NCBI GenBank assembly: GCA_043561795.1
Contig: CP121316.1
Location: forward strand, 754,061 to 818,060
Direction: 5' to 3'
Source of the DNA: Paracoccaceae bacterium
GTDB taxonomy: Bacteria > Pseudomonadota > Alphaproteobacteria > Rhodobacterales > Rhodobacteraceae
Length of the DNA stretch: 64,000 nucleotides
In this document: positions 1-64,000 of the stretch, in pieces
How the letters are laid out: each line of letters begins with the position of its first letter
Numbering within the stretch: position 1 is the stretch's first letter
Notes under the pieces: generated by a model
The model's database searches: none
Seen by the model: the letters and a program-made list of their open reading frames with translations, nothing else
Told to the model about the DNA's origin: nothing
Program-made: the position numbers and the translations under genes

Positions 1-10
1 CTATGCGGCC

Positions 11-1846
11 ATGGTGATGGATGCCCGCAACGGTGAAGTGATCTTCGCGCGCAATCATGATACCCGCCTGCACCCTGCCTCTCTGACAAAGATGATGACG
101 CTTTATGTGGCGTTCGAGGCCGTCAAACACGGCGAAGTCACGCTGGACACGCAATTCACCGTAAGTGCGCGCGCGGCAGGCACCTCTTGTGTGTGCCTTG
201 GGTTGCGCCCCGGCCAGCGCATCGCGCTGCGGTATCTGATTCGCGCTGCGGCGCTGCGCTCTGCCAATGATGCCTCTGTGGTGATCGCCGAAGGGATTTC
301 CGGCTCTGTCGAGGCATTTGCCGATCGTATGACGCGCACCGCCCGCGCGATGGGCATGTCAAACACCACCTTTCACAACCCCCACGGGCTGACACAGGCT
401 GGCCATCTGTCAAGCGCGCGGGACATGACCATTCTGGGCCGCCAGCTTTATTTTGATTATCCGCAATATTTCAACATCTTCTCCCGGCGCAGTGATCATG
501 CGGGCGTGGCGACCGTGCCCAATACCAACCGCCGTTTTCTGGATGCCTATTCTGGTGCAGACGGGATCAAGACAGGATTCACACGCGCGGCAGGGTTCAA
601 TCTGACAGCCTCGGCCAGACGCGGCGACAAGCATATCATCGCCACCATGTTTGGCGGCAGTTCGACAGCGGCGCGCAATGCGCATGTGGCCGAATTGCTG
701 GATATCGGCTTTAGCCGCGCAAGCGCGCGTGTGGCCACGCGCGCGCCTGCAACCCCGGCCTATCAGGGGCGGGGGGCTGTTGCCGTGGCGCAGGCCCCTG
801 CCGCCACCCGCAATGGCGACGAGGATACATCCGCCGCCGCCAAGACGATCCGGTTGCAAATGGCCGTGCGCTCCAGCCCGCGCCCGGCCGCGCGCCCGAT
901 GCGCGCGCCTGATCCGGCGGTGTTGCTGGCTGTGCGCGAAAGCGTGGATGCGGTGGTTTCTGAAATTGCGGCCGCGCAGCCGCCCGCGCCCGCGCCCGTC
1001 GCGGAACTGGCAACAGTTGCGCCTCAACCGGTGATGGATGCGCCGCCTGCGCGCCCGGAGTCTCTGGCCGTTGCCGATGCCCCGCAAACAGAGCTGGATG
1101 TGGCGCTTGCGGCAGGGTTCCGCCTTGCTGATCCGGAATTTCTGGAAGGAACAGAAGCCGCGACAGATGCCGATGCCCTGACCCTGACAGAGGCAAGCCC
1201 CATCCCCGAAGCGCGCCCGGAGGGGCTGGCAAAGGCTGTGGCCGAAACCCAGATGGCCGAACCCGATGCAGCCCCCGGCGCAGATACCCTGATTGCACTG
1301 GCAGAGGCCCCGCTGCCGCAAGCCTCTGGGGCAGATGAGATGCGCGACGATCCAGATGCGCTGACATGGCTTGGCGCAGAGGCCTCTTTCTTCGATGATG
1401 GGCCAGAGCCGATTGAAGATATGACAGCTCATGCCGATCTGGATATTGGCGCAGGTGCGATCCCTGCGGCGGTGCAATCCGGGATTATCCTGACAAGCTC
1501 CACCCGCAATCTGGAAACGCAGGCGATTGCGGCCGCCCTCGAGGCACAGATTGACAGCCAGCCCCAAGGGGCGGCCCCGGAAATCGTGCCGCGCCTGTCC
1601 ACCTCGGATGGCGGGCGGCTTTGGGGGGTGTCCTTGGGGCAGTTCAATTCGCGCGCGGCCGCCGAACGCAGCCTGATCACGGTCAAGATGGCAGAGGCCA
1701 ATTCGCTGGGCAATGGCGTTAGCCGCATTCGCCAGACAAGCGGGCGGTTTGAAGCGGCCTTTGCCGGCCTGACCCAGACAGAGGCAGAGCGCGCCTGCCT
1801 GCGCCTGCAAGCGCGCAGCATGGAGTGCGCTGTCGCCTATCCGTGA
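11..1846 (+). CDS. D-alanyl-D-alanine carboxypeptidase (peptidase S11) with long Ala/Pro/acidic linker and C-terminal SPOR-like domain; 5' end probably lies outside the window
   Basis: SxxK (SLTK), SxN (SAN) and KTG motifs. The frame is open back to base 2 (TAT GCG GCC ATG). C-terminal WGVSLGQF...ACLRLQARSMEC resembles SPOR. Confidence 0.9.
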   Translation: MVMDARNGEVIFARNHDTRLHPASLTKMMTLYVAFEAVKHGEVTLDTQFTVSARAAGTSCVCLGLRPGQRIALRYLIRAAALRSANDASVVIAEGISGSVEAFADRMTRTARAMGMSNTTFHNPHGLTQAGHLSSARDMTILGRQLYFDYPQYFNIFSRRSDHAGVATVPNTNRRFLDAYSGADGIKTGFTRAAGFNLTASARRGDKHIIATMFGGSSTAARNAHVAELLDIGFSRASARVATRAPATPAYQGRGAVAVAQAPAATRNGDEDTSAAAKTIRLQMAVRSSPRPAARPMRAPDPAVLLAVRESVDAVVSEIAAAQPPAPAPVAELATVAPQPVMDAPPARPESLAVADAPQTELDVALAAGFRLADPEFLEGTEAATDADALTLTEASPIPEARPEGLAKAVAETQMAEPDAAPGADTLIALAEAPLPQASGADEMRDDPDALTWLGAEASFFDDGPEPIEDMTAHADLDIGAGAIPAAVQSGIILTSSTRNLETQAIAAALEAQIDSQPQGAAPEIVPRLSTSDGGRLWGVSLGQFNSRAAAERSLITVKMAEANSLGNGVSRIRQTSGRFEAAFAGLTQTEAERACLRLQARSMECAVAYP

Positions 1847-1892
1847 CAGCGGCGCCGCTAGCGCCGCGCCTTGCGGCGCTGTATGATGCCAC

Positions 1893-3146
1893 ATGCCCGC
1901 ATTCTGCCGTGATTGCCTGACCAGATTTGACCAAGGGCCGCGCTGCCCTGCATGCCACTCGCCCCGCGTGCTGGCCGGGGCGGAACTGTTTGATCTGGCG
2001 ATTGCCCATATGGATTGCGATGCCTTTTATGCCAGCGTGGAAAAGCGCGACAACCCGGCGCTGCGCAACACGCCCGTGATCGTGGGCGGGGGCCAGCGCG
2101 GGGTGGTGACAACCGCGTGCTATATCGCGCGTATTCGTGGCGTGCGCTCGGCCATGCCAATGTTCAAGGCGCTCAAGCTTTGCCCCGAAGCCGTGGTCGT
2201 GAAACCGCGTTTTGCGGCCTATGAGGCCGCCTCGCGCGAGATACGCGCGATGATGCAAGACCTGACACCCGCCATTGAACCCCTCTCGCTGGACGAGGCA
2301 TTTCTGGATCTGTCAGGCACAGCGCGCCTGCAGGGCGCCCCGCCTGCGGTGCTGATGGCCGGGCTTGTGCGCCGGATGGAGCGAGAGTTGCGGCTTTCCG
2401 GCTCTGTGGGCCTGTCGCATAACAAGTTTCTGGCCAAGATCGCCTCGGATCTGGACAAGCCGCGCGGCTTTTCTGTCATCGGGCGGGCGGATACTGCAGA
2501 TTTTCTGCGCGGCAAGCCCATGGGGATCATCTGGGGGGTGGGCGCGGCCCTGCGGGCGCAATTGGAACGCGCGGGCATTGCCACGATTGATGATCTTTTG
2601 CGCTGGGATCAGTCCGATCTGGTGGCGCGGTTTGGGGCAACGGGCACGCGGCTTTGGCACTTGGCGCGCGGGCAGGATGCCCGGCGCGTAGCCCCTGACC
2701 GCGATGTGAAATCCATTTCCAAGGAAAGCACCTTTGACACCGATCTTGCAGAGGAGGGGCTTCTGGATGGGCATTTATGGCGGCTGGCCGATCAGGTCTC
2801 GCAGCGGGCAAAGGCGCGGGGGCTGGCCGGGCGGGTGGTTACGCTAAAGCTGAAGCGTGCGGATTTCCGCAGCCTGACGCGGCAAACCAGCCTGCACAGC
2901 CCCACGGCGCTGGCCGATGTGATCTATCGCAGCGCGCGGCCCTTGCTGGCGCAGGCCATGACGGCCGCGCCCTTTCGGCTGCTGGGCGTGGGCATATCGG
3001 ATCTCTGCCCAGATAGCGGCCCCGGTTTCAGCCCCGATTTGCTGGATCCCGACGCCGCAAAACGCGCAGAGGCCGAACGCGCCATGGACAAGCTGCGCGC
3101 CCGGTTCGGGCCAGATGCCGTGGTGAAGGGGCGCGCGCTGCGATAG
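1893..3146 (+). CDS. dinB: DNA polymerase IV (Y-family) with N-terminal zinc-ribbon
   Basis: HMDCDAFYASVE, YIARIRGVRSAMP, SLDEAFLD and KFLAKIASD motifs; CxxC...CxxC N-terminus typical of alphaproteobacterial DinB. Confidence 0.95.
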   Translation: MPAFCRDCLTRFDQGPRCPACHSPRVLAGAELFDLAIAHMDCDAFYASVEKRDNPALRNTPVIVGGGQRGVVTTACYIARIRGVRSAMPMFKALKLCPEAVVVKPRFAAYEAASREIRAMMQDLTPAIEPLSLDEAFLDLSGTARLQGAPPAVLMAGLVRRMERELRLSGSVGLSHNKFLAKIASDLDKPRGFSVIGRADTADFLRGKPMGIIWGVGAALRAQLERAGIATIDDLLRWDQSDLVARFGATGTRLWHLARGQDARRVAPDRDVKSISKESTFDTDLAEEGLLDGHLWRLADQVSQRAKARGLAGRVVTLKLKRADFRSLTRQTSLHSPTALADVIYRSARPLLAQAMTAAPFRLLGVGISDLCPDSGPGFSPDLLDPDAAKRAEAERAMDKLRARFGPDAVVKGRALR

Positions 3147-3184
3147 CGCGCCGAAGCAGGCATGACACGCTGTTTAATACGGGC

Positions 3185-3905
3185 TTTGAGCGGGTTGGGG
3201 ACATTAGGGTAGCGCACCAAGCCGCGCAGCGCTGGGCCGCGGGGCGGCGATCTGGCCTTGAGGCTAAGCGGTTTATGGCGGCAATGTCCCCGCGAAATTC
3301 AGGCTAAGCGCAGGTTGCAGCCAAATCGCCGTGCCGGGGGGCGGCCCGGCGATGCGCGGCGGACTGCGGCCTTTGCTCCGCGCGAGGGGCGCAAGGGCCA
3401 AGCGATGCGCTCCGATGCAAAGCCAATCCTCACCTTGAGGCTGATATCATGCCTTCCCCAAAGACAGGGCAGAAAGACAAGCCGCGCAGCGTCGGGCCGC
3501 GGTGCGGCGATCCATCCGCAGGGCTATGTCACTTTATGGCGGCAATATCCGGGCGACATTTAAGCTCAGCGCCCACGGCAGCCAAATCGCCGGGCCGAGG
3601 GGGCGGCCCTTTGAGGCGCGGCGGCCTTCGGCCTTTGCTCCGCGCTTGGTGAGGGGGCTAAGCGATGCGCTTCTATGCAAAGCCGCCAGTCACCGTGTGC
3701 GTGATATCCTTGCCTTCTCCAATGACGGAGCAAAAAGACAAGCCGCGCAGTGCTGGGCCGCGGGGCGGCGATCCGACCGGGGGGCTAAGCGCTTTATGGC
3801 GGCAATGTCCCCGCGAAATTCAGGCTAAGCGCAGGTTGCAGCCAAATCGCCGTGCCGGGGGGCGGCCCGGCGATGCGCGGCGGCCTGCGGCCTTGATTCC
3901 GCGCA
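3185..3905. repeat. Tandem array of three ~260-bp structured repeat units (third unit partial)
   Basis: CAAGCCGCGCAG unit starts at 3218, 3478 and 3739 (periods 260 and 261). 3272-3362 is identical to 3793-3883 (91 bp). The inter-core linkers are also homologous (AGCGATGCGCT..ATGCAAAGCC...GATATC..TGCCTT). Confidence 0.95.
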
Positions 3906-3994
3906 AGGGTTCGGCCTCAACGTCCTCTCTCCCACCCAAAGCTGCCCGTCATGCCGGAACCATCCGTCAGGTGCGGGCCACTAGTTTACCCCTG

Positions 3995-6160
3995 TCAGTT
4001 CCCGCCGAAAATCGCGCCCAGCACGCCGCGAATCGCATCTTCAAGCGGGGTCGTGCCACCGATTTGCCCCCCGCCGCCCTGCCGCGGCACAAAGGATTGC
4101 GGCGGCTCGAACACCGGCTGTTCCGGCTGGATCATGGGCAGGGGGCGCGGGGTCAGCCCCTCATGCACGCGGCTCATGGTTTCGCGCCAGATTTCGGGAG
4201 GCAATCCGCCGCCCGTTACCCCGGTAAGGGGCGAGTTGTCGTCATAGCCCATCCAGACGCCCGCCACGTAATCGGCGGTAAAGCCCAGAAACCACGCATC
4301 GCGCGCAGCCTGTGTCGTGCCGGTCTTGGCCGCAACATCCCAGCCATTCAGGCGCGCGCGCTGGCCTGTGCCCTCTGCGACAACGCGGGTCATCATCCAT
4401 GTCAGCACCTGCGCCGAACGTTCCGAGATGACCCGATCCCCAATCCCGGTGCTGGCCCCGAACAGCGGTGCGGGATCTTCCAGCAGGCGCAGTTCGGAAA
4501 TGCCATAGGGGCGCACTGCACTGCCGCCATTCAGGATACCCGCATAGGCGGCGGTCATTTCCAGCAAATTGGCCTCGGACGCGCCCAGTGCCAGGGCGGG
4601 GCCTTCGGCCAGATCACTGTGCAGGCCGAATTGATTGGCCACCTCACGCACCCGCGCCCGGCCCATCGCTTCGGATATCCGCACGGCGGGGGTGTTGAGA
4701 GAGCGCGCAAGCGCCTCTGTCAGGGTAACAAAGCCATGAAACTGGTTGTCATAATTGCGCGGCGACCATGGGCCAGAGCCGGGGATATTGATGGTCAGCG
4801 GCGCATCTTCCACAATGTCGAACGGTTCAAACCCGTTTTCCAGCGCGGCAGCGAACAGGAAGGGTTTGAAGGAAGAGCCGGTTTGCCGCATCGCCTGTGT
4901 GGCGCGGTTGAACCCGCCCACTTGCGCCGAGCGCCCGCCCACCATGGCGCGCACAGCCCCATCCGCAGACATGACAACAACCGCCACTTCGGCCTCTGAT
5001 CCTTCGCGCACGCGGTTTGCAAACACCTCTGTCACCGCCGCCTCTGTGGCCGCCTGAAGGCGCGGATCAAAGGTGGTGCGCATGATCACATCTTCTGTGG
5101 TGGTGCGGGTCAGAAATGCGGGGCCGGATTGCATCAGCCAATCTGCGAAATGAATCCCGCGCGGCGCTTCGGCATTTGCCGATAGTGTTGCAGGAAATGA
5201 CCGGGCTTCGGCCACTTCATACTCTGTCAGATACCCTTCCTGCTGCATCAGCCCGATCACCACATTCGCACGATCCTGCGCGCGGCGCAGGTTGCGCGTG
5301 GGCGCATAGAGCGACGGCGCCACCAGAAGGCCCGCCAGCATCGCGGCTTCGGATGGGCCAACTTCGGCAGCCGAGCGGCCAAAATAGCGCTGCGCCGCAG
5401 CTTCAAACCCGCGCGATCCGGCCCCCAAAAAGGCGCGGTTCATGTAGATGGTCAGAATTTCATCCTTGCTGAAGCGCGCTTCCAGCGCAAAGGCATAGGG
5501 CAATTCCTGTATCTTGCGCCAGACAGTGCCCCGGCGGCAGTCTGCTTCATAGGCGGCCTCTGAGTCCCATTGCGCCGGATCGAACACGACACCAAGGCAG
5601 AGCAGCTTGGCCACCTGCTGCGTGATGGTAGAGCCACCCGCCCCGGAAAACGCCCCGCGCCCGGATTGCAAGTTAGACCGAATCGCCCCGGCGATCCCGC
5701 GCGGTGATACGCCCAGATGCCAGTAAAAGCGCCTGTCTTCGGTTGCTATGATGGCATTCTTCAAATGGGGAGAGACTGTTTGCGCGGTGATGATGCCGCC
5801 AAATGTTTCGCCGCGCCATGCAAAGACATTGCCATCTTTGTCCAGCATCGTGACAGAGCCGCGCGCGCGCGCATCCAGCAAGTCCGAAAGCGGCGGCATG
5901 GTCATGTAAAAATAAGAGCTTGCCAGCAGTAGCAACATGCCGACAGTCGCGCCAAGGCGCCATGTCACACCCCAAGCCAGCCGCCATACAAGGCCGATCG
6001 TGCCGCGAATGAAGCGCATGACGATATTGCCTTCCTTGCGCTTTGGGGCAGGTTTGCGCTGGCGGGCCGGGGTTGCCTTTTGGGCCGCGGTTGCTTTGCG
6101 CGCTGGCGCGTTGCGCCGATCCGCCACCAATTTGCGCCCGCTGCCGCCAGAACTGCCCAT
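3995..6160 (-). CDS. Class A penicillin-binding protein (PBP1A family, transglycosylase/transpeptidase)
   Basis: EDRRF, GGSTITQQ, RKIQE and EILTIYMN transglycosylase motifs; GSSFKP (SxxK), SLN and KTG transpeptidase motifs; N-terminal TM segment. Confidence 0.93.
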   Translation of the reverse strand: MGSSGGSGRKLVADRRNAPARKATAAQKATPARQRKPAPKRKEGNIVMRFIRGTIGLVWRLAWGVTWRLGATVGMLLLLASSYFYMTMPPLSDLLDARARGSVTMLDKDGNVFAWRGETFGGIITAQTVSPHLKNAIIATEDRRFYWHLGVSPRGIAGAIRSNLQSGRGAFSGAGGSTITQQVAKLLCLGVVFDPAQWDSEAAYEADCRRGTVWRKIQELPYAFALEARFSKDEILTIYMNRAFLGAGSRGFEAAAQRYFGRSAAEVGPSEAAMLAGLLVAPSLYAPTRNLRRAQDRANVVIGLMQQEGYLTEYEVAEARSFPATLSANAEAPRGIHFADWLMQSGPAFLTRTTTEDVIMRTTFDPRLQAATEAAVTEVFANRVREGSEAEVAVVVMSADGAVRAMVGGRSAQVGGFNRATQAMRQTGSSFKPFLFAAALENGFEPFDIVEDAPLTINIPGSGPWSPRNYDNQFHGFVTLTEALARSLNTPAVRISEAMGRARVREVANQFGLHSDLAEGPALALGASEANLLEMTAAYAGILNGGSAVRPYGISELRLLEDPAPLFGASTGIGDRVISERSAQVLTWMMTRVVAEGTGQRARLNGWDVAAKTGTTQAARDAWFLGFTADYVAGVWMGYDDNSPLTGVTGGGLPPEIWRETMSRVHEGLTPRPLPMIQPEQPVFEPPQSFVPRQGGGGQIGGTTPLEDAIRGVLGAIFGGN

Positions 6161-6292
6161 ATCTCAAACCTGCTTGCCGGGGTGCTGTCCCATTTTAATG
6201 GCTTTTTGCGTGAATCTGCCATGTTTGCCACCAGATTACCACTGCAATCGCGGGAAGTTGTTTACCCGCGCGCCAGCCCGCCATCATCTTTT

Positions 6293-6339
6293 CGCCTAAT
6301 TTTTGTGCAATGCTTCTTTTTTGTGCACATATTTGTGCA
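6293..6339. promoter_or_regulatory. Candidate tandem NtrC-binding sites upstream of glnK-amtB
   Basis: 17-bp CGCCTAATTTTTGTGCA (6293-6309) and TGCTTCTTTTTTGTGCA (6311-6327) fit the NtrC TGC-N11-GCA pattern. A third, 16-bp palindrome TGCACATATTTGTGCA lies at 6324-6339. Confidence 0.55.
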
Positions 6340-6456
6340 AATTACCCCGGAACCCCCTGCCGCAGCGCGGCAAGATATTGAGAAATGCCCCCCGCACCTC
6401 ACTGATTGGCCCTGTGCGATCCTTTGGACACTCGCTCAGAAGAAAGGGGATGACCT

Positions 6457-6795
6457 GTGAAATACATCATTGCGACAATCAAGCCCTTCAAGCTTGAAGA
6501 AGTCCGCGAAGCGCTGACGGGTATCGGCGTGCGCGGCATGATGGTCACCGAGATCAAGGGGTTCGGTGCCCAATCGGGCCATACGGAAATCTATCGCGGC
6601 GCTGAATATGCCGTGAATTTCGTGCCCAAGATCAAGCTGGAAATCGCTGTTTCCGATGCGATGGCCGATCAGGTGGTGGAAACGCTGCAAAAAACGGCGC
6701 GCACCGACAAAATCGGCGATGGCAAGATTTTCGTGCTTGATCTGGCCGCGGCTACCCGCGTGCGCACTGGAGAAACCGGCGATGACGCGCTCTGA
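6457..6795 (+). CDS. glnK: Nitrogen regulatory protein P-II (GlnK)
   Basis: 112 aa; T-loop EIYRGAEY, GDGKIFV and RVRTGE motifs; directly upstream of amtB; GTG start. Confidence 0.95.
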   Translation: MKYIIATIKPFKLEEVREALTGIGVRGMMVTEIKGFGAQSGHTEIYRGAEYAVNFVPKIKLEIAVSDAMADQVVETLQKTARTDKIGDGKIFVLDLAAATRVRTGETGDDAL

Positions 6796-6832
6796 GCCTT
6801 TGGCAGCAAGATTTCAGGAAGGACAACACAAG

Positions 6833-8185
6833 ATGCAACTGAAAACCTTACTCCCGCTTACCGCTGCGGCAGGCCTTTTGCCAAGCCTTGGGTTTGCGCA
6901 GGAAGAAAGCACTGTCGCCGAAGCTCTGGAAGCGGTGGCAACGCTGAACACTGAAATGGTGTTCATCATGAACTCGCTGCTGTTTCTTGTCGGCGGCTTT
7001 CTGGTGTTTTTCATGGCGGCAGGCTTCTGCATGCTGGAAACCGGGCTGGTGCGTTCCAAAAACGCGACAATGCAGGCCACAAAGAACGTGGCGCTTTTCT
7101 CGCTGGCCGCGATTGCCTATTTCATCGTCGGCTTCAACCTGATGTATCCGGGCGATGGCTGGGTGATTGAAGGCATGCTTGGCGGTTTCTCTGCCACTGA
7201 GCTGGAGCCTGTGGGCGTGACCGCCGAAGATGTCTATGACGTGACATATGCCTCTGTCGGGTCGGATTTCATCTTTCAGCTGATGTTCTGTGCCGCTGTC
7301 GCCTCTATCGTGTCGGGCGCTGTGGCCGAACGCATCAAGCTGTGGCCGTTCCTTGTGTTCGTGGTTGTGCTGACAGGCGTGATCTACCCGATTCAGGCAA
7401 GCTGGAGCTGGGGCGGCGGTTTCCTGTCTGAAATGGGCTTCTCCGATTTCGCAGGTTCCTCCATCGTGCATGCCGCAGGCGGCTGGGCCGCGCTGGCCGG
7501 GGTGCTGGTGCTGGGTGCACGCTATGGCAAATACGGCAAAGATGGCCGCGTGACAGTCATGCCGGGTTCCAACCTGCCGCTGGCAACACTGGGCATGTTC
7601 ATTCTGTGGCTGGGTTGGTTTGGGTTCAATGGCGGCTCTCAGCTGGCCATGGGCACAATCTCTGATGTGGCCGATGTAAGCCGGATTTTCGCCAACACGA
7701 ACACTGCTGCGTCTGGTGGTGCTGTGGCCGCGCTGATCCTCTCGACCCTGCTTTACAAAAAGCCTGACCTGACGATGGTGCTGAACGGCGCGCTGGCTGG
7801 CCTCGTGTCGATCACCGCAGAACCGCTGGCCCCCTCGCTGGGTGCGGCAACGCTGATCGGTGCTGTTGGTGGTGTGATCGTCGTGTTCACCGTGCCGCTG
7901 CTGGACAAGCTGAAAATCGATGATGTGGTCGGTGCGATCCCGGTTCACCTGTTTGCAGGTCTGTGGGGCACGATGGCTGTGCCGCTCAGCAATAGCGATG
8001 CAAGCTTTGTGACGCAGTTTATCGGCATGGCGATCATCGGGGCCTTCATGTTCACTGTATCGCTGGTGGTGTGGTTGATCCTGAAAGCGGTGATGGGCAT
8101 TCGCATCAGCGACGAAGATCAGGTCACAGGGTTGGATAAGACGGAAATGGGGATGGAAGCCTATCCCGAATTCGGCAACACCTGA
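6833..8185 (+). CDS. amtB: Ammonium transporter
   Basis: DFAGSSIVHAAGG, WFGFNGGS and DDVVGAIPVH motifs; signal-peptide-like N-terminus; AGGAAGGA RBS before ATG 6833. Confidence 0.96.
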   Translation: MQLKTLLPLTAAAGLLPSLGFAQEESTVAEALEAVATLNTEMVFIMNSLLFLVGGFLVFFMAAGFCMLETGLVRSKNATMQATKNVALFSLAAIAYFIVGFNLMYPGDGWVIEGMLGGFSATELEPVGVTAEDVYDVTYASVGSDFIFQLMFCAAVASIVSGAVAERIKLWPFLVFVVVLTGVIYPIQASWSWGGGFLSEMGFSDFAGSSIVHAAGGWAALAGVLVLGARYGKYGKDGRVTVMPGSNLPLATLGMFILWLGWFGFNGGSQLAMGTISDVADVSRIFANTNTAASGGAVAALILSTLLYKKPDLTMVLNGALAGLVSITAEPLAPSLGAATLIGAVGGVIVVFTVPLLDKLKIDDVVGAIPVHLFAGLWGTMAVPLSNSDASFVTQFIGMAIIGAFMFTVSLVVWLILKAVMGIRISDEDQVTGLDKTEMGMEAYPEFGNT

Positions 8186-8206
8186 GACTTGCCCAAGCGA
8201 GACGAC

Positions 8207-8235
8207 AAGGCCCCGCGCAGCTTGCGCGGGGCCTT
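8207..8235 (+). terminator. Rho-independent terminator-like hairpin after amtB
   Basis: AAGGCCCCGCGCA-gct-TGCGCGGGGCCTT is a 13-bp perfect stem followed by TGTGA. Confidence 0.75.
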
Positions 8236-8351
8236 TGTGATGGGAAAGAGTGGCAAATATGCGCCCGGCCTTGCATGTTTGGGATAAGTTTCGCCAGATA
8301 CTGCGAAGGGCGCTTATGGGGGGAGAGGGGGAAAGTCAGAGCTAATTGCCC

Positions 8352-8546
8352 TGCGCGGAGTCAAGGCCGCAGGCCGCCGCGCCTCAAAGGGCCGCCCCCC
8401 GGCACGGCGATTTGGCTGCACCCTGCGCATAGCGTGAGTTTCGCGCGGATTTGGCCAGCATAAAGTGACATAGCCCTGCGGATGGATCGCCGCACCGCGG
8501 CCCGACGCTGCGCGGCTTTGCGCCCTCCCCCAATGTCGCCTAACCG
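8352..8546 (-). repeat. Inverted copy of the 3.2-3.9 kb repeat unit
   Basis: 8459-8518 is the exact reverse complement of 3479-3538 (60 bp). The remainder matches units 1, 2 and 3 in mosaic fashion. Confidence 0.93.
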
Positions 8547-8581
8547 CACCAAGCCCGGTTAACAGGGGCCGCAGGCCCCCC

Positions 8582-8711
8582 GGGCAGCGCCCGACCGCCC
8601 CCAGGGCGGGCGCTTTGCTGCCACAGGCGCGGGGATTGAGGTCACGGGGGATTGTGCGATAAAGTGCAGACCACAGATGTCAGAGTGCCCACCCGCGGTC
8701 GGGCGCTGCCC
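8582..8711. repeat. REP-like doublet (second repeat family): two GC-rich hairpins in inverted orientation
   Basis: GGGCAGCGCCCGACCG (8582-8597) and its perfect reverse complement CGGTCGGGCGCTGCCC (8696-8711); each arm can also fold into its own hairpin. Confidence 0.8.
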
Positions 8712-8754
8712 TGTCCTGTGCAGGACGCCTTAAGGGGCGCGGTTGAGCAGCGCT

Positions 8755-8820
8755 GCGCGGCGGCCTTCGGCCTTTGCTCCGCGCTTGGTGCTTCACTCAG
8801 ATGTCCCCAACCCGCTCAAA
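8755..8820 (+). repeat. 3' fragment of the family-1 repeat carrying the inverted terminal motif
   Basis: 8755-8790 is identical to 3616-3651 (36 bp). 8801-8820 ATGTCCCCAACCCGCTCAAA is the exact reverse complement of 3185-3204. Confidence 0.9.
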
Positions 8821-8865
8821 CCTGCCCTTGAGCACCCACAGTCAGGCGCAAAACACGCGCGGGGG

Positions 8866-9564
8866 CTACCCCCCCACAAGCCCTGCCAATTTCACGCGCA
8901 AGGCATCCACCGCCGCGACATAGCCTGCCAATGCCCCTTCTGCCGCCGGCAGTGCGGCCGCAATTTCTGCGGCCAGCACATAGGGTGCAGCCGCAATGCC
9001 CGCCAAGAGCACTGGCACAGCGAACCCCCGCAGAAAGCTGCGCCATGTCGCGGCAGTGGGGGTGGGCTGGCTTGTATTGCCTTCCTCTACCGCATCGGCG
9101 CCAAGGGCACCCGGTGGCGGGCGGAAATCTTCAATATCTGGAAAACTCGCCGGGGTTTGCTTGGCTGTGCTCTCAGGCGGGCTCTCAGGCGGGCTTTCGG
9201 GCGGCAGCTGTGGCGCGGCGCTGGGCCAGGTGGGGGCAATGGTGCCGGATTGCTGGCTGTCTTGTGGTTCCTTGGCTTCGGTAGCGCGCAAGCGGGCCTC
9301 GAACGCGGCTTCTTCGCGCAAAACATCCAGTGCAGCGCCACTGACAGTGCGCGGCGCAGCGCCGGGCGCTGGCGGCGTGTCGGGCCGCGTGTCTGGCGGC
9401 GTGTCTGGCAACGGCGCTTCGGCGGCAACCTCTGGCGCAGGCTTTGGATGCGCCTGAAACCAGATGAAATCGCAAGCAGAGCATTGCACCTCGCGCCCCT
9501 CTGGCGGCAAAAGCATGTCATCCACTTCATAATGTGCTTGGCAACTTGGGCAAATTAAGCGCAT
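8866..9564 (-). CDS. MJ0042-family zinc-ribbon protein with Pro-rich linker and C-terminal TM segment
   Basis: MRLICPSCQAHYEV...VQCSAC...WFQ; PPES x3 and PDT repeats; hydrophobic C-terminus; usual neighbour of ftsE in Rhodobacteraceae. Confidence 0.85.
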   Translation of the reverse strand: MRLICPSCQAHYEVDDMLLPPEGREVQCSACDFIWFQAHPKPAPEVAAEAPLPDTPPDTRPDTPPAPGAAPRTVSGAALDVLREEAAFEARLRATEAKEPQDSQQSGTIAPTWPSAAPQLPPESPPESPPESTAKQTPASFPDIEDFRPPPGALGADAVEEGNTSQPTPTAATWRSFLRGFAVPVLLAGIAAAPYVLAAEIAAALPAAEGALAGYVAAVDALRVKLAGLVGG

Positions 9565-9698
9565 CTAACTGACCTTGATCAAAACCGCATGCCGGGCATT
9601 GGCGCGGCGTTTCTTATGTTGTAGCAAGCACGCAGACGATCTCCAAGTTTATAAACGGTATTTGCAAGGACAGGGATAGAGATGGTCATGGCGAAGGT

Positions 9699-10379
9699 GT
9701 GGCGTTTATGATCGTCTTTGACGGTGTGTCGCATGATTATGGCGGCGGGGCCTTGTTCCGGGATGCTTCGCTCAGGCTGGAGGGGGGCAGTTTCCATTTT
9801 CTGACAGGCCCGTCCGGGGCCGGGAAAAGCACCATTCTGAAACTGTGTTATGGGGAATTGCTGCCAAGTTCGGGCAAGATTACCCTTATGGGCCAAGATC
9901 GAAGCACCATGACGCGCGACCAGTTGGCAGAGGCCCGCCAGCGCATTGGCGTGGTGCATCAGGATTGTCAGTTTCTGGATCACCTCAGCGTGGCACAGAA
10001 TGTGGGCCTGCCCATGACGGCCACAGGGCGGCGCTTGCTGGACGCTGATTTGCGCGATTTGCTGGGCTGGGTTGGGCTGGCCGACAGGGCAGAGGCGCTG
10101 CCCCCCACCCTTTCGGGCGGAGAGCGCCAGCGCGCCGCGCTTGCCCGCGCCGTCATCGCCGCGCCCAGCCTGCTGCTGGCCGATGAACCAACAGGCAATC
10201 TGGATTGGGAAATGTCGCAACGCCTGCTTTTGCTGATGCTGGAATTGAACCGCATGGGCACGGCAGTTCTGATTGCCACGCATGATCTGAACCTGATCCG
10301 CTTTGCCAAGGCCCATGCGAATGCGCGTGTTTTGCGCATATCGGGCCGCAAACTGACACTGGCGGGGGCAGAACTGTGA
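9699..10379 (+). CDS. ftsE: Cell division ABC ATPase FtsE
   Basis: GPSGAGKST Walker A, LSGGERQR signature, LLADEPTGNLD and ATHD; overlaps ftsX. The start may be ATG 9708. Confidence 0.9.
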   Translation: MAFMIVFDGVSHDYGGGALFRDASLRLEGGSFHFLTGPSGAGKSTILKLCYGELLPSSGKITLMGQDRSTMTRDQLAEARQRIGVVHQDCQFLDHLSVAQNVGLPMTATGRRLLDADLRDLLGWVGLADRAEALPPTLSGGERQRAALARAVIAAPSLLLADEPTGNLDWEMSQRLLLLMLELNRMGTAVLIATHDLNLIRFAKAHANARVLRISGRKLTLAGAEL

Positions 10380-11248
10380 GCACAGGCGCGATTTCAGGTC
10401 TGGTTGTGCCGCGGTCGGGCCAAAGCGTGTGGCTGGTCGTATGCAGCGCGGCAGCTATGGCGTTTTTGGCAGTTTTTGTGCTGGCGCTGGCGGCCAGTTC
10501 GGCCCAGCTTGCGCGCGGATGGGAAGCGCAACTGGCGGAAACCGCTACGATACGCATCTCTGCCCCGCCCGAAGAAATGGAGTTGCAAACCGCCCTTGTG
10601 CTGGAAGTGCTGCGCACCACGCCGGGCATTGCCGAGGCCCGCGTGATGGATGCCGCCGAACAGACCGCCTTGCTGGAAGTCTGGCTTGGCCCTGATCTGC
10701 CGCTGGAGACCTTGCCCATGCCCCGGCTGATCGAATTGCGCGAAACCCCGGAAGGGCCAGACCGCCAAGGGCTGCGCCTGCGCCTGAGCGCCGAGGCGCC
10801 GGGCGCCGTTTATGACGATCACACCCGCTGGCGCCGCCCGCTGGTGCAGGCGGCCGCGCGGCTGCAAGGGGTGGCCTTGGTGGCCCTTTTGCTCATCGGC
10901 GGGGTAACATGCGCCATCATCGCGCTGGCCGCCAGCGCCAGCCTTGCATCCAACGGGCAGGTGATAAAGGTGCTGCGGCTGGTTGGCGCGCGGGACAGGT
11001 TTATCGCGGCGGCATTTGTAAAGCGCATATCGCAACTGGCTGTTCTGGGTGCGGCGGGCGGCACGGCGCTGGCCATGGCCGTTCTTTGGGCCTTGCCGGA
11101 ATTGGGCGGGGCCGCGCAACATATGGCGGGGATAGGGTTTGACGGGGCCGGATGGCTCTGGCCATTACTGGTTCCGCCGGTGGCAATGGGGCTTGCATTT
11201 CTCTCCAGCCTTGCTACCGCCTTTCATGTGCTAAGGGGGGTCACATGA
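10376..11248 (+). CDS. ftsX: Cell division permease FtsX
   Basis: N-terminal TM, periplasmic loop and VLRLVGARDRFI motif; GTGA overlap with ftsE. Confidence 0.85.
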   Translation: MSTGAISGLVVPRSGQSVWLVVCSAAAMAFLAVFVLALAASSAQLARGWEAQLAETATIRISAPPEEMELQTALVLEVLRTTPGIAEARVMDAAEQTALLEVWLGPDLPLETLPMPRLIELRETPEGPDRQGLRLRLSAEAPGAVYDDHTRWRRPLVQAAARLQGVALVALLLIGGVTCAIIALAASASLASNGQVIKVLRLVGARDRFIAAAFVKRISQLAVLGAAGGTALAMAVLWALPELGGAAQHMAGIGFDGAGWLWPLLVPPVAMGLAFLSSLATAFHVLRGVT

Positions 11249-11982
11249 TGCGTAACGCCGTGCAATGGGTGCGCTCGCTTGTGTTTATCGGGCAGATGTA
11301 TGTTGCGATGCTGGTGGTGGCGGTGGTGTTTCTGCCCTATGCGATCCTGCGCCGCGATGGGGCCTTGCGGGCAATGCATGTGTATTGCCGCTATGTGCGC
11401 TGGTCGGCCGGCGCAATTGCCGGCCTGCATTCCGAGGTGCGCGGAAACGTGCCGCAAGGCCCGGTTCTGGTGGCGGCGAAGCATCAATCCTTTTTCGATA
11501 TCATCCTGATTTTCGGGGCCTTGCCGCGCCCGCGTTTCATCATGAAAAAGCAGCTTGTCTATGCGCCGATCCTTGGCTGGTATGCGCTGCGCGTGGGCTG
11601 TGTTCCCGTGGATCGCGGCAAGCGCGGGCAGGCCGTGAAAGCAATGGTGGCGCGGGTGAAATCCGGGGCCGAAGCGCCGGGGCAGCTGATCATCTACCCG
11701 CAGGGCACGCGCGTCGCACCGGGGGTGCAAAAGCCCTATAAGGTGGGGGCGGCGGTGCTCTATGATGAACTGGGTCAGGATTGCGTGCCAGTTGCCACCA
11801 ATGTGGGCGTATTCTGGCCCCGCCACAGCCTGTTTCGCAAGCCCGGTCTGGCCGTGGTGGAGTTTTTGGAACCCATCCCCGCCGGTGCGCCCCCGCGCGC
11901 CTTTCTGGCCCAGTTGGAACCGGTGATCGAACAGCGCTCCGAGGCCTTGCGACAGGAAGCCCTGGCGCAGCTTGGCCGCTGA
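11245..11982 (+). CDS. plsC: 1-acyl-sn-glycerol-3-phosphate acyltransferase (PlsC family)
   Basis: KHQSFFD (HxxxxD) and YPQGTR motifs; ATGA overlap with the ftsX stop. Confidence 0.85.
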   Translation: MMRNAVQWVRSLVFIGQMYVAMLVVAVVFLPYAILRRDGALRAMHVYCRYVRWSAGAIAGLHSEVRGNVPQGPVLVAAKHQSFFDIILIFGALPRPRFIMKKQLVYAPILGWYALRVGCVPVDRGKRGQAVKAMVARVKSGAEAPGQLIIYPQGTRVAPGVQKPYKVGAAVLYDELGQDCVPVATNVGVFWPRHSLFRKPGLAVVEFLEPIPAGAPPRAFLAQLEPVIEQRSEALRQEALAQLGR

Positions 11983-12048
11983 AATGCTTTTCTCAGGCGC
12001 GGCACTGTGCCATCACAGGACAAACCCATCTGAAAGGCGCGTATCCGC

Positions 12049-12495
12049 ATGCCCATGATCCATATTCTGAACGGCCCCAATCTGAACCTTCTGGGCCATC
12101 GCCAGCCCGAAATCTACGGGCGTGATACGCTGGAAGATATCGCCCGCGCGGCCCAAGCGCTAGGGCAGGATCTGGGGCTGGAGGTGCTGTGCCACCAATC
12201 CAACCATGAAGGCGCAATTGTCGAGATGATCCACGAGGCGCGCGCCACTGCGCAAGGCATCATCATCAACCCCGCCGCCTATAGCCATACATCAGTGGCG
12301 ATTCTGGATGCGCTGAACACATTTGATGGCCCTGTGATAGAGGTGCATATCTCCAACATCCACAAGCGCGAAAGCTTTCGCCATCATTCCTATGTCAGCG
12401 CGCGCGCCAATGGTGTGATTGCGGGCTGCGGCACCGAAGGGTATCTGCTGGCGCTGCGCCATATCGCCAGCCTTTTGCGCACAGGCGCGGCCTAA
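12049..12495 (+). CDS. aroQ: Type II 3-dehydroquinate dehydratase
   Basis: [26 protein letters not shown] and [14 protein letters not shown] motifs. Confidence 0.96.
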
Positions 12496-12628
12496 GACCT
12501 ATAGGGGGGGCCAAATCCGCGCCGCGCTGCCCTATACTGCAAACGGGGAGTCAGACGGCAACAAACGGGCCTTGTCCATGCGCGAGACGATGATCACCAT
12601 GAAAGCTGTCACCAGAGAGAGGGACGAC

Positions 12629-13285
12629 ATGATATTGGTGATAGATGACCACCCGCTTTTTTGTGAAGCCCTGCAAATGACCCTCTCGGATGCGCTGGGG
12701 CTGGCACAGGTGGAAACCGCAAGCTCTCTTGGGGCGGGGCTGGCGGCATTGCGCGGCGGCTTGCAGGCCGATACGATCATTCTGGATCTTAACCTGCCCG
12801 ATGTGGCGGGGCTGGATGGGCTGACGCGGCTGCGCAATGCCGCGCCGGGCGTGCCTGTGATTGTGGTCTCCTCCATGGCAGAGGAACGCATCATTACCGC
12901 CGTTTTGCACGCGGGCGCGGCAGGGTTTGTGCCCAAACACAGCCCGCGAGAGGCCTTTGTCGAGGCCATTCGCGCCGTGGCGCAGGGCGGAACCTATCTG
13001 CCCCAGGGCTATAGCGCCCCCTCGCGCGCGGATGATGACGCCGCCACGCTGGCCGGGCGCAGCGCGGTAGAGCGTCTGGCAGAACTGACCCCGCAACAGG
13101 GCCGCATTCTGGCGCTGGTCTGCGAAGGCTATCTGAACAAGCAAATCGCCTATGAATTGTCGATCAGCGAAACCACAGTGAAGGCACATGTCACGGCGAT
13201 CTTGCGCAAACTGGGCGCGCAAAGCCGCACACAGGCCGTGCGCATTGCCAATTCCGCCAGCTTCGCGCAGATATTGCGCGAGTAG
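12629..13285 (+). CDS. NarL/LuxR-family response regulator (REC + HTH)
   Basis: IDDHPL...LDLNLPD...FVPK receiver domain; LTPQQ...NKQIAYELSISETTVKAHVTAIL LuxR HTH; GAGGGA RBS. Confidence 0.92.
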   Translation: MILVIDDHPLFCEALQMTLSDALGLAQVETASSLGAGLAALRGGLQADTIILDLNLPDVAGLDGLTRLRNAAPGVPVIVVSSMAEERIITAVLHAGAAGFVPKHSPREAFVEAIRAVAQGGTYLPQGYSAPSRADDDAATLAGRSAVERLAELTPQQGRILALVCEGYLNKQIAYELSISETTVKAHVTAILRKLGAQSRTQAVRIANSASFAQILRE

Positions 13286-13448
13286 ATTTCGCCATCCTGA
13301 CGGGGTGCAAGGCCCCAAACCAAAACACGCCGCGACCACCACACAAAGCGCGGAGATTGCCCCCATGCCGCGCAAACCCTTTGCGCATGCCTGCCCTCCT
13401 GCGCTAGGTTTTGGCAATGCACCGCAAAGGGCCAGCGGGAGGGGCTTG

Positions 13449-14651
13449 ATGCAACAGCCAGACGCCTTTATCCGGCGCGCGCAATCAGCGCAGCCCGACA
13501 CAGCGCGCGCCATTGCAGAAATTCTGGCGCAGCTTCCTGCACCGGAAATGGCGCTTGTGATCCTGTTTGTGGGCGAGGGGCATGATCTTTCCATTCTGGA
13601 AACCAGCCTTGCGCCGCTTGCGCAAACCACCCGGATCATCGGCTGCACCACTGCCGGAGAGATTGGCGCAGGCGGCTATCTGGAAGGGCATCTTGTTGCC
13701 CTTGGCCTGCCGCGCAGCCTGTTTCGCGTGGCCACCGGGTATCTGGGAGATTTGCGCAATTTTGACCCCGAACGCGCCCGCGATCTGGCCTTTGAACTGC
13801 GCGCAGAGGTGACATTTTCCACCGCCGATTGGGCCAATGAAGTGGCCTTCCTGCTGTCTGACGGGCTGTCGCTGCGCGAAGATCAGCTTGTCTGGGCCTT
13901 GTCCGAAGCACTGGGCCAAAGCCCGCTTGTGGGCGGATCGGCAGGCGATGGCTTGCGCTTTGGCCAGACATTCGTGCTGCATGGCGCGCGGTTCATGACC
14001 GATGCCGCCGTTCTGGCCGTGCTGCGCACCCCCTGCCGGGTGACGGCATTCCGCTTTGATCACCTTATGCCCACCCAACAGCGCATGGTGGTGACAGATG
14101 CCGACCCCGCGCACCGGCTGGTGCGCGCGATCAATGGCATGCCCGCAGGGCGGGAATATGCGCGCATTCTGGGCAAAGACCCGCAACATCTGTCACCCTT
14201 CATCTTTGCGGCAAATCCTGTGGTTTCCAAAATCGGCGATACCCACCATGTTCTTGCCATTCAGCGGGTGGAACCCGATGGCACCTTGCGCTTCTTTTCC
14301 GCCATAGAAACCGGGCTTGTGCTGCGACTGGCCGAAAGCCGCGATCTGGTGGCCCATCTGGAAAGCGAATTGGCGCGCCTGCGCGCCGATGGGGCCACAC
14401 CGGCAATTCTGGCCTGCGATTGCATCCTGCGCCGGCTGGAGGCCGAGAATAGCCAAAGCCGCCACCGCATTTCCGCTGTGCTGGATCGGCACGGGGTAAC
14501 GGGGTTCAATACCTATGGCGAGCAGTTCAACCTTGTGCATGTTAACCAGACCTTCACGGGCCTTGCCTTCTACCCGCCCGAAGAAGATGCCGAAGGGCTG
14601 GATATCTCTGGCTTTCTGGCCAGTGCGGCAGAGGCGCGCGCAGATGGTTGA
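13449..14651 (+). CDS. FIST_N/FIST_C sensor protein (NosP-like)
   Basis: IIGCTTAGEI, LVGGSAGDG, CDCILRRLE and GFNTYGEQF.VHVNQTFTG motifs characteristic of FIST proteins. Confidence 0.9.
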   Translation: MQQPDAFIRRAQSAQPDTARAIAEILAQLPAPEMALVILFVGEGHDLSILETSLAPLAQTTRIIGCTTAGEIGAGGYLEGHLVALGLPRSLFRVATGYLGDLRNFDPERARDLAFELRAEVTFSTADWANEVAFLLSDGLSLREDQLVWALSEALGQSPLVGGSAGDGLRFGQTFVLHGARFMTDAAVLAVLRTPCRVTAFRFDHLMPTQQRMVVTDADPAHRLVRAINGMPAGREYARILGKDPQHLSPFIFAANPVVSKIGDTHHVLAIQRVEPDGTLRFFSAIETGLVLRLAESRDLVAHLESELARLRADGATPAILACDCILRRLEAENSQSRHRISAVLDRHGVTGFNTYGEQFNLVHVNQTFTGLAFYPPEEDAEGLDISGFLASAAEARADG

Positions 14652-16911
14652 TTCGATCCTGACTGCCGGCCTGTCGCTGGAAGAGGAAAACGCGCGGCTG
14701 CGTGCCATTGTCACCGCGCTGATAGAGCGATCAGAACGCGCGGCCCAAGGCCCCAACCGCCCGGTGGGCCAGCTGAACCATGTGGTTGCGCTGGAACAGC
14801 AAATCCGCACCCGCACCCGCGATCTGGCCGAAACGCTGGACAGGTTGCGCGTGGCCAATGCGCGCCTGTCACAGGCCGAACGCGCCGCCGTGCGCGCGCG
14901 CAACAGCCTTGCCGATGCGTTGGAGGCCATGGGCGAGGGCTTTGCCATGTTCGATGCCAGTGATACCCTGACAATGTGCAATTCCCGCTTCTGCGCCGAT
15001 CTGCCCGATGTGCGCCACCGGATCGGGCCGGGGCTAAGCTTTCGCGATTATGTGCGCATCGTATCGGAAAGCCCGGCGCTGAACCTACCCGATGCCATGG
15101 CCCGCGCCGAATGGGTGCGCAACCGTCTGGAAAGCCACCGCAGGCGCGATGTGAATTTCATGGTGCCGCTGGTGGATGACCAGTGGTTGCAGGTCAGCGA
15201 ACAGCGCATGGTCTCGGGTGGCACGGCTGTCACGCAAACAGATGTGACAGGCATGGTGCGCACCGAACGCGAGGAACGCGCAAAACTGTTGGATGAACAG
15301 GCGCAGATGGTGCGCGCCACGCTGGATCACATGGATCAGGGCGTGCTTATCTTTGATGCCAAAGCGCGCCTTGCGGGCTGGAACCGGCGCTTGCGCGAAT
15401 TATTCTCGCCGCCGGTTGATCTGCTGGCAACGGGCACGCCCTTTGCCGCCCTTCTGAACAATCTGATGCGGCGGCGGCAATTGGGGCGCGGCAATATCCG
15501 CGCCGTTCTGACAGATTGGGTAAACGGCCCGCCCCATCGCCCGCCCCTGACATTGGAAATTGTGCAGGATGAAGGCGCAGTGCTGGAACTTTCGGCGCAG
15601 GCCATGCCGGATTCCGGCTTTGTGATCTCTTTCACCGATCTGACAAAGGAACGCCGCGCCATTGCCGAAATGCACCGCCTGAACGAGACATTGGAAGCAC
15701 GCGTGCGCGCCCGCACGATAGAACTGGAATCCGCCCGCGATGCCGCAGAGCGGGCCAATGCCTCGAAATCGCGGTTTGTGGCTTCGGCCAGTCATGATCT
15801 GTTGCAACCGTTGAACGCGGCCAAGCTGTTTCTGGCCTCGCTGCGCGCGATGGATCAGCCCCCCGCCCAAGCCCGCCTGACAGAGCGGATTGTCAGCGCC
15901 TTCGGCTCTGTCGAGCAGATTCTGGGCGCGCTTCTGGATATCTCGAAATTCGATATCGGCGCGGCGCGGGCGAAACCCGAAACCATCGCACTTGATCCCT
16001 TGCTGGACAGGCTGCGCGAGGAATTTGCCCCCATTGCCCAAAAGCAGGGGCTGGAATTGCGCGTCCTGCCCTGCCGCGCGCATGTGGTGACAGACCCGGT
16101 TTATCTGAAGCGCATCTTGCAAAACCTGCTGTCCAATGCGCTGCGCTACACGCGCAAGGGGCGGGTTTTGCTGGGGGCGCGGGCCAGTGGCGGGGCGGTG
16201 CGGCTGGAAATATGGGATACCGGCCCCGGCATACCCGAAGATAAACAGGCAGAAATTTTTCAGGAATTCACGCGGCTTGATCCCGTGGGGCAAGATGGGG
16301 GCATGGGGCTGGGGCTGGCTATTGTGGAACAGGCTTGCGCGCTGCTCAATCATCCGCTGGCGCTGCGCTCGGAGCTGGGGCGCGGCACGATGTTCAGCGT
16401 CACTGTGCCGCGCGCGCAGCATATCCCGCTTTTGCCCGCCCCCACCCCGCCACGCGAACCGCGCGGCCCGCTGGAGGAAATGCTGGTGCTGGTGGTGGAA
16501 AATGACGCCAATGTGCGCCGCGCCATGATGGGGGTGCTGGAAGATTGGGGCACAAGCCCGATAGAGGCCGCCACCCTGGCCGAGGCAGAGGCCCAGATCG
16601 CAGAACTTGGCGTGCCACCCGATGTGATTTTGGCCGATTACCAGTTGGATGGCGGCGAAACCGGGCTTGCCCTTATCGCCGCGCTGCGCGCGCGGCACGG
16701 GCCTGTGCCTGCGGTTTTGATTACCGCCAATCACAGCCCCGATCTGATACAGACAACAGAAGAGCAGGCGATATTGCTGATGACAAAACCGCTTGCGCTG
16801 CGGCGCTTGCGGCGGGTGTTGCAGCAGATGCCGCTTTATATGGACGCCCGCGCAGGCATGCAAACCGCACGGCGCGGCGACCACAGCTATTGGATTTTGC
16901 CAGAGGGCTAG
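14644..16911 (+). CDS. PAS-containing hybrid histidine kinase/receiver (NahK-like)
   Basis: N-terminal coiled coil (EEENARLRAI), two PAS-like segments, ASHDLLQPL H-box, QNLLSNA, DTGPGI, GLGLAIV and a C-terminal REC domain; overlaps the FIST gene by 8 bp. Confidence 0.9.
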   Translation: MVDSILTAGLSLEEENARLRAIVTALIERSERAAQGPNRPVGQLNHVVALEQQIRTRTRDLAETLDRLRVANARLSQAERAAVRARNSLADALEAMGEGFAMFDASDTLTMCNSRFCADLPDVRHRIGPGLSFRDYVRIVSESPALNLPDAMARAEWVRNRLESHRRRDVNFMVPLVDDQWLQVSEQRMVSGGTAVTQTDVTGMVRTEREERAKLLDEQAQMVRATLDHMDQGVLIFDAKARLAGWNRRLRELFSPPVDLLATGTPFAALLNNLMRRRQLGRGNIRAVLTDWVNGPPHRPPLTLEIVQDEGAVLELSAQAMPDSGFVISFTDLTKERRAIAEMHRLNETLEARVRARTIELESARDAAERANASKSRFVASASHDLLQPLNAAKLFLASLRAMDQPPAQARLTERIVSAFGSVEQILGALLDISKFDIGAARAKPETIALDPLLDRLREEFAPIAQKQGLELRVLPCRAHVVTDPVYLKRILQNLLSNALRYTRKGRVLLGARASGGAVRLEIWDTGPGIPEDKQAEIFQEFTRLDPVGQDGGMGLGLAIVEQACALLNHPLALRSELGRGTMFSVTVPRAQHIPLLPAPTPPREPRGPLEEMLVLVVENDANVRRAMMGVLEDWGTSPIEAATLAEAEAQIAELGVPPDVILADYQLDGGETGLALIAALRARHGPVPAVLITANHSPDLIQTTEEQAILLMTKPLALRRLRRVLQQMPLYMDARAGMQTARRGDHSYWILPEG

Positions 16912-17058
16912 AAAAGCGCGCAGCCCCTGATAATGCGCCAAACCACGCAGCCTTTCGGAGCACCCTTTCAGACGGAGCAAGCTTTTGCCCGCTGCCGAAG
17001 GCTGGAAACTGTCATCAGCACAGGCTATAGCAGGCGCAAACCCGCCCATAACATATAG

Positions 17059-18342
<1,284 letters not shown>

Positions 18343-18352
18343 AACCTTGCAT

Positions 18353-18374
18353 AGGGTGCGCCCCGGCGCACCCT
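18353..18374. terminator. GC-rich hairpin between convergent eno and pheT
   Basis: AGGGTGCG-ccccgg-CGCACCCT; no U-tract; could be a terminator or a REP-like unit. Confidence 0.45.
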
Positions 18375-18387
18375 GCCGCCCTTGCCT

Positions 18388-20469
18388 TTAGCCCGCGCGC
18401 AATGTGCCGCCTGTGGCTTTTTCCACCTTCTCCACAATCTTGCGGCTGATTGCGTCCAGCTCTTCCTCTGTCAAGCTGCGCTCGACCGGTTGCAGCCGCA
18501 CCGAAATGGCCACGGATTTGCGCCCGTCGCCAAATTGCGCCGCAGCCTTTGGCCCGGTGAATTCATCAAATACCTGCACGCCAGCAATCAGCGCCTTGTC
18601 GGCCCCGGCGGCGGCATTGACGATGTTCAGCGCCTCTACCTGCGCATCCAGAATGAAGGCGAAATCACGCTCCACGCTTTGCAGCGCGCTTGTTATCAGC
18701 GGCTGGCGCGTGGTTTTGCGCGCCTTGGGATAGGGCGGGTTTTCCACAAACACGCTAAAGCCCACAACCGGGCCTTTCAGATCATAGGCTTTGATGATCT
18801 TGGGATGCAATTCGCCAAATACTGCCAGCGGCAATTTCGGGCCAAGGCTGATCACCCCTGCCCGCCCCGGATGAAACCAGCCCGGCAAATTGCGCGTGAT
18901 CTGGAATTTTGCAGGCGCGCCAATGGCGGCAAGCACCGCCTCTGCATCGGCTTTGGCATCATAGAGATCAACCGCGCGGCGGCTGGCGTAAGGATCGCGC
19001 GGCGCAGTTGCGCCCACCAATATCCCTGCGGCCTGTATATGCTGCTCTCCCGGCTCTCCGCCGGCAAAGGCGGGGCCAACCTCGAACAGGGCCAGATCGG
19101 CACTGCCACGCGCCTGATTGCGCGCGGCCGCCTGCAACAGGCCCGGCAACAGATCGGGGCGCATATGCGTCATTTCCGATGAAATCGGGTTTTCCAGCCG
19201 CAACGCATCCTGCCCGCCGCCAAAGGCTGTGGCAGAGGCCGCATCTATAAAGCTGTAGCTGACGCATTCATTATAGCCCAGGCCCGCCAGCATCCGCCGC
19301 GCCGCGCGTTCGCGCGTTTGCAGCGGTGTCAGGATCGGGCGGGCAACGCCGGGCATGGGCCGCGCCAGGGGCTTGCCTTCCAGCTTGGTCAGGGACGCAA
19401 TGCGCGCGATTTCTTCTACCAGATCGGCCTCTCCCAGAATATCGGGGCGCCAGCTGGGGGGCTGGGCCTGATCGCCTGTCAGGGCAAAGCCCAAAGCCTC
19501 CAGCGTGGCGCGCTGCGCGGCCTCTGGAACATCCATGCCCACCAGCGCGCGGGTGCGCAGCGGATCAAAGCGGTAGCTGCGCGCGGTATCGGGGATTGCG
19601 CCATCCAGCGCGATATCAGACACCTCGCCGCCGCAGAGTTCCACCACCATGCGCGCGGCCATGTCCAGCTAGGTGAAGAAATTGGTGATATCCACGAGGG
19701 CCGAGATCGGACGCAGCCCAATGGCGCGCAACCGTTTTTGCAACCAATCGGGCGAGGGGCCATTTTTCACCCCCCGGATCACGCGGCCTGCGAAAATGGG
19801 GCAGCCCTTTTCTTTCAGCTCTGGCGCGATGGTCACGCTTATGGGGCACGGGAAACTGCCCTGCACCTGCGCTGCGGCCAAGGGCTTGAGCACGCCCAAG
19901 CCCCGCGCGGCCAGATCGCGCGCAATACCGCGCACGCCCAGCGCATCGGGGCGGTTGGGGGTGATGGCAATTTCGATCACAGGGTCATTAAGCCCCGCGT
20001 AATCGATAAAGCGCATGCCCAAAGGCGCATCATCTGGCAGATCAATAATGCCGTCATGGGCGTCTGACAGCATCAACTCACGCTCGGAGCACAGCATCCC
20101 GTTGCTGGCCTGCCCCCGAATGACACCGGGTTTCAGATCTACCCCGGTGCCGGGAACATGCGTGCCCACGGGCGCGAATACGGCGCGCATGCCCGTGCGG
20201 GCATTGGGTGCGCCGCAGACGACCTGCACCTCTTGGGGCGCGCTGTCGGGGCCGTTGGGCCATGTTTCCACCCGGCACAGGCGCAGGCGGTCTGCGTCGG
20301 GGTGCTGGGCGGCCTCTATCACGCGGGCAATGCGAAACGCGCCCAGAGTTTGAGCGGGATCGCTTACCTCTTCCACCTCCAGCCCCAGATCGGTCAGCGC
20401 CTCTGCGATCTGTTCCAGCGTGGCCTCGGTTTCCAGATGATCCCGTAGCCAGGACAGCGTGAATTTCAT
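18388..20469 (-). pseudogene. pheT: Phenylalanyl-tRNA synthetase beta subunit, interrupted by an in-frame TAG (19671-19669) at an apparent internal deletion
   Basis: MKFTLSWL...TPNRPD...[31 protein letters not shown]...WRPD...ERDFAF in one frame; 693 codon positions versus ~800 aa typical for the family. Confidence 0.9.
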
Positions 20470-20570
20470 GTCATTTCCCCGAATTCGTCTGACTCTGCCG
20501 TGGCGGGCGGCCCGGCCCGAATTTCAGCCCGGCACAGGGCCACCCGCCTTTGCACTGCTATCGCCTACCC

Positions 20571-20980
20571 TTAGCGCGAGCGCGGATCAATATCGTCGTC
20601 TTCATCCTCGTCATCATCATCAGGCAGGTTGAAGAAGCTTTCGGCATCGCTGTAATCGGCGGCCAGGCCGGGCGATCCTGACGCTTGGACAAAGGCGTAT
20701 AGCGCGGGCCACGGCGTTTTTCCTCGCCCTCGGCGGCGGGGTTGTATTTCAGCTTCAGCACATAGCGCGGGTCTTTTTCGCCGCGCTCTATTTCAATGGC
20801 ATCCAGCTGGTTATTGGCAACAGGGTCAAAGCCCTTCACGCCGCCCGCGACATCGCCATCGGCAATGCCCTGCACTTCCAGTTCATGCAGGCCGCAAAAA
20901 TCTGCAATCTGCTTGAAGCTGAGCGTTGTGTTATCAACCAGCCAAACGGCGGTGGCCTTGGGCATCAATGGTTTTGACAT
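20571..20980 (-). pseudogene. DUF1013-family protein with internal deletion and frameshift near 20665
   Basis: N-terminus MSKPLMPKATAVWLVDNTTLSFKQIADFCG...RYTPLSKRQDRPA. After the junction a different frame reads AADYSDAESFFNLPDDDDEDEDDDIDPRSR-stop, an acidic tail that looks like the native C-terminus. Confidence 0.8.
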
Positions 20981-21123
20981 GACATGAACTCCTGTCATAC
21001 GAGCGCAGTGCAATGCGCATGCTTCATCTCGTGCCGGGGCTCCGGCTGCAGGGCGGGCCTGCCATTCCTCGATTTCGGGGATGGTGGGCTTATAGCGCGC
21101 ATGCTGGCAAAGGGAAAGACGAA

Positions 21124-21786
21124 ATGCGCAAAATGATCATGACAGTTGTGGCGCTGGCCGTGCTGGGGGTGGCGGGCTGGGGGCTGTGGCCGCGCTCCAT
21201 ATCACAGGCGGCAGCGCGTGACGGCTATCTGGTGCTGGCCCTGAGCTGGACACCCAGTTGGTGCGCATCTGAGGGCGACAGCCGGGGTGCGGCGCGCTGT
21301 GCGCCGGGGGCCGGAGCGGGCTGGCTGGTGCATGGGCTATGGCCGCAGCACGACAGCGGGGGCTGGCCGGAATTTTGCCCCACAGACCACCCTGCCCCAA
21401 GCTCTGCCAGCTTGCGCGCGCTGGAAGATATCATGGGGGCCGCCGGGCTGGCTGCGCATCAGTGGCGCAAACATGGAAGCTGCGCCAACATGGCCCCGGC
21501 GGAGTATTTCGACCAGACGCGCCGCGCCTTTGCCGCATTGGAGTTCCCCCCAAGCCTGCGCGCCGACCGCGCCGCGCTGCGCGCCCGCCCTGCCGATTTG
21601 CTGGCAGATTTTCGCGCAGCCAATCCAGAATTCGGCCCAGATATGGCCGTGCTCACATGCCGCGCCGGGCGGGCGCAGGAATTGCGCCTTTGCCTGCGCC
21701 ATGATCTGACGCCGCGCCCCTGTGATGACGCCCTTCTGGCCCGTGCCTGCCGTGCGGGGCAGGTGGAATTGCCGGCGTTGCGCTAG
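21124..21786 (+). CDS. Ribonuclease T2-family protein, exported
   Basis: VLALSWTP, HGLWP (CAS I) and HQWRKHGSC (CAS II) motifs; N-terminal signal/TM segment. Confidence 0.9.
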   Translation: MRKMIMTVVALAVLGVAGWGLWPRSISQAAARDGYLVLALSWTPSWCASEGDSRGAARCAPGAGAGWLVHGLWPQHDSGGWPEFCPTDHPAPSSASLRALEDIMGAAGLAAHQWRKHGSCANMAPAEYFDQTRRAFAALEFPPSLRADRAALRARPADLLADFRAANPEFGPDMAVLTCRAGRAQELRLCLRHDLTPRPCDDALLARACRAGQVELPALR

Positions 21787-21873
21787 GACGGCCCCGCCCT
21801 GCCAGATGGCGCGCGCTGTGCTTTGTCTGGGGTCTTGCGCGCGCCTTGGCAAAGCACGCCTGCAACATGCGCC

Positions 21874-24018
21874 CTACCCCTCTGCCGCGCCGGGCGCGAT
21901 GAGCTTTGCAATCGCGCCGTGCAGGCGTTCCAGCTTCAATGGCTTTGTGACACAGCCATCAAAACCCGCATCCAGATAGGATTGCACCTGATGGGTCATG
22001 GCATTGGCGGTAAAGGCAATCGCGGGGCAGCGCGCACGGCCCTGCGCGGCCTCCAGCCTGCGCATTTCACGCAGCAAGGCCACGCCATCCAGCAGCGGCA
22101 TGGAAATATCCAGAATCAACAGATCAAACTGGCTCTCCCGATAGCGTTCAAGGGCGGCGATACCATCATCTGCCTGTGTGACATGCGCGCCCAGCTGGCC
22201 CAGCATCATGCCAAGGATCATCTGGTTTGTGCGGTTATCATCGGCCGCCAGAACGGCGAGCGGCGGCAAAGGTGCCAGCCCGGCAGGGGCAGGGGTTTGC
22301 GGCGCGGCAATGGGGGGTTGTGCGGGAAGGGGCAAGGTAATTGTTACGCTGGTTCCAACCCCCGGAACGCTGTCAATATGCAGCGCGCCCCCCATCATAT
22401 CCGTCAGCCGCCGCACAATTGCCATGCCAAGGCCCGTGCCCCCAAACCGGCGGGTGATCGTGCTATCTGCCTGTGCGAAGGGTTCCAGCACATGCTCTGC
22501 CTGCTGTGCAGTCATGCCAATCCCGCTATCTTGCACATGCAACACAAGCTGTGTCGCATCAGAGGCGGTTATGCCAACACGCACTGCGCCGCTTTGTGTG
22601 AATTTCAGCGCATTGCTGATAAGATTGTGCAAAATCTGCATCAGGCGGTGCAGATCGCCCAGCCGATCAAAGCCGGAAGGGTCTTGCAGCGTGACGGCGA
22701 AAGACAACCGCTTTTCCGAGGCCCGCAGCGTGTGCACTTCTTCTACCCGGCGCGCCAGATCGGCCAACTGAAAAGGAATGATCTCCAGCTCTATCGCATC
22801 GGCCTCGATCTTGGTCATATCCAGCAGATCATTCAGGATATTCATCAGCAATTCGCCAGAATCCATCAGGATCGCAGCCATCTGCTTTTGCGCAGGATCG
22901 GTGATCGCAGTTTGCAGGATTTGCGCTATGCCCAGGATACCGTTCAACGGCGTGCGGATTTCATGGCTCATATTCGCCAGAAAACTGGATTTGGCCTGTG
23001 TTGCGCGATGGGCGGCTTCCAGCGCGGCCTCGCGCGCTTTTTCGGCCTCTACCAGTTGGGTAACATCGGTAATGGCATAGACAATATGGCAGGTGGCGGG
23101 GCATCCGTTCGTTATTGGGGCGGCATTGATGGAAATGTAACGCACCTCATCGGCCAAATGCAGTGCAAGGCGCTGGTTGCGCACCATGGCGCTTCCCCGG
23201 CGCAGCCTGACAAAGGGGTGATCTTCGGGCGCGATGGGACAGTCTGCAAGATCAGTCAGCCGCCAATGGGGCGCATCAAAGCGTTGCCCCAGCAGGCCAG
23301 AAAGCGGCACATCCAGAATGGTTTCGGCGGCCTGATTGGCAAAGATGATCACCCCTTCTGCATCCAGCACAACAAAGCCAGCCGCATCGGTGCTGACAAT
23401 CCCTTGCAAAAAGGCGCGTTCCTTGGCCAATTCCTCTTGCGCGGCATGCATATCCGCAATTGCTTTGCGCCGCGTCAGCACAGTGCGCACCACATCGGCA
23501 AAGGCCCGCAAAAGATAGGTTTCGCCGGGCAGAAAATCGCCCCGCTCTGTTACGCTGTCAAACCCTACAATTCCGAACAGACCAGAATCATCCAGCATCG
23601 GCACCAGCAAAAGAGAGCGGATTTGCTGCGCGGCCAGAATTTCATATTCCATGCTGCCGGGCGCAAAATCGGCTATATCGGCGATGTTCAAAATCTGGCT
23701 GGCAATAAGCGGTGCAAACAGGGCCCCGTAATCGGCCACCCGCAAATCCTGCAACTGGTCTTTCATCGGGCTGATACCCGGTGCGCACCATTCATGGGTG
23801 TTGCTTACCAACGGGCCGGAAACAAGGAAAACATAGGCCCTGTCACGCCCGGCATAGGCCCCAAGCCGGGCCAGACAGTCATCAAGCGCCCAATCCACAT
23901 TGGCACAGTCAGAGGCCAGCAATTTATGGATCAAGGTGACAACAAGCGCCTGAATCTCTGTCAGGCGCTCTTCCACCGCAACTGGCGTATCGACATTGTG
24001 ACTGCGCCCAATTTCCAT
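21874..24018 (-). CDS. Cytoplasmic hybrid histidine kinase (GAF-PAS-HisKA-HATPase-REC)
   Basis: SNTHEWCAPG GAF motif, FLANMSHEIRTPLNG, NLISNALKFT, DSGIGM, GGTGLG and DISMP motifs. The start could be further upstream (ORF open to 24108). Confidence 0.9.
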   Translation of the reverse strand: MEIGRSHNVDTPVAVEERLTEIQALVVTLIHKLLASDCANVDWALDDCLARLGAYAGRDRAYVFLVSGPLVSNTHEWCAPGISPMKDQLQDLRVADYGALFAPLIASQILNIADIADFAPGSMEYEILAAQQIRSLLLVPMLDDSGLFGIVGFDSVTERGDFLPGETYLLRAFADVVRTVLTRRKAIADMHAAQEELAKERAFLQGIVSTDAAGFVVLDAEGVIIFANQAAETILDVPLSGLLGQRFDAPHWRLTDLADCPIAPEDHPFVRLRRGSAMVRNQRLALHLADEVRYISINAAPITNGCPATCHIVYAITDVTQLVEAEKAREAALEAAHRATQAKSSFLANMSHEIRTPLNGILGIAQILQTAITDPAQKQMAAILMDSGELLMNILNDLLDMTKIEADAIELEIIPFQLADLARRVEEVHTLRASEKRLSFAVTLQDPSGFDRLGDLHRLMQILHNLISNALKFTQSGAVRVGITASDATQLVLHVQDSGIGMTAQQAEHVLEPFAQADSTITRRFGGTGLGMAIVRRLTDMMGGALHIDSVPGVGTSVTITLPLPAQPPIAAPQTPAPAGLAPLPPLAVLAADDNRTNQMILGMMLGQLGAHVTQADDGIAALERYRESQFDLLILDISMPLLDGVALLREMRRLEAAQGRARCPAIAFTANAMTHQVQSYLDAGFDGCVTKPLKLERLHGAIAKLIAPGAAEG

Positions 24019-24275
24019 TTTGGCCTTTTGCGTGTTGCCCCGCGCCTGCACCTGTCGCGCAATCGCCCAACGTGCCAGAGCGTGCTGCCCCGCTTGGGAT
24101 ACCGGCAAAAGATTAACTACTCGTAGCCGCGATTTCGTTTTTGCCGGTCAATCTGGGGCAACTGCGGTCGGATCGGGGCTTGCGCCGCGCAACCCCATGA
24201 CTATAACCCGCACCAATTTGCGCAGCGCGTTTTACGCGTGGCTGCGCATGCGCGCAGGTCAGTCAGGGGTCCGTC

Positions 24276-27200
24276 ATGCCGAAAAGAACCGACATTCAAT
24301 CCATCATGATCATCGGGGCGGGGCCAATTGTCATCGGGCAGGCCTGCGAATTTGACTATTCCGGCGCACAAGCCTGCAAGGCGCTGCGCGAAGAGGGATA
24401 CCGGGTCATTCTGGTAAATTCCAACCCAGCAACCATTATGACAGATCCCGGCCTCGCCGATGCCACCTATATCGAGCCGATCACACCCGAGATCGTGGCC
24501 AAGATTATCGAGAAAGAGCGCCCCGATGCCTTGCTGCCCACGATGGGCGGGCAGACCGGGCTGAACACCTCTCTGGCGCTGGCCGATATGGGGGTGCTGG
24601 ACAAATTCGGGGTGGAACTGATTGGCGCCAACCGCGACGCGATCGAGATGGCCGAAGACCGCAAACTGTTCCGCGAAGCGATGGACAGAATCGGGCTGGA
24701 AAACCCCAAAGCCACCATCATCGCCGCGCCAAAGCTGGACAACGGCAAATATGACATCAACGCAGGTGTGGCCGCGGCCATAGAGGCGATTGAATATGTG
24801 GGCCTGCCCGCGATCATCCGCCCCGCCTTTACCCTTGGCGGCACCGGCGGCGGCGTGGCCTATAACCGCGATGATTACGAGCGCATTTGCCGTTCCGGGC
24901 TGGATGCGTCACCCGTGGCGCAAATTCTGGTCGATGAAAGCCTGCTGGGCTGGAAGGAATATGAAATGGAAGTTGTCCGCGACAAAGCGGATAACGCGAT
25001 CATTGTCTGTTCCATTGAAAACGTGGATCCGATGGGCGTGCATACGGGCGATTCGATCACCGTGGCCCCGGCGCTTACCCTGACAGACAAGGAATATCAG
25101 ATCATGCGCAACGGCTCTATTGCAGTGCTGCGCGAGATCGGGGTCGAGACGGGTGGCTCCAACGTGCAATGGGCGATTAATCCAGCCGATGGCCGAATGG
25201 TCGTGATCGAGATGAACCCGCGCGTATCGCGCTCTTCTGCGCTGGCCTCCAAAGCTACGGGCTTTCCGATTGCGAAAATCGCGGCCAAGCTGGCGGTGGG
25301 CTATACGCTGGATGAGTTGGACAATGACATTACCAAAGTCACCCCCGCCAGCTTCGAGCCGACGATAGATTATGTCGTCACCAAAATCCCGCGCTTCGCG
25401 TTCGAGAAATTCCCCAGCTCCGAGCCACATCTCACCACGGCCATGAAATCCGTGGGCGAGGCGATGGCCATTGGCCGCACCTTCCACGAATCCATGCAAA
25501 AGGCGCTGGCCAGCATGGAAACGGGGCTGACGGGCTTTGACGAAATCGCCATTCCCGGCGCGCCAGACCGTGCGGCCATCATAAAGGCCATCAGCGCCCA
25601 GACCCCCGACCGCTTGCGCCTGATTGCCCAAGCCATGCGCGAAGGGCTGTCAGATGATGACATTCAGGCCGCCACCGCCTTTGATCCGTGGTTTCTCTCG
25701 CGTATCCGCGAGATCATGGAGGCCGAGGCAGAGATTCGCGCCAAGGGCCTGCCTGTGACAGCCGAAGGGCTGCGCGCGCTGAAGATGCTGGGCTTTACCG
25801 ATGCCCGCCTTGCCATCCTGACGGGCCGGGATGAAGCACAGGTGCGCCGCGCCCGGCGCAATCTGGGGGTGAATGCCGTCTTCAAGCGCATTGACACCTG
25901 CGCGGCGGAATTCGAGGCCCAGACCCCCTACATGTATTCCACCTATGAAACCCCTGTCATGGGCGATGCGGAATGCGAGGCCCGGCCCTCGGAGCGCAAG
26001 AAAGTGGTTATTCTTGGCGGCGGCCCCAACCGGATTGGCCAAGGGATTGAGTTTGATTATTGCTGCTGCCATGCCTGTTTCGCGCTGACAGATGTTGGCT
26101 ATGAAACCATCATGATCAACTGCAACCCCGAAACGGTTTCAACCGATTATGACACATCCGACCGCCTGTATTTCGAACCCCTGACGCTGGAACATGTGCT
26201 GGAAATTCTGCGCGTGGAACAGGAAGCAGGCACGCTGCATGGCGTGATCGTGCAATTTGGCGGCCAGACGCCTTTGAAACTGGCAAATGCGCTGCAAGAC
26301 GAAGGTATCCCCATTCTGGGCACCTCGCCCGATGCGATTGATCTGGCAGAGGATCGCGAGCGGTTTCAGGCGCTCTTGAATGATCTGGGGCTGAAACAGC
26401 CTGTTAATGGCATTGCCTCTACCCGCGATCAGGCGTTCGAGATTGCGGCGCGGGTGGGCTATCCGCTGGTGATCCGCCCCTCTTATGTTCTGGGGGGCCG
26501 CGCGATGGAGATTGTGCGCGATGATGCCCATCTGGAACGCTATATCCGCGATGCCGTGCAAGTTTCGGGCAAAAACCCGGTGCTGCTGGACAGCTATCTT
26601 GTGGGCGCGGTGGAAGTGGATGTGGATGCGCTGTGTGATGGCGAGGCCGTGCATGTGGCAGGCATCATGCAGCACATAGAGGAAGCGGGCGTGCATTCGG
26701 GTGATAGCGCGTGTTCGCTGCCCCCCTATTCGCTTGGCCCGGATATGATTGCGGAACTGCGCGTGCAAACCGAAGCACTGGCGCGCGGCCTGAATGTGGT
26801 CGGGCTGATGAATGTGCAATTCGCCATCAAGGATGGCGTGATCTATGTTCTGGAAGTGAATCCGCGCGCCTCTCGGACTGTGCCCTTTGTGGCCAAGGCC
26901 ACCGACAGCGCGATTGCCAGCATTGCCGCGCGGCTGATGGCAGGGGAAAAGCTGTCAAACTTCCCCATGCGCGCGCCGATCAAGGCCGATGTCGCGCCAT
27001 CCGAACCCATGCCAATGGGCGATCCCATGACACTGGCAGACCCGCAAACCCCGTGGTTCTCGGTCAAGGAAGCGGTGCTGCCTTTCGCGCGCTTCCCCGG
27101 TGTAGATACGCTGCTGGGGCCAGAAATGCGCTCTACCGGCGAGGTGATGGGCTGGGCGCGCAATTTCGCCCGCGCCTTTTACAAGGCGCAGCTTGGCGCT

Positions 27201-27617
27201 GGCGTGACATTGCCAGAATCGGGCCGCGTGTTCCTGTCGATCAAGGATTACGACAAAGGCCCGCAGATGGTGGAAGCAGCGCAAACGCTGGTTGATCTGG
27301 GCTTTGTCATTGTGGCCACACGCGGCACGGCAGATTGGCTGAAGGGCGAGGGCGTTGCCTGCGAGGTGGTGAACAAGGTCTATGAAGGGCGGCCCAATAT
27401 TGTCGATCTGCTGAAAAGCGGCGAGATTGCCATGGTGCTGAACACCACCGAAGGGGCACAGGCCATAGAGGATAGCCGCGAAATCCGCTCTGTCGCGCTG
27501 TATGACAAGATCCCCTATTATACCACTGCCGCAGGCAGCCATGCCGCCGTTATGGCGATCAAGGCGCGCGAAGAAGGCGAAATCGGCGTGCGCGCCTTGC
27601 AGCACGCAGCCGATTAA
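24276..27617 (+). CDS. carB: Carbamoyl-phosphate synthase large subunit
   Basis: MPKRTDI...[53 protein letters not shown] and C-terminal MGS domain; 1113 aa. Confidence 0.98.
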
Positions 27618-27640
27618 GCCCACCGTCATACTGTGTTGCG

Positions 27641-27666
27641 AAAGCCCCGCTCAGGCGGGGCTTTTT
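27641..27666 (+). terminator. Rho-independent terminator after carB
   Basis: AAAGCCCCGC-tcag-GCGGGGCTTT followed by a T-run. Confidence 0.85.
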
Positions 27667-27708
27667 CGTGCGGCATTTGCCCGCAGCGGGGGATTGTCGA
27701 TTTCTAGT

Positions 27709-27729
27709 TGCGAACGATTATCATTTGCA
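27709..27729. promoter_or_regulatory. Fur/Mur-like operator upstream of the metal ABC transporter
   Basis: 21-bp imperfect palindrome TGCGAACGATTATCATTTGCA (8 of 10 positions per arm), 37 bp upstream of the ATG. Confidence 0.55.
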
Positions 27730-27765
27730 TATAAATGCGGGCAACACACAGAAAAAGGAGTCTCC

Positions 27766-28737
27766 ATGCCCCGCTTCGCCCTCCCGACGATCGCCCTTGG
27801 CGCTACCCTTGCCCTCGGCGCCCCGCTGCATGCCCAAGAACAGCCGCTCAATGTGCTGGCCACAGTCGCCATGATTGCCGATGTGGCGCAAAATGTGGCG
27901 GGCGAATGCGCCACCGTCACCACATTGATCGGCGCAGGCACAGACCCACATGACTATTCCGCCACCCCCGGCGATGTGCGCAAAATATCCGAGGCAGAGC
28001 TTATCCTTTATGTGGATCGCGCCCTTGAAGAACGGCTGGCCGATGTGCTGGACAGCTTTCGCGACCGCACGCCCACAGTGGGGCTGGTTGCCGCCAGCTT
28101 CCCCCCGGAAGCCACGCTGCAAGACCCGGAAGACGCCGGCAGGGTTGATCCGCATCTGTGGATGGATGCCAGCCGCTGGGCGCGTATTGCCCCTGTGATT
28201 GCCGATGCAATCGCCGCGCAGCGCCCTGCATGCGCAGAGACTTTGCAAGCGAATACGGCCGGTTATGTCGCAGCGCTGGACGCACTGCATGACTGGATTG
28301 GCGCGGCCATCGCCTCTATCCCCGAAGGCCAGCGCCTGCTGGTCACGGCCCATGATGCCTTTTACTATTTCGCAGATGCCTATGGAATAGAGGCCTCAGA
28401 GGCGATTGAAGGGATTTCCACGGCCTCTGAGGCCAGTATCGCAGATATCCGCGATGTGGCAGATTTCGTGATTGCGCGCGGTGTGCCGGCGGTATTTGTG
28501 GAAACCACCATCAACCCCCGCACAATGGAAGCACTGGTGCAAGAGGTGCAAAGCCGCGGTCAGGATGTTGGCATCGGGGGCGCGCTATTTTCTGATGCGA
28601 TGGGTGCAGAGGGCACGCCAGAGGCCAGCTACATTGGCATGATGCGCGCCAATACCACTGTCATCACCCTGGCCCTTGGGGGCAGCCTGCCCGATTGGCC
28701 GGAAATCCTGGCCGCGTATGGCGATGGCTCGCCCTAA
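27766..28737 (+). CDS. Mn/Zn/Fe ABC transporter substrate-binding protein (TroA/SitA-like, cluster A-I)
   Basis: DPHDY, DPHLWMD, TAHDAFYYF and FSDAMG metal-ligand motifs; signal peptide; AAGGAG RBS. Confidence 0.92.
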   Translation: MPRFALPTIALGATLALGAPLHAQEQPLNVLATVAMIADVAQNVAGECATVTTLIGAGTDPHDYSATPGDVRKISEAELILYVDRALEERLADVLDSFRDRTPTVGLVAASFPPEATLQDPEDAGRVDPHLWMDASRWARIAPVIADAIAAQRPACAETLQANTAGYVAALDALHDWIGAAIASIPEGQRLLVTAHDAFYYFADAYGIEASEAIEGISTASEASIADIRDVADFVIARGVPAVFVETTINPRTMEALVQEVQSRGQDVGIGGALFSDAMGAEGTPEASYIGMMRANTTVITLALGGSLPDWPEILAAYGDGSP

Positions 28738-28800
28738 GCCCTGTCTTGCGCTATGGTATAGCCAAACCCGCGCCCTGCCGCGCCACAGAGAGGCCCGAAT

Positions 28801-29607
28801 ATGTCCCGCCCCGCAGATGCCATGCCGGAATCCTTGTCTGACACAGCACTGCACGAACCCGATCAGGCCCTGCATGTAGAAGATCTGACGGTCTCTTATG
28901 GCACAACAACCGCGCTGTGGGATATTGATCTGGATATCCCCCCCGGCGTGATGTGCGCCATTGTCGGGCCGAATGGATCGGGCAAATCCACCTTGCTGAA
29001 AACCGCGCTGGGGCTGGTGCGCCCTGTGGCCGGGCATGTGCGCTTTCTGGGCCGCCCGGTGGCCCAGATGCGCGGGCAGATCGGCTATGTGCCGCAACGC
29101 CAGAGTGTGGATTGGGATTTCCCCACCACCGCGCGGGATGTGGTGGAAATGGGGCTGTATCGCCGCCTTGGCTGGTTGCGCCGTCCGGGCAAGGATGCCC
29201 GCGCGCGCGCCATGGAAGCGCTGGCAGAACTCGGGATGCAGGATTATGCAGATCGCCAGATCAGCCAGCTTTCCGGCGGCCAGCAACAGCGCGTTTTCAT
29301 TGCCCGCGCGCTGGTGCAGGATGCCCCCATCCTGATCCTGGATGAACCGATGGCGGGCGTCGATGCCAGCACAGAGGCCGTTATCATCGCCCTGCTCAAA
29401 CGCCTGCGCGACAGCGGGCGCACCGTGATTGTGGTGCATCATGATCTGACCACGGTGCAAAGCTATTTCGACTGGCTGGTGATGCTGAATGTGCGCATCA
29501 TCGCCCAAGGGCCAGTGGCCAAAGTATACACCCCCGAAAACCTGCGCGCCACCTATGGCCGACACCTGGCCATGATCGCCGCGCCTCTGGATATGGGCCG
29601 GACATGA
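28801..29607 (+). CDS. Metal ABC transporter ATPase (TroB-like)
   Basis: GPNGSGKST, YVPQR, LSGGQQQR, LDEP and VHHDL motifs. Confidence 0.92.
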   Translation: MSRPADAMPESLSDTALHEPDQALHVEDLTVSYGTTTALWDIDLDIPPGVMCAIVGPNGSGKSTLLKTALGLVRPVAGHVRFLGRPVAQMRGQIGYVPQRQSVDWDFPTTARDVVEMGLYRRLGWLRRPGKDARARAMEALAELGMQDYADRQISQLSGGQQQRVFIARALVQDAPILILDEPMAGVDASTEAVIIALLKRLRDSGRTVIVVHHDLTTVQSYFDWLVMLNVRIIAQGPVAKVYTPENLRATYGRHLAMIAAPLDMGRT

Positions 29608-30776
29608 ACACGCTGGGCCTTGGGGGCATTGTTGGAACAGTGCTGCTGGGCGCGGCCCTTTTGGGCGCAATAAGTGGCATGCTGGGGGCCTTTGCCGTGC
29701 TGCGCCGCCAAAGCCTGCTGGGCGATACGCTGGCCCATGCCGCCCTGCCGGGGATTTGCCTTGGCTTCATTCTGGCAGGCACGCGCGATCTGGCCAGCAT
29801 TCTGAGCGGGGCTTTTGCCACAGGCGCCTTGGCAGCGCTGGCCATGATGCTGATTATCCGGCGCAGCACGCTGAAAACAGATGCCGCCCTTGGGATCGTG
29901 CTGAGCGTGTTTTTCGCTGTGGGGGTGGTGCTGCTGACATTCGTGCAGGGCCAGGGCAATACCGCCAGCGCCGGGCTTGCAACATTTCTGTTCGGCCAGG
30001 CGGCCGCCATCCTGCGCGCCGATCTCTGGGTCATGGCGGGGGTGGGGCTGGCCGCGCTGGGGGTGGTGCTGGCCTTGTGGAAGGAATTCAAGCTGGTCAG
30101 CTTTGATCCGGAATTTGCCCGCGTGCAGGGTTTGCCGGTATTCTGGCTGGAAGCGGCGCTGACAGTGCTGGTGGCGCTGGCAATCGTGGTCGGGTTGCAA
30201 CTGGTGGGGGTGGTGCTGATGGTGGCGCTGCTGATTGCACCTGCGGCAGCCGCGCGGCAATGGACGCGCTCTTTGGGGGCAATGGTGGTGCTTTCCGCCC
30301 TGATCGGGGCGGCCTCTGGCGCAGGCGGGGCGCTGGTCAGTGCGTCTGTGCGGGGGCTGGCCACAGGGCCTGTGGTGGTGCTGATCGCAACGGGGTTTGT
30401 GCTTGTCTCGCTTCTGGCCGCACCGGGGCGCGGGGTGATCTGGCAGGCAGTCGCCGCGCGGCAAGCCCGCGCGCGCATCAGCGACCGCCGCGTTCTGACC
30501 ACGCTGCAAGGGCTGGCCACCGCCCATGCCGATACCCGCTACCCCGCCGAAGGGGGCATGCTGAAAACCGCCCTTGGCGCGATGCCGCGCGCGGCCCATC
30601 TGGCCGGGCTGGAGGCGCGCGGCCTGATCCGCCCTGTTACCCACCCGCCAGAGACAACCCCGCATTGGGAACTTACCGGCGCTGGCCATACCGAGGCCGC
30701 GCGGCTGCAAGACAAGCTTCTCCCCCCGCAGGCCGACACAGCCGCGCCACCGCCTGCAAGAAAGCCCCGCCCATGA
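29604..30776 (+). CDS. Metal ABC transporter permease (TroC-like) with C-terminal winged-helix-like extension
   Basis: LLGDTLAHAALPG, WKEFKLVSFD and ALLIAPAAAARQW motifs; ~105-aa soluble tail ending L..GLI...WELTGAG..EA. Confidence 0.88.
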   Translation: MNTLGLGGIVGTVLLGAALLGAISGMLGAFAVLRRQSLLGDTLAHAALPGICLGFILAGTRDLASILSGAFATGALAALAMMLIIRRSTLKTDAALGIVLSVFFAVGVVLLTFVQGQGNTASAGLATFLFGQAAAILRADLWVMAGVGLAALGVVLALWKEFKLVSFDPEFARVQGLPVFWLEAALTVLVALAIVVGLQLVGVVLMVALLIAPAAAARQWTRSLGAMVVLSALIGAASGAGGALVSASVRGLATGPVVVLIATGFVLVSLLAAPGRGVIWQAVAARQARARISDRRVLTTLQGLATAHADTRYPAEGGMLKTALGAMPRAAHLAGLEARGLIRPVTHPPETTPHWELTGAGHTEAARLQDKLLPPQADTAAPPPARKPRP

Positions 30777-31912
30777 TCACGGCGTTTTTCAACTCCATCC
30801 CGGCCATGATCGTGCTGACAGGCTGCCTTGTCGGGGCCTCTGGCGCGGTGCTGGGCAGTTTTCTGGTGCTGCGCGGCAATTCCATGCTGACAGATGCCAT
30901 CAGTCATTCCATCGTATTCGGGATCATTGTTGTCTGGCTTTTGACAGCGCAGGTTTCCGGCCCGGTGCAAGTGATCGGCGCGGCGCTGACAGGGATATTG
31001 ACAGTGGCGCTGACAGAATTGCTTGCACGTTCCAGACTGGTGCGGATGGATGCCGCGATCGGGCTGGTTTTTCCGGCGCTGTTTGCCGCAGGGGTGCTGC
31101 TGATCTCGGTCTATGCGCGCGATGTGCATATAGATGTCGAAACCGTTCTGTTGGGAGAGATTGGCTTTGTCTGGCTGGATACATGGCCCGTTCTGGGCCA
31201 GCGCGTCCCGGTCGCGGTGGTCACGCTGGGGGTGATGCTGGTGCTCAATCTGGCCTTCGTGCTGGCCTTTTGGAAGGAATTGAAACTCGCCAGCTTCGAC
31301 CCCGGCCTTGCGGCTGCGCTGGGGTTTTTGCCGGGGGTGCTGCATTATGCGCTGCTGGGCCTGACCAGCATGACCGCCGTTGCGGCCTTTGATGCTGTGG
31401 GGGCTGTGCTGTTCATTGCCTTTGTCATCGTGCCGCCTGCCACGGCCTATCTGCTTACCCAGAGGCTCTGGGCCATGTTGGCGCTGGCGGTCATGCTGTC
31501 GGTTACGGCCTGTCTGGCAGGCTATGGGCTGGCCGTGCTTTGGGATGTCTCGATCGGGGGGATGATGGCCAGCATGACGGGGGTTTGGTTTGCACTGGCG
31601 TTTTTATTCGCGCCGGGCCGGGGGCTGGTGGCACAGGGGCTGGCCGCGCGGCGCGGGCGGCTGGATCACGATTGCCGCGCCTTGGTGGCGCATCTGTTCA
31701 CCCATCAGCACACCGAAAAGGCCGCAGAGGAAAACACCTTGGGCGCGCTGGTGGCGCATCTGCGCTGGCCAGAGCCACGCGCGCGCGCCGCCATATTGCG
31801 CGCGCTTGATCGCGACATGATCGAACGGCAAGGCGCGCTGCTAACCTTGCGTCCCAAAGGCAGCGCCGAGGCCGAGGCGATTTTCGGGCGCACCGAAATG
31901 TCGGTGCGCTAA
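30773..31912 (+). CDS. Metal ABC transporter permease (TroD-like) with C-terminal winged-helix-like extension
   Basis: MLTDAISHS, LLGEI, WKELKLASFD and IVPPATAYLLT motifs; ATGA overlap at 30773; soluble tail ending LTLRPKG. Confidence 0.88.
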   Translation: MITAFFNSIPAMIVLTGCLVGASGAVLGSFLVLRGNSMLTDAISHSIVFGIIVVWLLTAQVSGPVQVIGAALTGILTVALTELLARSRLVRMDAAIGLVFPALFAAGVLLISVYARDVHIDVETVLLGEIGFVWLDTWPVLGQRVPVAVVTLGVMLVLNLAFVLAFWKELKLASFDPGLAAALGFLPGVLHYALLGLTSMTAVAAFDAVGAVLFIAFVIVPPATAYLLTQRLWAMLALAVMLSVTACLAGYGLAVLWDVSIGGMMASMTGVWFALAFLFAPGRGLVAQGLAARRGRLDHDCRALVAHLFTHQHTEKAAEENTLGALVAHLRWPEPRARAAILRALDRDMIERQGALLTLRPKGSAEAEAIFGRTEMSVR

Positions 31913-31993
31913 GGGTATATGGCGAAACGCCGGGAAGCGGGAGATCACAATCTTCAGCAGGCTGGGACAGCCCCGCCGCTCTGCTGCGGCGCG

Positions 31994-32497
31994 CTATACG
32001 AATTCCAGCCGCGCAAGCGCCAGATCAACACGCATTTCGCGCCCGATGGCAACAAGCCCGATTCGCGACAGCCGCACGGGCTGAACAGGCAAATCCGTGC
32101 GGTGCGGGGTGAAATCCGAAAACGGCACAAAGATGTGCACCCAACGCGCAGGCACTTGCAATTGCGCGCGCCAGCTTTGCCAGACCCGCGGCATATCGGG
32201 GCTGCGCAGATGGATATTGTAGGGTGCATCATTGCCATGCAGCAGGAGTGACAGGCCCGCAAAGCGCGATGCATCCAGCACCTGCCCCTGTGGCGCCAGA
32301 TCAAGCGCCATTTGCACGAAACCGCCATTGTTTTCCAGACTGACAGCGCCTGTCAGATGCAGCGCTGGCTTGCCGTAATGCAGGCCGCGCGACAGCGCGC
32401 CCGTGCTCACACCGCCCATCACGGTATCGGCCACATAGCGCCAGTGCTGGCCATTGGCGGCCCGCAAACCGGGGCCGCCGCCATCTTCCAGAACCAT
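31994..32497 (-). CDS. CIA30-family (NDUFAF1-like, carbohydrate-binding-module fold) protein
   Basis: WRYVADTVMGGVS.G, VSLENNGGFVQM and W.HIFVPFSDF motifs; ATG 4 nt after the upstream stop. Confidence 0.85.
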   Translation of the reverse strand: MVLEDGGGPGLRAANGQHWRYVADTVMGGVSTGALSRGLHYGKPALHLTGAVSLENNGGFVQMALDLAPQGQVLDASRFAGLSLLLHGNDAPYNIHLRSPDMPRVWQSWRAQLQVPARWVHIFVPFSDFTPHRTDLPVQPVRLSRIGLVAIGREMRVDLALARLEFV

Positions 32498-32501
32498 GCT
32501 A

Positions 32502-33050
32502 TCAGGCTTGCGGGGTGGCGGGGCTGGCCTCTGCCAGTTTGCTGGCCTGTGCGATCCAGCCATCACGCGTGATCCGGCCTTTGAAGTTCAGGCTCTCATC
32601 GACCCATGCAATTTCAGCCTCGCCCCATTTGGCGATCTGCCAGAAATGATAAATCCCCAGGTCATTCAGCTTGCGCTCCAGCACCGGGCCAACGCCGGAA
32701 ATCTGTTTCAGATCATCCGCCGCCCCTTGGGGCGCGGCAAGGGCTGTGGGCTGGGTGCCCATCTCTGGCGCGGCAGGCGCAGGGCTAGGCGCAGGGCTAG
32801 GCGCAGCAGAGGCCACAGGCGCGGCGGCAGTCTTGGCATGGCCAGCAATGGGGGCTTTGGTTTGGGGGGGCGTTTCGGCAATGGTAAAGATCACCCCCAC
32901 CACCAGGGCGACAACCGCCCCAACAGCGACAGAGCCATTCCCCTCGATCCCGACAATCAGATAAGACACGGCCGCAGCAACTGCCCCCGCCGCTGCTGCA
33001 ATCGCCCATCCATAAAGCGGCGGCGCATTCTTCATTTCCGCATGTGGCAT
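32502..33050 (-). CDS. Membrane-anchored protein with NuoE-C-terminal-like helix-hairpin-helix domain
   Basis: Two N-terminal TM helices, an Ala/Pro linker, then ADDLKQISGVGPVLERKLNDLGIYHFWQIAKW...WVDESLNFKGRITRDGWIAQA. Confidence 0.8.
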   Translation of the reverse strand: MPHAEMKNAPPLYGWAIAAAAGAVAAAVSYLIVGIEGNGSVAVGAVVALVVGVIFTIAETPPQTKAPIAGHAKTAAAPVASAAPSPAPSPAPAAPEMGTQPTALAAPQGAADDLKQISGVGPVLERKLNDLGIYHFWQIAKWGEAEIAWVDESLNFKGRITRDGWIAQASKLAEASPATPQA

Positions 33051-33096
33051 TCCGAAAACTCCCTCTTTTCTAACCCGTTCTGGCGCAAAGGGCGCG

Positions 33097-35034
33097 TCAA
33101 ATAACTGTAATACGATTTGCACGTTTGGAAAGTGCTTCCACACCGAGCGCTTGTAGCGCCGCTGTGGCAATGTGATCTGCCGTCAGTTCGGCATCATGAT
33201 ACATCTGTTCCGGGCTGCCTTGGTCTATGAACCTGTCCGGCAATGTCAGGGTGCGAATGGCAAGCCCATGCTGCAACAGCCCCGCATTGGCCATGTAATG
33301 CAGCACATGCGCGCCAAAGCCCCCCTGCGCGCCCTGCTCTATGGTAATCAGCGCCGCATGGTGGCGGGCAAGCTGGGCAATCAGATCGGTATCCAGCGGC
33401 TTGGCAAAGCGGGCATCGGCAATGGTGCAGGTAATGCCGCGCGCCTCCAGCGCCTCGGCGGCGCGCATGACCTCTGGCAAATGCGCGCCGAAAGACAAGA
33501 GCGCCACGCTCTCGCCCTCTTTCAGCACCCGGCCCTTGCCGATTTCCAGCACCTGCCCGCGTGCTGGCAGATCGACGCCAGACCCTTCGCCGCGCGGATA
33601 GCGAAAGGCAATCGGGCCGGCATCATGCGCCGCCGCTGTGGCAACCATATGCACAAGCTCTGCCTCATCGCCTGCGGCCATCACCACCATACCGGGCAGA
33701 TTGGCCAGAAAGGCCACATCAAAACTGCCCGCATGTGTGGCCCCATCCGCCCCCACCAGCCCCGCGCGATCTATGGCAAAGCGCACAGGCAGGCCCTGAA
33801 GGGCGACATCATGCACAATCTGATCATAACCCCGTTGCAGGAAGGTGGAATAAATCGCGCAAAAGGGTTTCAGCCCACTGGCGGCCATGCCTGCGGCAAA
33901 GGTGACGGCATGTTGTTCGGCAATGCCCACATCAAACACCCGGCGGGGAAAGCGCTGGCCCATGATATCTATGCCTGTGCCATTGGGCATGGCCGCACTT
34001 ACCGCCACGATCATCGGGTCGCGCGCGGCCTCATCCGTCAGGGCGCGGCCAAAGACAGAGGTATAGCTGGGCGCATTCGCCCGCCCCTTGCTTTGCGCGC
34101 CAGAGGCCACATCAAATTTTGAAACGCCGTGATATTTGCAATCGGCGGCCTCTGCGGGCGCATAGCCCTTGCCCTTCACAGTGCGCACATGGATCAGCAC
34201 CGGTCCTTCGGCGCGGGCATGGGCCATGCGCAGCGTGGCCAGCAGATCGGGCATGGAATGGCCATCAATCGGGCCGATATAGGTAAAGCCCAGATGCTCG
34301 AACATTGTGGCATCTGGCGGGCCGCCACAGGCGCGGGCGCGTGCCGCAAGGGCCTGTTCGCGCAGGGAATGGGGCAATGCCGCCATAAACCCCTGGGCAA
34401 TCTCTGACAGGCTGGCATGGGGCATGTTCAGCCGGTTCAGATAGGTATTCATCGCCCCCACCGGGGGCGCAATGGACATGTCATTGTCATTGAGGATCAC
34501 AAACAGCCGCCGCCCTTCGGCGCCTGCATTGTTCAGCGCTTCATAAGCCATGCCCGCACTGATCGAGCCATCGCCGATCACGGCAATTGCATCACCTGTG
34601 GGCTGGCCCATATCGCGGCCAATGGTAAAGCCCAGCGCCGCCGATATGCTGGTGGAACTATGCGCCGCGCCAAAGGGATCGAACACCGATTCACTGCGCT
34701 TGGTAAAGCCCGACAGCCCACCGGCCTGCCGCAGGCTTGGCATATGCTCGCGCCGCCCTGTCAAAATTTTATGGGGGTAGCACTGGTGCGATACATCCCA
34801 GATCAGTTTGTCAAACGGCGTGCGGAACACGGCATGCAAGGCCACTGTCAGTTCCACCACGCCAAGCGATGATCCCAGATGCCCGCCGGTGCGGCTGACG
34901 GTTTCTATCGTTTCGGCGCGCAGTTCCTGGGCCAGCGCGTCCAGTTCCAGATCACTCAGATCCCGCAGATCGGCAGGGCCTGCCACGCGATCCAGATGGG
35001 GGGTTTTTGACGGGGTGGGCTGTGTCGGTTGCAT
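33097..35034 (-). CDS. dxs: 1-deoxy-D-xylulose-5-phosphate synthase
   Basis: [29 protein letters not shown]...EALNN and [11 protein letters not shown] motifs; lies downstream of pufX as in Rhodobacter PGCs. Confidence 0.97.
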
Positions 35035-35038
35035 GGGC

Positions 35039-35228
35039 GTTCCCTTTCATTTTTTGATTTTGAACTGGCGCCCAAACGCAAAAAGGGTGCCGTGGGGCAG
35101 GCCCGCACGGCACCAGTTTCCTGTCGCCAACAGGAAAGGGAACCGGGCGTCACAAGCCCGCGTCCGAACCGGCTATATGGTTCGAACCCTTTTGGGGGCA
35201 GGCCGGCGGCAAAGCCGCCCTGCGCCCC
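35039..35228 (-). promoter_or_regulatory. Structured pufX-dxs intergenic leader with five hairpins, including a probable puf terminator (35080-35114)
   Basis: Minus strand GGTGCCGTG/CACGGCACC stem plus CTTTTT. Further stems at 35117-35137, 35144-35160, 35165-35184 and 35195-35228. 10-bp inverted repeat 35039-35048/35134-35143. Confidence 0.7.
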
Positions 35229-35236
35229 GATCCGTG

Positions 35237-35467
35237 TTACACTGTCGCCCAATCCAAAGGCGCTTCCAGCGCGCTATAGGGCATGGGCGGCGGTGCATTC
35301 TTGCTGTCGCTGGGCAGCATTTGCCCAACGCCCCAGATAATGGCGTAGAAGATGCCAATCGCCAGAAGGAACAAGGCCGCATATCCTGCACCGCGCAACA
35401 TCTCGGAGAGCACCCAGTTGCGCAGGCGCGCGGTGGGGCTTTCCTGGATATAGTCGTGTTCAACCAT
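35237..35467 (-). CDS. pufX: RC-LH1 core complex protein PufX
   Basis: 76 aa directly after pufM; single TM helix; EMLRGAGYAA and G..LP..SKNAP.P features. Confidence 0.8.
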   Translation of the reverse strand: MVEHDYIQESPTARLRNWVLSEMLRGAGYAALFLLAIGIFYAIIWGVGQMLPSDSKNAPPPMPYSALEAPLDWATV

Positions 35468-35480
35468 GGTCAGTCACTCC

Positions 35481-36407
35481 TTAATCATAGGTGGGACGGA
35501 AGCCGCGTTCCTCGGCCCAGATAGCCCAGTTATCGACCACAGTTCCTGTCAGCAGGATACCGATACCGCCTGTCAGCGTGGTGAGCACAGCAAACCACCA
35601 GGCCCAACGGTGAATCCCTTCCATTGTGGCATTGAAGCCCATCGTCCAGCGCCAGAACAAGGCGGCGCGTTCGGATGCCGTGCCCCGATCCACGATCTGT
35701 TCCAATTCACGGTCGCCACCGAAGCGCGAGACCGCCAGAATCGTGGCCCCATGCATGGCAAACAGCAAAGCAGAGCCATAGAGGAACACGATAGAGAGCG
35801 CATGGAACGGGTTGTAGAACAGGTTGCCATAACGCAGCGAGAACAGATTCGTCCAATCCAGATGGGTGAAGATGCCATAAGGCACAGCCTCTGACCACGA
35901 CCCCATCAAAACAGGACGGAACAGCCCCAGAACCAGAAACAGCCAGATGGCAGAAGCAAAAGCCCAGGCCACATGTTTGCCCATGCCCAGCGCTTCGGCG
36001 CGCAGATAGGTGCGTACCCACCATGTCATGACCGAAATCAGCAAGAAGAAAGAGGCAATCAGGAAATAGCCGCCCTCTCTCATGGGGGGGATGCCCAGAC
36101 CGTATTCAGGGCTTGGCGGATCCAGCGACAGCCAGAACAGATCACGCAGGAACACGGCCGGGTTATACCCTGCCTGATCCCAGAACCACAAACCCACCAT
36201 CACAAACCAGATCGCACCTGTGGCCAGCGAGATCACGCCCATGGTGCCAAGATAGATTGGCCCAAGCTGCGCATTGCCAAACCAGCCCAGCAGGTTGGAG
36301 AAGCTTGCAGATTTGGTGCGGTTGCCCAGCTCTACGCCTTCAACCAAGCCCATTTCCGGGGCGGCGCGCACCTGCACCTGTGTAAAGATATTCTGATACT
36401 CAGCCAT
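35481..36407 (-). CDS. pufM: Reaction centre M subunit
   Basis: [43 protein letters not shown] and EGIHRW motifs. Confidence 0.98.
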
Positions 36408-37251
36408 TGACGCCTCCTGCGATATCGCGCCACCAGGGCAGATCAAGCCACCAATCCCACCAGAAAACCCACTGGTCGAACCAGATCGTGCCCGAAATCA
36501 CGATACAGACAGCCGACCAGAAACCCGCATTCAGCGCCAGAAGAAGGCCCAGACGGTGAATGCCAAGTGTGCCCACCGAATAGCCGATCAAATCGCGGAA
36601 GAAGGTATCTTCATGGTCGGGCGTTTTCATCGTATCGCCCTTTTTTGCGGGGTTGGCCGCCGACAGAACCAGCGCGCCATGCAATGCCAGGGCAAGTGTT
36701 GTGGTGAAGAAGAAGGTCACCGCGATCATATGCGCAGGGTTGTAGTGGAAATTGCCATAGGTATAGCCAACATTGGACACCCAATCGAGATGCGTCCAGA
36801 TGCCATAGGGGAAGGCATGCCCCCATGCGCCCATCAGCACGGGCCGGATAACAACCAGTGTGACATAGGCAAAAATTGCCACGCCAAAGGCGAATGGCAC
36901 ATGCAGACCCATGCCCAGCTTGCGCGCGATTTCAACTTCGCGCAGCGCCCAGGACACGAAAGCGCCAATGGCGCAGATGGTCACAATCTGCCACAACCCG
37001 CCTTCAAGCAGCGGTGCAGGCCCCAACCCATAGGACAGGGGTGGTGGATTGATGGAAATCAGCCAAGGGTTCCAGGTGCCTTGCAGCACTGCCCCCCAGA
37101 AGATCAAAAGCGTTCCGAGGACGGCGAAGAAAATCGTCGTTACCCCGAAGAAACCGACGTAGAACGGCCCAACCCAAAAGTCGAACAGATTCCCGCCGAC
37201 CAGCGTGCCGCCCGGCACGCGGTATTTTCGTTCGAAGCTGAGCAGTGCCAT
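36400..37251 (-). CDS. pufL: Reaction centre L subunit
   Basis: [44 protein letters not shown] and GIHRLG motifs. Confidence 0.98.
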
Positions 37252-37327
37252 GCTTCCCTCTCCACATTATGGCGCACAGGCCCAGAATTCAGGCCTGCCG
37301 CGATGGGAAAATCCCGTCTCTGAAATC

Positions 37328-37362
37328 GTCGCGGGCGACATGCAAACGCCACCGCCCGCGAC
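37328..37362 (-). promoter_or_regulatory. pufA-pufL intercistronic stem-loop (probable mRNA decay barrier)
   Basis: GTCGCGGGCG/CGCCCGCGAC 10-bp perfect stem, at the position of the known pufBA 3' hairpin in Rhodobacter. Confidence 0.7.
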
Positions 37363-37383
37363 ATTTTGGGGCCTCGGCCCTGC

Positions 37384-37545
37384 TCAGTTGCCCGCAGCGC
37401 GTGCAGCCGCAGCAGCGAACCAGTTGATGCCGTTGGACAGCACCACCAGGTGAATCATCGCTGCAAGCAGGAAGAGGAAGACACCCTGAGCCACGAATAC
37501 GCGGCGGGGGTCGAAGATGAGCCATATCTTGTAGAATTTGGACAT
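37384..37545 (-). CDS. pufA: LH1 alpha polypeptide
   Basis: [39 protein letters not shown]. Confidence 0.96.
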
Positions 37546-37558
37546 TTCTTTTCCTTCC

Positions 37559-37708
37559 TCAGAACCAAGGACGCCAGATATAGGTTGCGATATGCGCAAC
37601 CACTGCAACGCCTACAAAAAGCGTCAGACCGCTCATGTAGACCGAGTGCAGTTCCTGGGCCTGCTCATCAGTAAGACCTGTGAAAGACAGATCAGTATTT
37701 TCAGCCAT
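37559..37708 (-). CDS. pufB: LH1 beta polypeptide
   Basis: [14 protein letters not shown]...[13 protein letters not shown]; GGAGGA RBS. Confidence 0.97.
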
Positions 37709-37826
37709 AGTATCCTCCGGATCATAAGACTGACGCCGCACACCCTGCGGCCGGGAAGATGTCACCTTGTCACGGGCGGCACCGCTCCCGCAGACCCTGG
37801 CCTACGGGAATTCTGTTGCGCAGCGT

Positions 37827-38048
37827 TCAGCTGCGGAAAATGATGGGCGCGATCACGCTGGCATCTTTCAGCGCGCGGCCCACAGGGCCAAGGCGCGGCA
37901 AGCGGCCCGTTGTCACAACACGCCAGGACCAGGTCAGAACCCCGGTGGCCAGCGCCAGAAGAAAGATCACGCTGAAGTAAAGCTTGTATTCCCAGGCGCG
38001 TGCCCGCTCGGCGCGGGGGCGGGGGGCATTGACGGTATAGTCAGCCAT
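37827..38048 (-). CDS. pufQ: PufQ (bacteriochlorophyll synthesis regulator)
   Basis: 73 aa between bchZ and pufB; EYKLYFSVIF and C-terminal A..IAPIIF features. Confidence 0.8.
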   Translation of the reverse strand: MADYTVNAPRPRAERARAWEYKLYFSVIFLLALATGVLTWSWRVVTTGRLPRLGPVGRALKDASVIAPIIFRS

Positions 38049-38071
38049 TTTGCAGTCCTCCTATCTCTCAT

Positions 38072-39532
38072 TCAGGCGCGGGCCAGACCGGGGCGCAATG
38101 CCTCGACCAGATCGCTGTCAACTTCATCGGCCCCGCGTTCCAGCGCGGCCTTCTCCACTGCATCGCGCAGAGTGCGCGCGGCAGAAATTCGGGTTAGAAT
38201 CGGGTGCTCGGCCACAATCCGGTCAAGCTCTGCCTTGGCCGCTTCCGACCATGGCAAATCGCGTTTCAGATGCGCGGGCGTGGCCTCTGCGGCATCCATC
38301 TGGCTGCCAAGCGGCAGGATATGGAACAGCGCATCAAACAGGCCATTGCACACTTCTTGCAGCACATAGGTTGCACCGGCATAGCCCATCATCGGCGTGC
38401 CAGTATGACGCCTTATGGCCGCACCGGGAAAGCTGGCGGGAATGAAGGCAGGCGCGGGGCCGTGCCCGGCCTTCAATTCGGCCAGATACATCTTTTCATT
38501 GATAGACCCGAACACGATCAGGGGCCGCTTTTCGCCCATCAGGGCGCGCACCCGGTCATTATCGGTTTTTGCACCGCCCACACGCGCCACAGCAAAGGCA
38601 CAGGGCATGCCCAGATCATTTTCCAGATAGTTGCGCAAACCGCGCGCATAGGTTTCATTCGCCACCACGGCAAAACTGGCCGTGGCGTAGAAATCCTGCG
38701 TGACAGAGCGCCACAAATCCCACATGGGTTTCAGCGTCGAATGCTTCTCGCGCGCGATGAAGGGTTCAGGATCAAGCCCCAGCAAGTCGCCAAGGCGGCG
38801 CAGAAACAGCGTTGTGCTTTCCATGCCAATGGGCGCTTGCAGATAGGGCTTGCCCAAAACCTCGGCCAAGCCGCGCCCGAATTCGCGATACATCACGATA
38901 TTAACATCGGCATTCACCAGATTGCGCATTTCGGCCAGATGCGCGCCCAGCGGCATGACCATATTCACCTCTGCGCCGATCCCTTCCACCAGACGGCGGA
39001 TTTCGGCCAGATCAGAGGGCATGTTGAACACGCCATACATTGGCCCAAGGATATTGACGCGCGGGCGCGCGCCCTCTTCGCGCTTCTTCTCTGGCGGCAT
39101 ACGGCCCTTGGTCTGGCCAAATTCCGTGAAGATCCAGGTCATCGCGCGGTCGGCGCATTGCCATTGATCCTCATCAATGGTGCGCGGCAAAAAGCGCTGA
39201 ATATTCGTGCCCATGGGCGTCACGCCCCCGCCGATCATCTCGGCGATAGAACCTGTCACCACCACGGCAGGAAGCGCAGGATCAAGCACTTTCCACGCGC
39301 GTTTCATCGCGCCCTCAGTGCCATCGCGGCCCAGTTCTTCTTCGCCCAGGCCGGTCACGACAATGGGCAATTCATGCGGGGGCAGCGCGTCTGTATAATG
39401 CAAGACAGATGTGACAGGCAGGTTTTCACAGCCCACAGGGCCATCAATCACCACTTGCAACCCTTTGACGGCGCAGAAGGCATAAACCGCCCCCCAATAT
39501 CCGCCCGCACGATCATGATCTTGCACAAGCAT
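38072..39532 (-). CDS. bchZ: Chlorophyllide a reductase subunit Z
   Basis: [21 protein letters not shown] and [19 protein letters not shown] motifs; C-terminal PCP_red-like domain. Confidence 0.97.
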
Positions 39533-41136
39533 CAGATCATCTCCTGCGCTTTGGCGGCTTTGGCCGCTTTATCCAGCTTCTTCTGGTGCTGTTCGCGGAA
39601 ATCGGGGCGCAGATTGGGGCTGCCCTCCCAGATGCCTGCGGTATCGCCTTCGCCCACGCCCTCGAAGAAATCGCGCATCTTGTCCATGCGGGCCTTGCCA
39701 GCAATAGCGGCATTCACCACCTCGCCCAGGCTGCCCGCACCGGCAGGCCCCATCAGGGGGCGCGCGGAAATCAGATTGGTGAAGTACAGCGCCGGTGTGC
39801 CCCTTTGCTTGGCATGTTGCACAACAGGCGTTGTTCCGATCACCAGATCAGGGTCAAGCCCATCGGCTGCCGCCAGATCATCGGCCAGCGAGGCGCGGAA
39901 TTTCACCACCACGCCGCGCGCTTCCAGCCAGTCCCGATCTGCGGCAGACCAGCGCGAGGCCGCGCAAGCCGTGCCCACATAGGCCACATCCGCGCCACTT
40001 TCGATCAAAAGCCGCGCGACCAGCAATTCCGAACCTTCATAACCCGACAACGTAATCCGCCCGGTAATGGGTGCTTTCGCCAAGGCCCCGCGCACTGCAG
40101 GCACAAAGGCATTTTGGGCCGCTGCAATCTGGGCCGGGGCCACATTGAAGGCCGCGCCAATCGCGGCCAGCCAATCATGCGTACCCTCTACCCCCACAGG
40201 GGCAGAGCCGATAACGGGGCGGCCCGCCGCCTCGAACTCGCGCACGGCGGCGGCATAGAAGGGATGAATGGCCGCCACTGCGCCACAATCCAGCGCGGCA
40301 TACAGCTCGCGCCATTCGCGGCAGGGCACAACCGGGCCAGCCGCCAGCCCCATAGGCGCCAGCATGGCACCAATCATCATGGGATCGGCTGGAAACATCT
40401 CTCCCAACAGCGCCACGCTGGGGCGGTCAGAACGGCCAGCAACCGGCGCAGGCACAGGCCCGGCCATAATTTCCTGACGGGCATAATTCAGCATCGCGCC
40501 TGCCAGCACATCCTTGGCCTCGGCATGGGTGGGAATGCCGAAACCGGGCACATCAATTCCGATAATCCGCACCCCGTTTATCGCCTTGGGCAAAAGCCGC
40601 AGTGGCACGCCAGAGGCCGTGGGCACGCAAAGATTGGTCACCACAATGGCATCATACCGCGCAGGATCGGCCAGTTCATGCACACCGTCGCGGATATCTT
40701 CAAACAGCTTGCCCGTGACCAGCGTTTCAGAATTGAACGGCACATAGCCGACAGAGCGCCGCGCACCGTAGAAATGCGACACGAATGTCAGCCCATAGAC
40801 GCAGCAGGCAGAGCCGCTGAGAACAGTTGCCACACGCCGCATCCGCAAACCCACGCGCAAAGACCCGAAGGCGGGGCACATGGATTCGGGCTTGTCATGC
40901 GGGCCGCGCGGATAATCCTTGGCGAATTGATCCAGAATTTCGCCATTTCCGGCGGCGCGGGCGGCGGCTTCCATCTTCTCGGCGGGGGCATGGCAGCCCA
41001 TGCCATCGGCCTGCACGCCCTCTGGCACGTCCGAAGGGGCGCGTTCGATCACCTTTTCAACAGGCGTATCGGCGGCACTGTCATAGCCCACCTCTCCGCC
41101 TGTGCTGATCTCTGCGAAATCTTCAGGCATCGTCAT
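39532..41136 (-). CDS. bchY: Chlorophyllide a reductase subunit Y
   Basis: [25 protein letters not shown] and [10 protein letters not shown] motifs; start at 41136 or 41130. Confidence 0.96.
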
Positions 41137-42127
41137 ACACCACTTCAAGAGAGGCTTTCACGGCTGCATGTTTGCCGCGCATATCGGCATCGGTTGCGGG
41201 CACAAGCACCACATCGCCACCGGTATCCTTGCTGTCAAACAGCGCCAGCAACCCATCCTGATCCAGCGGTTCGGGGCGAATGGGCGGGGCAATGCCCACG
41301 GCCTCTGCCAGCCCGGCAAAAAGCGGGCCCCATTGGCTTTTTTCAGTGCCAACAATCTGGTAATTGGCGGATTTCTTGCGCAAATCCTCATCGGCGGGGA
41401 TTGTGGCCAGCACCGGGATTTTCACGGCATCCGCAAAAGCCTGCGCCTCGCCCGTGCCGTCATCTTTGTTGATAACCAGCCCGGCAACACCCACATTCCC
41501 GCCCAGTTTGCGGAAATATTCCACCGCAGAGCAGACGTTATTGGCCACATACAGCGATTGCAGATCGTTGCTGCCTACCAGAATGACCTTCTGCGCCATG
41601 TCGCGCGCAATGGGCAGGCCAAAGCCGCCGCAAACCACATCGCCAAGGAAATCCAGCAAGACGTAATCAAAATCCCAGTCATGGAAGCCCAGCTTTTCCA
41701 GCAGTTCGAACCCGTGGATAATGCCGCGCCCACCGCAGCCCCGGCCCACTTCCGGCCCGCCCAGTTCCATCGCGAAAACGCCGTTGCGCTTGTAGCAGAC
41801 ATCACCGATCTGCACCTCTTCGCCCGCAAGCTTTTTGCGGGTAGAGGTTTCGATGATCGTGGGGCAGGCTTTGCCCGCAAATAGCAGGCTGGTTGTATCG
41901 GATTTCGGATCACAGCCAATCAGTAGCACGCGCTTTCCCTGTTCGGCCATCATGCAAGACAGATTGGCCAGGGTGAAGCTTTTGCCAATACCGCCCTTGC
42001 CATAGATCGCAATGATCTGGGTGTGCTTGCTGGGCGGGTCTTGCGGGATTTCCAGCGTTGGCTCTTCCTGCGCTTCCTCTCGAAGGCGCTGGTCGAAATC
42101 CTTCAGATTAGGGATGTCGAGGGTCAT
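41123..42127 (-). CDS. bchX: Chlorophyllide a reductase iron protein X
   Basis: [28 protein letters not shown] and [11 protein letters not shown] motifs (NifH-like). Confidence 0.97.
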
Positions 42128-43080
42128 GCAGCTTCCTCCCAGTCAAAGATCATTTTCAGGCAGTCAGGATCGGTGAAGGCCGTTTCATAGGCCGCCGCCG
42201 CATCCTTGGGCCGCGCGCGATGTGTAATCAGCCCGGACAGAGAGAGCGTGCCGCTCTCGATCATCTCGCGCGTGGCAATCAGATCTTGCGGTTGCCATTC
42301 GGCGGCAATGCGCAAACGCGCCTCGCGCATGAAGGCGGGCACGAAGGCAAATTGCAAAGGCTTGGTATAAAACCCCGCCAGCACCACTTCGCCATTGCGC
42401 GCAATCCGGCCCACAAGCTGATCGATCAGCCCTTCGGCCCCAGAGGCATCCATGATGCAGCGGTAATCGCGGCGGGTATCGGTATCGGGGTGGCACACGG
42501 CATAGCCTTGGGCACCAGATTGGCGCGCGGGGTTCACTTCCCAGACCTGCGGCGCAGGCGCGCCAGAGGCAATGACAATCCGCGCGATCAAACGGCCCAG
42601 AACACCGTGGCCCACAATCAGATCGGGCATGCTGGCATTTGGCCCGGCTACAGCATGGCGCGCAGTTGCCGCCAGCGCCAGAAGCGCGCCTTCCGGCCCC
42701 ATGGCAGGGTCAATGCGGGTAACGCGGCTGGCCTCAGTCACCAGATAGCGAGAGGCCCCGCCAAACAACCCATATACCGGCCCGGCATCGCCCGGCGTAA
42801 AACAATTAGCCCCCGGCACGAAAACGCGCTCGCCGGGCTTGAAGCCTGTCTCGGCCCCGGCCTCGACCACTTCGCCCGCGGCCTCATAGCCCGGCACAAG
42901 CGGATAGCCCATGCCCGGAAAGGGCGGCATCTCTCCCGACCAGAACAGTTTTTCCGTGCCTGTGGAAACGCCCGAATGCCCGATACGCACCACCAGATCC
43001 CCCGGCCCTGCCGCCTTCAGCCCCACCCGGCCCAGCGCAAGCTGGCGAGGGGCGGAAAGGATGATGGCGTCAGTCTGCAA
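42124..43080 (-). CDS. bchC: 3-hydroxyethyl bacteriochlorophyllide dehydrogenase (TTG start)
   Basis: [30 protein letters not shown] and [10 protein letters not shown] motifs. Confidence 0.95.
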
Positions 43081-43145
43081 AGGGTATCTCCTAGCGGGCG
43101 CATCTCATCTGCAACAGCAGTGAATGGCGAGTCGTGTGCCTATAA

Positions 43146-43189
43146 TGTAATCATAACGATACAACCTAAACTGTCAACTCTTATTGACA
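43146..43189 (-). promoter_or_regulatory. bchC promoter with paired PpsR sites
   Basis: TGT-N12-ACA at 43146-43163 and 43172-43189 (8 bp apart). Minus-strand TTGACA(43177-43172)-N16-TATGAT(43155-43150). Confidence 0.9.
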
Positions 43190-43212
43190 CCCAAAATCGC
43201 TCACAAGACCAC

Positions 43213-44316
43213 TCAGGCGGGGGCAGGCCGCTTCTCTGCTTGCAAAACACAGGTCACAAAGCGCCTTTTGCCCTTTTCTTTTGAAATATTCGCAAAACCC
43301 GCCTCTGAAAGCAGTTCCGCAATACGCGCCGCGCTGCGGGTTTGGCCTGTTTCCATCGCCAATGTGTAAACTGAAAAATACACATCTGTTTGCGGATCGG
43401 GCCGCGCGCCGCCGGACATCGGCTCTATCACCAGCACCCGCCCGCCGGGGGGCAAGGCGTCATGCACCTTGGCCAGAAGCGCGCGCACAGTCTCATCAGA
43501 ATGATCATACAGCACCCGCACCAGCGAAATCACATCCGCCCCCTCTGGCAGCGGATCGCTGCGGAAAGAGCCGCCATGCCGCGCAATCGCCTCTGGCAGT
43601 GCCGCTTGCGCCACCACATCGGGCAGATCAAACAGCGCCAGTTCCAACCCCGGATAGCGCGCATGCACAGCGCGCAGGAACATCCCTGTTCCGCCGCCCA
43701 CATCCAGCAACTTGCGCGCCCCTTTGAGAGAGAGATGCGCCAGCGCCTCTTGCGCCACAAGATGCTGGCTTTCGGCCATCAGCCGCGAATAGCGGGCGGT
43801 TTGCTCTGGGTTTGCGCTCTGGCCGCCAAAAACATAGGGCCAGAACTGCGCCAGCTTGGGCCGGGTTTCCCCCCGGATAAAGGCCACAGGATCGGCCAGA
43901 TCATCGTATAGAACATGATGATGGCGCACCATATCGGCCAGCCCCGGCACGGCCAGAAAGGCCGCGCCACGCCGCGCCAGCCCATAGTTTGCACCCCTGC
44001 GCGTCAAAAGCCGCATGGCCGCACCGGCCTGCAACAGAATCGCCATACGCTCTGGCGGGACATCGCAGCGCGCGGCCAAGGCGGCCACTGTTGCAGGGCC
44101 ATCGGCCAGCTTGTGCAACACGCGCAATTCCACCAGCGCTGTCAGCATCTGGCTTTGCACGAATCCTTGCATCAGGTCAAAAATCGCGCGCCCCTCGGCG
44201 CGGGCAATGCCGCGCAATCCCGGCACGCGCAGCGACAGCGCCTGAAACCACGGCGCGGCCACCAGCCGATTGAAAAACCCCACAGGGCGAAAGGCGGGCG
44301 CGGGGCTGTCTGTCAC
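43213..44316 (-). CDS. crtF: Demethylspheroidene O-methyltransferase
   Basis: FDLMQGFVQSQ, LLDVGGGTG and SLVRVLYDH motifs; GTG start 4 nt after the crtE stop. Confidence 0.93.
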   Translation of the reverse strand: MTDSPAPAFRPVGFFNRLVAAPWFQALSLRVPGLRGIARAEGRAIFDLMQGFVQSQMLTALVELRVLHKLADGPATVAALAARCDVPPERMAILLQAGAAMRLLTRRGANYGLARRGAAFLAVPGLADMVRHHHVLYDDLADPVAFIRGETRPKLAQFWPYVFGGQSANPEQTARYSRLMAESQHLVAQEALAHLSLKGARKLLDVGGGTGMFLRAVHARYPGLELALFDLPDVVAQAALPEAIARHGGSFRSDPLPEGADVISLVRVLYDHSDETVRALLAKVHDALPPGGRVLVIEPMSGGARPDPQTDVYFSVYTLAMETGQTRSAARIAELLSEAGFANISKEKGKRRFVTCVLQAEKRPAPA

Positions 44317-44320
44317 AGCG

Positions 44321-45199
44321 CTACACCCGGACAGGGGCAACCGGGGTCATGCGTTCGGCATATAGCCGCACCAGCTGGGCAAGCTGCCCTTCGCCGGGGC
44401 AAGAGGGGATAGACGAAATCGCCCCGCTGAGGATATCTTGCAAATGCTTGATCGCGCCTTGCACGCCATATTCTTCCACCGCAGAGGGGCGCTTGTTCAG
44501 CACATCTTGCCCGGCAGGCTTGCCAAGCGCCGCTTCGTCATACAGCGCATCGCGCAGATCATCGGCCACCTGAAACGCCTCGCCAATGCGCGCGCCCAGT
44601 TCCACCCATGGCTCTGGCTCATGGCCCGCGGCCTGCGCGCCCATCTGGGTCGCGGCCACGAACAGCGCCGCCGTTTTGGAACGGTGATAGGCGCCCAGAT
44701 CGACCTTGCTTTCACTCTCCCAGCCCTGCCCCGCTCAAATGCCATGCGGCATGCCAGTATGACGGGCCAAAAGCCGCGTCAGGCGCAGCGCGCGGGCGGC
44801 ATCGGTATCGGGAACATCGGCCAGCAGATCAAAGGCGGCAATGATCAGGCTATCGCCTGTCAGAACGGCCAAGGGTTCGGAATAGGCCAGATGCACAGTT
44901 GGCTTGCCGCGCCGGAAATCGGCATTGTCAAAAGCGGGCAAATCATCATGCACAAGGCTGGCGCAATGGATCAGCTCCAGCGCCGTGGCTGCACGATCTG
45001 ACAGATCGGGCCTGTCATCACCACAGGCTTTGGCCACGGAGAGGCAAATCGTGGGGCGAATCCGCGCGCCACCGGGGGTGACAGCATAATTCAGCGCCGA
45101 GGCCAGCCGCGCAGGCACGCTGCCCTCTGGCGTATCGGCCCCCTGTGCGCGCGCTATGGCCTGTGTCATGGCTCTGTCGATACGTTTGCTCAGCTCCAT
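44321..45199 (-). pseudogene. crtE: Geranylgeranyl diphosphate synthase with in-frame TGA at 44737-44735
   Basis: PGGARIRP and SLVHDDLPAFD (FARM), then GMPHGI-TGA-AGQGWESE, and the same frame continues through KTAALF and FQVADDLRD (SARM) to TAG 44321; 292 codon positions. Confidence 0.92.
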
Positions 45200-45218
45200 A
45201 GCGCCCCTCATCCGGTTG

Positions 45219-45259
45219 TGTCATACAATTTAGACAGATAGTGTAAATTATACTGGACA
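45219..45259. promoter_or_regulatory. Paired PpsR sites in the divergent crtE-crtD promoter
   Basis: TGTCATACAATTTAGACA (45219-45236) and TGTAAATTATACTGGACA (45242-45259). Confidence 0.9.
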
Positions 45260-45289
45260 GTTTTGGACAAAGAGTCAACAATTCCTGAC

Positions 45290-46855
45290 ATGAAGATGCA
45301 GAAAGACACAGTGCTTGTTATTGGCGCCGGAATGGGCGGGCTGGCGGCTGCCATCAGGCTGGCCGCTGCCGGGCGCGATGTTACGCTGCTGGAGGCGCAG
45401 GGCTGGCCGGGCGGCAAGATGCGCACCCTGCCCAGCCCCGCCGGGCCAGTGGATGCCGGGCCAACGGTGCTGACGCTGCGCGATGTGCTGGACGATCTGT
45501 TCCAGACCGCCGGGGCAGAGCTGGACAGCCACATCACCCTGAAAGCCCTGCCGCTACTTGCGCGCCATTTCTGGGCCGATGGCACACAGCTGGATCTGTA
45601 TCCCGATGCAGCGGCCAATGCCCATGCCATTGGCGCGGCCTTTGGCACACAGGCGCGGGATGAATTTACCCGGTTCGAGCGCGAGACAGGCGCGCTTTTC
45701 GCGGCCTTTGAAGCGCCCATCATGCGCAGCCCGCGCCCGCGCATGGGCGCTGCGGCCCGCGCCATGCTTGCGCGCCCTGCCCTGTTGCCATGGCTTGCGC
45801 CGGGGCGCAGCCTGAGTGCCATGCTGGAGGCACGCTTCACCCAGCCGCGCTTGCGCCAGTTGTTCGGGCGCTATGCCACTTATGTGGGCGGCAATCCCGC
45901 GCTTGCCCCTGCCATCCGTGGCCTGATCTGGCAGGCAGAGGCCGCAGGCGTCTGGGCCGTGCAAGGCGGCATGGCCGCCCTTGCGCACGCCTTGGCGCGG
46001 GTTTTTACAGCATTGGGGGGCGATTTGCGCCTGAATACGCCAGTTGCGCGGATTCTGACCAAAGGGGGCCATATTGCCGGGGTGCAGCTTGGCTGCGGCG
46101 CAATCCTTCCGGCTGCGCAGATCATCTTCAACGGCGATCCCGCCGCCCTGCCCTTCTTGCTGGATACTCCCCGCCGCGCGCCAAAGCGCCACCAGACCCA
46201 GCCGCGCAGCCTGTCGGCCAATGTCTGGACATTTGCCGCCACAGTGCAGCCCGAAGGGCTGGGCCAGCAGGCGCTGGCCTATCACAGTGTTTTCTTCGCC
46301 GATGATCCCGCACAGGAATTCGGGCCATTGGCCAAAGGCCGCACCCCCGCTGCGCCCACGATCTATGTTTGCGCACAAGACAGGCTTGGCGCACAGCCCC
46401 TTGGCCCAGAGCGGTTTCAATTCATTCTCAATGCGCCCGCGCTTGCACCGGGCGCGCGCTATAGCAAGGACAGCCCATGCCCGACATCTCCGCTTTCCCG
46501 TCTGGCCCGGTTCGGCCTGCATCTGAACCCCGAACCACTGCCACAGGCGCTGACACAGCCGCAGGATTTCGCGCGCCTGTTTCCGCACAGTCAGGGGGCG
46601 CTTTATGGGCTGTCGCCCAACGGGGTGATGGCCACATTCCAGCGCCCGACAGCACGCATGCGGATAGCGGGGCTATATCTGGCGGGGGGCGGGGTGCATC
46701 CGGGGGCGGGCGTGCCGATGGCGCTGATATCGGGCAAACACGCAGCAGCAGCAGCGCTCAGCGACCGGATTTCCGCGCCCATGTTCCGCCCAATGGCTAT
46801 GCGTGGTGGTATATCGACGGGATCAGCGATGACGGCGCGCGCGCCCTCTCGGTAA
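45290..46855 (+). CDS. crtD: 1-hydroxycarotenoid 3,4-desaturase
   Basis: VIGAGMGGL, GGKMRT, DAGPTV, LFGRYATYVGG and LYLAGGGVHPGAGVPMA motifs. Confidence 0.94.
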   Translation: MKMQKDTVLVIGAGMGGLAAAIRLAAAGRDVTLLEAQGWPGGKMRTLPSPAGPVDAGPTVLTLRDVLDDLFQTAGAELDSHITLKALPLLARHFWADGTQLDLYPDAAANAHAIGAAFGTQARDEFTRFERETGALFAAFEAPIMRSPRPRMGAAARAMLARPALLPWLAPGRSLSAMLEARFTQPRLRQLFGRYATYVGGNPALAPAIRGLIWQAEAAGVWAVQGGMAALAHALARVFTALGGDLRLNTPVARILTKGGHIAGVQLGCGAILPAAQIIFNGDPAALPFLLDTPRRAPKRHQTQPRSLSANVWTFAATVQPEGLGQQALAYHSVFFADDPAQEFGPLAKGRTPAAPTIYVCAQDRLGAQPLGPERFQFILNAPALAPGARYSKDSPCPTSPLSRLARFGLHLNPEPLPQALTQPQDFARLFPHSQGALYGLSPNGVMATFQRPTARMRIAGLYLAGGGVHPGAGVPMALISGKHAAAAALSDRISAPMFRPMAMRGGISTGSAMTARAPSR

Positions 46856-47694
46856 TCGGGTTTATCGGATCGGTATTTTCGCCATGGTATCGTTGGTCGG
46901 GGCGGCGCGACCCGCAAAACCATTGCTGCATCAATGTCGCCACCTATGGCCCGCAAGCCCGCTTCACCATGACAGACAGAGGCCGCCCCGCCCTGCGCCA
47001 ATCGCAAGATGTGTTCGAGGTTGGCCCCTCGTCCATCCGCTGGGAAGGTGACCGGCTGGTGATAGAGGTGAATGAAGTTTCCTCACCCCCGCTGATTTCG
47101 CGTGTGCGCGGCACGATCACCCTGCACCCGGAAGCGCTGTTTGGCCAAAGCTTTGATCTGGCCCCCGATGGCAGCCACCGTTGGCAGCCCTTTGCCCCCA
47201 TCGCGCGCATAGAGGTAGATTTGCAGCCGGGCCATAAATGGCAGGGGCATGGCTATTTCGACAGCAATTTCGGAGAGGCCGCGCTGGAAGATGATTTCCG
47301 CTATTGGACATGGGGGCGCTTTCCCAATCGTGGCGGCGCGGCGTGTTTTTATGATGCCACCCTGCGCGATGGCAGCACGGCGGCGACGGCGCTGCAATTC
47401 CACCCCGATGGGCGGCTGGAACATATCGCCCCGCCGCCAAAGGCGCGCTTTGCGCGCAGCCTTTGGGCGGTGCGGCGCGAAACCCGCGCCGATGCGGGGT
47501 TTCAGCCCCGGCAGGAACTGGCCATGCTGGATGCGCCTTTCTATACCCGCGCGGCTGTGCGCACGCGCATTGACGGGGTGGAAACTGTGGGCGTGCATGA
47601 GGCGCTGGATTTGCGCCGCTTCGCGCAGCCACTGCTCAAGCCCATGCTGGCCGTGCGCGTACCGCGCCGCAGGGGCTGGCAGTTTCCAGATTAA
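46477..47694 (+). CDS. crtC: Carotenoid 1,2-hydratase (start uncertain; overlaps crtD)
   Basis: GYAWWYIDGISDDG, FIGSVFSPWY, GHGYFDSNFG, DAPFYTR and HEALDL motifs. The only in-frame ATG/GTG/TTG upstream of the conserved block is ATG 46477, preceded by AAGGA. Confidence 0.85.
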   Translation: MPDISAFPSGPVRPASEPRTTATGADTAAGFRAPVSAQSGGALWAVAQRGDGHIPAPDSTHADSGAISGGGRGASGGGRADGADIGQTRSSSSAQRPDFRAHVPPNGYAWWYIDGISDDGARALSVIGFIGSVFSPWYRWSGRRDPQNHCCINVATYGPQARFTMTDRGRPALRQSQDVFEVGPSSIRWEGDRLVIEVNEVSSPPLISRVRGTITLHPEALFGQSFDLAPDGSHRWQPFAPIARIEVDLQPGHKWQGHGYFDSNFGEAALEDDFRYWTWGRFPNRGGAACFYDATLRDGSTAATALQFHPDGRLEHIAPPPKARFARSLWAVRRETRADAGFQPRQELAMLDAPFYTRAAVRTRIDGVETVGVHEALDLRRFAQPLLKPMLAVRVPRRRGWQFPD

Positions 47695-47855
47695 AACGGG
47701 CAAAGCCCCTCCCGTGACGCGGGATGCTTCATGCGCCAGCCGCAAAGCGCAATCTCCGGGCAGGCAGGGTATATGGCGAAGGTCTGGAACAGGCCGCGAA
47801 GGAACTTGAAGCTATACAGTTGCGCGGCGTCAAGACAGCAGGCCACCCGCCCCGA

Positions 47856-48737
47856 TCAGGGATCGCCCACAACCGACATATGCCCACTTGTGCGCCGCAA
47901 AAACGGCAGCACCAGTTCGGCCACGGCCTCTGGGGCCTCTTCATGCAGCAAATGCCCATAGCCAGTGATTTCGGCATAGGTTGCGCGTTGCATCCGCGCC
48001 GCCGCCTCGCGCGAGACACGGGCGGGAACCGCCTTGTCCTTGTCCGAGGCAATCAGCAGACAAGGCAGCATGATTTGCGGAAACCGCTCTATCAGCGGTT
48101 CCAGTTGCCATTGCGCCATCATGCCCAGCGTCCCTTCCACATGGCGCGGATCGCCGACAAGGCGCTGATACATCGTCACCGCCTCTGCATCCAGTTGCGA
48201 GCCTGTGCCGCGCAGCAACCCTTCCACCTGCTTGCGCTTGGATGTCAGGCGCGTGACAATCGCGGCCACAAAAGGGCTGGCCGACATGGCGCGGGCAAGT
48301 TTGGGAAACAGCCAGCCTGCAAACCCGTCAAACGGGCCAAGGGCCGCGTTTATCCCCACCACAGCGCGGGGCGGATTGGGCAACACCTCTATCAGGCGCA
48401 GCGCAATGGCCGCCCCTGCGGAATGGCCGATAATCGCCAGGGGCCGCCAGCCCTGATCGGCGCATAGCGTGGCCAGATCATCGGCCATCGCATCCAGCCC
48501 CAGCCGCATCATACCGCCTGCGCGGGTAAAGCCCTGCCCCGGCAGATCGGGCATGATAAGACGATATCCGGGCAAATACCGCGCCAGCCTGTGAAAACTA
48601 TGGGCAGAGGCCCCGGCCCCATGCAACAGCAACACATCCGGCCCCTTGCCCACAATCTGCACATGCCATTCATGCGGGCGGCAGCGTATAACCCTTGACT
48701 GCGCGCTTAAGGGCCAGTCTTTGGGAATGCTGGACAT
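47856..48737 (-). CDS. bchO: Alpha/beta hydrolase BchO
   Basis: LLHGAGASAHS, PDLPGQGFT, GHSAG, GHLLHEE motifs; follows bchD. Confidence 0.9.
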   Translation of the reverse strand: MSSIPKDWPLSAQSRVIRCRPHEWHVQIVGKGPDVLLLHGAGASAHSFHRLARYLPGYRLIMPDLPGQGFTRAGGMMRLGLDAMADDLATLCADQGWRPLAIIGHSAGAAIALRLIEVLPNPPRAVVGINAALGPFDGFAGWLFPKLARAMSASPFVAAIVTRLTSKRKQVEGLLRGTGSQLDAEAVTMYQRLVGDPRHVEGTLGMMAQWQLEPLIERFPQIMLPCLLIASDKDKAVPARVSREAAARMQRATYAEITGYGHLLHEEAPEAVAELVLPFLRRTSGHMSVVGDP

Positions 48738-48739
48738 CT

Positions 48740-50392
48740 CTATCCCCCCAGCGCGGCAGAGAGGGTGGTGGAGAGCGTTCGCGCATCGGCACGCGGCAAG
48801 GCAATAAGCGTGGCGCGCATCTGGGCGGCCAGTTCGGCAAGCTGCGGCTTGGGCCGCAAACTGGTATCAATCACCAGCGCAGGAATTTTGCGCGCAGCAA
48901 TGGCGCGGGCAATCTGCGCGGCCTCTGCCCCGGCCTGCGCGCGATTGGCGCTGCCATCCAGCGCGATATTTCCGCGCCCATCTGTCAGAAAGGCCAGCGT
49001 GGGCGCCATGCCATGCCCGCGCGCCTGTTCGGCCGTGGCAAGGGCGATTTGCAGCGCATGGGCAAGGGGCGTTGCCCCGCCACCGGGGAGGCCCGCAAGC
49101 CTGCGCTTGGTCTGCACCAGCGAACGCGAGGGCGGCAAACACAGTTCCGCGCTATGGCCGCGAAAGGCCACAAGTGCCACATGATCGCGCGCCGAATAGG
49201 CTTCGGCCAGCATCAGTTCCACCGCGCCCTTGGCCTCTGCCAAGCGCGCCAATGCGGCAGAGCCAGAGGCATCGACCACGAAAATCAGCACACGGTCGGT
49301 CTGATCCTGATAGCGCTTTATGCGAATATCGGCGGGCATCAGAAGCAATCTGTCCACGCCCCGCCCCGGCATCATGGCGCGGCGCATCTTTTGCCATGGG
49401 GCGGCCTGACGCAGCGTTGCGATCACATCCACCCGCGCGCCTGCGCCGGGCTTGCCCGCGCGCGACGGCAATGGCCTGCCCCGCCGCAGGGATTTGCGCG
49501 CAGCCCCCGCGCCGGAATTGCCGCCCATCGCACGCGCCACGCGCGCGGCCTGAAGCTGCGCCAACAGCCCCGGTGGCAGCGCGCTGCGCGCCGCGTCAAT
49601 CAGCATCTCTTCGGGGATATCCTGAAGGCTTTCATTCTGCGCGCCCGCCTCTTCGGGTGGGGTCTGGGGCGGCTCTGGCGGCGCATCATCCGGCTCTGGC
49701 GCCGTTTCGGGGAAATGGCGCGCTTTATGCGCGTAACACAGCGCCACGGCGATTTCCAAATCTTCCTCTGCAATTGCCCCTGCGCCGCGCCATGCTGCAT
49801 GGGCGCGCGCGCAGGCCAAGGCCAGAAGCGGCGCGCGCAGGCTGGCAATGCCCAGATCGGCGGCCACATGCACAAGCCGCGCTTGCGCGGCATCTGTGGC
49901 CATATGGGCCAGCCGCGCTTGGGCCGTCGCAATCAAGGGCAGGCTCAGGGCAAATTCCTGTGTCTCGCCCCAAGCGAAACTGTCCAAATCCACAAACAGG
50001 CCCAGACGGTCGGCCAGTGCAGCGGGCAGGCCCTCGCCCTCTTCGGCCGCTTCATCCTGCGCGACAAGGGCAAGGCCCGCATCCTGATCCAGCGCCTGAC
50101 CCAAACGCACGGCCAGACCGGGGGGGCAGCGTTCGGCCATTGTCAGCGCCAGAAAGCCGGGGGTTTCCAACAGGCCCGCATGGCGGTGCATTTCACCACT
50201 GGCCAGAGTGGCGGATAAATCCATGCCGCCCATCAGGGCCTCATCCGTGATGAAGGGATGCAGCTTTCGCGGCCCAAGCGCGGCCAAAGCCGCAAGCACC
50301 CTGTCCCGCACCGGCCCCGCACGGCTGCGCAGCCACAGCCCGCGCAATCCGACCGGATCAATCGCCAGCAGGGTCAGCGCACGTTCCACCAT
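48740..50392 (-). CDS. bchD: Magnesium chelatase subunit D
   Basis: GLWLRSRAGP, Pro/acidic linker, RGRPLPSR and vWA VDASGS/TDGRGN motifs. Confidence 0.95.
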   Translation of the reverse strand: MVERALTLLAIDPVGLRGLWLRSRAGPVRDRVLAALAALGPRKLHPFITDEALMGGMDLSATLASGEMHRHAGLLETPGFLALTMAERCPPGLAVRLGQALDQDAGLALVAQDEAAEEGEGLPAALADRLGLFVDLDSFAWGETQEFALSLPLIATAQARLAHMATDAAQARLVHVAADLGIASLRAPLLALACARAHAAWRGAGAIAEEDLEIAVALCYAHKARHFPETAPEPDDAPPEPPQTPPEEAGAQNESLQDIPEEMLIDAARSALPPGLLAQLQAARVARAMGGNSGAGAARKSLRRGRPLPSRAGKPGAGARVDVIATLRQAAPWQKMRRAMMPGRGVDRLLLMPADIRIKRYQDQTDRVLIFVVDASGSAALARLAEAKGAVELMLAEAYSARDHVALVAFRGHSAELCLPPSRSLVQTKRRLAGLPGGGATPLAHALQIALATAEQARGHGMAPTLAFLTDGRGNIALDGSANRAQAGAEAAQIARAIAARKIPALVIDTSLRPKPQLAELAAQMRATLIALPRADARTLSTTLSAALGG

Positions 50393-50454
50393 CGCCCAAG
50401 GGCTTGAATCGGGCGCAGGGCGGCCGGGTTGGCCGCTGGTGTCATCATAAGGGG

Positions 50455-51456
50455 TCAGGGCAGCACCTCTGCCAATTGGCGGGCCACGCGCGCGGTAGAG
50501 CCTGCCTCATCCAGCGGATCGCGGCGCAGGCGGTGGCGCAGGGCCATGGGGGCTGCCGCGCGGATATGGGCGCGCGTCACATCACCCGCGCCCTCATAGG
50601 CCGCCAAGGCGCGCGCGGTGCGCAACAGCGTGAGTTCCCCGCGCAACCCGTCAGAGCCAAGCGCAAGGCACACCGCCGCGCAATCATGCAGCACCACATT
50701 AGAGGTGTTCAGCCCCGGCAGCGCCGCCCGTGCTTCCAGAATGCGCGCGCGCAGCGCGGCATCATGGGGCGCCCATTCAGCCACGAAGGCGGCATGGGCG
50801 TTTTCATAGGCATCGCGGCGGCGGATGACTTCTATCCGGGTGTCAATCTCTTTGGGGCTGGTCACTTCCACCGACAGGCCGAACCTGTCCAAAAGCTGGG
50901 GCCGCAACTCTCCCTCTTCGGGGTTGCCAGAGCCTACCAGCACAAAGCGCGCGGGGTGGCGGATGGACATGCCTTCGCGCTCGACCACATTCTCGCCCGA
51001 TTGGGCCACATCCAGCAGCAGATCTACGATGTGATCTTCCAGCAAATTCACTTCGTCAATATAGAGATATCCGCGATTGGCCCGCGCCAACAGCCCGGCC
51101 TGAAAGGCTTTTTCGCCACGGGTCAGCGCGCGTTCAATATCCAGCGCGCCGGTGACGCGATCCTCGGTCACACCAAGGGGCAGATCAACCACCGGGGTTG
51201 GGCGGGTGATGATCTCGGTCTCTGTCACCTCTGCCCAAGCAGGGCAATCGTCGGGATTGGCGGAATTGACAGGGCAGCCCTTCACAGCCTCGATCGGCGG
51301 CAAGAGGGCGGCCAGCGCGCGAACAGCCGTGGATTTGCCTGTGCCGCGATCCCCGAACACCAGCACACCGCCGATTTTGGGGTCAATCGCTGTCAGGATC
51401 ATTGCGGTTTTCATTTCATCCTGCCCGACAATGGCAGTGAAGGGGAAAGGCGTCAT
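50455..51456 (-). CDS. bchI: Magnesium chelatase subunit I
   Basis: FPFTAIVGQDEMK, GDRGTGKST, YIDEVNLL, SGNPEEGELRPQLLDRF and DGLRGEL motifs; ATGA overlap with crtA. Confidence 0.97.
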   Translation of the reverse strand: MTPFPFTAIVGQDEMKTAMILTAIDPKIGGVLVFGDRGTGKSTAVRALAALLPPIEAVKGCPVNSANPDDCPAWAEVTETEIITRPTPVVDLPLGVTEDRVTGALDIERALTRGEKAFQAGLLARANRGYLYIDEVNLLEDHIVDLLLDVAQSGENVVEREGMSIRHPARFVLVGSGNPEEGELRPQLLDRFGLSVEVTSPKEIDTRIEVIRRRDAYENAHAAFVAEWAPHDAALRARILEARAALPGLNTSNVVLHDCAAVCLALGSDGLRGELTLLRTARALAAYEGAGDVTRAHIRAAAPMALRHRLRRDPLDEAGSTARVARQLAEVLP

Positions 51457-52160
51457 GCGGCCTCCTGTCTGGGTGTTGCGGCAAGGGGGGCGCGCCCCTG
51501 CCATGTGCCGCGCGTTCCGGTTACGCGGAACCGGGCATACAGCTCTTCATTGAACCAGCCCTCTTCGCGCACCGCGCGGATGGCTTCGGCATGGGGGCCA
51601 CGGCGGGCAAAGGCGGCCATGCTGGCCGCATCGGGCCAGACAGAGAATGTCACCTGATGCAGCAGCGGCACTTCGCCAATGCCAATCTTGAACATCACAT
51701 TGGGATCGGCCCCAACCTTGGCCGAAATATCAGGCACACGGCCCCAGAAGCGCAAGGCGCGCGCAGGTTTCACCGTGGCGCGCGTCATGGCGGCGATCGG
51801 GCCATCTGGTGCGGCCCCTTCGGCGGCAAAGGGGGCTTTGCCCGCCCAATGGCCCCGCACGGAATAGGGTTCCAGATAGATCACACAGCTTTCGCTGGCC
51901 TTGGCCTGCCAGCGCGCGAAGGGCGCGCGTTGCAAGCCAGCCTCGGCGGCTGCGCGGCTGTCCCAAGCGGCCAGAATGGCCCATGTGCCCCAATTGGGCT
52001 TGGGGGTGAACCCCTCGCCCGTGCCAGAGCCGCACAGCTTCCAGAACCGCAGCCCCGGAACATGCGGCAACACAAACCGCGCCGCCCCCATCTGGCCCAG
52101 AACCCAAAGCCGCGCCAAGGCGCGATCAAAGCGGAACAGACTGAGCGTGACGGTTTGCAT
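51453..52160 (-). CDS. crtA: Spheroidene monooxygenase
   Basis: MQTVTLSLFRF, FWKLCGSGTGEGFTP, FKIGIGEVP and GPHAEAIRAVR motifs. Confidence 0.94.
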   Translation of the reverse strand: MQTVTLSLFRFDRALARLWVLGQMGAARFVLPHVPGLRFWKLCGSGTGEGFTPKPNWGTWAILAAWDSRAAAEAGLQRAPFARWQAKASESCVIYLEPYSVRGHWAGKAPFAAEGAAPDGPIAAMTRATVKPARALRFWGRVPDISAKVGADPNVMFKIGIGEVPLLHQVTFSVWPDAASMAAFARRGPHAEAIRAVREEGWFNEELYARFRVTGTRGTWQGRAPLAATPRQEAA

Positions 52161-52180
52161 GACGATTCCCGCCTGTGAAG

Positions 52181-52244
52181 TGTAAACCCAGATTGTCACA
52201 CCCTCTGGCGCGAGTAAAGCGAAGAATGTAAACCTTGATTGACA
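52181..52244. promoter_or_regulatory. PpsR site(s) in the divergent crtA-crtI promoter
   Basis: Exact TGTAAACCTTGATTGACA (52227-52244); a one-mismatch site TGT-N12-TCA at 52181-52198. Confidence 0.75.
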
Positions 52245-52293
52245 GATCGGCACAGTGTAAGCTGAAACGAGCACCAGAAGATGGGAACCGAAC

Positions 52294-53841
52294 ATGTCTG
52301 ATTCTACACAGCCGCAGCGTGCAATTGTCATTGGCGCGGGGCTTGGTGGGTTGGCATCTGCCATGCGGCTGGGGGCCAAGGGCTATGCCGTGACCGTGAT
52401 TGACAAGCTTGATCTGCCGGGCGGGCGCGGATCATCCATCACGCAGGGCGGATACAGGTTTGATCTGGGGCCAACCATTGTAACAGTGCCGCAAGGCCTG
52501 CGCGATCTCTGGGCCGCTTGCGGGCGCGATTTTGACCGCGATGTGACGCTGAAACCGATGGATCCGTTTTATGAAATCCGCTGGCCCGATGGTTCCAGCT
52601 TTACCGCGCGGCAAGATGATAGCGCGATGGAAGCAGAGGTTGCGCGCCTCTCGCCGGGGGATGTGGCGGGCTATCGCAAATTTCTAAGCGACTCTGAGGA
52701 TCGCTATTGGTTTGGCTATGAAAATCTTGGCCGCCGCCCGATGAACGAGCTTTGGGAATTGATCAAGGTCTTGCCGCGCTTTGCATGGTTGCGCGCGGAT
52801 CGGTCTGTCTATGCCCATGCCGCGCGGCGCGTGCGCGACCCGCGCTTGCGCTTTGCGCTGTCGTTTCACCCGCTGTTCATTGGCGGCGATCCGTTTCGCG
52901 TGACATCCATGTATATTCTTGTCAGCCATCTGGAGAAAGCCTTTGGCGTGCATTACGCCATGGGCGGTGTGCAGGCAATTGCCAAGGCCATGGCGCAAGT
53001 GATCCGCGATCAGGGCGGCCAGTTGCAGATGGACACCGAGGTGGACGAGATCTTGGTCGAACACGGGCGCGCGGCAGGTGTGCGGCTGGCCAATGGCACG
53101 CGGCTGGATGCGGCGGTGGTGGTGTCCAATGCCGATGCGGGCCATACCTATACGCGGCTGTTGCGCAACCGGCCCCGCAAACGCTGGACAGATGCGAAAT
53201 TGCAGCGCACGCGCTGGTCTATGGGGCTGTTTGTGTGGTATTTCGGCACGAAAGGCACGCGCGACATGTGGCGCGATGTGGGCCATCATACGATTGTGGT
53301 GGGGCCACGCTACCGCGCCCATATCAAGGATATCTTTATCAATGGCCATCTGGCCGATGATATGAGCCTCTATGTCCATCGCCCTTCTGTCACGGACAGC
53401 TCTGTCGCGCCCGATGGGGATGATTGTTTCTATGTCCTCTCGCCTGTGCCGCATCTGGGGCATGAAAACAGTGTGGATTGGGCGCAAGAAGAAGAACCCT
53501 ACCGCCAGAAAATGCTGGCCATGCTGGAAGAACGGCTGTTGCCGGGCCTGTCTGCCCATATCAGCGAAAGCCTTGTCTTTACGCCCGAAACCTTCCGCGA
53601 CCGCTATCTCTCGCCCCTTGGTGCAGGGTTTTCGATTGAGCCACGGATTTTGCAAAGCGCCTGGTTCCGCCCGCATAATGTCTCAGAGGAAGTGCCGGGC
53701 CTGTATCTGGCCGGGGCTGGCACACATCCGGGCGCAGGTGTGCCCGGTGTGATCGGCACGGCAGAGGTGCTGGCCCAGCTTGTGCCAGATGCGCCCGCCA
53801 CCGCGCGCCCCGCCGCCCCTTTGCCCATGGCCGCAGAATGA
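52294..53841 (+). CDS. crtI: Phytoene desaturase
   Basis: VIGAGLGGL, FDLGPTIVT, FHPLFIGG, AWFRPHN and GAGTHPGAGVPGV motifs. Confidence 0.97.
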   Translation: MSDSTQPQRAIVIGAGLGGLASAMRLGAKGYAVTVIDKLDLPGGRGSSITQGGYRFDLGPTIVTVPQGLRDLWAACGRDFDRDVTLKPMDPFYEIRWPDGSSFTARQDDSAMEAEVARLSPGDVAGYRKFLSDSEDRYWFGYENLGRRPMNELWELIKVLPRFAWLRADRSVYAHAARRVRDPRLRFALSFHPLFIGGDPFRVTSMYILVSHLEKAFGVHYAMGGVQAIAKAMAQVIRDQGGQLQMDTEVDEILVEHGRAAGVRLANGTRLDAAVVVSNADAGHTYTRLLRNRPRKRWTDAKLQRTRWSMGLFVWYFGTKGTRDMWRDVGHHTIVVGPRYRAHIKDIFINGHLADDMSLYVHRPSVTDSSVAPDGDDCFYVLSPVPHLGHENSVDWAQEEEPYRQKMLAMLEERLLPGLSAHISESLVFTPETFRDRYLSPLGAGFSIEPRILQSAWFRPHNVSEEVPGLYLAGAGTHPGAGVPGVIGTAEVLAQLVPDAPATARPAAPLPMAAE

Positions 53842-54875
53842 GCGCCGATACCGATATGGAAGCCTGCCGCGCGGCCATCCGCACAGGCTCGCTGTCCTTT
53901 CACGCGGCGTCAAAGCTGCTGCCCGCCACTGTGCGCGACCCGGCACTGGTGCTTTATGCCTTTTGCCGGCTGGCCGATGATGCCGTGGATGAAGGGCACG
54001 ATCCCACACAGGCCGTGTTGCACCTGCAAGACCGTCTGGACAGCGCCTATGCAGGCCAGCCCCATAACGCCGCCATAGACCGCGCCTTTGCCCGCATGAT
54101 AGAGCGCCACCAAATGCCGCGCGCCCTGCCCGATGCCCTGTTGGAAGGGCTGGCATGGGATGCCGAAGGGCGGCGGTTTGAAACGCTTTCCGGCGTGCTG
54201 GACTATTCCGCGCGCGTGGCGGCTGTGGTGGGGGCCATGATGTGCGTTCTGATGGGCGTGCATGATCGGCACAGGCTGGCGCGGGCCTGCGATCTGGGCT
54301 TGGCCATGCAGCTGACAAATATCGCGCGCGATGTGGGCGAAGATGCCCGGCGCGGGCGGATATACCTGCCGCTGGAGTGGTTTGCCGAAAGCGGGATCAG
54401 CCCGCAGGCGTTTTTGCGCGCGCCCCAGGCCCTGCCCGAAATCTGCGCCATGACAGACCGCCTGCTGCGCGAGGCCGACAGGCTATATACCCGCGCAGAA
54501 CCCGGCATTTCCGCTCTGCCCCTTGCCTGCCGTCCCGGTATCTTTGCCGCCAGCCGCATTTACCGCGGCATTGGGCAGGTGATCCGCGCGCAGGGCTGCG
54601 ACAGTATCAGCCAACGCGCGGTCACAACGCGCGGGCGCAAACTGGGCTGGCTGGGCCTGTCTGCGCTGCGCGCAGGCGGCAGCCTTGTGCTGCCGCAAAT
54701 GGCCACGCTTTACGCCCGCCCGCAGCCGGAAACTGCTTTTCTGGTGCAGGCGGCCACGCGCGAGAATACGCGCTTCAGCCGCTCGGAAACGCTGATTACC
54801 GCGCTGTCGCGGCTGCGTGCGCAAGATATGAAGCGGCGAGAGGCCCATACAGGCTTGGATCGGCGCAGCGCCTGA
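53838..54875 (+). CDS. crtB: Phytoene synthase
   Basis: GSLSF, YAFCRLADD, ARVAAVVG and LGLAMQLTNIARDVGEDA motifs. Confidence 0.96.
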   Translation: MSADTDMEACRAAIRTGSLSFHAASKLLPATVRDPALVLYAFCRLADDAVDEGHDPTQAVLHLQDRLDSAYAGQPHNAAIDRAFARMIERHQMPRALPDALLEGLAWDAEGRRFETLSGVLDYSARVAAVVGAMMCVLMGVHDRHRLARACDLGLAMQLTNIARDVGEDARRGRIYLPLEWFAESGISPQAFLRAPQALPEICAMTDRLLREADRLYTRAEPGISALPLACRPGIFAASRIYRGIGQVIRAQGCDSISQRAVTTRGRKLGWLGLSALRAGGSLVLPQMATLYARPQPETAFLVQAATRENTRFSRSETLITALSRLRAQDMKRREAHTGLDRRSA

Positions 54876-54907
54876 CCTACATATTCCCCCAGTGGCCAGA
54901 CGCGCCC

Positions 54908-54956
54908 GCGCCCCTTGGGGCGCGCGAATGTATCTCTTGCGCCCCTTGGGGCGCGC
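54908..54956. repeat. Duplicated 18-bp palindromic unit between crtB and tspO
   Basis: GCGCCCCTTGGGGCGCGC at 54908-54925 and 54939-54956; each folds as GCGCCCC-tt-GGGGCGC. Confidence 0.85.
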
Positions 54957-55007
54957 AATTGGATCAAGCCCGGCTGGCTGTCAGCGCGGGTGGCAAGAGG
55001 GTTTTTC

Positions 55008-55466
55008 ATGGATTGGATGCTGTTTTTCACATTTCTGGCCGCCTGTGGCGCGGCGGGTGCCACAGGTTCCATGTTCGAGCCGGGAAATTGGTATCGCGAC
55101 CTTGATAAACCTGTCTGGACACCGCCGGGCTTTGTCTTTCCGCTGGTCTGGGTCACGCTCTATATCGCCATCGCTTATGCCGCCATGCGTGTCGCCCCTC
55201 TGGATGGGGCGCCGCAGGCGCTGGCCTTCTGGGCGGTGCAGATTGCGTTCAATACGCTCTGGTCGCCTGTGTTTTTCGGCCTGAAGCGGATGCGCCCTGC
55301 CTTTATCGTGCTCTGCTGCCTGTGGCTGTCGGTTGCGGCCACCATGGTCAGTTTCTGGGCGCTGGATAGCGTGGCGGGACTGTTGTTTGCGCCCTATCTG
55401 CTGTGGGTAACAATCGCGGGCGCGCTGAATTTCTCGGTCTGGAAGCGCAATCCGCAATTTGCCTGA
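55008..55466 (+). CDS. tspO: Tryptophan-rich sensory protein TspO
   Basis: WYRDLDKPVWTPP..VFP.VW, LWSPVFFG and PYLLWV motifs. Confidence 0.95.
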   Translation: MDWMLFFTFLAACGAAGATGSMFEPGNWYRDLDKPVWTPPGFVFPLVWVTLYIAIAYAAMRVAPLDGAPQALAFWAVQIAFNTLWSPVFFGLKRMRPAFIVLCCLWLSVAATMVSFWALDSVAGLLFAPYLLWVTIAGALNFSVWKRNPQFA

Positions 55467-55511
55467 ACGCGGCCCAAAGGGGGGCGGCGCATAGCCCCCA
55501 CCACCCCGCGC

Positions 55512-56090
55512 TTATGCCCCGATTTTCGCTTTGCCTGTGCCGCGCCCTGCCGCAATCGGGGCCGTTCCGGCATGTGGCCCGAAAATCGTTTCCAGATGTT
55601 TTGCCAGATAAATGCGCAGCCAGGGCGTAAACCGCTCTGGCCGCCGCTCTACGATAGAGCGCAGGGCGGGCAGGTTGATCCAATCCACATCCGCCACTTC
55701 TTCAGGGTTGGGGGTGACAGGCAGATCGGGCATGGCGCGGGCTGTGTAAACCTGCACCACCTCATGCTCCACCAGCCCGCCGCCCACATCGGCGCGATAT
55801 TCAATCTCGCCCGCATGGCGCAAATCCAGCCCCGAAATGCCCAATTCCTCATTCAGGCGGCGGGTGGCGCAATCCAGATCGCTTTCGCCCCAATGGGGGT
55901 GGGTGCAGCAGGTATTCGCCCATAGGCCCGGCGTATGGTATTTGTGCAGCGCGCGGCGCTGGATCAGCACGCGGTCGCCCTCTGTTACGAAAACGGAAAT
56001 CGCCTTGTGCTTCAGCCCGCGCCTGTGCACATCCAGCTTGTCCATGGGTTTCAGCGTGCCATCCTCCCAGGCGGGGATAAGCCAGCTCAT
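55512..56090 (-). CDS. idi: Isopentenyl-diphosphate delta-isomerase type 1
   Basis: KLDVH..GL.H.A.S, WANTCCTHP, EHEVV and FTPW motifs. Confidence 0.94.
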   Translation of the reverse strand: MSWLIPAWEDGTLKPMDKLDVHRRGLKHKAISVFVTEGDRVLIQRRALHKYHTPGLWANTCCTHPHWGESDLDCATRRLNEELGISGLDLRHAGEIEYRADVGGGLVEHEVVQVYTARAMPDLPVTPNPEEVADVDWINLPALRSIVERRPERFTPWLRIYLAKHLETIFGPHAGTAPIAAGRGTGKAKIGA

Positions 56091-57268
56091 GTGTAGCCGG
56101 GCCGCACCAGCCCTGTCAGATGCAGCATGTTCTTGATGCCGATCTTGATATGGGCCAAAGGCCGTGCGGCCACCAGTTTCTTGTTCATATAAGCCTCGAA
56201 TGTCAGGCGCTGCACATCAATATCATGGCAGAGAGAGACAAAACGCTCGCGCCGCTCGTCGGATTTGTAATAGGCATCCTGCATCTGGCGCAACACCCGG
56301 AACACGGTTTTGTGTTCGCGCATGAACAGCTTGCGCGCCAGTGCCAAATCCTTGGCCCGGCCAGAGGCCAGCGCCGCTTGCGCGGCCGTGGCCGCCACGC
56401 GCCCGCCCACCATGGCATAATAAATCCCCTCGCCGGAAGAGGGCGCAACCACCCCCGCCGCATCGCCTGCAAGCACCACATCGCGGCCATTGTCCCACTT
56501 GTCCAGCGGGCGCAGCGGAATGGGCGCGCCTTCGCGCCGGATCGTCTCGCAGCCTGTGAGGCCCGACATGGCGCGCAAATCGGCTGTGGCCTTTTTCAGA
56601 TCAGCGCCGTTAACTTCTGTGCCCATGCCCACGCTGGCATGTGCGCCATGCGGAAACACCCAGCCATAAAAATCGGGCGAGATGCGGCCATCATAGATTA
56701 CATCGCAGCGATCGGGGTTATAGACATCATTCGCGGGCGGAGCTTTGATAATCTCGTGATAGGCAATCACATAGGGGATTTTATCGCCCCCCGGCACTTC
56801 GGCCCGCGCGACATTGGAACGCGCGCCATCTGCGCCAATGACCAGTTTTGTGGCGCTGCGGCGTTCTTCGCCGCTGGCCTTGTCGCGCCAGATGACATGG
56901 GTTCCCGCTGTGTCGCGTTCAATACGCAGGAATGTGCCTGTCAGCCGTTCGGCGCCGTAGCTAGCAGCGCGGGCGCGCAAAAATTCGTCAAAATGCTCGC
57001 GATCCACCATGCCCACAAAGCCATTTTCGATGGGAATATCCACCGCCCGCCCGGTAGGAGAGATCATGCGCGCCGTGGTGATCTGCGCCACCACCTGTGA
57101 CATGGGAATATCGAAATCCGCAATGGCGCGCGGTGGGATGGCCCCGCCACAAGGCTTTATCCGGCCAGCTCTGTCCAGCAGCGCCACTTTGCGGCCCGCG
57201 CGCGCCAGATCCTCTGCGGCCACAGCGCCCGAAGGCCCGCCGCCCACAACGAAAACATCATATTGCAT
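56087..57268 (-). CDS. bchP: Geranylgeranyl reductase
   Basis: VGGGPSG, KPCGGAIP, FYGWVFPH and GDAAGVV..SGEGIY motifs. Confidence 0.96.
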   Translation of the reverse strand: MQYDVFVVGGGPSGAVAAEDLARAGRKVALLDRAGRIKPCGGAIPPRAIADFDIPMSQVVAQITTARMISPTGRAVDIPIENGFVGMVDREHFDEFLRARAASYGAERLTGTFLRIERDTAGTHVIWRDKASGEERRSATKLVIGADGARSNVARAEVPGGDKIPYVIAYHEIIKAPPANDVYNPDRCDVIYDGRISPDFYGWVFPHGAHASVGMGTEVNGADLKKATADLRAMSGLTGCETIRREGAPIPLRPLDKWDNGRDVVLAGDAAGVVAPSSGEGIYYAMVGGRVAATAAQAALASGRAKDLALARKLFMREHKTVFRVLRQMQDAYYKSDERRERFVSLCHDIDVQRLTFEAYMNKKLVAARPLAHIKIGIKNMLHLTGLVRPGYT

Positions 57269-57271
57269 GGC

Positions 57272-58543
57272 CTATTCCCCCGGAACCATCAGCGCATTCG
57301 GGCGCGGTGACATGATGCGCGCAGCCAAGGCCGCAGACGCTATGAAAATTGTTGCCTGAAACAGGAAAACCGCGCCAAAGGCATCGGCCACCGGCAACAG
57401 GCTGCGCGCCAGATCCACCAGCGCGGCCCCTGTCAGCCCGCCAAACCCTGCCGCAATCGCCTGTGATGCGCCCCAAAGGCCAACCCGCGCGCCTTCGCGC
57501 TTGTCGCGCCCCTCGCCTGCAAGCTGCATCATGGCGCCAATCGCGGCCACGGCAAACATGCCATTGAAGAAGCCCAGCGCCACCACCAGTGGAACCAGGG
57601 GCAGCGCCCAGAGGCTTGCGCCCGCAATCGCCACCAGCATCAGCGCAGACCCCGCACAGCCCGCCACAACCCACGCCCGCAAGCTGCCGATGCGCAACCC
57701 AGAGGCCGCAACCCCCACCAGCACCATGCCCAGAAAAACCCCGCCATTCTGTGCGCCCGACATCTGCGTGGATTGCCCCGGCGTAAAGCCGAAGACCAAT
57801 CCGGCATAGGGTTCAAGAATAAGCTCTTGCATGAAATAGGCGGTCATGGACAGAAACACGAAAAAGGTGAAATGGCGCGCGCGGGTATCGGCCCATATCT
57901 CGCGCATGCCGTCGCGAAACCGTGCAGGCGGAGGGGCGGGGCGGATTACCACCCGCCGCTCTATCCCCCAGACGGCCAGCGTGGTCAGCGCCACTGCGCC
58001 CGCGCAAATGATCGCCACAACCGCCAGCAAACGCGCATGGCTGTAGGGATCAAGGAATTTGCCCGCCGTGATGGCAGTAAGCGCAATGCCCGCAATCATC
58101 ATCAGCCATGTGATTGTGGCCGCAGCCGGGCGGCGGTGTTCGGCAGTGGCCGTGGCCATGAGCGCCAGAAGCGATGTGCCAGAGGCCCCGACCCCCAGCC
58201 CGATCACCGCATAGGCCAGCAGCGAGAGCGCAAGGCCAAGGGCAAAATTGCTCTCCAGCAGCGGAATGGCCAGCGCCGCGCCCAAGCCCCCCGCCGCCAG
58301 AATGGCCATGCCCGCAATGATCCAGCGCGTGCGGTTGCCGCCCTGATCTGCCAGATGGCCCCATTGCGGGCGCGTGATCTGCACACCGTAATGCAGCGCC
58401 ACCAGAAACCCCGGCAAAACCACCGGTAAGGACAGTTCCACCACCATCAGGCGGTTGAGGGTGGATGTCATCATCACCACAATCGCGCCAAGGCTGGCTT
58501 GCACCAGCCCAAGGCGGAAAATCTGGCCCCAGCCCAGCGTCAT
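57272..58543 (-). CDS. PucC/BCD-family MFS protein (orf428 equivalent)
   Basis: RLGLVQ...TSTLNRLMVVEL and QELILEPY motifs; ~12 TM helices; lies between bchG and bchP. Confidence 0.92.
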   Translation of the reverse strand: MTLGWGQIFRLGLVQASLGAIVVMMTSTLNRLMVVELSLPVVLPGFLVALHYGVQITRPQWGHLADQGGNRTRWIIAGMAILAAGGLGAALAIPLLESNFALGLALSLLAYAVIGLGVGASGTSLLALMATATAEHRRPAAATITWLMMIAGIALTAITAGKFLDPYSHARLLAVVAIICAGAVALTTLAVWGIERRVVIRPAPPPARFRDGMREIWADTRARHFTFFVFLSMTAYFMQELILEPYAGLVFGFTPGQSTQMSGAQNGGVFLGMVLVGVAASGLRIGSLRAWVVAGCAGSALMLVAIAGASLWALPLVPLVVALGFFNGMFAVAAIGAMMQLAGEGRDKREGARVGLWGASQAIAAGFGGLTGAALVDLARSLLPVADAFGAVFLFQATIFIASAALAARIMSPRPNALMVPGE

Positions 58544-59448
58544 GCGGCCAACCCCCGCAGCGCGAAGGCGGCAACCATCATGCCCAGCACATAGGGGCCA
58601 ACGCCTGTGCCATTAAACCACGGCGCAAGGCGGGCAGGGTCTTGGCGCCAGCGGCCCAAGGCCCAGATTTGCACGCCAATGCCCAGCGCGATAAGGCCCG
58701 CATGCACCGGCGCGCCCCAGATTATCAGCAAGAACACCACAACCAGTTGCGCCAGCACCATCACTGTGCCCGCCACTGTGGCCGCATCTACCGGGCCAAG
58801 CGTGACGGGAAGGGATTTCAGGCCCATCTGGCGATCGCCCTCTATCGCCTTGAAATCATTGATTGTCATGATCCCATGCGCGCCCAGCCCATACAAAACC
58901 GCAATGGCCACAATTTCAAACCGTGGCGCACCGGCGGCGATAACGGCAGCGCCGGTAAACCATGGCAGCGATTCATAGCTTAGCCCCACCAGCCCCGGCC
59001 CCCACCAGCCAGAGCGCTTGGCGCGCACCGGTTCGGCGGAATAGGCCCATGCGGCCAGTACGCCCACCACTGTCGCGCCAAAGCCCCAAGGGCCAAGCTG
59101 CCAGCCTACGGCCAGCGCAAACACGCTCATCAGAGCCGCGATATACAGCCCCCAGCGGCCCGGAATGCGGCCCGATGGAATGGGGCGGTTGGGTTCATTG
59201 ATGGCATCTACATGGCGGTCGCACCAGTCATTCGCGGCCTGCGACATGCCGCAGACAATCGGCCCGGCCAAAAGCACCCCCAGCACCACCAAGGCCCAGC
59301 TTTCGGGCCAGACCCCGACAGAGATGATACCACACAGATAGGCCCACATTGGCGGGAACCACGTGATCGGCTTTATCAGCTCCAGCATGGCGCGCGGTTG
59401 CGGCAGGCTGGACGGTTTGGGGCGGGTTGCAAGACTCATATCGCTCAT
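58540..59448 (-). CDS. bchG: Bacteriochlorophyll synthase
   Basis: LIKPITWFPP, NDWCDRHVDAINEPNRPIPSGR and NDFKAIEGD motifs; the start may be ATG 59439. Confidence 0.96.
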   Translation of the reverse strand: MSDMSLATRPKPSSLPQPRAMLELIKPITWFPPMWAYLCGIISVGVWPESWALVVLGVLLAGPIVCGMSQAANDWCDRHVDAINEPNRPIPSGRIPGRWGLYIAALMSVFALAVGWQLGPWGFGATVVGVLAAWAYSAEPVRAKRSGWWGPGLVGLSYESLPWFTGAAVIAAGAPRFEIVAIAVLYGLGAHGIMTINDFKAIEGDRQMGLKSLPVTLGPVDAATVAGTVMVLAQLVVVFLLIIWGAPVHAGLIALGIGVQIWALGRWRQDPARLAPWFNGTGVGPYVLGMMVAAFALRGLAA

Positions 59449-59450
59449 GT

Positions 59451-59503
59451 TGTAAACTTTGCCTTACATTTTTAATTCCATCAAGTGTTAATTCGCCCTT
59501 ACA
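59451..59503. promoter_or_regulatory. Paired PpsR sites between bchG and the divergent PepSY gene
   Basis: TGTAAACTTTGCCTTACA (59451-59468) and TGTTAATTCGCCCTTACA (59486-59503). Confidence 0.85.
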
Positions 59504-59593
59504 GTGCGCGAGTTTCCGCGCATGGCCCGAAGCGGCAGGTTGAACCAGCAATGCCCGCGCATATCCGCCCCCAAACGCATGAAGGAGATTGTC

Positions 59594-59845
59594 GTGAAAC
59601 TGCGCTATATTTTCCCTGTAACCCTTGCGCTAAGCGCTGCGCCCGCGCTGGCAGATCGCACCCCACCGGCAGAGGCCCTGCCCCTGTCCGCCATCATCAC
59701 AGCGCTGGAAGCGCGCTATGACATCCGCTTCATTGACGAAATTGACTGGGATGAAGACGGCTATTGGGAAGTGGAACTTTTCACCAAGGACGGCGCCAAG
59801 ATAGAGTTGAAGCTAGACCCTGTAACGGGAGAGCCGCGCCGATAG
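59594..59845 (+). CDS. Small exported PepSY-domain protein
   Basis: AAGGAG RBS then GTG; signal peptide ending PALA; PLSAIITALE...IDEIDWDEDGYWEVE...IELKLDPVTGE matches the PepSY pattern. Confidence 0.8.
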   Translation: MKLRYIFPVTLALSAAPALADRTPPAEALPLSAIITALEARYDIRFIDEIDWDEDGYWEVELFTKDGAKIELKLDPVTGEPRR

Positions 59846-59916
59846 ACCGCCCGGCAAAGATGATCGCGATTTGGGGCCTTTTGGGGGCGCAGCCAGACCG
59901 AAGGCAGCAGGGTTTG

Positions 59917-60513
59917 CTACCGGAGCGCAGGCGCAGCCTTGGGGCCTATCACAAAGCGACAGGCCCGCGCGCCGGTGGCCGAACAGGCCAGTTCCACCAC
60001 GCGCACATCCGGCCAGACCAGCGCACCAAACAACCGTTCAAATACGGCCACATGCCAATCACAGGCCGCGCCCCCCACGGCCAAGGGATTGCCCGCAATT
60101 TCAAATGTCAGGGGGGTGTGGCTGGTAATGCGAAACACCCCAGAGCCTGCAAATGTCCAGCTGTGCTTGGCAATTGCGGCCGATAACAGCCGCGCCCCGG
60201 CCCATGCCGGAACATGCCGGATCAGCCATTGCGCGGCGGGCGGGATACGGTGGGCCAGAATATAATCGCCCGTGCCCAAGCCCGCCGCGCGCTGAATTTC
60301 CGCCGCGCGGTCGGGCAGGAACAGGCGCACGGCTTGGTGCAGGCGCGCCACGTCATCTTCGGGCAGCATACCGGCATCGGGGGGCGGTTCTGTAACGCCC
60401 GCGCGGTACAGCAGCGCATTGCGCAACCGCTCTCCGATCATGGCATCCAGAACCGGGATATGCTGCAAGACCGCATTTGGCCCTATGCGTGCCGGGGCGG
60501 CCAAGGCGCTCAC
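59917..60513 (-). CDS. bchJ: Bacteriochlorophyll 4-vinyl reductase-associated protein BchJ
   Basis: [26 protein letters not shown] and V4R-type C..H..VFERLF...C.A.G...CRF motifs. Confidence 0.93.
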
Positions 60514-62210
60514 TCTGCCGGTTCGCGGCGCGTGGCTTCGGCGCCATTTGGCATGCGAAAGGCGCGCGCGGGCGGTGCGTCTTCGTCCATCTGGCCACCG
60601 CCGCCGCAGGCTTTGATCGCGTTGCGCTCCTCTGCGCGGGCCTTGCCCTGGGCGCGCAACGCCTCGCGCCGTTCCTGCGCCTTGCGCTTTTTATCGGCGT
60701 GATCTTCCCAATCCGCCATTTGCGCATCGGCAATGGTGCGGGTCATATCAAACCCGAAATCCAGATCATCGCGCGGTTTCAGGCTGAAATAGCCGTGCTT
60801 GCCCAGATCATAGAACTGCCGCTGCACCCCCGCCTTGAGAAAGGCTTTCAGACAGCCCAACAGATATTTGCGCCGGTATCCCGTGCCGCGCCATGGGTAA
60901 TGGAACAGCGCCTTTTGCATATAGAAACGGCGGTAATTCTTCAGCACCCCTTCCAGCAATGCGCCGCGCGTCATTTCCTTGGGCTTCATGATCGGGGTTA
61001 CGAAATTGTATTTCGAATAGTCGAATACCTCTACCTGATCCCGGATTTCCTGGAAGAGCGGTGTGAAGGGCCAGGGCGTATACATCGCCCAGTTGGCGAG
61101 ATCCGGCTGCCAGTCCCATGCCATTTGGAATGTATCCTCCAGCGTCTCTGCGGTCTCGTTGTCGAGGCCCACGATGAATTGCGCCTCCACAAAGATATCG
61201 GCCTCGCGCAGAAGGCGGATCGCCTCCTTGTTCTCGGCGACGGTGGTTTCCTTGTTGAACTGGTCCAGCTTCATCTGTGCGGCTGCTTCGGTGCCAAGCG
61301 AGACATGCACAAGCCCGGCCTTGCGGTAGAAAGACAGTAATTCCTTGTCGCGCATGATATCGGTTACGCGCGTATTGATGCCCCATTGAATCCGGCGCGG
61401 CAGGTCGCGCGCGATCAATTCCTCGCAGAACTGGATGAATTTCTTGCGATTGATCGTGGGTTCTTCATCGGCAAGGATGAAAAAGCCGACATCGTGGTCG
61501 TTGACGAGTTTCTCGATCTCATCGACAACCTTCTTGGGGTCGCGCACGCGGTAATCGCGCCAGAATTTCCATTGCGAGCAGAACGAACAGGTGAAGGGAC
61601 AGCCCCGCGCCATATTGGGGATGGCGACACGGCGGTTCAGCGGCACATAGATATACTTGTCCCATTCCAGAATCGACCAGTCGGGCGTGATCCCATCAAG
61701 GTTTTTGACGGTAGAGGCCGCTTGCGTGGCGACAATCTCGCCCTCCTCGATAAAGGCAAGGCCATGGATTTTGCGCCGATCGGCAGGCCAGCGCCCATCG
61801 CGGATGGCCTGCATCAGATTGACAACAATCTCTTCACCCTCGCCGCGCACGATGACGTCAATCCAGGGCGCCTCGCTCAGCACCTGGCGGAACATGAATG
61901 TGGCATGAACGCCGCCCAGCACGGTAATGCAGTCCGGCGCAACTTCGCGCGCGATTTTCATCACCTCTTCGGCCACATAGATCGAGGGCGTGATAGAGGT
62001 TGTGCCCACCACATCGGGTTTCAACTCTGCCAGTTTGGCGCGAAGGGCGTCATCATCGATGTGATTTGTCATCGCATCAATGAAATGAATATCGTCAAAT
62101 CCGGCGGCTTTGAGCGAGCCTGTCAGATAAGCCACCCATGCGGGCGGCCAGTTTCCGGCAATTTCCGCGCCGCCAGAGTGATAATTCGGATGGACAAAGA
62201 CGATTCGCAT
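60510..62210 (-). CDS. bchE: Anaerobic Mg-protoporphyrin IX monomethyl ester cyclase (B12-dependent radical SAM)
   Basis: [18 protein letters not shown]; CPFTCSFC radical-SAM motif; WQPDLANW. Confidence 0.97.
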
Positions 62211-62225
62211 GGGTTCCCTCCAATG

Positions 62226-62276
62226 TGTAAACACAAGTTTACATATATGGTGACAACTTAAATTGACGCAGATCAA
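62226..62276 (-). promoter_or_regulatory. bchE promoter with a PpsR site and an FnrL box
   Basis: TGTAAACACAAGTTTACA (62226-62243); TTGAC-GCAG-ATCAA (62263-62276), one mismatch from TTGAT-N4-ATCAA. Confidence 0.85.
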
Positions 62277-62309
62277 ATTCTGCGCCACGCCATGGCAGAA
62301 AACGCGGCT

Positions 62310-63728
62310 TTACCCTTCTTCTTTGCTTAGCAACCCGTATTTGCGCAGCTTCACATACAAGGATTGCCGCGACAGGCCCAGCATTTCGGCAGCGGCAACG
62401 CGGTTGTTGCGCGTCAGTTCCAGCGCGGTTTCGATACAGATCTTCTCAATCACATCGGTCGTCTCTGACACGATGTCTTTCAGGGTAGATGACCCCACCA
62501 ATTCGATCACGCCCTGCATATTGCTGTCTGGCCCGCCTGCTTCGGGGCGCAAGGCCCCCGCGCTGGAGGCGTTGCGCAAGACCAGCGCCAGAACCGGATC
62601 AAACTGATCATCCAGCCATGTGGCAGATACCTCTACCCCGATCTGTGCGCCGAAATCCGTGTTCAGCTTGGTGGCATACATGCGCAATTGCCCGGCACGG
62701 CGCGCATTTTCCAGCAAGACCCGCAAATCCACCACGCCGCGCGCCAGAAATTCGGACAAAGACCGCCCGCGCACCGCAGCGGCAGAGGGTGAATCCGTCA
62801 GATTCAGGAATGTTTCGCTGGCGGCCAGAATATTGCCATCCCGATCAGCGAAGACAATCGCATCAGACCCGTGATTGAACAATTGCCGCAAATTGGATGC
62901 AAGGCGCTGATCCCCCACCGACCCGCCCTCCGGGTCTGTCAGGCGCAAGATTGCCAGTTGCTCGCCAGAGGCCCGGAACATCTTGCCACTGATCTGCACT
63001 TTGCGTTGCGAGGATTTCACCTCGACTTCCAGAATCGCAGCAGCCCCGGCAGCGCTGGAAACTTCCAGCCCCGCCATCAGCGCTTCGCGGGTTTGGCCTG
63101 CCAGAAACTCTGCCAGCGGTTTGCCAATCAGATCAGCGCGCGCACGGCCCAGCGTGGCGGCGGCATCATGGTTGATATCCACCATCTGCCCCGTTGCCAC
63201 CGAAATAAGCACAATCGCATCTGTCGTGAAATCCATCAGCAAGCGGTAGCGCGTATCTATTTCGCGCTGCGCTTCGTGATCGCGTTCCAGCGCGATCTGG
63301 GCATTCAGCAATAATTGCTGCATCTCTATTGTCGGGCGCTGGTCATGGCCCAGCATCAGCAGATGCTCGCGGCCGGGCAGCATATACAGCGCATAGCGCA
63401 CAGGCAGCATCTCATTGCCCGGCAAGACATGGGTCAATTCCGTCCAGCGCGGCGCGAAGCCCTGGTCTTCCTGGCGCATTTGCTCTGTTCTGCGGCGCAG
63501 CTTCTCGGCAGAGGCCGTATCAAGCAACGTGTCGATCTGCGCACCCTTCCAGCCCGGCACAATCGAAGCTTGCGCAGAACTGGCCTTGCCAGAAGCCGCC
63601 ACTATTTTGCCAGCAAGAGAGACAATCAGACAGATATCCGCAAGCCCGGCGACAACGGACGCGATGAACGGGTCATCTACGAACCTTGCAACCTCTTGCG
63701 ACAGAGATAGGCCCCCATGATCTGACAT
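62310..63728 (-). CDS. ppsR: Photosynthesis repressor PpsR/CrtJ
   Basis: PAS repeats, Q-linker (QQLLLNAQIALERD) and a Fis-type HTH (IEKICIETALELTRNNRVAAAEMLGLSRQSLYVKL); GGAGGG RBS before ATG 63728. Confidence 0.96.
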   Translation of the reverse strand: MSDHGGLSLSQEVARFVDDPFIASVVAGLADICLIVSLAGKIVAASGKASSAQASIVPGWKGAQIDTLLDTASAEKLRRRTEQMRQEDQGFAPRWTELTHVLPGNEMLPVRYALYMLPGREHLLMLGHDQRPTIEMQQLLLNAQIALERDHEAQREIDTRYRLLMDFTTDAIVLISVATGQMVDINHDAAATLGRARADLIGKPLAEFLAGQTREALMAGLEVSSAAGAAAILEVEVKSSQRKVQISGKMFRASGEQLAILRLTDPEGGSVGDQRLASNLRQLFNHGSDAIVFADRDGNILAASETFLNLTDSPSAAAVRGRSLSEFLARGVVDLRVLLENARRAGQLRMYATKLNTDFGAQIGVEVSATWLDDQFDPVLALVLRNASSAGALRPEAGGPDSNMQGVIELVGSSTLKDIVSETTDVIEKICIETALELTRNNRVAAAEMLGLSRQSLYVKLRKYGLLSKEEG

Positions 63729-63794
63729 GGTCACTCGCTTCCCTCCTGCTGCCATGCGGGCAGCGTTTTCCGCGGATATCGAGTGACGCTAACG

Positions 63795-64000
63795 CTACTC
63801 AGCAGCCGCACTGATCTGCTGAACGCCACAAAAATGAAGCGCATAATCAATGTCATTAGTAACAAGGTTAGCGCCCGTCATCTCTGCGATTCGGCCAGGA
63901 TCATTACCGAAAATTTCATTTGAAACCAAGCCCCCACCAATGATGATCGGCATATCAGGCGCAGACAGCGCGCGCAACACCTCCACCATCGCGGCACAGG
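63795..64000 (-). CDS. ppaA: C-terminal fragment of a cobalamin-binding antirepressor (AerR/PpaA), truncated by the window edge
   Basis: PIIIGGGL...GANLVTND B12-binding Rossmann motif; position directly upstream of ppsR. Confidence 0.7.
   Translation of the reverse strand, partial: CAAMVEVLRALSAPDMPIIIGGGLVSNEIFGNDPGRIAEMTGANLVTNDIDYALHFCGVQQISAAAE

Follow-up and report, generated by a model that had tools for sequence, protein, structure and literature searches.

A tandem hairpin array in a Rhodobacteraceae genome, best read as part of a new MITE/REPIN/BIME-like mosaic repeat family

What is the tandem repeat that lies between two convergent genes in this member of the Rhodobacteraceae? The window that we analyzed, a stretch of 64,000 nucleotides (positions 754,061 to 818,060 of contig CP121316.1), belongs to a genome of 3.97 Mb, here called G000, which is assembled as one contig and has a G+C content of 60%. 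Several scenarios may explain the repeat. First, it could consist of three head-to-tail copies of the inner part of a noncoding, nonautonomous repeat of the selfish MITE/REPIN/BIME kind. Alternatively, its units could be DNA sites that the host has domesticated, structured RNAs encoded in tandem, or copies of a core that is mobile by itself. We hold the first of these scenarios to be the probable one, and below we set out the evidence on each of them.

The array occupies the gap between a gene for a Y-family DNA polymerase (DinB-like; 1893-3146, plus strand; Pfam IMS, IMS_C, and IMS_HHH_1) and a gene for a class A PBP (3995-6160, minus strand; Pfam Transgly and Transpeptidase), both of which flank the element and lie outside it. 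Tandem Repeats Finder delimits it at 3218-3909, with a period of 260, 2.7 copies, 77% matches, and a score of 909. Each unit is made up of a 166-nt hairpin core and a linker of ~94 nt. Three cores, all on the plus strand, were recovered with nhmmer: unit 1 at 3218-3384 (model positions 1-165, E value of 1e-46), unit 2 at 3478-3646 (1-166, 2e-42), and unit 3 at 3739-3905 (1-166, 6e-48). Between them, on the same strand, the linker census places linker 1 at 3385-3477 (94-nt class) and linker 2 at 3647-3738 (93-nt class). Units 1 and 3 are 93% identical across 171 nt and contain an identical 91-nt stretch, located at 3272-3362 in unit 1. Unit 2 is ~80% identical to either of them and represents a separate, divergent subtype, which carries TTTGAG instead of GGCGAT on the 3' side of the stem. 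Identity between the two linkers is 78%. A preliminary description, made from the sequence alone, had reported unit starts at 3218, 3478, and 3739 in a convergent gap, 91 identical bp common to units 1 and 3 with unit 2 different, and homologous linkers; Tandem Repeats Finder, nhmmer, the Pfam domains of the two genes, and the pairwise identities bear out each of these points.

Inverted arms bracket the array. On the left, positions 3179-3217 (plus strand) hold the inner part of an A-type arm together with a junction spacer, the A-arm motif GGCAGGTTTGAGCGGGTTGGGGACAT being located at genome positions 757239-757264; this copy lacks the outermost ~30 nt of a full arm, and the same arm flanks solo copies elsewhere. 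On the right, a B-type arm lies inverted at 3906-3981 (minus strand; B-arm motifs at genome positions 757992-758017 and 758014-758041), with 14 nt separating its tip from the PBP stop codon. Since a truncated A arm and a complete inverted B arm bound the array, we read it as one element whose core-plus-linker segment has been triplicated.

Further parts of the same family are found downstream in the window. A solo core lies inverted at 8352-8518 (minus strand; nhmmer 1-166, E value of 1e-45), so that it and the array form inverted repeats around a 4.4-kb PBP-glnK-amtB block. Next to it are "element 2," a hairpin repeat of ~145 nt that is weakly related to the core (8564-8710, minus strand; a weak nhmmer match on the opposite strand); an isolated 3' tail module of the core, composed of GCGCGG, a small hairpin, and CCGCGC (8750-8784, plus strand; BLAST match to core positions 132-166); and an inverted A-type arm (8785-8856, minus strand; A-arm motifs at genome positions 762861-762886 and 762889-762916). 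It had been proposed that the left-end motif of the array, TTTGAGCGGGTTGGGGACAT-N8-GCACCAAG, reappears inverted in this region and that a full element would have TIR-like ends of ~45 bp. The motif is indeed present in inverted form at 8783-8820, and inverted arms do exist, but they measure ~70 bp and are thus longer than had been guessed.

We searched the whole genome with iterated nhmmer and obtained 161 matches, among which ~119 are full-length 166-nt cores, distributed over 72 loci. These loci comprise 46 solo copies and 26 arrays of 2 to 5 units. The 46 linkers in the census fall into two classes, of ~93 to 98 nt and ~79 to 83 nt, which account for the two periods of 260 and 248 bp. As seen in the solo copies, a complete element is ~310 bp long and consists of two inverted ~70-bp arms around the 166-nt core. 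The arms are of an A type (GTGTTTTGCGCCTGACGGTGGGTGCTCA...GGCAGGTTTGAGCGGGTTGGGGACAT) or a B type (GTGGCCTGCACCTGACGGAGGGTTCCGGCATGACGGGCAGCTTTGGGGGG), and their tips follow the pattern GTG(T/G)(T/C)(T/C)TGC...GCA..CAC. The 28-nt arm tips are near-identical in 12 copies each and are absent from the rest of the genome. Element 2, for its part, recurs at 10 or more loci beside arms and tail modules.

How are these elements placed relative to genes? Our gene map, obtained with a purpose-written codon-usage gene finder, contains 3548 genes and is 87% coding. Every one of the 72 loci is intergenic. Convergent gaps contain 37 of them, tandem gaps 31, and divergent gaps 4, compared with genome-wide totals of 473, 2602, and 472 for these gap types, which amounts to a roughly fourfold excess in convergent gaps. 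The elements are therefore found only between genes, mostly at 3' ends. With respect to the upstream gene, they are oriented at random, both by copy (33 same versus 30 opposite) and by locus (17 versus 14). The contact with the neighboring gene is often immediate: at 9 of 24 tips, the first base of the arm is also the last base of the neighbor's TAG stop, and CTA|G precedes 11 of 24 arm tips, mostly where it serves as the neighbor's TAG stop codon. These CTA|G arm tips had prompted the idea of an IS630-like element with a TA target, which we take up below.

We examined the structure of the core in an alignment of 109 copies from G000, its congeners, and named Roseovarius, Nioella, Primorskyibacter, and Sulfitobacter records. 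In this alignment, the middle varies, and three stretches are near-invariant: ~35 nt at the 5' end, a central CTTTAT, and ~70 nt at the 3' end. In the RNAalifold prediction, a helix of ~26 bp connects the 5' and 3' conserved parts and is accompanied by a small terminal hairpin. Namely, 35 nt at the 5' side and 35 nt at the 3' side would pair around a variable middle of ~75 nt, and a small G+C hairpin and CCGCGC would then follow. The end pairings pointed out earlier, GGCGGCGAT with ATCGCCG and GGGCCGC with GCGGCCC, are part of this helix, which is kept across the 109 copies and several genera.

Under the predicted structure, 98% of the paired cells are compatible with pairing. Two-sided changes occur in 13 of 30 pairs, compared with 4.0 ± 1.0 in shuffled alignments (none of 500 shuffles reaches 13) and 2 to 4 in slid controls. 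The small hairpin shows coupled changes from GGCC/GGCC to GGGC/GCCC and to GGCGCGC/GCGCGCC; a reading of it as a UNCG/GNRA tetraloop was dropped, since the pairs that covary agree with a stem of 4 bp and a loop of 3 nt. Three further coupled changes, in GGTGCGGCGAT/ATCGCCGTGCC, are seen in two species. Among one-sided changes, a hand tally on the alignment gives 72 of the G·U type and 12 of the A·C type, a ratio of ~6:1, and two of the consensus pairs are wobbles. From this asymmetry, we designate as "sense" the strand whose fold is kept, and we conclude that the fold of one strand is under selection. We infer that the G·U excess runs opposite to the replication-associated C-to-T bias expected on lagging-strand sequence. 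With DNA parameters, 102 of 107 copies fold more stably in the sense than in the antisense strand, by ~4 kcal/mol. Shuffled sequences of this G+C content reach free energies as good as those of a single copy or of the whole array (z of -0.5 to -1.4), so it is covariation, and not folding energy, that carries the structural claim. This covariation fits a fold of single-stranded DNA equally well.

The orientation of the arrays follows replication. Cumulative GC skew locates the origin of G000 at ~1.26 Mb and the terminus at ~3.21 Mb. Arrays almost always place the fold-selected strand on the leading-strand template: in 24 of 26 arrays, the sense strand is on the lagging-strand sequence, which is equivalent (binomial P = 1e-5). 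Array orientation switches between 1.229 Mb (plus) and 1.307 Mb (minus), an interval that brackets the skew minimum. Solo copies, on the other hand, show no polarity in this genome (22 versus 24), and they differ in this respect from the arrays (Fisher P = 1e-4). The same polarity is followed by 17 of 20 copies in a second genome, G024, where the switch is at ~0.78 Mb and the skew changes sign between 0.70 and 0.875 Mb, and by 14 to 15 of 17 loci in a third genome from a different genus, G041, where the switch coincides with the skew-defined terminus at ~2.1 Mb. A replication bias in the orientation of the arms (24 of 32 for the A arm but 8 of 16 for the B arm) was treated as unreliable. Hairpin-mediated deletion is biased to the lagging strand, and on account of this bias, the polarity may be explained by the loss or contraction of unfavorable arrays. 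Arrays with the stabler hairpin on the exposed lagging-strand template would contract or be selected against, and those in the opposite orientation would persist or expand.

We determined how far the family extends beyond this genome. Within the genus, 20 of 24 species carry it, as species-specific subtypes with 73 to 95% identity. Of 201 Rhodobacteraceae genera sampled, 43 contain a 67-nt 3' module, with identities of up to 97 to 100%. A 30-mer from this module is found exactly in many Roseovarius records, in Nioella, Primorskyibacter, and Sulfitobacter, and in two soda-lake MAGs, and the module is carried on 95 plasmid records; the copies on Pseudosulfitobacter and Salipiger plasmids are unannotated and lie in convergent gaps. 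From a few to more than 100 copies are present per genome. A search of window positions 2500-10000 against Rfam 15 with permissive filters gave no match at an E value of ≤1, and the full-text literature that we searched holds no description of this repeat family. We regard it as native to Rhodobacteraceae, and it appears to be undescribed in the searchable literature; an undescribed family had been among the candidates of the preliminary description.

Conservation is higher in the interior modules than in the arms. This pattern is not what a decaying MITE usually shows, and it is also compatible with a host function. In such a scenario, the copies would be domesticated DNA sites, with a chromosomal protein binding the conserved modules, and the polarity would stem from a function of these sites in replication, segregation, or supercoiling, not from passive survival. 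Several observations agree with it: the 5' and 3' modules are 97 to 100% identical over ~60 nt across genera while the middle varies, a replication-linked polarity is seen in three genomes, 46 copies are crowded within 3.81-3.97 Mb of G000, and a GANTC motif, read from the alignment by eye, is kept in most core tails. Yet a family of host sites would not be expected to be so patchy, being found in only the 43 genera and absent from 4 of 24 congeners, nor to differ in presence and absence between sister species. The lack of polarity among the solo copies of G000 and the range in copy number also speak against a host role, and we identified no candidate binding protein. On balance, we regard domestication as unlikely.

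A second alternative is that the core is a structured RNA, either a multicopy small RNA gene or a cis-acting 3'-UTR module such as a terminator, stabilizer, or processing site, in which case the arrays would be tandem RNA units. The long conserved helix, its compensatory changes, the 6:1 bias of one strand toward G·U-compatible changes, and the location at gene 3' ends are what such an RNA would show, and in RNA libraries of other organisms, the module lies at contig ends, in contigs that are long and deeply covered. However, those contigs indicate at most read-through transcription, the array contains no sigma-70-like promoter and no canonical terminator, and Rfam offers no match. Moreover, the orientation of the copies is random with respect to the upstream gene and follows replication instead; the sense strand is mostly on the lagging strand and hence antisense to most read-through. 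The only runs that contain this strain are labeled as metatranscriptomes but are DNA-like, with unstranded contigs of 27 to 51 kb and flat depth, and the depth peak over the array in these runs reflects copy number only. An RNA function for the core is, in our judgment, distinctly unlikely.

To follow the dynamics of the family, we compared G000 with a sister species, G009, whose genes are ~93 to 94% identical. All of the ~25 element sites of G009 are occupied in G000, which implies slow turnover through new insertion. The two species differ in the presence or absence of whole elements. The site at 3078257-3078570 in G000 is empty in G009, where a clean joint (CTG^GCGC) is found and nothing is duplicated; this one clean filled/empty pair thus shows no target-site duplication. 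A second site, at 1553937, is likewise empty in G009. Both empty sites lack the arms and the core together; therefore, the unit of gain or loss is the whole element, arms included. In addition, the locus at 3422445 is empty in four other congeners, and at 1432202, G009 retains the tail module alone.

Once in place, elements change in two ways. First, the core-plus-linker segment is amplified in place, which gives rise to the arrays of 2 to 5 units, and array copy numbers differ between G000 and G009 (e.g., 1 versus 2, and 1 versus 15 across one region). Second, copies exchange their middles: the arms stay, and the core between them undergoes replacement, inversion, or exchange for a second hairpin module. 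At 7 of 11 orthologous sites, the core is flipped against a background of conserved arms and flanks, and a swap between the core and element 2 is seen at two orthologous sites. Positional orthologs are 83 to 92% identical, compared with a paralog median of 85%, and the positional ortholog is the best match in only 1 of 11 cases. The ongoing homogenization that had been suspected from units 1 and 3 is thus seen between species as well, with orthologous copies no more alike than random paralogs. Most simply, existing copies overwrite each other via gene conversion, with the arms serving as homology. The repeats also sit at synteny breakpoints between the two genomes, and repeat copies form the breakpoints of inversions.

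These exchanges may also be explained by a third alternative, in which the 166-nt core alone is a mobile cassette that inserts either way, by a site-specific or single-strand mechanism, into the center of a palindromic arm frame, which would be a terminator hairpin or a distinct repeat of greater age. This would account for cores in both orientations within the same type of A/B frame, for arms conserved at orthologous sites around a replaced or flipped middle, for the swap of the core for element 2 inside the same frame, and for the direct repeat CCGCGC at both core ends. In contrast to what a cassette would leave behind, no empty arm frames are found in G000: a search of this genome for the arms as an independent palindromic repeat with empty copies gave none, and the arms are always within ~50 nt of a core or element 2. 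As described above, arms and core are also missing together from the two empty sites in G009. The junction spacers vary with arm type, a pattern that fits gene conversion between two element subtypes equally well. A mobile core within an older frame is thus very doubtful.

Three simpler explanations can be rejected. An assembly artefact is at odds with adjacent units that differ by 7 to 23%, with arrays at 26 loci, and with arrays at orthologous sites in a related species that have other copy numbers; a CRISPR array, already set aside in the preliminary description, would need identical repeats of 24 to 48 nt and unique spacers, whereas here the repeats are 166 nt long and the "spacers" are mutually homologous at 78%; and protein coding, for which no credible open reading frame had been seen, is contradicted by a period that is not a multiple of 3, by indels between copies, and by the absence of a gene call over any of the 72 loci.

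If the element is selfish DNA, which enzyme may have moved it? G000 is rich in insertion sequences, including IS4-like, IS1182/IS5-like, IS66, IS3, IS21, and IS256 elements, together with group II intron reverse transcriptases. None of the nine resident IS families in G000 has ends matching the element tips; the lone overlap with IS ends is a 12-mer, TTTGAGCGGGTT, at one IS4-like end. We rejected a RAYT/IS200 mobilizer, since Y1_Tnp (PF01797, RAYT) has no matches in G000, with control genomes positive, and does not co-occur with the 3' module across 200 genera (6 of 42 module-bearing genomes versus 22 of 200 overall). An IS110/bridge-RNA mechanism was rejected because IS110 is common but unassociated with the module (25 of 42 versus 111 of 200), and an IS630/TA-target mechanism was rejected because G000 has no DDE_3 gene and the corresponding counts are 13 of 42 versus 62 of 200. 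No autonomous copy, with core modules flanking an open reading frame, was found.

The comparison with known systems places the family among several of them. Like REPINs and their RAYTs, it consists of high-copy extragenic repeats at gene 3' ends, with species-specific subfamilies and no target-site duplication; its two inverted halves would form a long hairpin, and its strand asymmetry suggests a single-strand hairpin logic. It differs in size, with a 166-nt core and a ~310-nt element compared with ~20 to 40 nt for a REP and ~100 nt for a REPIN, in its long outer inverted arms, and in the absence of a RAYT/Y1 gene from G000. Within the core, as in a REPIN, two inverted strands, here of ~35 nt, form the helix, but they are not themselves palindromes and lie 75 nt apart within a 166-nt unit. 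BIME-2 elements of enterobacteria combine palindromic units and linker motifs of several classes, repeated head to tail in extragenic positions after genes, and BIMEs are bound by gyrase, IHF, and Pol I. Our family shares this mosaic plan, with head-to-tail repetition of unit and linker in 26 arrays, two linker classes, and extragenic positions mostly after genes. It has no sequence relation to BIMEs, however; its period is 250 to 260 bp rather than tens of base pairs, and direct repeats of one large hairpin take the place of alternating short palindromes.

PATEs, which derive from IS200/IS605, are also hairpin dependent, leave no target duplication, and show a replication orientation bias. 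They need a Y1 TnpA, which is absent from G000, and have no terminal inverted repeats. Furthermore, the polarity expected for IS608 is toward the lagging-strand template, whereas in our arrays, the better-folding strand is on the leading-strand template. The stem-loop MITEs (Correia, ERIC/IRU, RUP, and MITEPye1) resemble our elements in being small, noncoding, intergenic, and foldable, with terminal inverted repeats and variable presence. MITEPye1 of Paracoccus yeei, the sole Rhodobacterales MITE that we found in the literature searched, has 18-bp IS1182-like TIRs, 4-bp direct repeats, and 1 to 3 copies (PMC11578231). Our family differs from it in having ~70-bp arms, more than 100 copies, internal tandem amplification, and no matching resident IS.

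A MITE or REPIN had been named among the candidates for this array. The layout is indeed of that kind, and the family shares with MITEs a length of ~310 bp, a lack of coding capacity, terminal inverted repeats, and insertion polymorphism between relatives. Yet our search of G000 found no parent insertion sequence and no RAYT/Y1 gene, and the one clean filled/empty pair shows no target-site duplication. Membership fails both for the REPIN-RAYT system and for the textbook MITE, and the best reading is that of a new MITE/REPIN/BIME-like mosaic repeat family that behaves like a small parasitic DNA element. As selfish DNA of this kind, the family would have spread, in the past or at present, with the help of an enzyme, and its present-day shape would be due mainly to replication slippage and gene conversion.

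We also considered a more specific version, in which the family is mobilized or homogenized via a single-stranded DNA route, by an enzyme of a class with no established connection to repeats of this type. Here, a hairpin intermediate of the sense strand would be recognized by the invariant 5' and 3' modules and would integrate at replication forks in the nascent lagging strand, with the arms as homology or target. This route would jointly explain the strand-specific selection on the fold, the polarity in three genomes, the absence of a target duplication, and the swaps and flips in place; nonetheless, we give it only a small chance of being correct.

If the selfish reading holds, the genomes of the Rhodobacteraceae, a major marine and soda-lake group, are shaped by a large and unannotated repeat family. 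This family would mark inversion and synteny breakpoints, break short-read assemblies, abut stop codons, and grow satellite-like arrays. It combines an unusual set of features: a large hairpin core, long arms, amplification in place, cassette exchange, replication-oriented arrays, no target duplication, no known transposase partner, and near-invariant modules across genera. Two of these go beyond the usual picture of MITEs and REPs, namely, a 67-nt module that is near-invariant across genera with no known transposase alongside and a clear replication-dependent polarity of the arrays. The polarity would provide a natural system for hairpin-driven repeat instability on leading- and lagging-strand templates, and a protein that recognizes the invariant modules could reveal a new mobilization or DNA-binding activity.

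The 4.4-kb block formed by the PBP gene (-), glnK (+) and amtB (+), at window 3906-8520, is bounded at both ends by copies of the 166-nt core hairpin repeat in inverted orientation, which align with each other over 133 nt at 83% identity and over 117 nt at 86%. In three congeners (G010, G012 and G020), this block lies in the opposite orientation to that of our genome, G000, so that the Y-family polymerase gene stands opposite amtB rather than the PBP gene. The sister species, G009, has a third gene arrangement at the same flanking repeats.

Just beyond the block, at window 8564-8710, lies element 2, a second hairpin repeat of ~145 nt with at least 10 copies in G000. The neighbors of each copy are an A-type arm and a 3' tail module of the core that stands alone. 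Element 2 occupies positions 510250 and 1499280 of G000, and in both cases the orthologous site of the sister species holds a core. Copies of the core are also unevenly spread along the genome: 46 of the ~119, organized as 14 arrays, are packed within ~160 kb outside the window (C1:3,810,000-3,969,919 and 1-27,000). The genes between these crowded arrays form what look like unremarkable operons on either strand. The matching region of the sister species is much poorer in copies, and its genes follow another order.

An IS1182/IS5-like insertion sequence with 13 copies, TIR GTTCNNCCTGAACAAC and 6-bp AT-rich duplications interrupts, at C1:16,500-18,160 (beyond the window), a core that begins a 5-unit array, and lies within the AT-rich loop (TATGTC) at the apex of that core. 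In addition, the 12-mer TTTGAGCGGGTT occurs both in the A arm (window 3185-3196) and in the left end of a 20-copy IS4-like element (for example, at C1:45,0xx), about equally far from the tip in each; the ends are otherwise dissimilar, and the match may be due to chance.

Four runs from a pond sample, X1 to X4, which are labelled as metatranscriptomes, cover window 1800-6300 with contigs of 27-51 kb from a strain ~99% identical. Because these contigs are so long and their depth is flat over genes, the libraries behave as genomic DNA and are therefore unusable as evidence of expression. Elsewhere in the window, the enolase gene lies at 17068-18342; C1:2,205,369-2,206,643 holds another copy of it, with at least 85% identity.

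Within the tail CCTTGANTCCGCGC, most core copies appear to retain a GANTC site (GATTC, GACTC or GAGTC), as at window 3889-3895; GANTC is the target of the CcrM methylase of alphaproteobacteria. Across the genome, the TAG stop codon of a neighboring gene ends precisely at the first base of the arm at 9 of 24 tips (compare window 3981/3995), and arm tips without an adjoining stop codon do not retain TA. Either the elements inserted at TAG/CTAG sites or they contribute part of the stop codon of the adjacent gene.

Follow-up and report, generated by a model that had tools for sequence, protein, structure and literature searches.

A probable collapsed assembly gap behind the interrupted pheT of a Roseinatronobacter genome

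In the stretch of DNA analysed here (64,000 nucleotides of a Paracoccaceae genome, hereafter the window), pheT, encoding the beta subunit of phenylalanyl-tRNA synthetase (PheRS), is interrupted by an in-frame TAG and lacks 342 nt from the core of its B3/B4 editing domain. We infer a technical cause: with a probability of about 0.92, the apparent deletion and its TAG are a collapsed assembly gap and not a biological deletion. This reading is preferred because losses throughout the genome are one-sided, blind to selection and spaced ~16 kb apart, and because they come with single spurious bases and switches of haplotype. The organism's true pheT would then be the ordinary 807-aa gene of every conspecific sequence. 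The split is almost certainly no real biological feature, and its value lies in the warning that it gives on the assembly.

The interrupted gene and the sequence it lacks

Across the interruption, the minus strand of pheT reads ATC ACC AAT TTC TTC ACC TAG CTG GAC ATG GCC GCG CGC. The frame stays open before and after the TAG, and a hypothetical read-through product would have 693 aa; an ATG at 19662-19660, 6 nt (two codons) past the TAG, opens the 3′ ORF. The features in the window are:

19669..20469, minus strand: 5′ piece of pheT, 266 aa ending in NFFT and the stop; carries B1, tRNA_bind (B2) and the first quarter of B3_4
19669..19671, minus strand: in-frame TAG at the pheT joint (T 19671, A 19670, G 19669)
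18388..19662, minus strand: 3′ piece of pheT, 424 aa starting MAARMVVELCGG; carries B5, the CLM domain (B6-B7) and FDX-ACB (B8)
19670..19671, no strand: joint 1; base 19670 stands where relatives have 343 letters, so that 342 nt net of the B3/B4 core are lost

The 266-aa ORF matches only positions 2-45 of the 174 in B3_4 (PF03483) and holds no complete editing domain. In the 424-aa ORF, B5 (PF03484), B6-B7 (PF17759) and FDX-ACB (PF03147) all score above their cut-offs. Together the two pieces cover positions 1-260 and 376-798 of TIGR00472 (pheT_bact) with the TAG between them, so that no continuous ORF spans the 798 positions; their combined score is 483 bits against a cut-off of 402.65. The domain order B1-B2-(B3/B4)-B5-B6/7-B8 is kept as in the beta subunits of bacterial (alpha-beta)2 PheRS (E. 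coli 3PCO, T. thermophilus 1PYS); unlike in E. coli PheRS beta, the equivalents of residues 258-372 are missing as assembled, with a stop instead. Apart from the joint, the gene is a typical member of the bacterial pheT family. It is the only copy that a whole-genome profile search recovers, and HMM, tblastn and blastn searches of the genome found neither a second pheT nor a relocated B3/B4 segment.

The 343 letters that stand for base 19670 were seen in four sequencing runs (X1, X5, X6, X24) and four contigs (L015, L120, L121, L122). Conspecific DNA on four contigs reads CACC T/TCGAT...GGAGG/GG CTG (slashes at the edges of the lost stretch), compared with CACC T-A-G CTG in the window. At the protein level, residues F267-G381 of the 807-aa PheT (114 codons) are swapped for one stop, and the conspecific proteins continue as NFFT-F-D(Q/L)NRPLHVF...RFERGVDPAFTLEG-LDMAARM. 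The T of the TAG is the first base of Phe TTC and the G is the last base of Gly GGG; the A occurs in no relative.

A gap-free alignment places the lost stretch at residues 261-369 of E. coli PheRS beta (3PCO/7N8Y) and 256-367 of T. thermophilus beta. Much of this had been anticipated by the first-pass annotation, made from the letters of the window alone: its minus-strand sequence with the TAG is correct letter for letter, its ORF sizes (266 aa, 424 aa from the ATG at 19662) and read-through length of 693 hold, and its estimate of 110-115 missing codons brackets the 114 measured on conspecific contigs (342 nt net). It had built the TAG from the TA of a Tyr codon and the G of a Gly codon; the glycine G stands and the tyrosine falls, as the conspecifics have Phe TTC and the A matches neither side. 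It had also placed the His and Glu region of the editing site in the lost part, and both positions, in the motifs RPLH and FLES, lie inside the missing stretch in the E. coli alignment. We take the RPLH histidine to be E. coli 265 and the FLES glutamate to be E. coli 334, both editing-site positions.

One biological option raised early was read-through or recoding of the amber codon, which would yield a PheRS beta of 693 aa with no editing domain. The open frame on either side of the TAG would allow this. None of the 48 tRNAs in the genome has a CUA anticodon, throughout the genome TAG terminates normal genes at operon junctions with no sign of avoidance as a stop, the lesion is not specific to pheT and the evidence for an artefact given below applies here too. 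Read-through thus finds no support and has next to no chance of being correct.

Intact relatives, a second joint and a foreign haplotype

Matches were found in 29 other relatives' genomes, 18 of them from the same genus, and these carry full-length pheT (TIGR00472 1-798), a few being clipped by contig ends. Judged by how cluster members and related records are named, the genus is Roseinatronobacter. The 90% cluster of the N-terminal ORF contains several metagenome proteins of 807 aa that are ~99% identical to both halves, and the pheT site is intact on contigs that span it in pond, sediment and algal samples. The missing sequence is present in all conspecific contigs from independent samples, which are ~99% identical to this genome; the editing domain is intact in every conspecific and congeneric sequence, and no defect is shared by the lineage. 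Two checks proposed by the first-pass annotation, a comparison with conspecific assemblies and a search for a second pheT, therefore returned intact conspecific contigs throughout and a single-copy gene.

A strain in pond samples (runs X1-X4, X24-X26; Logan contigs SRR17593459/496/516) belongs to the same species, and the conspecifics live in cyanobacterial pond consortia. Over window positions 12000-28000, divergence from the pond strain is 0.5-3.5% depending on the segment, a mosaic pattern that is typical of recombining populations. A switch of divergence at a joint is therefore no proof of misassembly when taken alone.

About 1 kb upstream of the pheT joint, in the neighbouring TrcR gene, lies a second one:

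20665..20666, no strand: joint 2; 367 nt missing in the TrcR (PF06242) gene, with base 20665 mismatching every relative
20558..21013, minus strand: frameshifted TrcR remnant of 151 aa (258 aa in conspecifics), from the ORF and the conspecific alignment
19671..20665, no strand: block of a different haplotype, 995 bp, with ~30 mismatches (3.7%) to conspecific contigs

The 367 nt of the TrcR gene are present in all four conspecific contigs, and their loss, unlike that in pheT, is out of frame. Outside the block, the window shows 0-5 mismatches per 300 nt (~1% or less) to the 14-kb contig L120 and three others. With the closest intact allele as reference, 30 mismatches fall in the 799 nt 5′ of joint 1 but only four in the 1,282 nt 3′ of it. 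Bases 19670 and 20665 each disagree with all relatives. The context of pheT is unlike that of a simple deletion, as a 1-kb piece of foreign haplotype sits between two holes.

These observations bear on the reading in which a real, strain-specific 342-nt deletion and a point change left a free-living alphaproteobacterium with an active, editing-less PheRS, either as 266-aa and 424-aa chains made by termination-reinitiation or through a functional C-terminal B5-B8 part alone. Such a split beta subunit had also been offered by the first-pass annotation. Because the lost stretch preserves the frame and the next ATG comes two codons after the TAG, a split protein made by reinitiation is physically conceivable; the C-terminal ORF of the genome's only pheT retains intact B5, CLM and anticodon-binding FDX-ACB domains; and loss of editing has precedents, as editing-defective E. 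coli pheT point mutants are tolerated as long as neither m-Tyr nor oxidative stress is present (PMC4066437), and PheRS is naturally editing-deficient in Mycoplasma (PMC3553970). However, the cut falls off the domain borders and leaves 45 of 174 B3_4 positions dangling, no Shine-Dalgarno sequence is visible by eye ahead of the ATG of the 424-aa ORF, all conspecifics are intact, and a second joint lies 1 kb off with the foreign-haplotype block between. The pheT joint is moreover one among ~250 similar ones, and the frameshifts in atpD, obg and aroC could not be rescued in this way. Nor would a real deletion in pheT account for the remaining ~250 joints or for the adjacent one in TrcR. With a lesion that is not specific to pheT, the split subunit is left unsupported, and we give a real deletion a slim chance.

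Elsewhere in the window, positions 13636-15762 are 14-25% diverged from L120; small indels occur at several places, and the window has 227 nt more than L120. The flanks are ~1% or less diverged, and the conspecific has sensor-kinase/PAS genes there. Either an allelic replacement or a further patched piece could account for this segment.

Recurrence of joints across the genome

Similar joints were sought by comparison with a same-genus genome, G009. In a first census, 252 ORFs from 325 kb of G009 were compared with this genome, and 240 kb of genes were aligned. About 20 G009 ORFs are split here, and the internal indels of at least 17 nt are all losses in this genome: 17 nt in aroC, 34 nt in an unnamed gene, 53 nt in clpA, 214 nt in atpD, ~544 nt in another unnamed gene and ~778 nt in gltB. 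The G009 versions span the curated models in full, and no second copies of the affected genes were found in this genome. In clpA, four runs have 54 letters compared with one base here, and divergence rises from 0.75% to 6.7% at the joint; in gltB, environmental conspecific contigs have 793 letters compared with 15 bases here. The genes atpD, aroC and clpA are single-copy and frameshifted, and gltB is also broken.

A second, independent census covered 400 kb of G009 at the DNA level, with 374 kb in collinear alignment at 93-94% identity. It yielded 24 joints at which G009 has 50-1,223 nt and this genome has -14 to +9 nt, with exactly 1 nt in place at eight of them; in the same 374 kb, only five events run in the opposite direction. 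The rate of about one joint per 16 kb extrapolates to about 250 in the genome. The joints of this census lie inside secA, obg, nrdJ, pdhB, a parB-like gene and other genes; obg and pdhB are frameshifted and single-copy, and secA and nrdJ have lost 56-58 aa in frame. Loss lengths were measured for 28 events, four of the 24 anchored alignments being left out, and 10 are multiples of three. This is the chance level, with no in-frame excess; a signature of selection through in-frame enrichment was rejected, and the losses are therefore unfiltered by selection. The joints in genome coordinates are:

3786073: atpD
3635782: obg
1427096: secA
3748521: nrdJ
3665200: pdhB
1302599: aroC
1967368-1967382: gltB
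3780289: clpA
975437-975500: further joint
581219: further joint

At the listed housekeeping joints 17-780 nt are lacking, mostly with a frameshift, in single-copy genes. Replication slippage or illegitimate recombination was considered and set aside, as the joints show no consistent microhomology and mismatched bases are frequent at them. The joint at prfA, encoding RF1, lies upstream of the start codon and was not counted as a coding lesion. A reverse control, looking for ORFs of this genome broken in G009, is not independent since it sees the same indels from the other side, and a directional count of mid-size indels was used instead. A reference-free scan for in-frame stops with coding sequence on either side recovered crtE, missed pheT and returned mostly normal operon junctions; it was dropped as too insensitive.

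No free-living cell could bear such damage to its sole atpD, obg, aroC and pheT while sequences in nature that are 99% identical to it are intact. The collapsed gap would have arisen as follows. The single-contig genome would be a pseudo-molecule of abutted pieces averaging ~16 kb; whatever had failed to assemble between neighbouring pieces would have been left out, neither filled nor marked with N, often with one spurious base remaining at the joint. The 995 bp bounded by joints 19670/19671 and 20665/20666 would stem from the haplotype of a slightly different strain; one gap would have swallowed the B3/B4 coding sequence and the other a part of the TrcR gene. The preserved frame of the pheT loss and the resulting TAG would be coincidence. 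The first-pass annotation had ranked an assembly gap or artefact as likeliest, a view that the second gap, the haplotype block and the ~250 joints now support. Its expectation of an N-gap at pheT fails, as the genome is without any N and the gaps appear to have been collapsed, often to one base.

The joints are like collapsed or abutted scaffold gaps in drafts released as closed pseudo-molecules: sequence held by all relatives, including near-identical ones, is absent here, and the joints recur genome-wide in one direction, every ~16 kb whatever the gene or frame, with spurious bases, haplotype changes and broken essential genes. They are unlike marked scaffold gaps, as the record is one closed contig with no N run or gap feature here. 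Counting against an artefact, this contig of 3,969,919 bp is closed, without N and 99.57% complete. Sequencing runs that matched the surroundings of the joint (801 bp), the joint itself (91 bp) or DNA close by (9.9 kb) came from related environmental samples only. No run among them carries the joint; none holds above 0.56 of the words, and the best DNA run reaches 0.27-0.28. The pheT locus is absent from X23 and X27, both single-organism runs, and X34 represents a distant relative.

Real and recent genome decay, such as might accompany dependence on a host or a consortium, with pheT as one casualty, would account for the many genes affected and for the deletional bias, and it fits the unique nonsense change in crtE (below) and the occurrence of conspecifics in cyanobacterial pond consortia. 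However, single-copy obg, pheT and the gene for ATP synthase beta are indispensable, the last in a respiratory or phototrophic alphaproteobacterium, and there is no bias towards in-frame losses or dispensable genes. The flanks are at least 99% identical to intact conspecifics, which leaves too little time for ~250 deletions, and a technical origin is suggested by the lone odd base at many joints and by the switches of haplotype. The chance that we allow for decay is slimmer still than that for a real deletion confined to this strain's pheT.

A further anomaly is seen at mnmE (genome around 1272346-1273275 and the 1277830-1280241 region), which aligns from residue 142 on, its N-terminal third being missing or replaced; nearby, ~2 kb of additional sequence in this genome interrupts an ORF of 167 aa. 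An insertion or rearrangement is possible in this region.

Known PheRS enzymes and the use of this genome

If the lesion were real, the enzyme would be like Mycoplasma PheRS and the E. coli mutants in failing to hydrolyse Tyr- or m-Tyr-tRNAPhe. Those enzymes have a full-length beta subunit with lineage-conserved substitutions in the editing site (PMC3553970; PMC4066437), whereas here three quarters of the domain are absent, in one assembly only. The pheT found here does not belong to the naturally editing-deficient class, since the defect is common to no relative. Monomeric mitochondrial PheRS has no editing domain, and aminoacylation without B3/B4 is possible in principle (PMC3275996); this enzyme is a single chain of different origin with no beta subunit and, unlike the pieces found here, is not a split protein.

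Taken at face value, the window would describe the first free-living bacterium without a PheRS proofreading domain, a false claim that the census of joints averts. Calls of pseudogenes, split genes, domain losses or premature stops from this genome are suspect until reads show otherwise; the genes under suspicion are atpD, obg, secA, nrdJ, gltB, clpA, aroC, pdhB, TrcR and probably crtE with its TGA. The genome appears to be the species representative, and its gene content will mislead comparative analyses.

The crtE stop lies on the minus strand at window positions 44735-44737 (genome 798795), where the environmental relatives in runs X1, X5 and X6 read TGC (Cys). Compared with these three, the in-frame TGA is a substitution unique to this assembly, and it probably represents a consensus error rather than a pigment mutant.

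Follow-up and report, generated by a model that had tools for sequence, protein, structure and literature searches.

The window, the whole 64,000-nt stretch of Paracoccaceae DNA analysed here, carries bchZ, pufQ, pufB, pufA, pufL, pufM, pufX and dxs in this order on its minus strand. Twenty congeneric species have a pufX homologue at the corresponding place. The region from pufM to dxs contains the following features.

36407-35481, minus strand: pufM
35467-35237, minus strand: pufX, 76 aa, the final gene of the puf operon (open reading frame (ORF) and translation)
35236-35035, minus strand: pufX-dxs spacer, 202 nt
35228-35194, minus strand: hairpin 1, a long GC-rich stem-loop right 3′ of the pufX stop (minimum free energy (MFE) fold)
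35187-35162, minus strand: hairpin 2, GUUCGAACC / GGUUCGGAC (MFE fold and covariation)
35160-35144, minus strand: hairpin 3, CGGGC / GCCCG (MFE fold and covariation)
35144-35120, minus strand: near-invariant block GGUUCCCUUUCCUGUUGGCGACAGG (invariant columns of alignment A1, 48 sequences)
35137-35117, minus strand: hairpin 4, UUUCCUGU/ACAGGAAA
35114-35086 (stem) and 35084-35080 (UUUUU), minus strand: hairpin 5 with its U-tract, the intrinsic terminator (MFE fold)
35079-35049, minus strand: variable post-terminator spacer with an A-run
35048-35039, minus strand: dxs Shine-Dalgarno (SD) region GAAAGGGAAC
35034-33097, minus strand: dxs, 645 aa, the photosynthesis-cluster copy, with its ATG at 35034

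The block at 35144-35120 contains a CU-rich, anti-SD-like stretch (35143-35134) and the core of hairpin 4. The GAAAGG within the dxs SD matches the 16S 3′ tail CCUCCUUUCU. A second, housekeeping dxs lies elsewhere in the genome, after ispA, and has GAAAGG as its SD but lacks the GGGAAC extension.

The MFE fold of 35240-35020 reached −108.2 kcal/mol (z = −4.6), and none of 200 shuffled sequences was equally stable. Agreeing with an earlier note on this DNA, the spacer folds into five hairpins, one of which is an intrinsic terminator. The fold additionally contains an 8-bp helix between anti-RBS and RBS, GUUCCCUU:AAGGGAAC, which forms the closing stem of a junction with hairpin 4 and the terminator inside. 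The terminator itself consists of a GC-rich hairpin followed by a U-tract at 35114-35080; a simple scanner missed it because the inner stem is bulged, and reported hairpin 3 with the CU stretch (35160-35134) instead. A promoter scan of 34500-36000, which includes the interval between terminator and dxs, detected no sigma-70-like promoter. The U-tract (35084-35079) can pair with the A-run at 35056-35051 (UUUUUG:CAAAAA in the MFE fold), and A-runs precede the dxs SD in most species of the genus.

The earlier note had read the spacer as a riboswitch-like leader in cis, in which a trigger would toggle the read-through RNA between hairpin 4 and a helix that blocks the dxs RBS. The pairing on which this reading was built is indeed there. 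On the minus strand, GUUCCCUUUC (35143-35134) is perfectly complementary over 10 nt to GAAAGGGAAC (35048-35039), the RBS stops 4 nt short of the ATG (35034), and the UUUCCUGU/ACAGGAAA hairpin competes for the 3′ part of the anti-RBS, so that the two folds compete. The perfect complementarity, the occurrence of the helix in the MFE fold and the mutual exclusivity of this helix with the outer pairs of hairpin 4 would all suit such a leader, but the two arms are separated by a terminator that looks efficient. A further pairing that the note had proposed, between the terminator 5′ arm AACUGGUGCC (35119-35110) and GGCGCCAGUU (35072-35063), can form in the window as 10 bp with one U-G; it is partly kept in the nearest relative and unconserved past it, and we treat it as incidental because it is kept only there.

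Partition-function folding gave the anti-RBS:RBS helix a probability of 0.01 to 0.76 in the window, depending on the modelled RNA ends, with the dxs SD 29-38% unpaired in every modelled construct. Both values count against a switching leader, although folding of this kind cannot decide the question because the helix probability swings with the construct ends. The mRNA strand of the spacer, scanned against Rfam 15 at E ≤ 10, matched no family and no TPP riboswitch, which bears out the note's remark that TPP-aptamer motifs are absent and also argues against a leader, as does the lack of an aptamer-like conserved junction. The sole Rfam match in the spacer, on its opposite strand, was a sub-threshold partial hit of 25 nt (E 2.4) to an sRNA family of Caulobacter.

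A conserved RNA family at the puf 3′ end

The same pufX-dxs arrangement was found in 20 species of the genus. Their spacers are strongly conserved over the initial 160 nt; past the terminator, lengths range from about 40 to 120 nt and the sequences are no longer alignable. Beyond the genus, a core, GCCCGGTTCCCTT(T)CCTGTTGGCKACAGG, together with the terminator is common to many genera, and includes a near-invariant block of 24-25 nt, GGUUCCCUU(U)CCUGUUGGCKACAGG. A pattern scan recovered the core in at least 119 species records, among them Cereibacter johrii, Tabrizicola, Gemmobacter, Rhodobaculum, Roseivivax and Marivita, as well as Tateyamaria, Shimia, Roseovarius, Planktomarina, Palleronia and Roseobacter. 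It lies 3′ of pufM in 168 of 168 loci, at a distance of 325-410 nt if pufX comes next after pufM. About 36 of these loci have a distance of ~1200-1475 nt instead, as would fit a pufC replacing pufX; that assignment is based on spacing. Across genera the RNA core is 90-97% identical, compared with 35-60% for PufX. The genome of the window contains the element once.

A covariance model (R1) was built from A1. A search of 100 non-redundant loci with R1 gave 48-109 bits in every one, including 95 bits for the window and 106 bits for C. johrii. Among 101 sequences, 24 of 30 base pairs had changed on both sides, comprising all 8 pairs of hairpin 2, all 4 of hairpin 3 and all 12 of the terminator. 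Paired cells amounted to 92.8%, against 44-48% when the partners were slid by 1-3 columns. Fitting the alignment to the model does bias it towards the structure, yet the slid controls and double changes are clear. Hairpin 1 keeps its position, and its stem sequence varies among relatives with, by eye, both arms changing in step.

The helix of hairpin 4 is unchanged in 100-101 of the 101 sequences, and the CU stretch is likewise sequence-invariant. This pattern, in which stem and loop of hairpin 4 are fixed and do not covary, raises the alternative that the block serves chiefly as a site for a protein or RNase (entry or cleavage by RNase E, or Hfq or CcaF1-type binding) that sets processing and stability of the puf 3′ end with no base pairing. 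Inside the puf-dxs loci the invariant block has no conserved target of at least 8 nt, at most 7 of 100 loci sharing a site, and this too is as expected of a protein site; so is the published statement that RNase E generates PcrX, a puf 3′ UTR sRNA of Rhodobacter sphaeroides, and that this sRNA requires Hfq (PMC9438474). In one divergent genome (G116), hairpin 4 has nevertheless retained its loop while both of its arms have changed, suggesting that its structure matters too. We consider a purely protein-directed block possible, though we would not favour it.

The G116 element (locus L194) lies ~60-150 nt after pufX and reads GGUUCCCUUUUCC, followed by a hairpin, CCCGC-GUGGCG-GCGGG, whose two arms both differ from CCUGU/ACAGG and whose loop is similar. 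It is the only hint of covariation for hairpin 4.

The block was also inspected by eye as a site at the DNA level. No conserved −10 was present at sigma-70 spacing. A sigma-54 GG/GC spacing fits the window only, the partner lying in the variable terminator stem, and the TGT-N5-ACA in the block is not the TGT-N12-ACA of PpsR. Because the flanking helices covary, the DNA-level reading was dropped for a role at the RNA level.

Relation of the element to PcrX and to dxs

PcrX is reportedly a 3′-UTR-derived sRNA of the R. sphaeroides puf operon, described by Eisenhardt et al. in 2018 (doi 10.1111/mmi.14076) and reviewed in PMC9438474. C. johrii, whose PufX we take to be close to that of R. sphaeroides, has a puf 3′ UTR of the same architecture as the window, with the dxsA ATG ~20 nt past the U-tract. 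The probe used to detect PcrX on Northern blots, AAGGGAACCGGGCTGTGGTGTG (PMC8307010 supplement), complements CACACCACAGCCCGGTTCCCTT, that is, the 3′ arm of hairpin 3 plus the CU stretch, and overlaps the core GCCCGGTTCCCTT. By position, the element of the window (35236-35080) lies on the same strand as pufX and directly after its stop at 35237. Given the architecture shared with C. johrii and the location of the PcrX probe on the core, the spacer is, as judged by sequence, the conserved 3′ UTR of the puf operon and a homologue of PcrX. The likeness extends to the position between pufX and dxs, the series of hairpins leading to an intrinsic terminator, and the core sequence; the CU stretch of the window differs by one extra U.

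In R. sphaeroides, PcrX is an RNase E-processed, Hfq-dependent sRNA of the puf 3′ UTR that destabilises pufLMX (PMC9438474, PMC8625941, PMC10064930). By analogy, RNase E processing, Hfq dependence and pufX targeting are putative properties of the RNA in the window. For pufX, an 8-nt complement, CAGGAAAG, to the element's CUUUCCUG was found at 35446-35439 (codons 8-10). The site is not conserved, close relatives carrying CAGGAGAC in place of CAGGAAAG. Moreover, pufX targeting cannot be the whole function of the element because the element occurs in lineages that, by spacing, have pufC and no pufX. A whole-length RNAduplex prediction of the sRNA against pufX was discarded as meaningless, since it ignores intramolecular structure.

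Loci in which puf and dxs are separated bear directly on the claim that the element is a leader of dxs. In one genome (G178, locus L202) an element scoring 63 bits immediately follows pufX, with a convergent NUDIX gene next in line. The single dxs of this genome is located 33 kb from there, and searching the entire genome with the model returned no further copy of the element. Similarly, element and terminator are intact in Palleronia caenipelagi (L092) and in a metagenome-assembled genome (L122), with no dxs downstream. Three more genomes without a downstream dxs, including G116, have degenerate CCGGUUYCCUUU-type stretches. Conversely, several pufC-dxs spacers do not contain the element. Because it is kept at the puf 3′ end in three species with no dxs downstream of it and is absent from some pufC-dxs spacers, the element is not a dxs leader by origin. 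With no match to an aptamer-like family either, the claim of a riboswitch-like dxs leader had to be given up for the element as a whole, and we rate such a switch as improbable for the window.

In the three loci L202, L092 and L122 the photosynthesis gene cluster is bordered differently. Convergent idi-like (NUDIX family in L202) and bchP-like genes lie farther downstream in each, and in L092 and L122 another ORF intervenes before them.

Leaders that sequester the SD with an anti-SD, and riboswitch platforms such as the TPP riboswitches of thiamine genes, resemble the window in that the CU stretch can pair with an SD and a local hairpin competes for part of it. They differ in that the element of the window has no aptamer or ligand logic and belongs to the upstream operon, and its pairing is confined to one genus.

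Pairing with the dxs start within and outside the genus

Within the genus, the CU stretch can form an unbroken run of at least 8 pairs with the start region of dxs in 20 of 20 species, and of at least 9 in 17. The pairing occurs in two registers, GGUUCCCUUUC:GAAAGGGAACC and, with G-U pairs, CCUUUCCUGUU:GGCAGGGAGGG, and most species of the genus keep the 10- to 11-mer at the dxs SD. Predicted duplex energies were −17 to −20 kcal/mol for the dxs start, compared with −11 for pufM and −7 for pufX, and predicted accessibility of the SD fell from 0.57 to 0.28 once the element was included. The extended complementarity in all 20 species, in either register, and the loss of accessibility are what the switching leader would predict for this genus.

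Outside the genus the picture is different. The longest contiguous Watson-Crick run had a median of 4 (6 with G-U allowed), which speaks against a general leader, and 11 pairs were reached by 1 of 117 species only. The dxs energy was ~−11 kcal/mol, equal to that of the pufA, pufM and pufX start regions, and in folded read-through leaders the expected number of SD:CU pairs had a median of 0.1. In C. johrii, the spacer forms 6 pairs, one of them G-U, with the dxs SD GGGAGG, as against 9-11 nt in the genus of the window. The complementarity behind the anti-RBS pairing of the earlier note is kept throughout the genus, with at least 8 pairs, and elsewhere does not rise above the level of an ordinary SD. 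The species of one genus are not independent, and true covariation of the SD helix cannot be scored because the anti-SD side never varies.

A match of this kind could be incidental: the CU-rich seed resembles the 16S anti-SD (CCUCCUUUCU) and would pair with any strong purine-rich SD, without any function. GAAAGG-type SDs are common, and the housekeeping dxs has one too. Genome-wide, 44 ORFs have a complement of at least 9 nt at the start region. The dxs start-region energy ranks only at about the 5th percentile under a lax ORF control, so that energy alone does not single dxs out; this modest rank arises because any purine-rich SD pairs with the CU-rich stretch. The equal pairing of dxs, pufA, pufM and pufX in other genera fits the incidental reading as well. 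A chance match accounts less readily for the rarity of the full-length complement. Counting ORFs of at least 100 aa, only 10 in the genome can form a Watson-Crick duplex of 10 nt or more with the motif just before the start, and the adjacent dxs is among them. The 10-mer itself occurs four times in the genome, one occurrence being the antisense strand of the element, and among gene starts only that of dxs has it. Nor would chance lead one to expect at least 9 pairs in 17 of 20 species of the genus when the surrounding spacer has diverged beyond alignment, or a second RBS type that keeps 11 pairs in the other register, a length so rare elsewhere. On balance, a functionless match is conceivable but somewhat doubtful.

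The 44 ORFs with a complement of at least 9 nt are candidate trans targets, and several carry (A)CAGGAAAGGG. Examples in the genome of the window (G000), with names judged from N-terminal residues alone, are ispG-like (C1:1490378), relA/spoT-like (581469), ssb-like (3390351) and nuoF-like (3314697) ORFs, and those at 2273975 and 2026738. Alphaproteobacterial trans-acting sRNAs with CU-rich anti-SD seeds include the AbcR-type RNAs and R. sphaeroides CcsR, which has CCUCCUCCC loops. The element of the window is similar in that its CU-rich stretch is partly unpaired and adjoins a hairpin and a terminator, and in the many SDs of the genome that are complementary to it; it differs in that its targets are putative only.

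Seven loci of the same genus (L006, L008, L009, L013, L018, L020 and L021) have ~70-100 nt of extra, mostly AT-rich sequence between the terminator and the dxs RBS. In L006, L009, L018 and L020 this stretch contains one or two CUUUUUUC...GAAAAAAG hairpins, and some of the seven have a second terminator-like GC hairpin with a T-run. The extra stretch, which the window does not have, could be a small inserted element or an added regulatory module.

Proposed mechanism and significance

The element thus consists of four conserved hairpins and an intrinsic terminator, with the CU-rich part of the block located just 5′ of hairpin 4 and partly inside it. Extrapolating from the R. sphaeroides literature, most puf transcripts would end at the terminator (35080), and the hairpins would protect and stabilise the mRNA 3′ end. 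RNase E may free a PcrX-like sRNA, with the CU stretch as its probable seed.

The dxs gene is probably expressed by read-through from puf, because there is no recognisable promoter in the ~45 nt past the terminator. Further reasons are the short distances from U-tract to dxs ATG, only 20-50 nt in many genera, and the absence of the U-tract in some species. Three loci of other genera (L077, L116 and L118) have a hairpin at the terminator position without a U-tract; their puf-dxs junction is probably free of intrinsic termination. In R. sphaeroides, dxsA was grouped with pufLMX under one PrrA-activated ChIP region (PMC4263372). A literature search for dxsA with pufX, or for the puf operon with dxs, found nothing. 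We infer terminator efficiency, processing sites and the origin of the dxs transcript.

Partial-attenuator terminators and the stabilising 3′ hairpins of Rhodobacter puf offer a further parallel, with a GC hairpin and U-tract upstream of a co-oriented gene that looks promoter-less and with several stable 3′ hairpins. In comparison with attenuators, read-through at the window is predicted, and some relatives do not have the U-tract.

In the genus of the window only, the CU stretch could dampen dxs translation, either in cis on the read-through transcript or in trans as the free sRNA; such genus-specific dampening is plausible from the sequence comparisons. Taken jointly, the observations are likely best explained by a PcrX-type, terminator-ended puf 3′ UTR, expression of dxs by read-through, and an add-on directed at dxs in this genus alone. 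The add-on in its specific form, a second job in which the CU stretch pairs over 9-11 nt with the dxs start and occludes the SD in cis or, by way of an abundant processed sRNA, in trans, is put forward tentatively. The dxs pairing would then be lineage-specific, and the conserved role of the element would be independent of dxs.

The window is, in its known part, another copy of the described sRNA-bearing puf 3′ UTR. Beyond the descriptions that we found, the comparison reveals that the element belongs to a covarying RNA family of deep conservation whose 24-25-nt block hardly varies. The family is present in at least 119 Rhodobacterales species records and absent from Rfam, and it extends to lineages without pufX, where spacing indicates pufC. 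The comparison further identifies one genus that has maintained an extended match to the dxs RBS, providing a testable hypothesis that links photosystem expression to the supply of isoprenoid precursors. If it is true, puf output would directly tune translation of DXS, the first enzyme of the MEP pathway, which supplies precursors of carotenoids and of the bacteriochlorophyll tail, and would form an incoherent feed-forward link from photosystem apoproteins to pigments.
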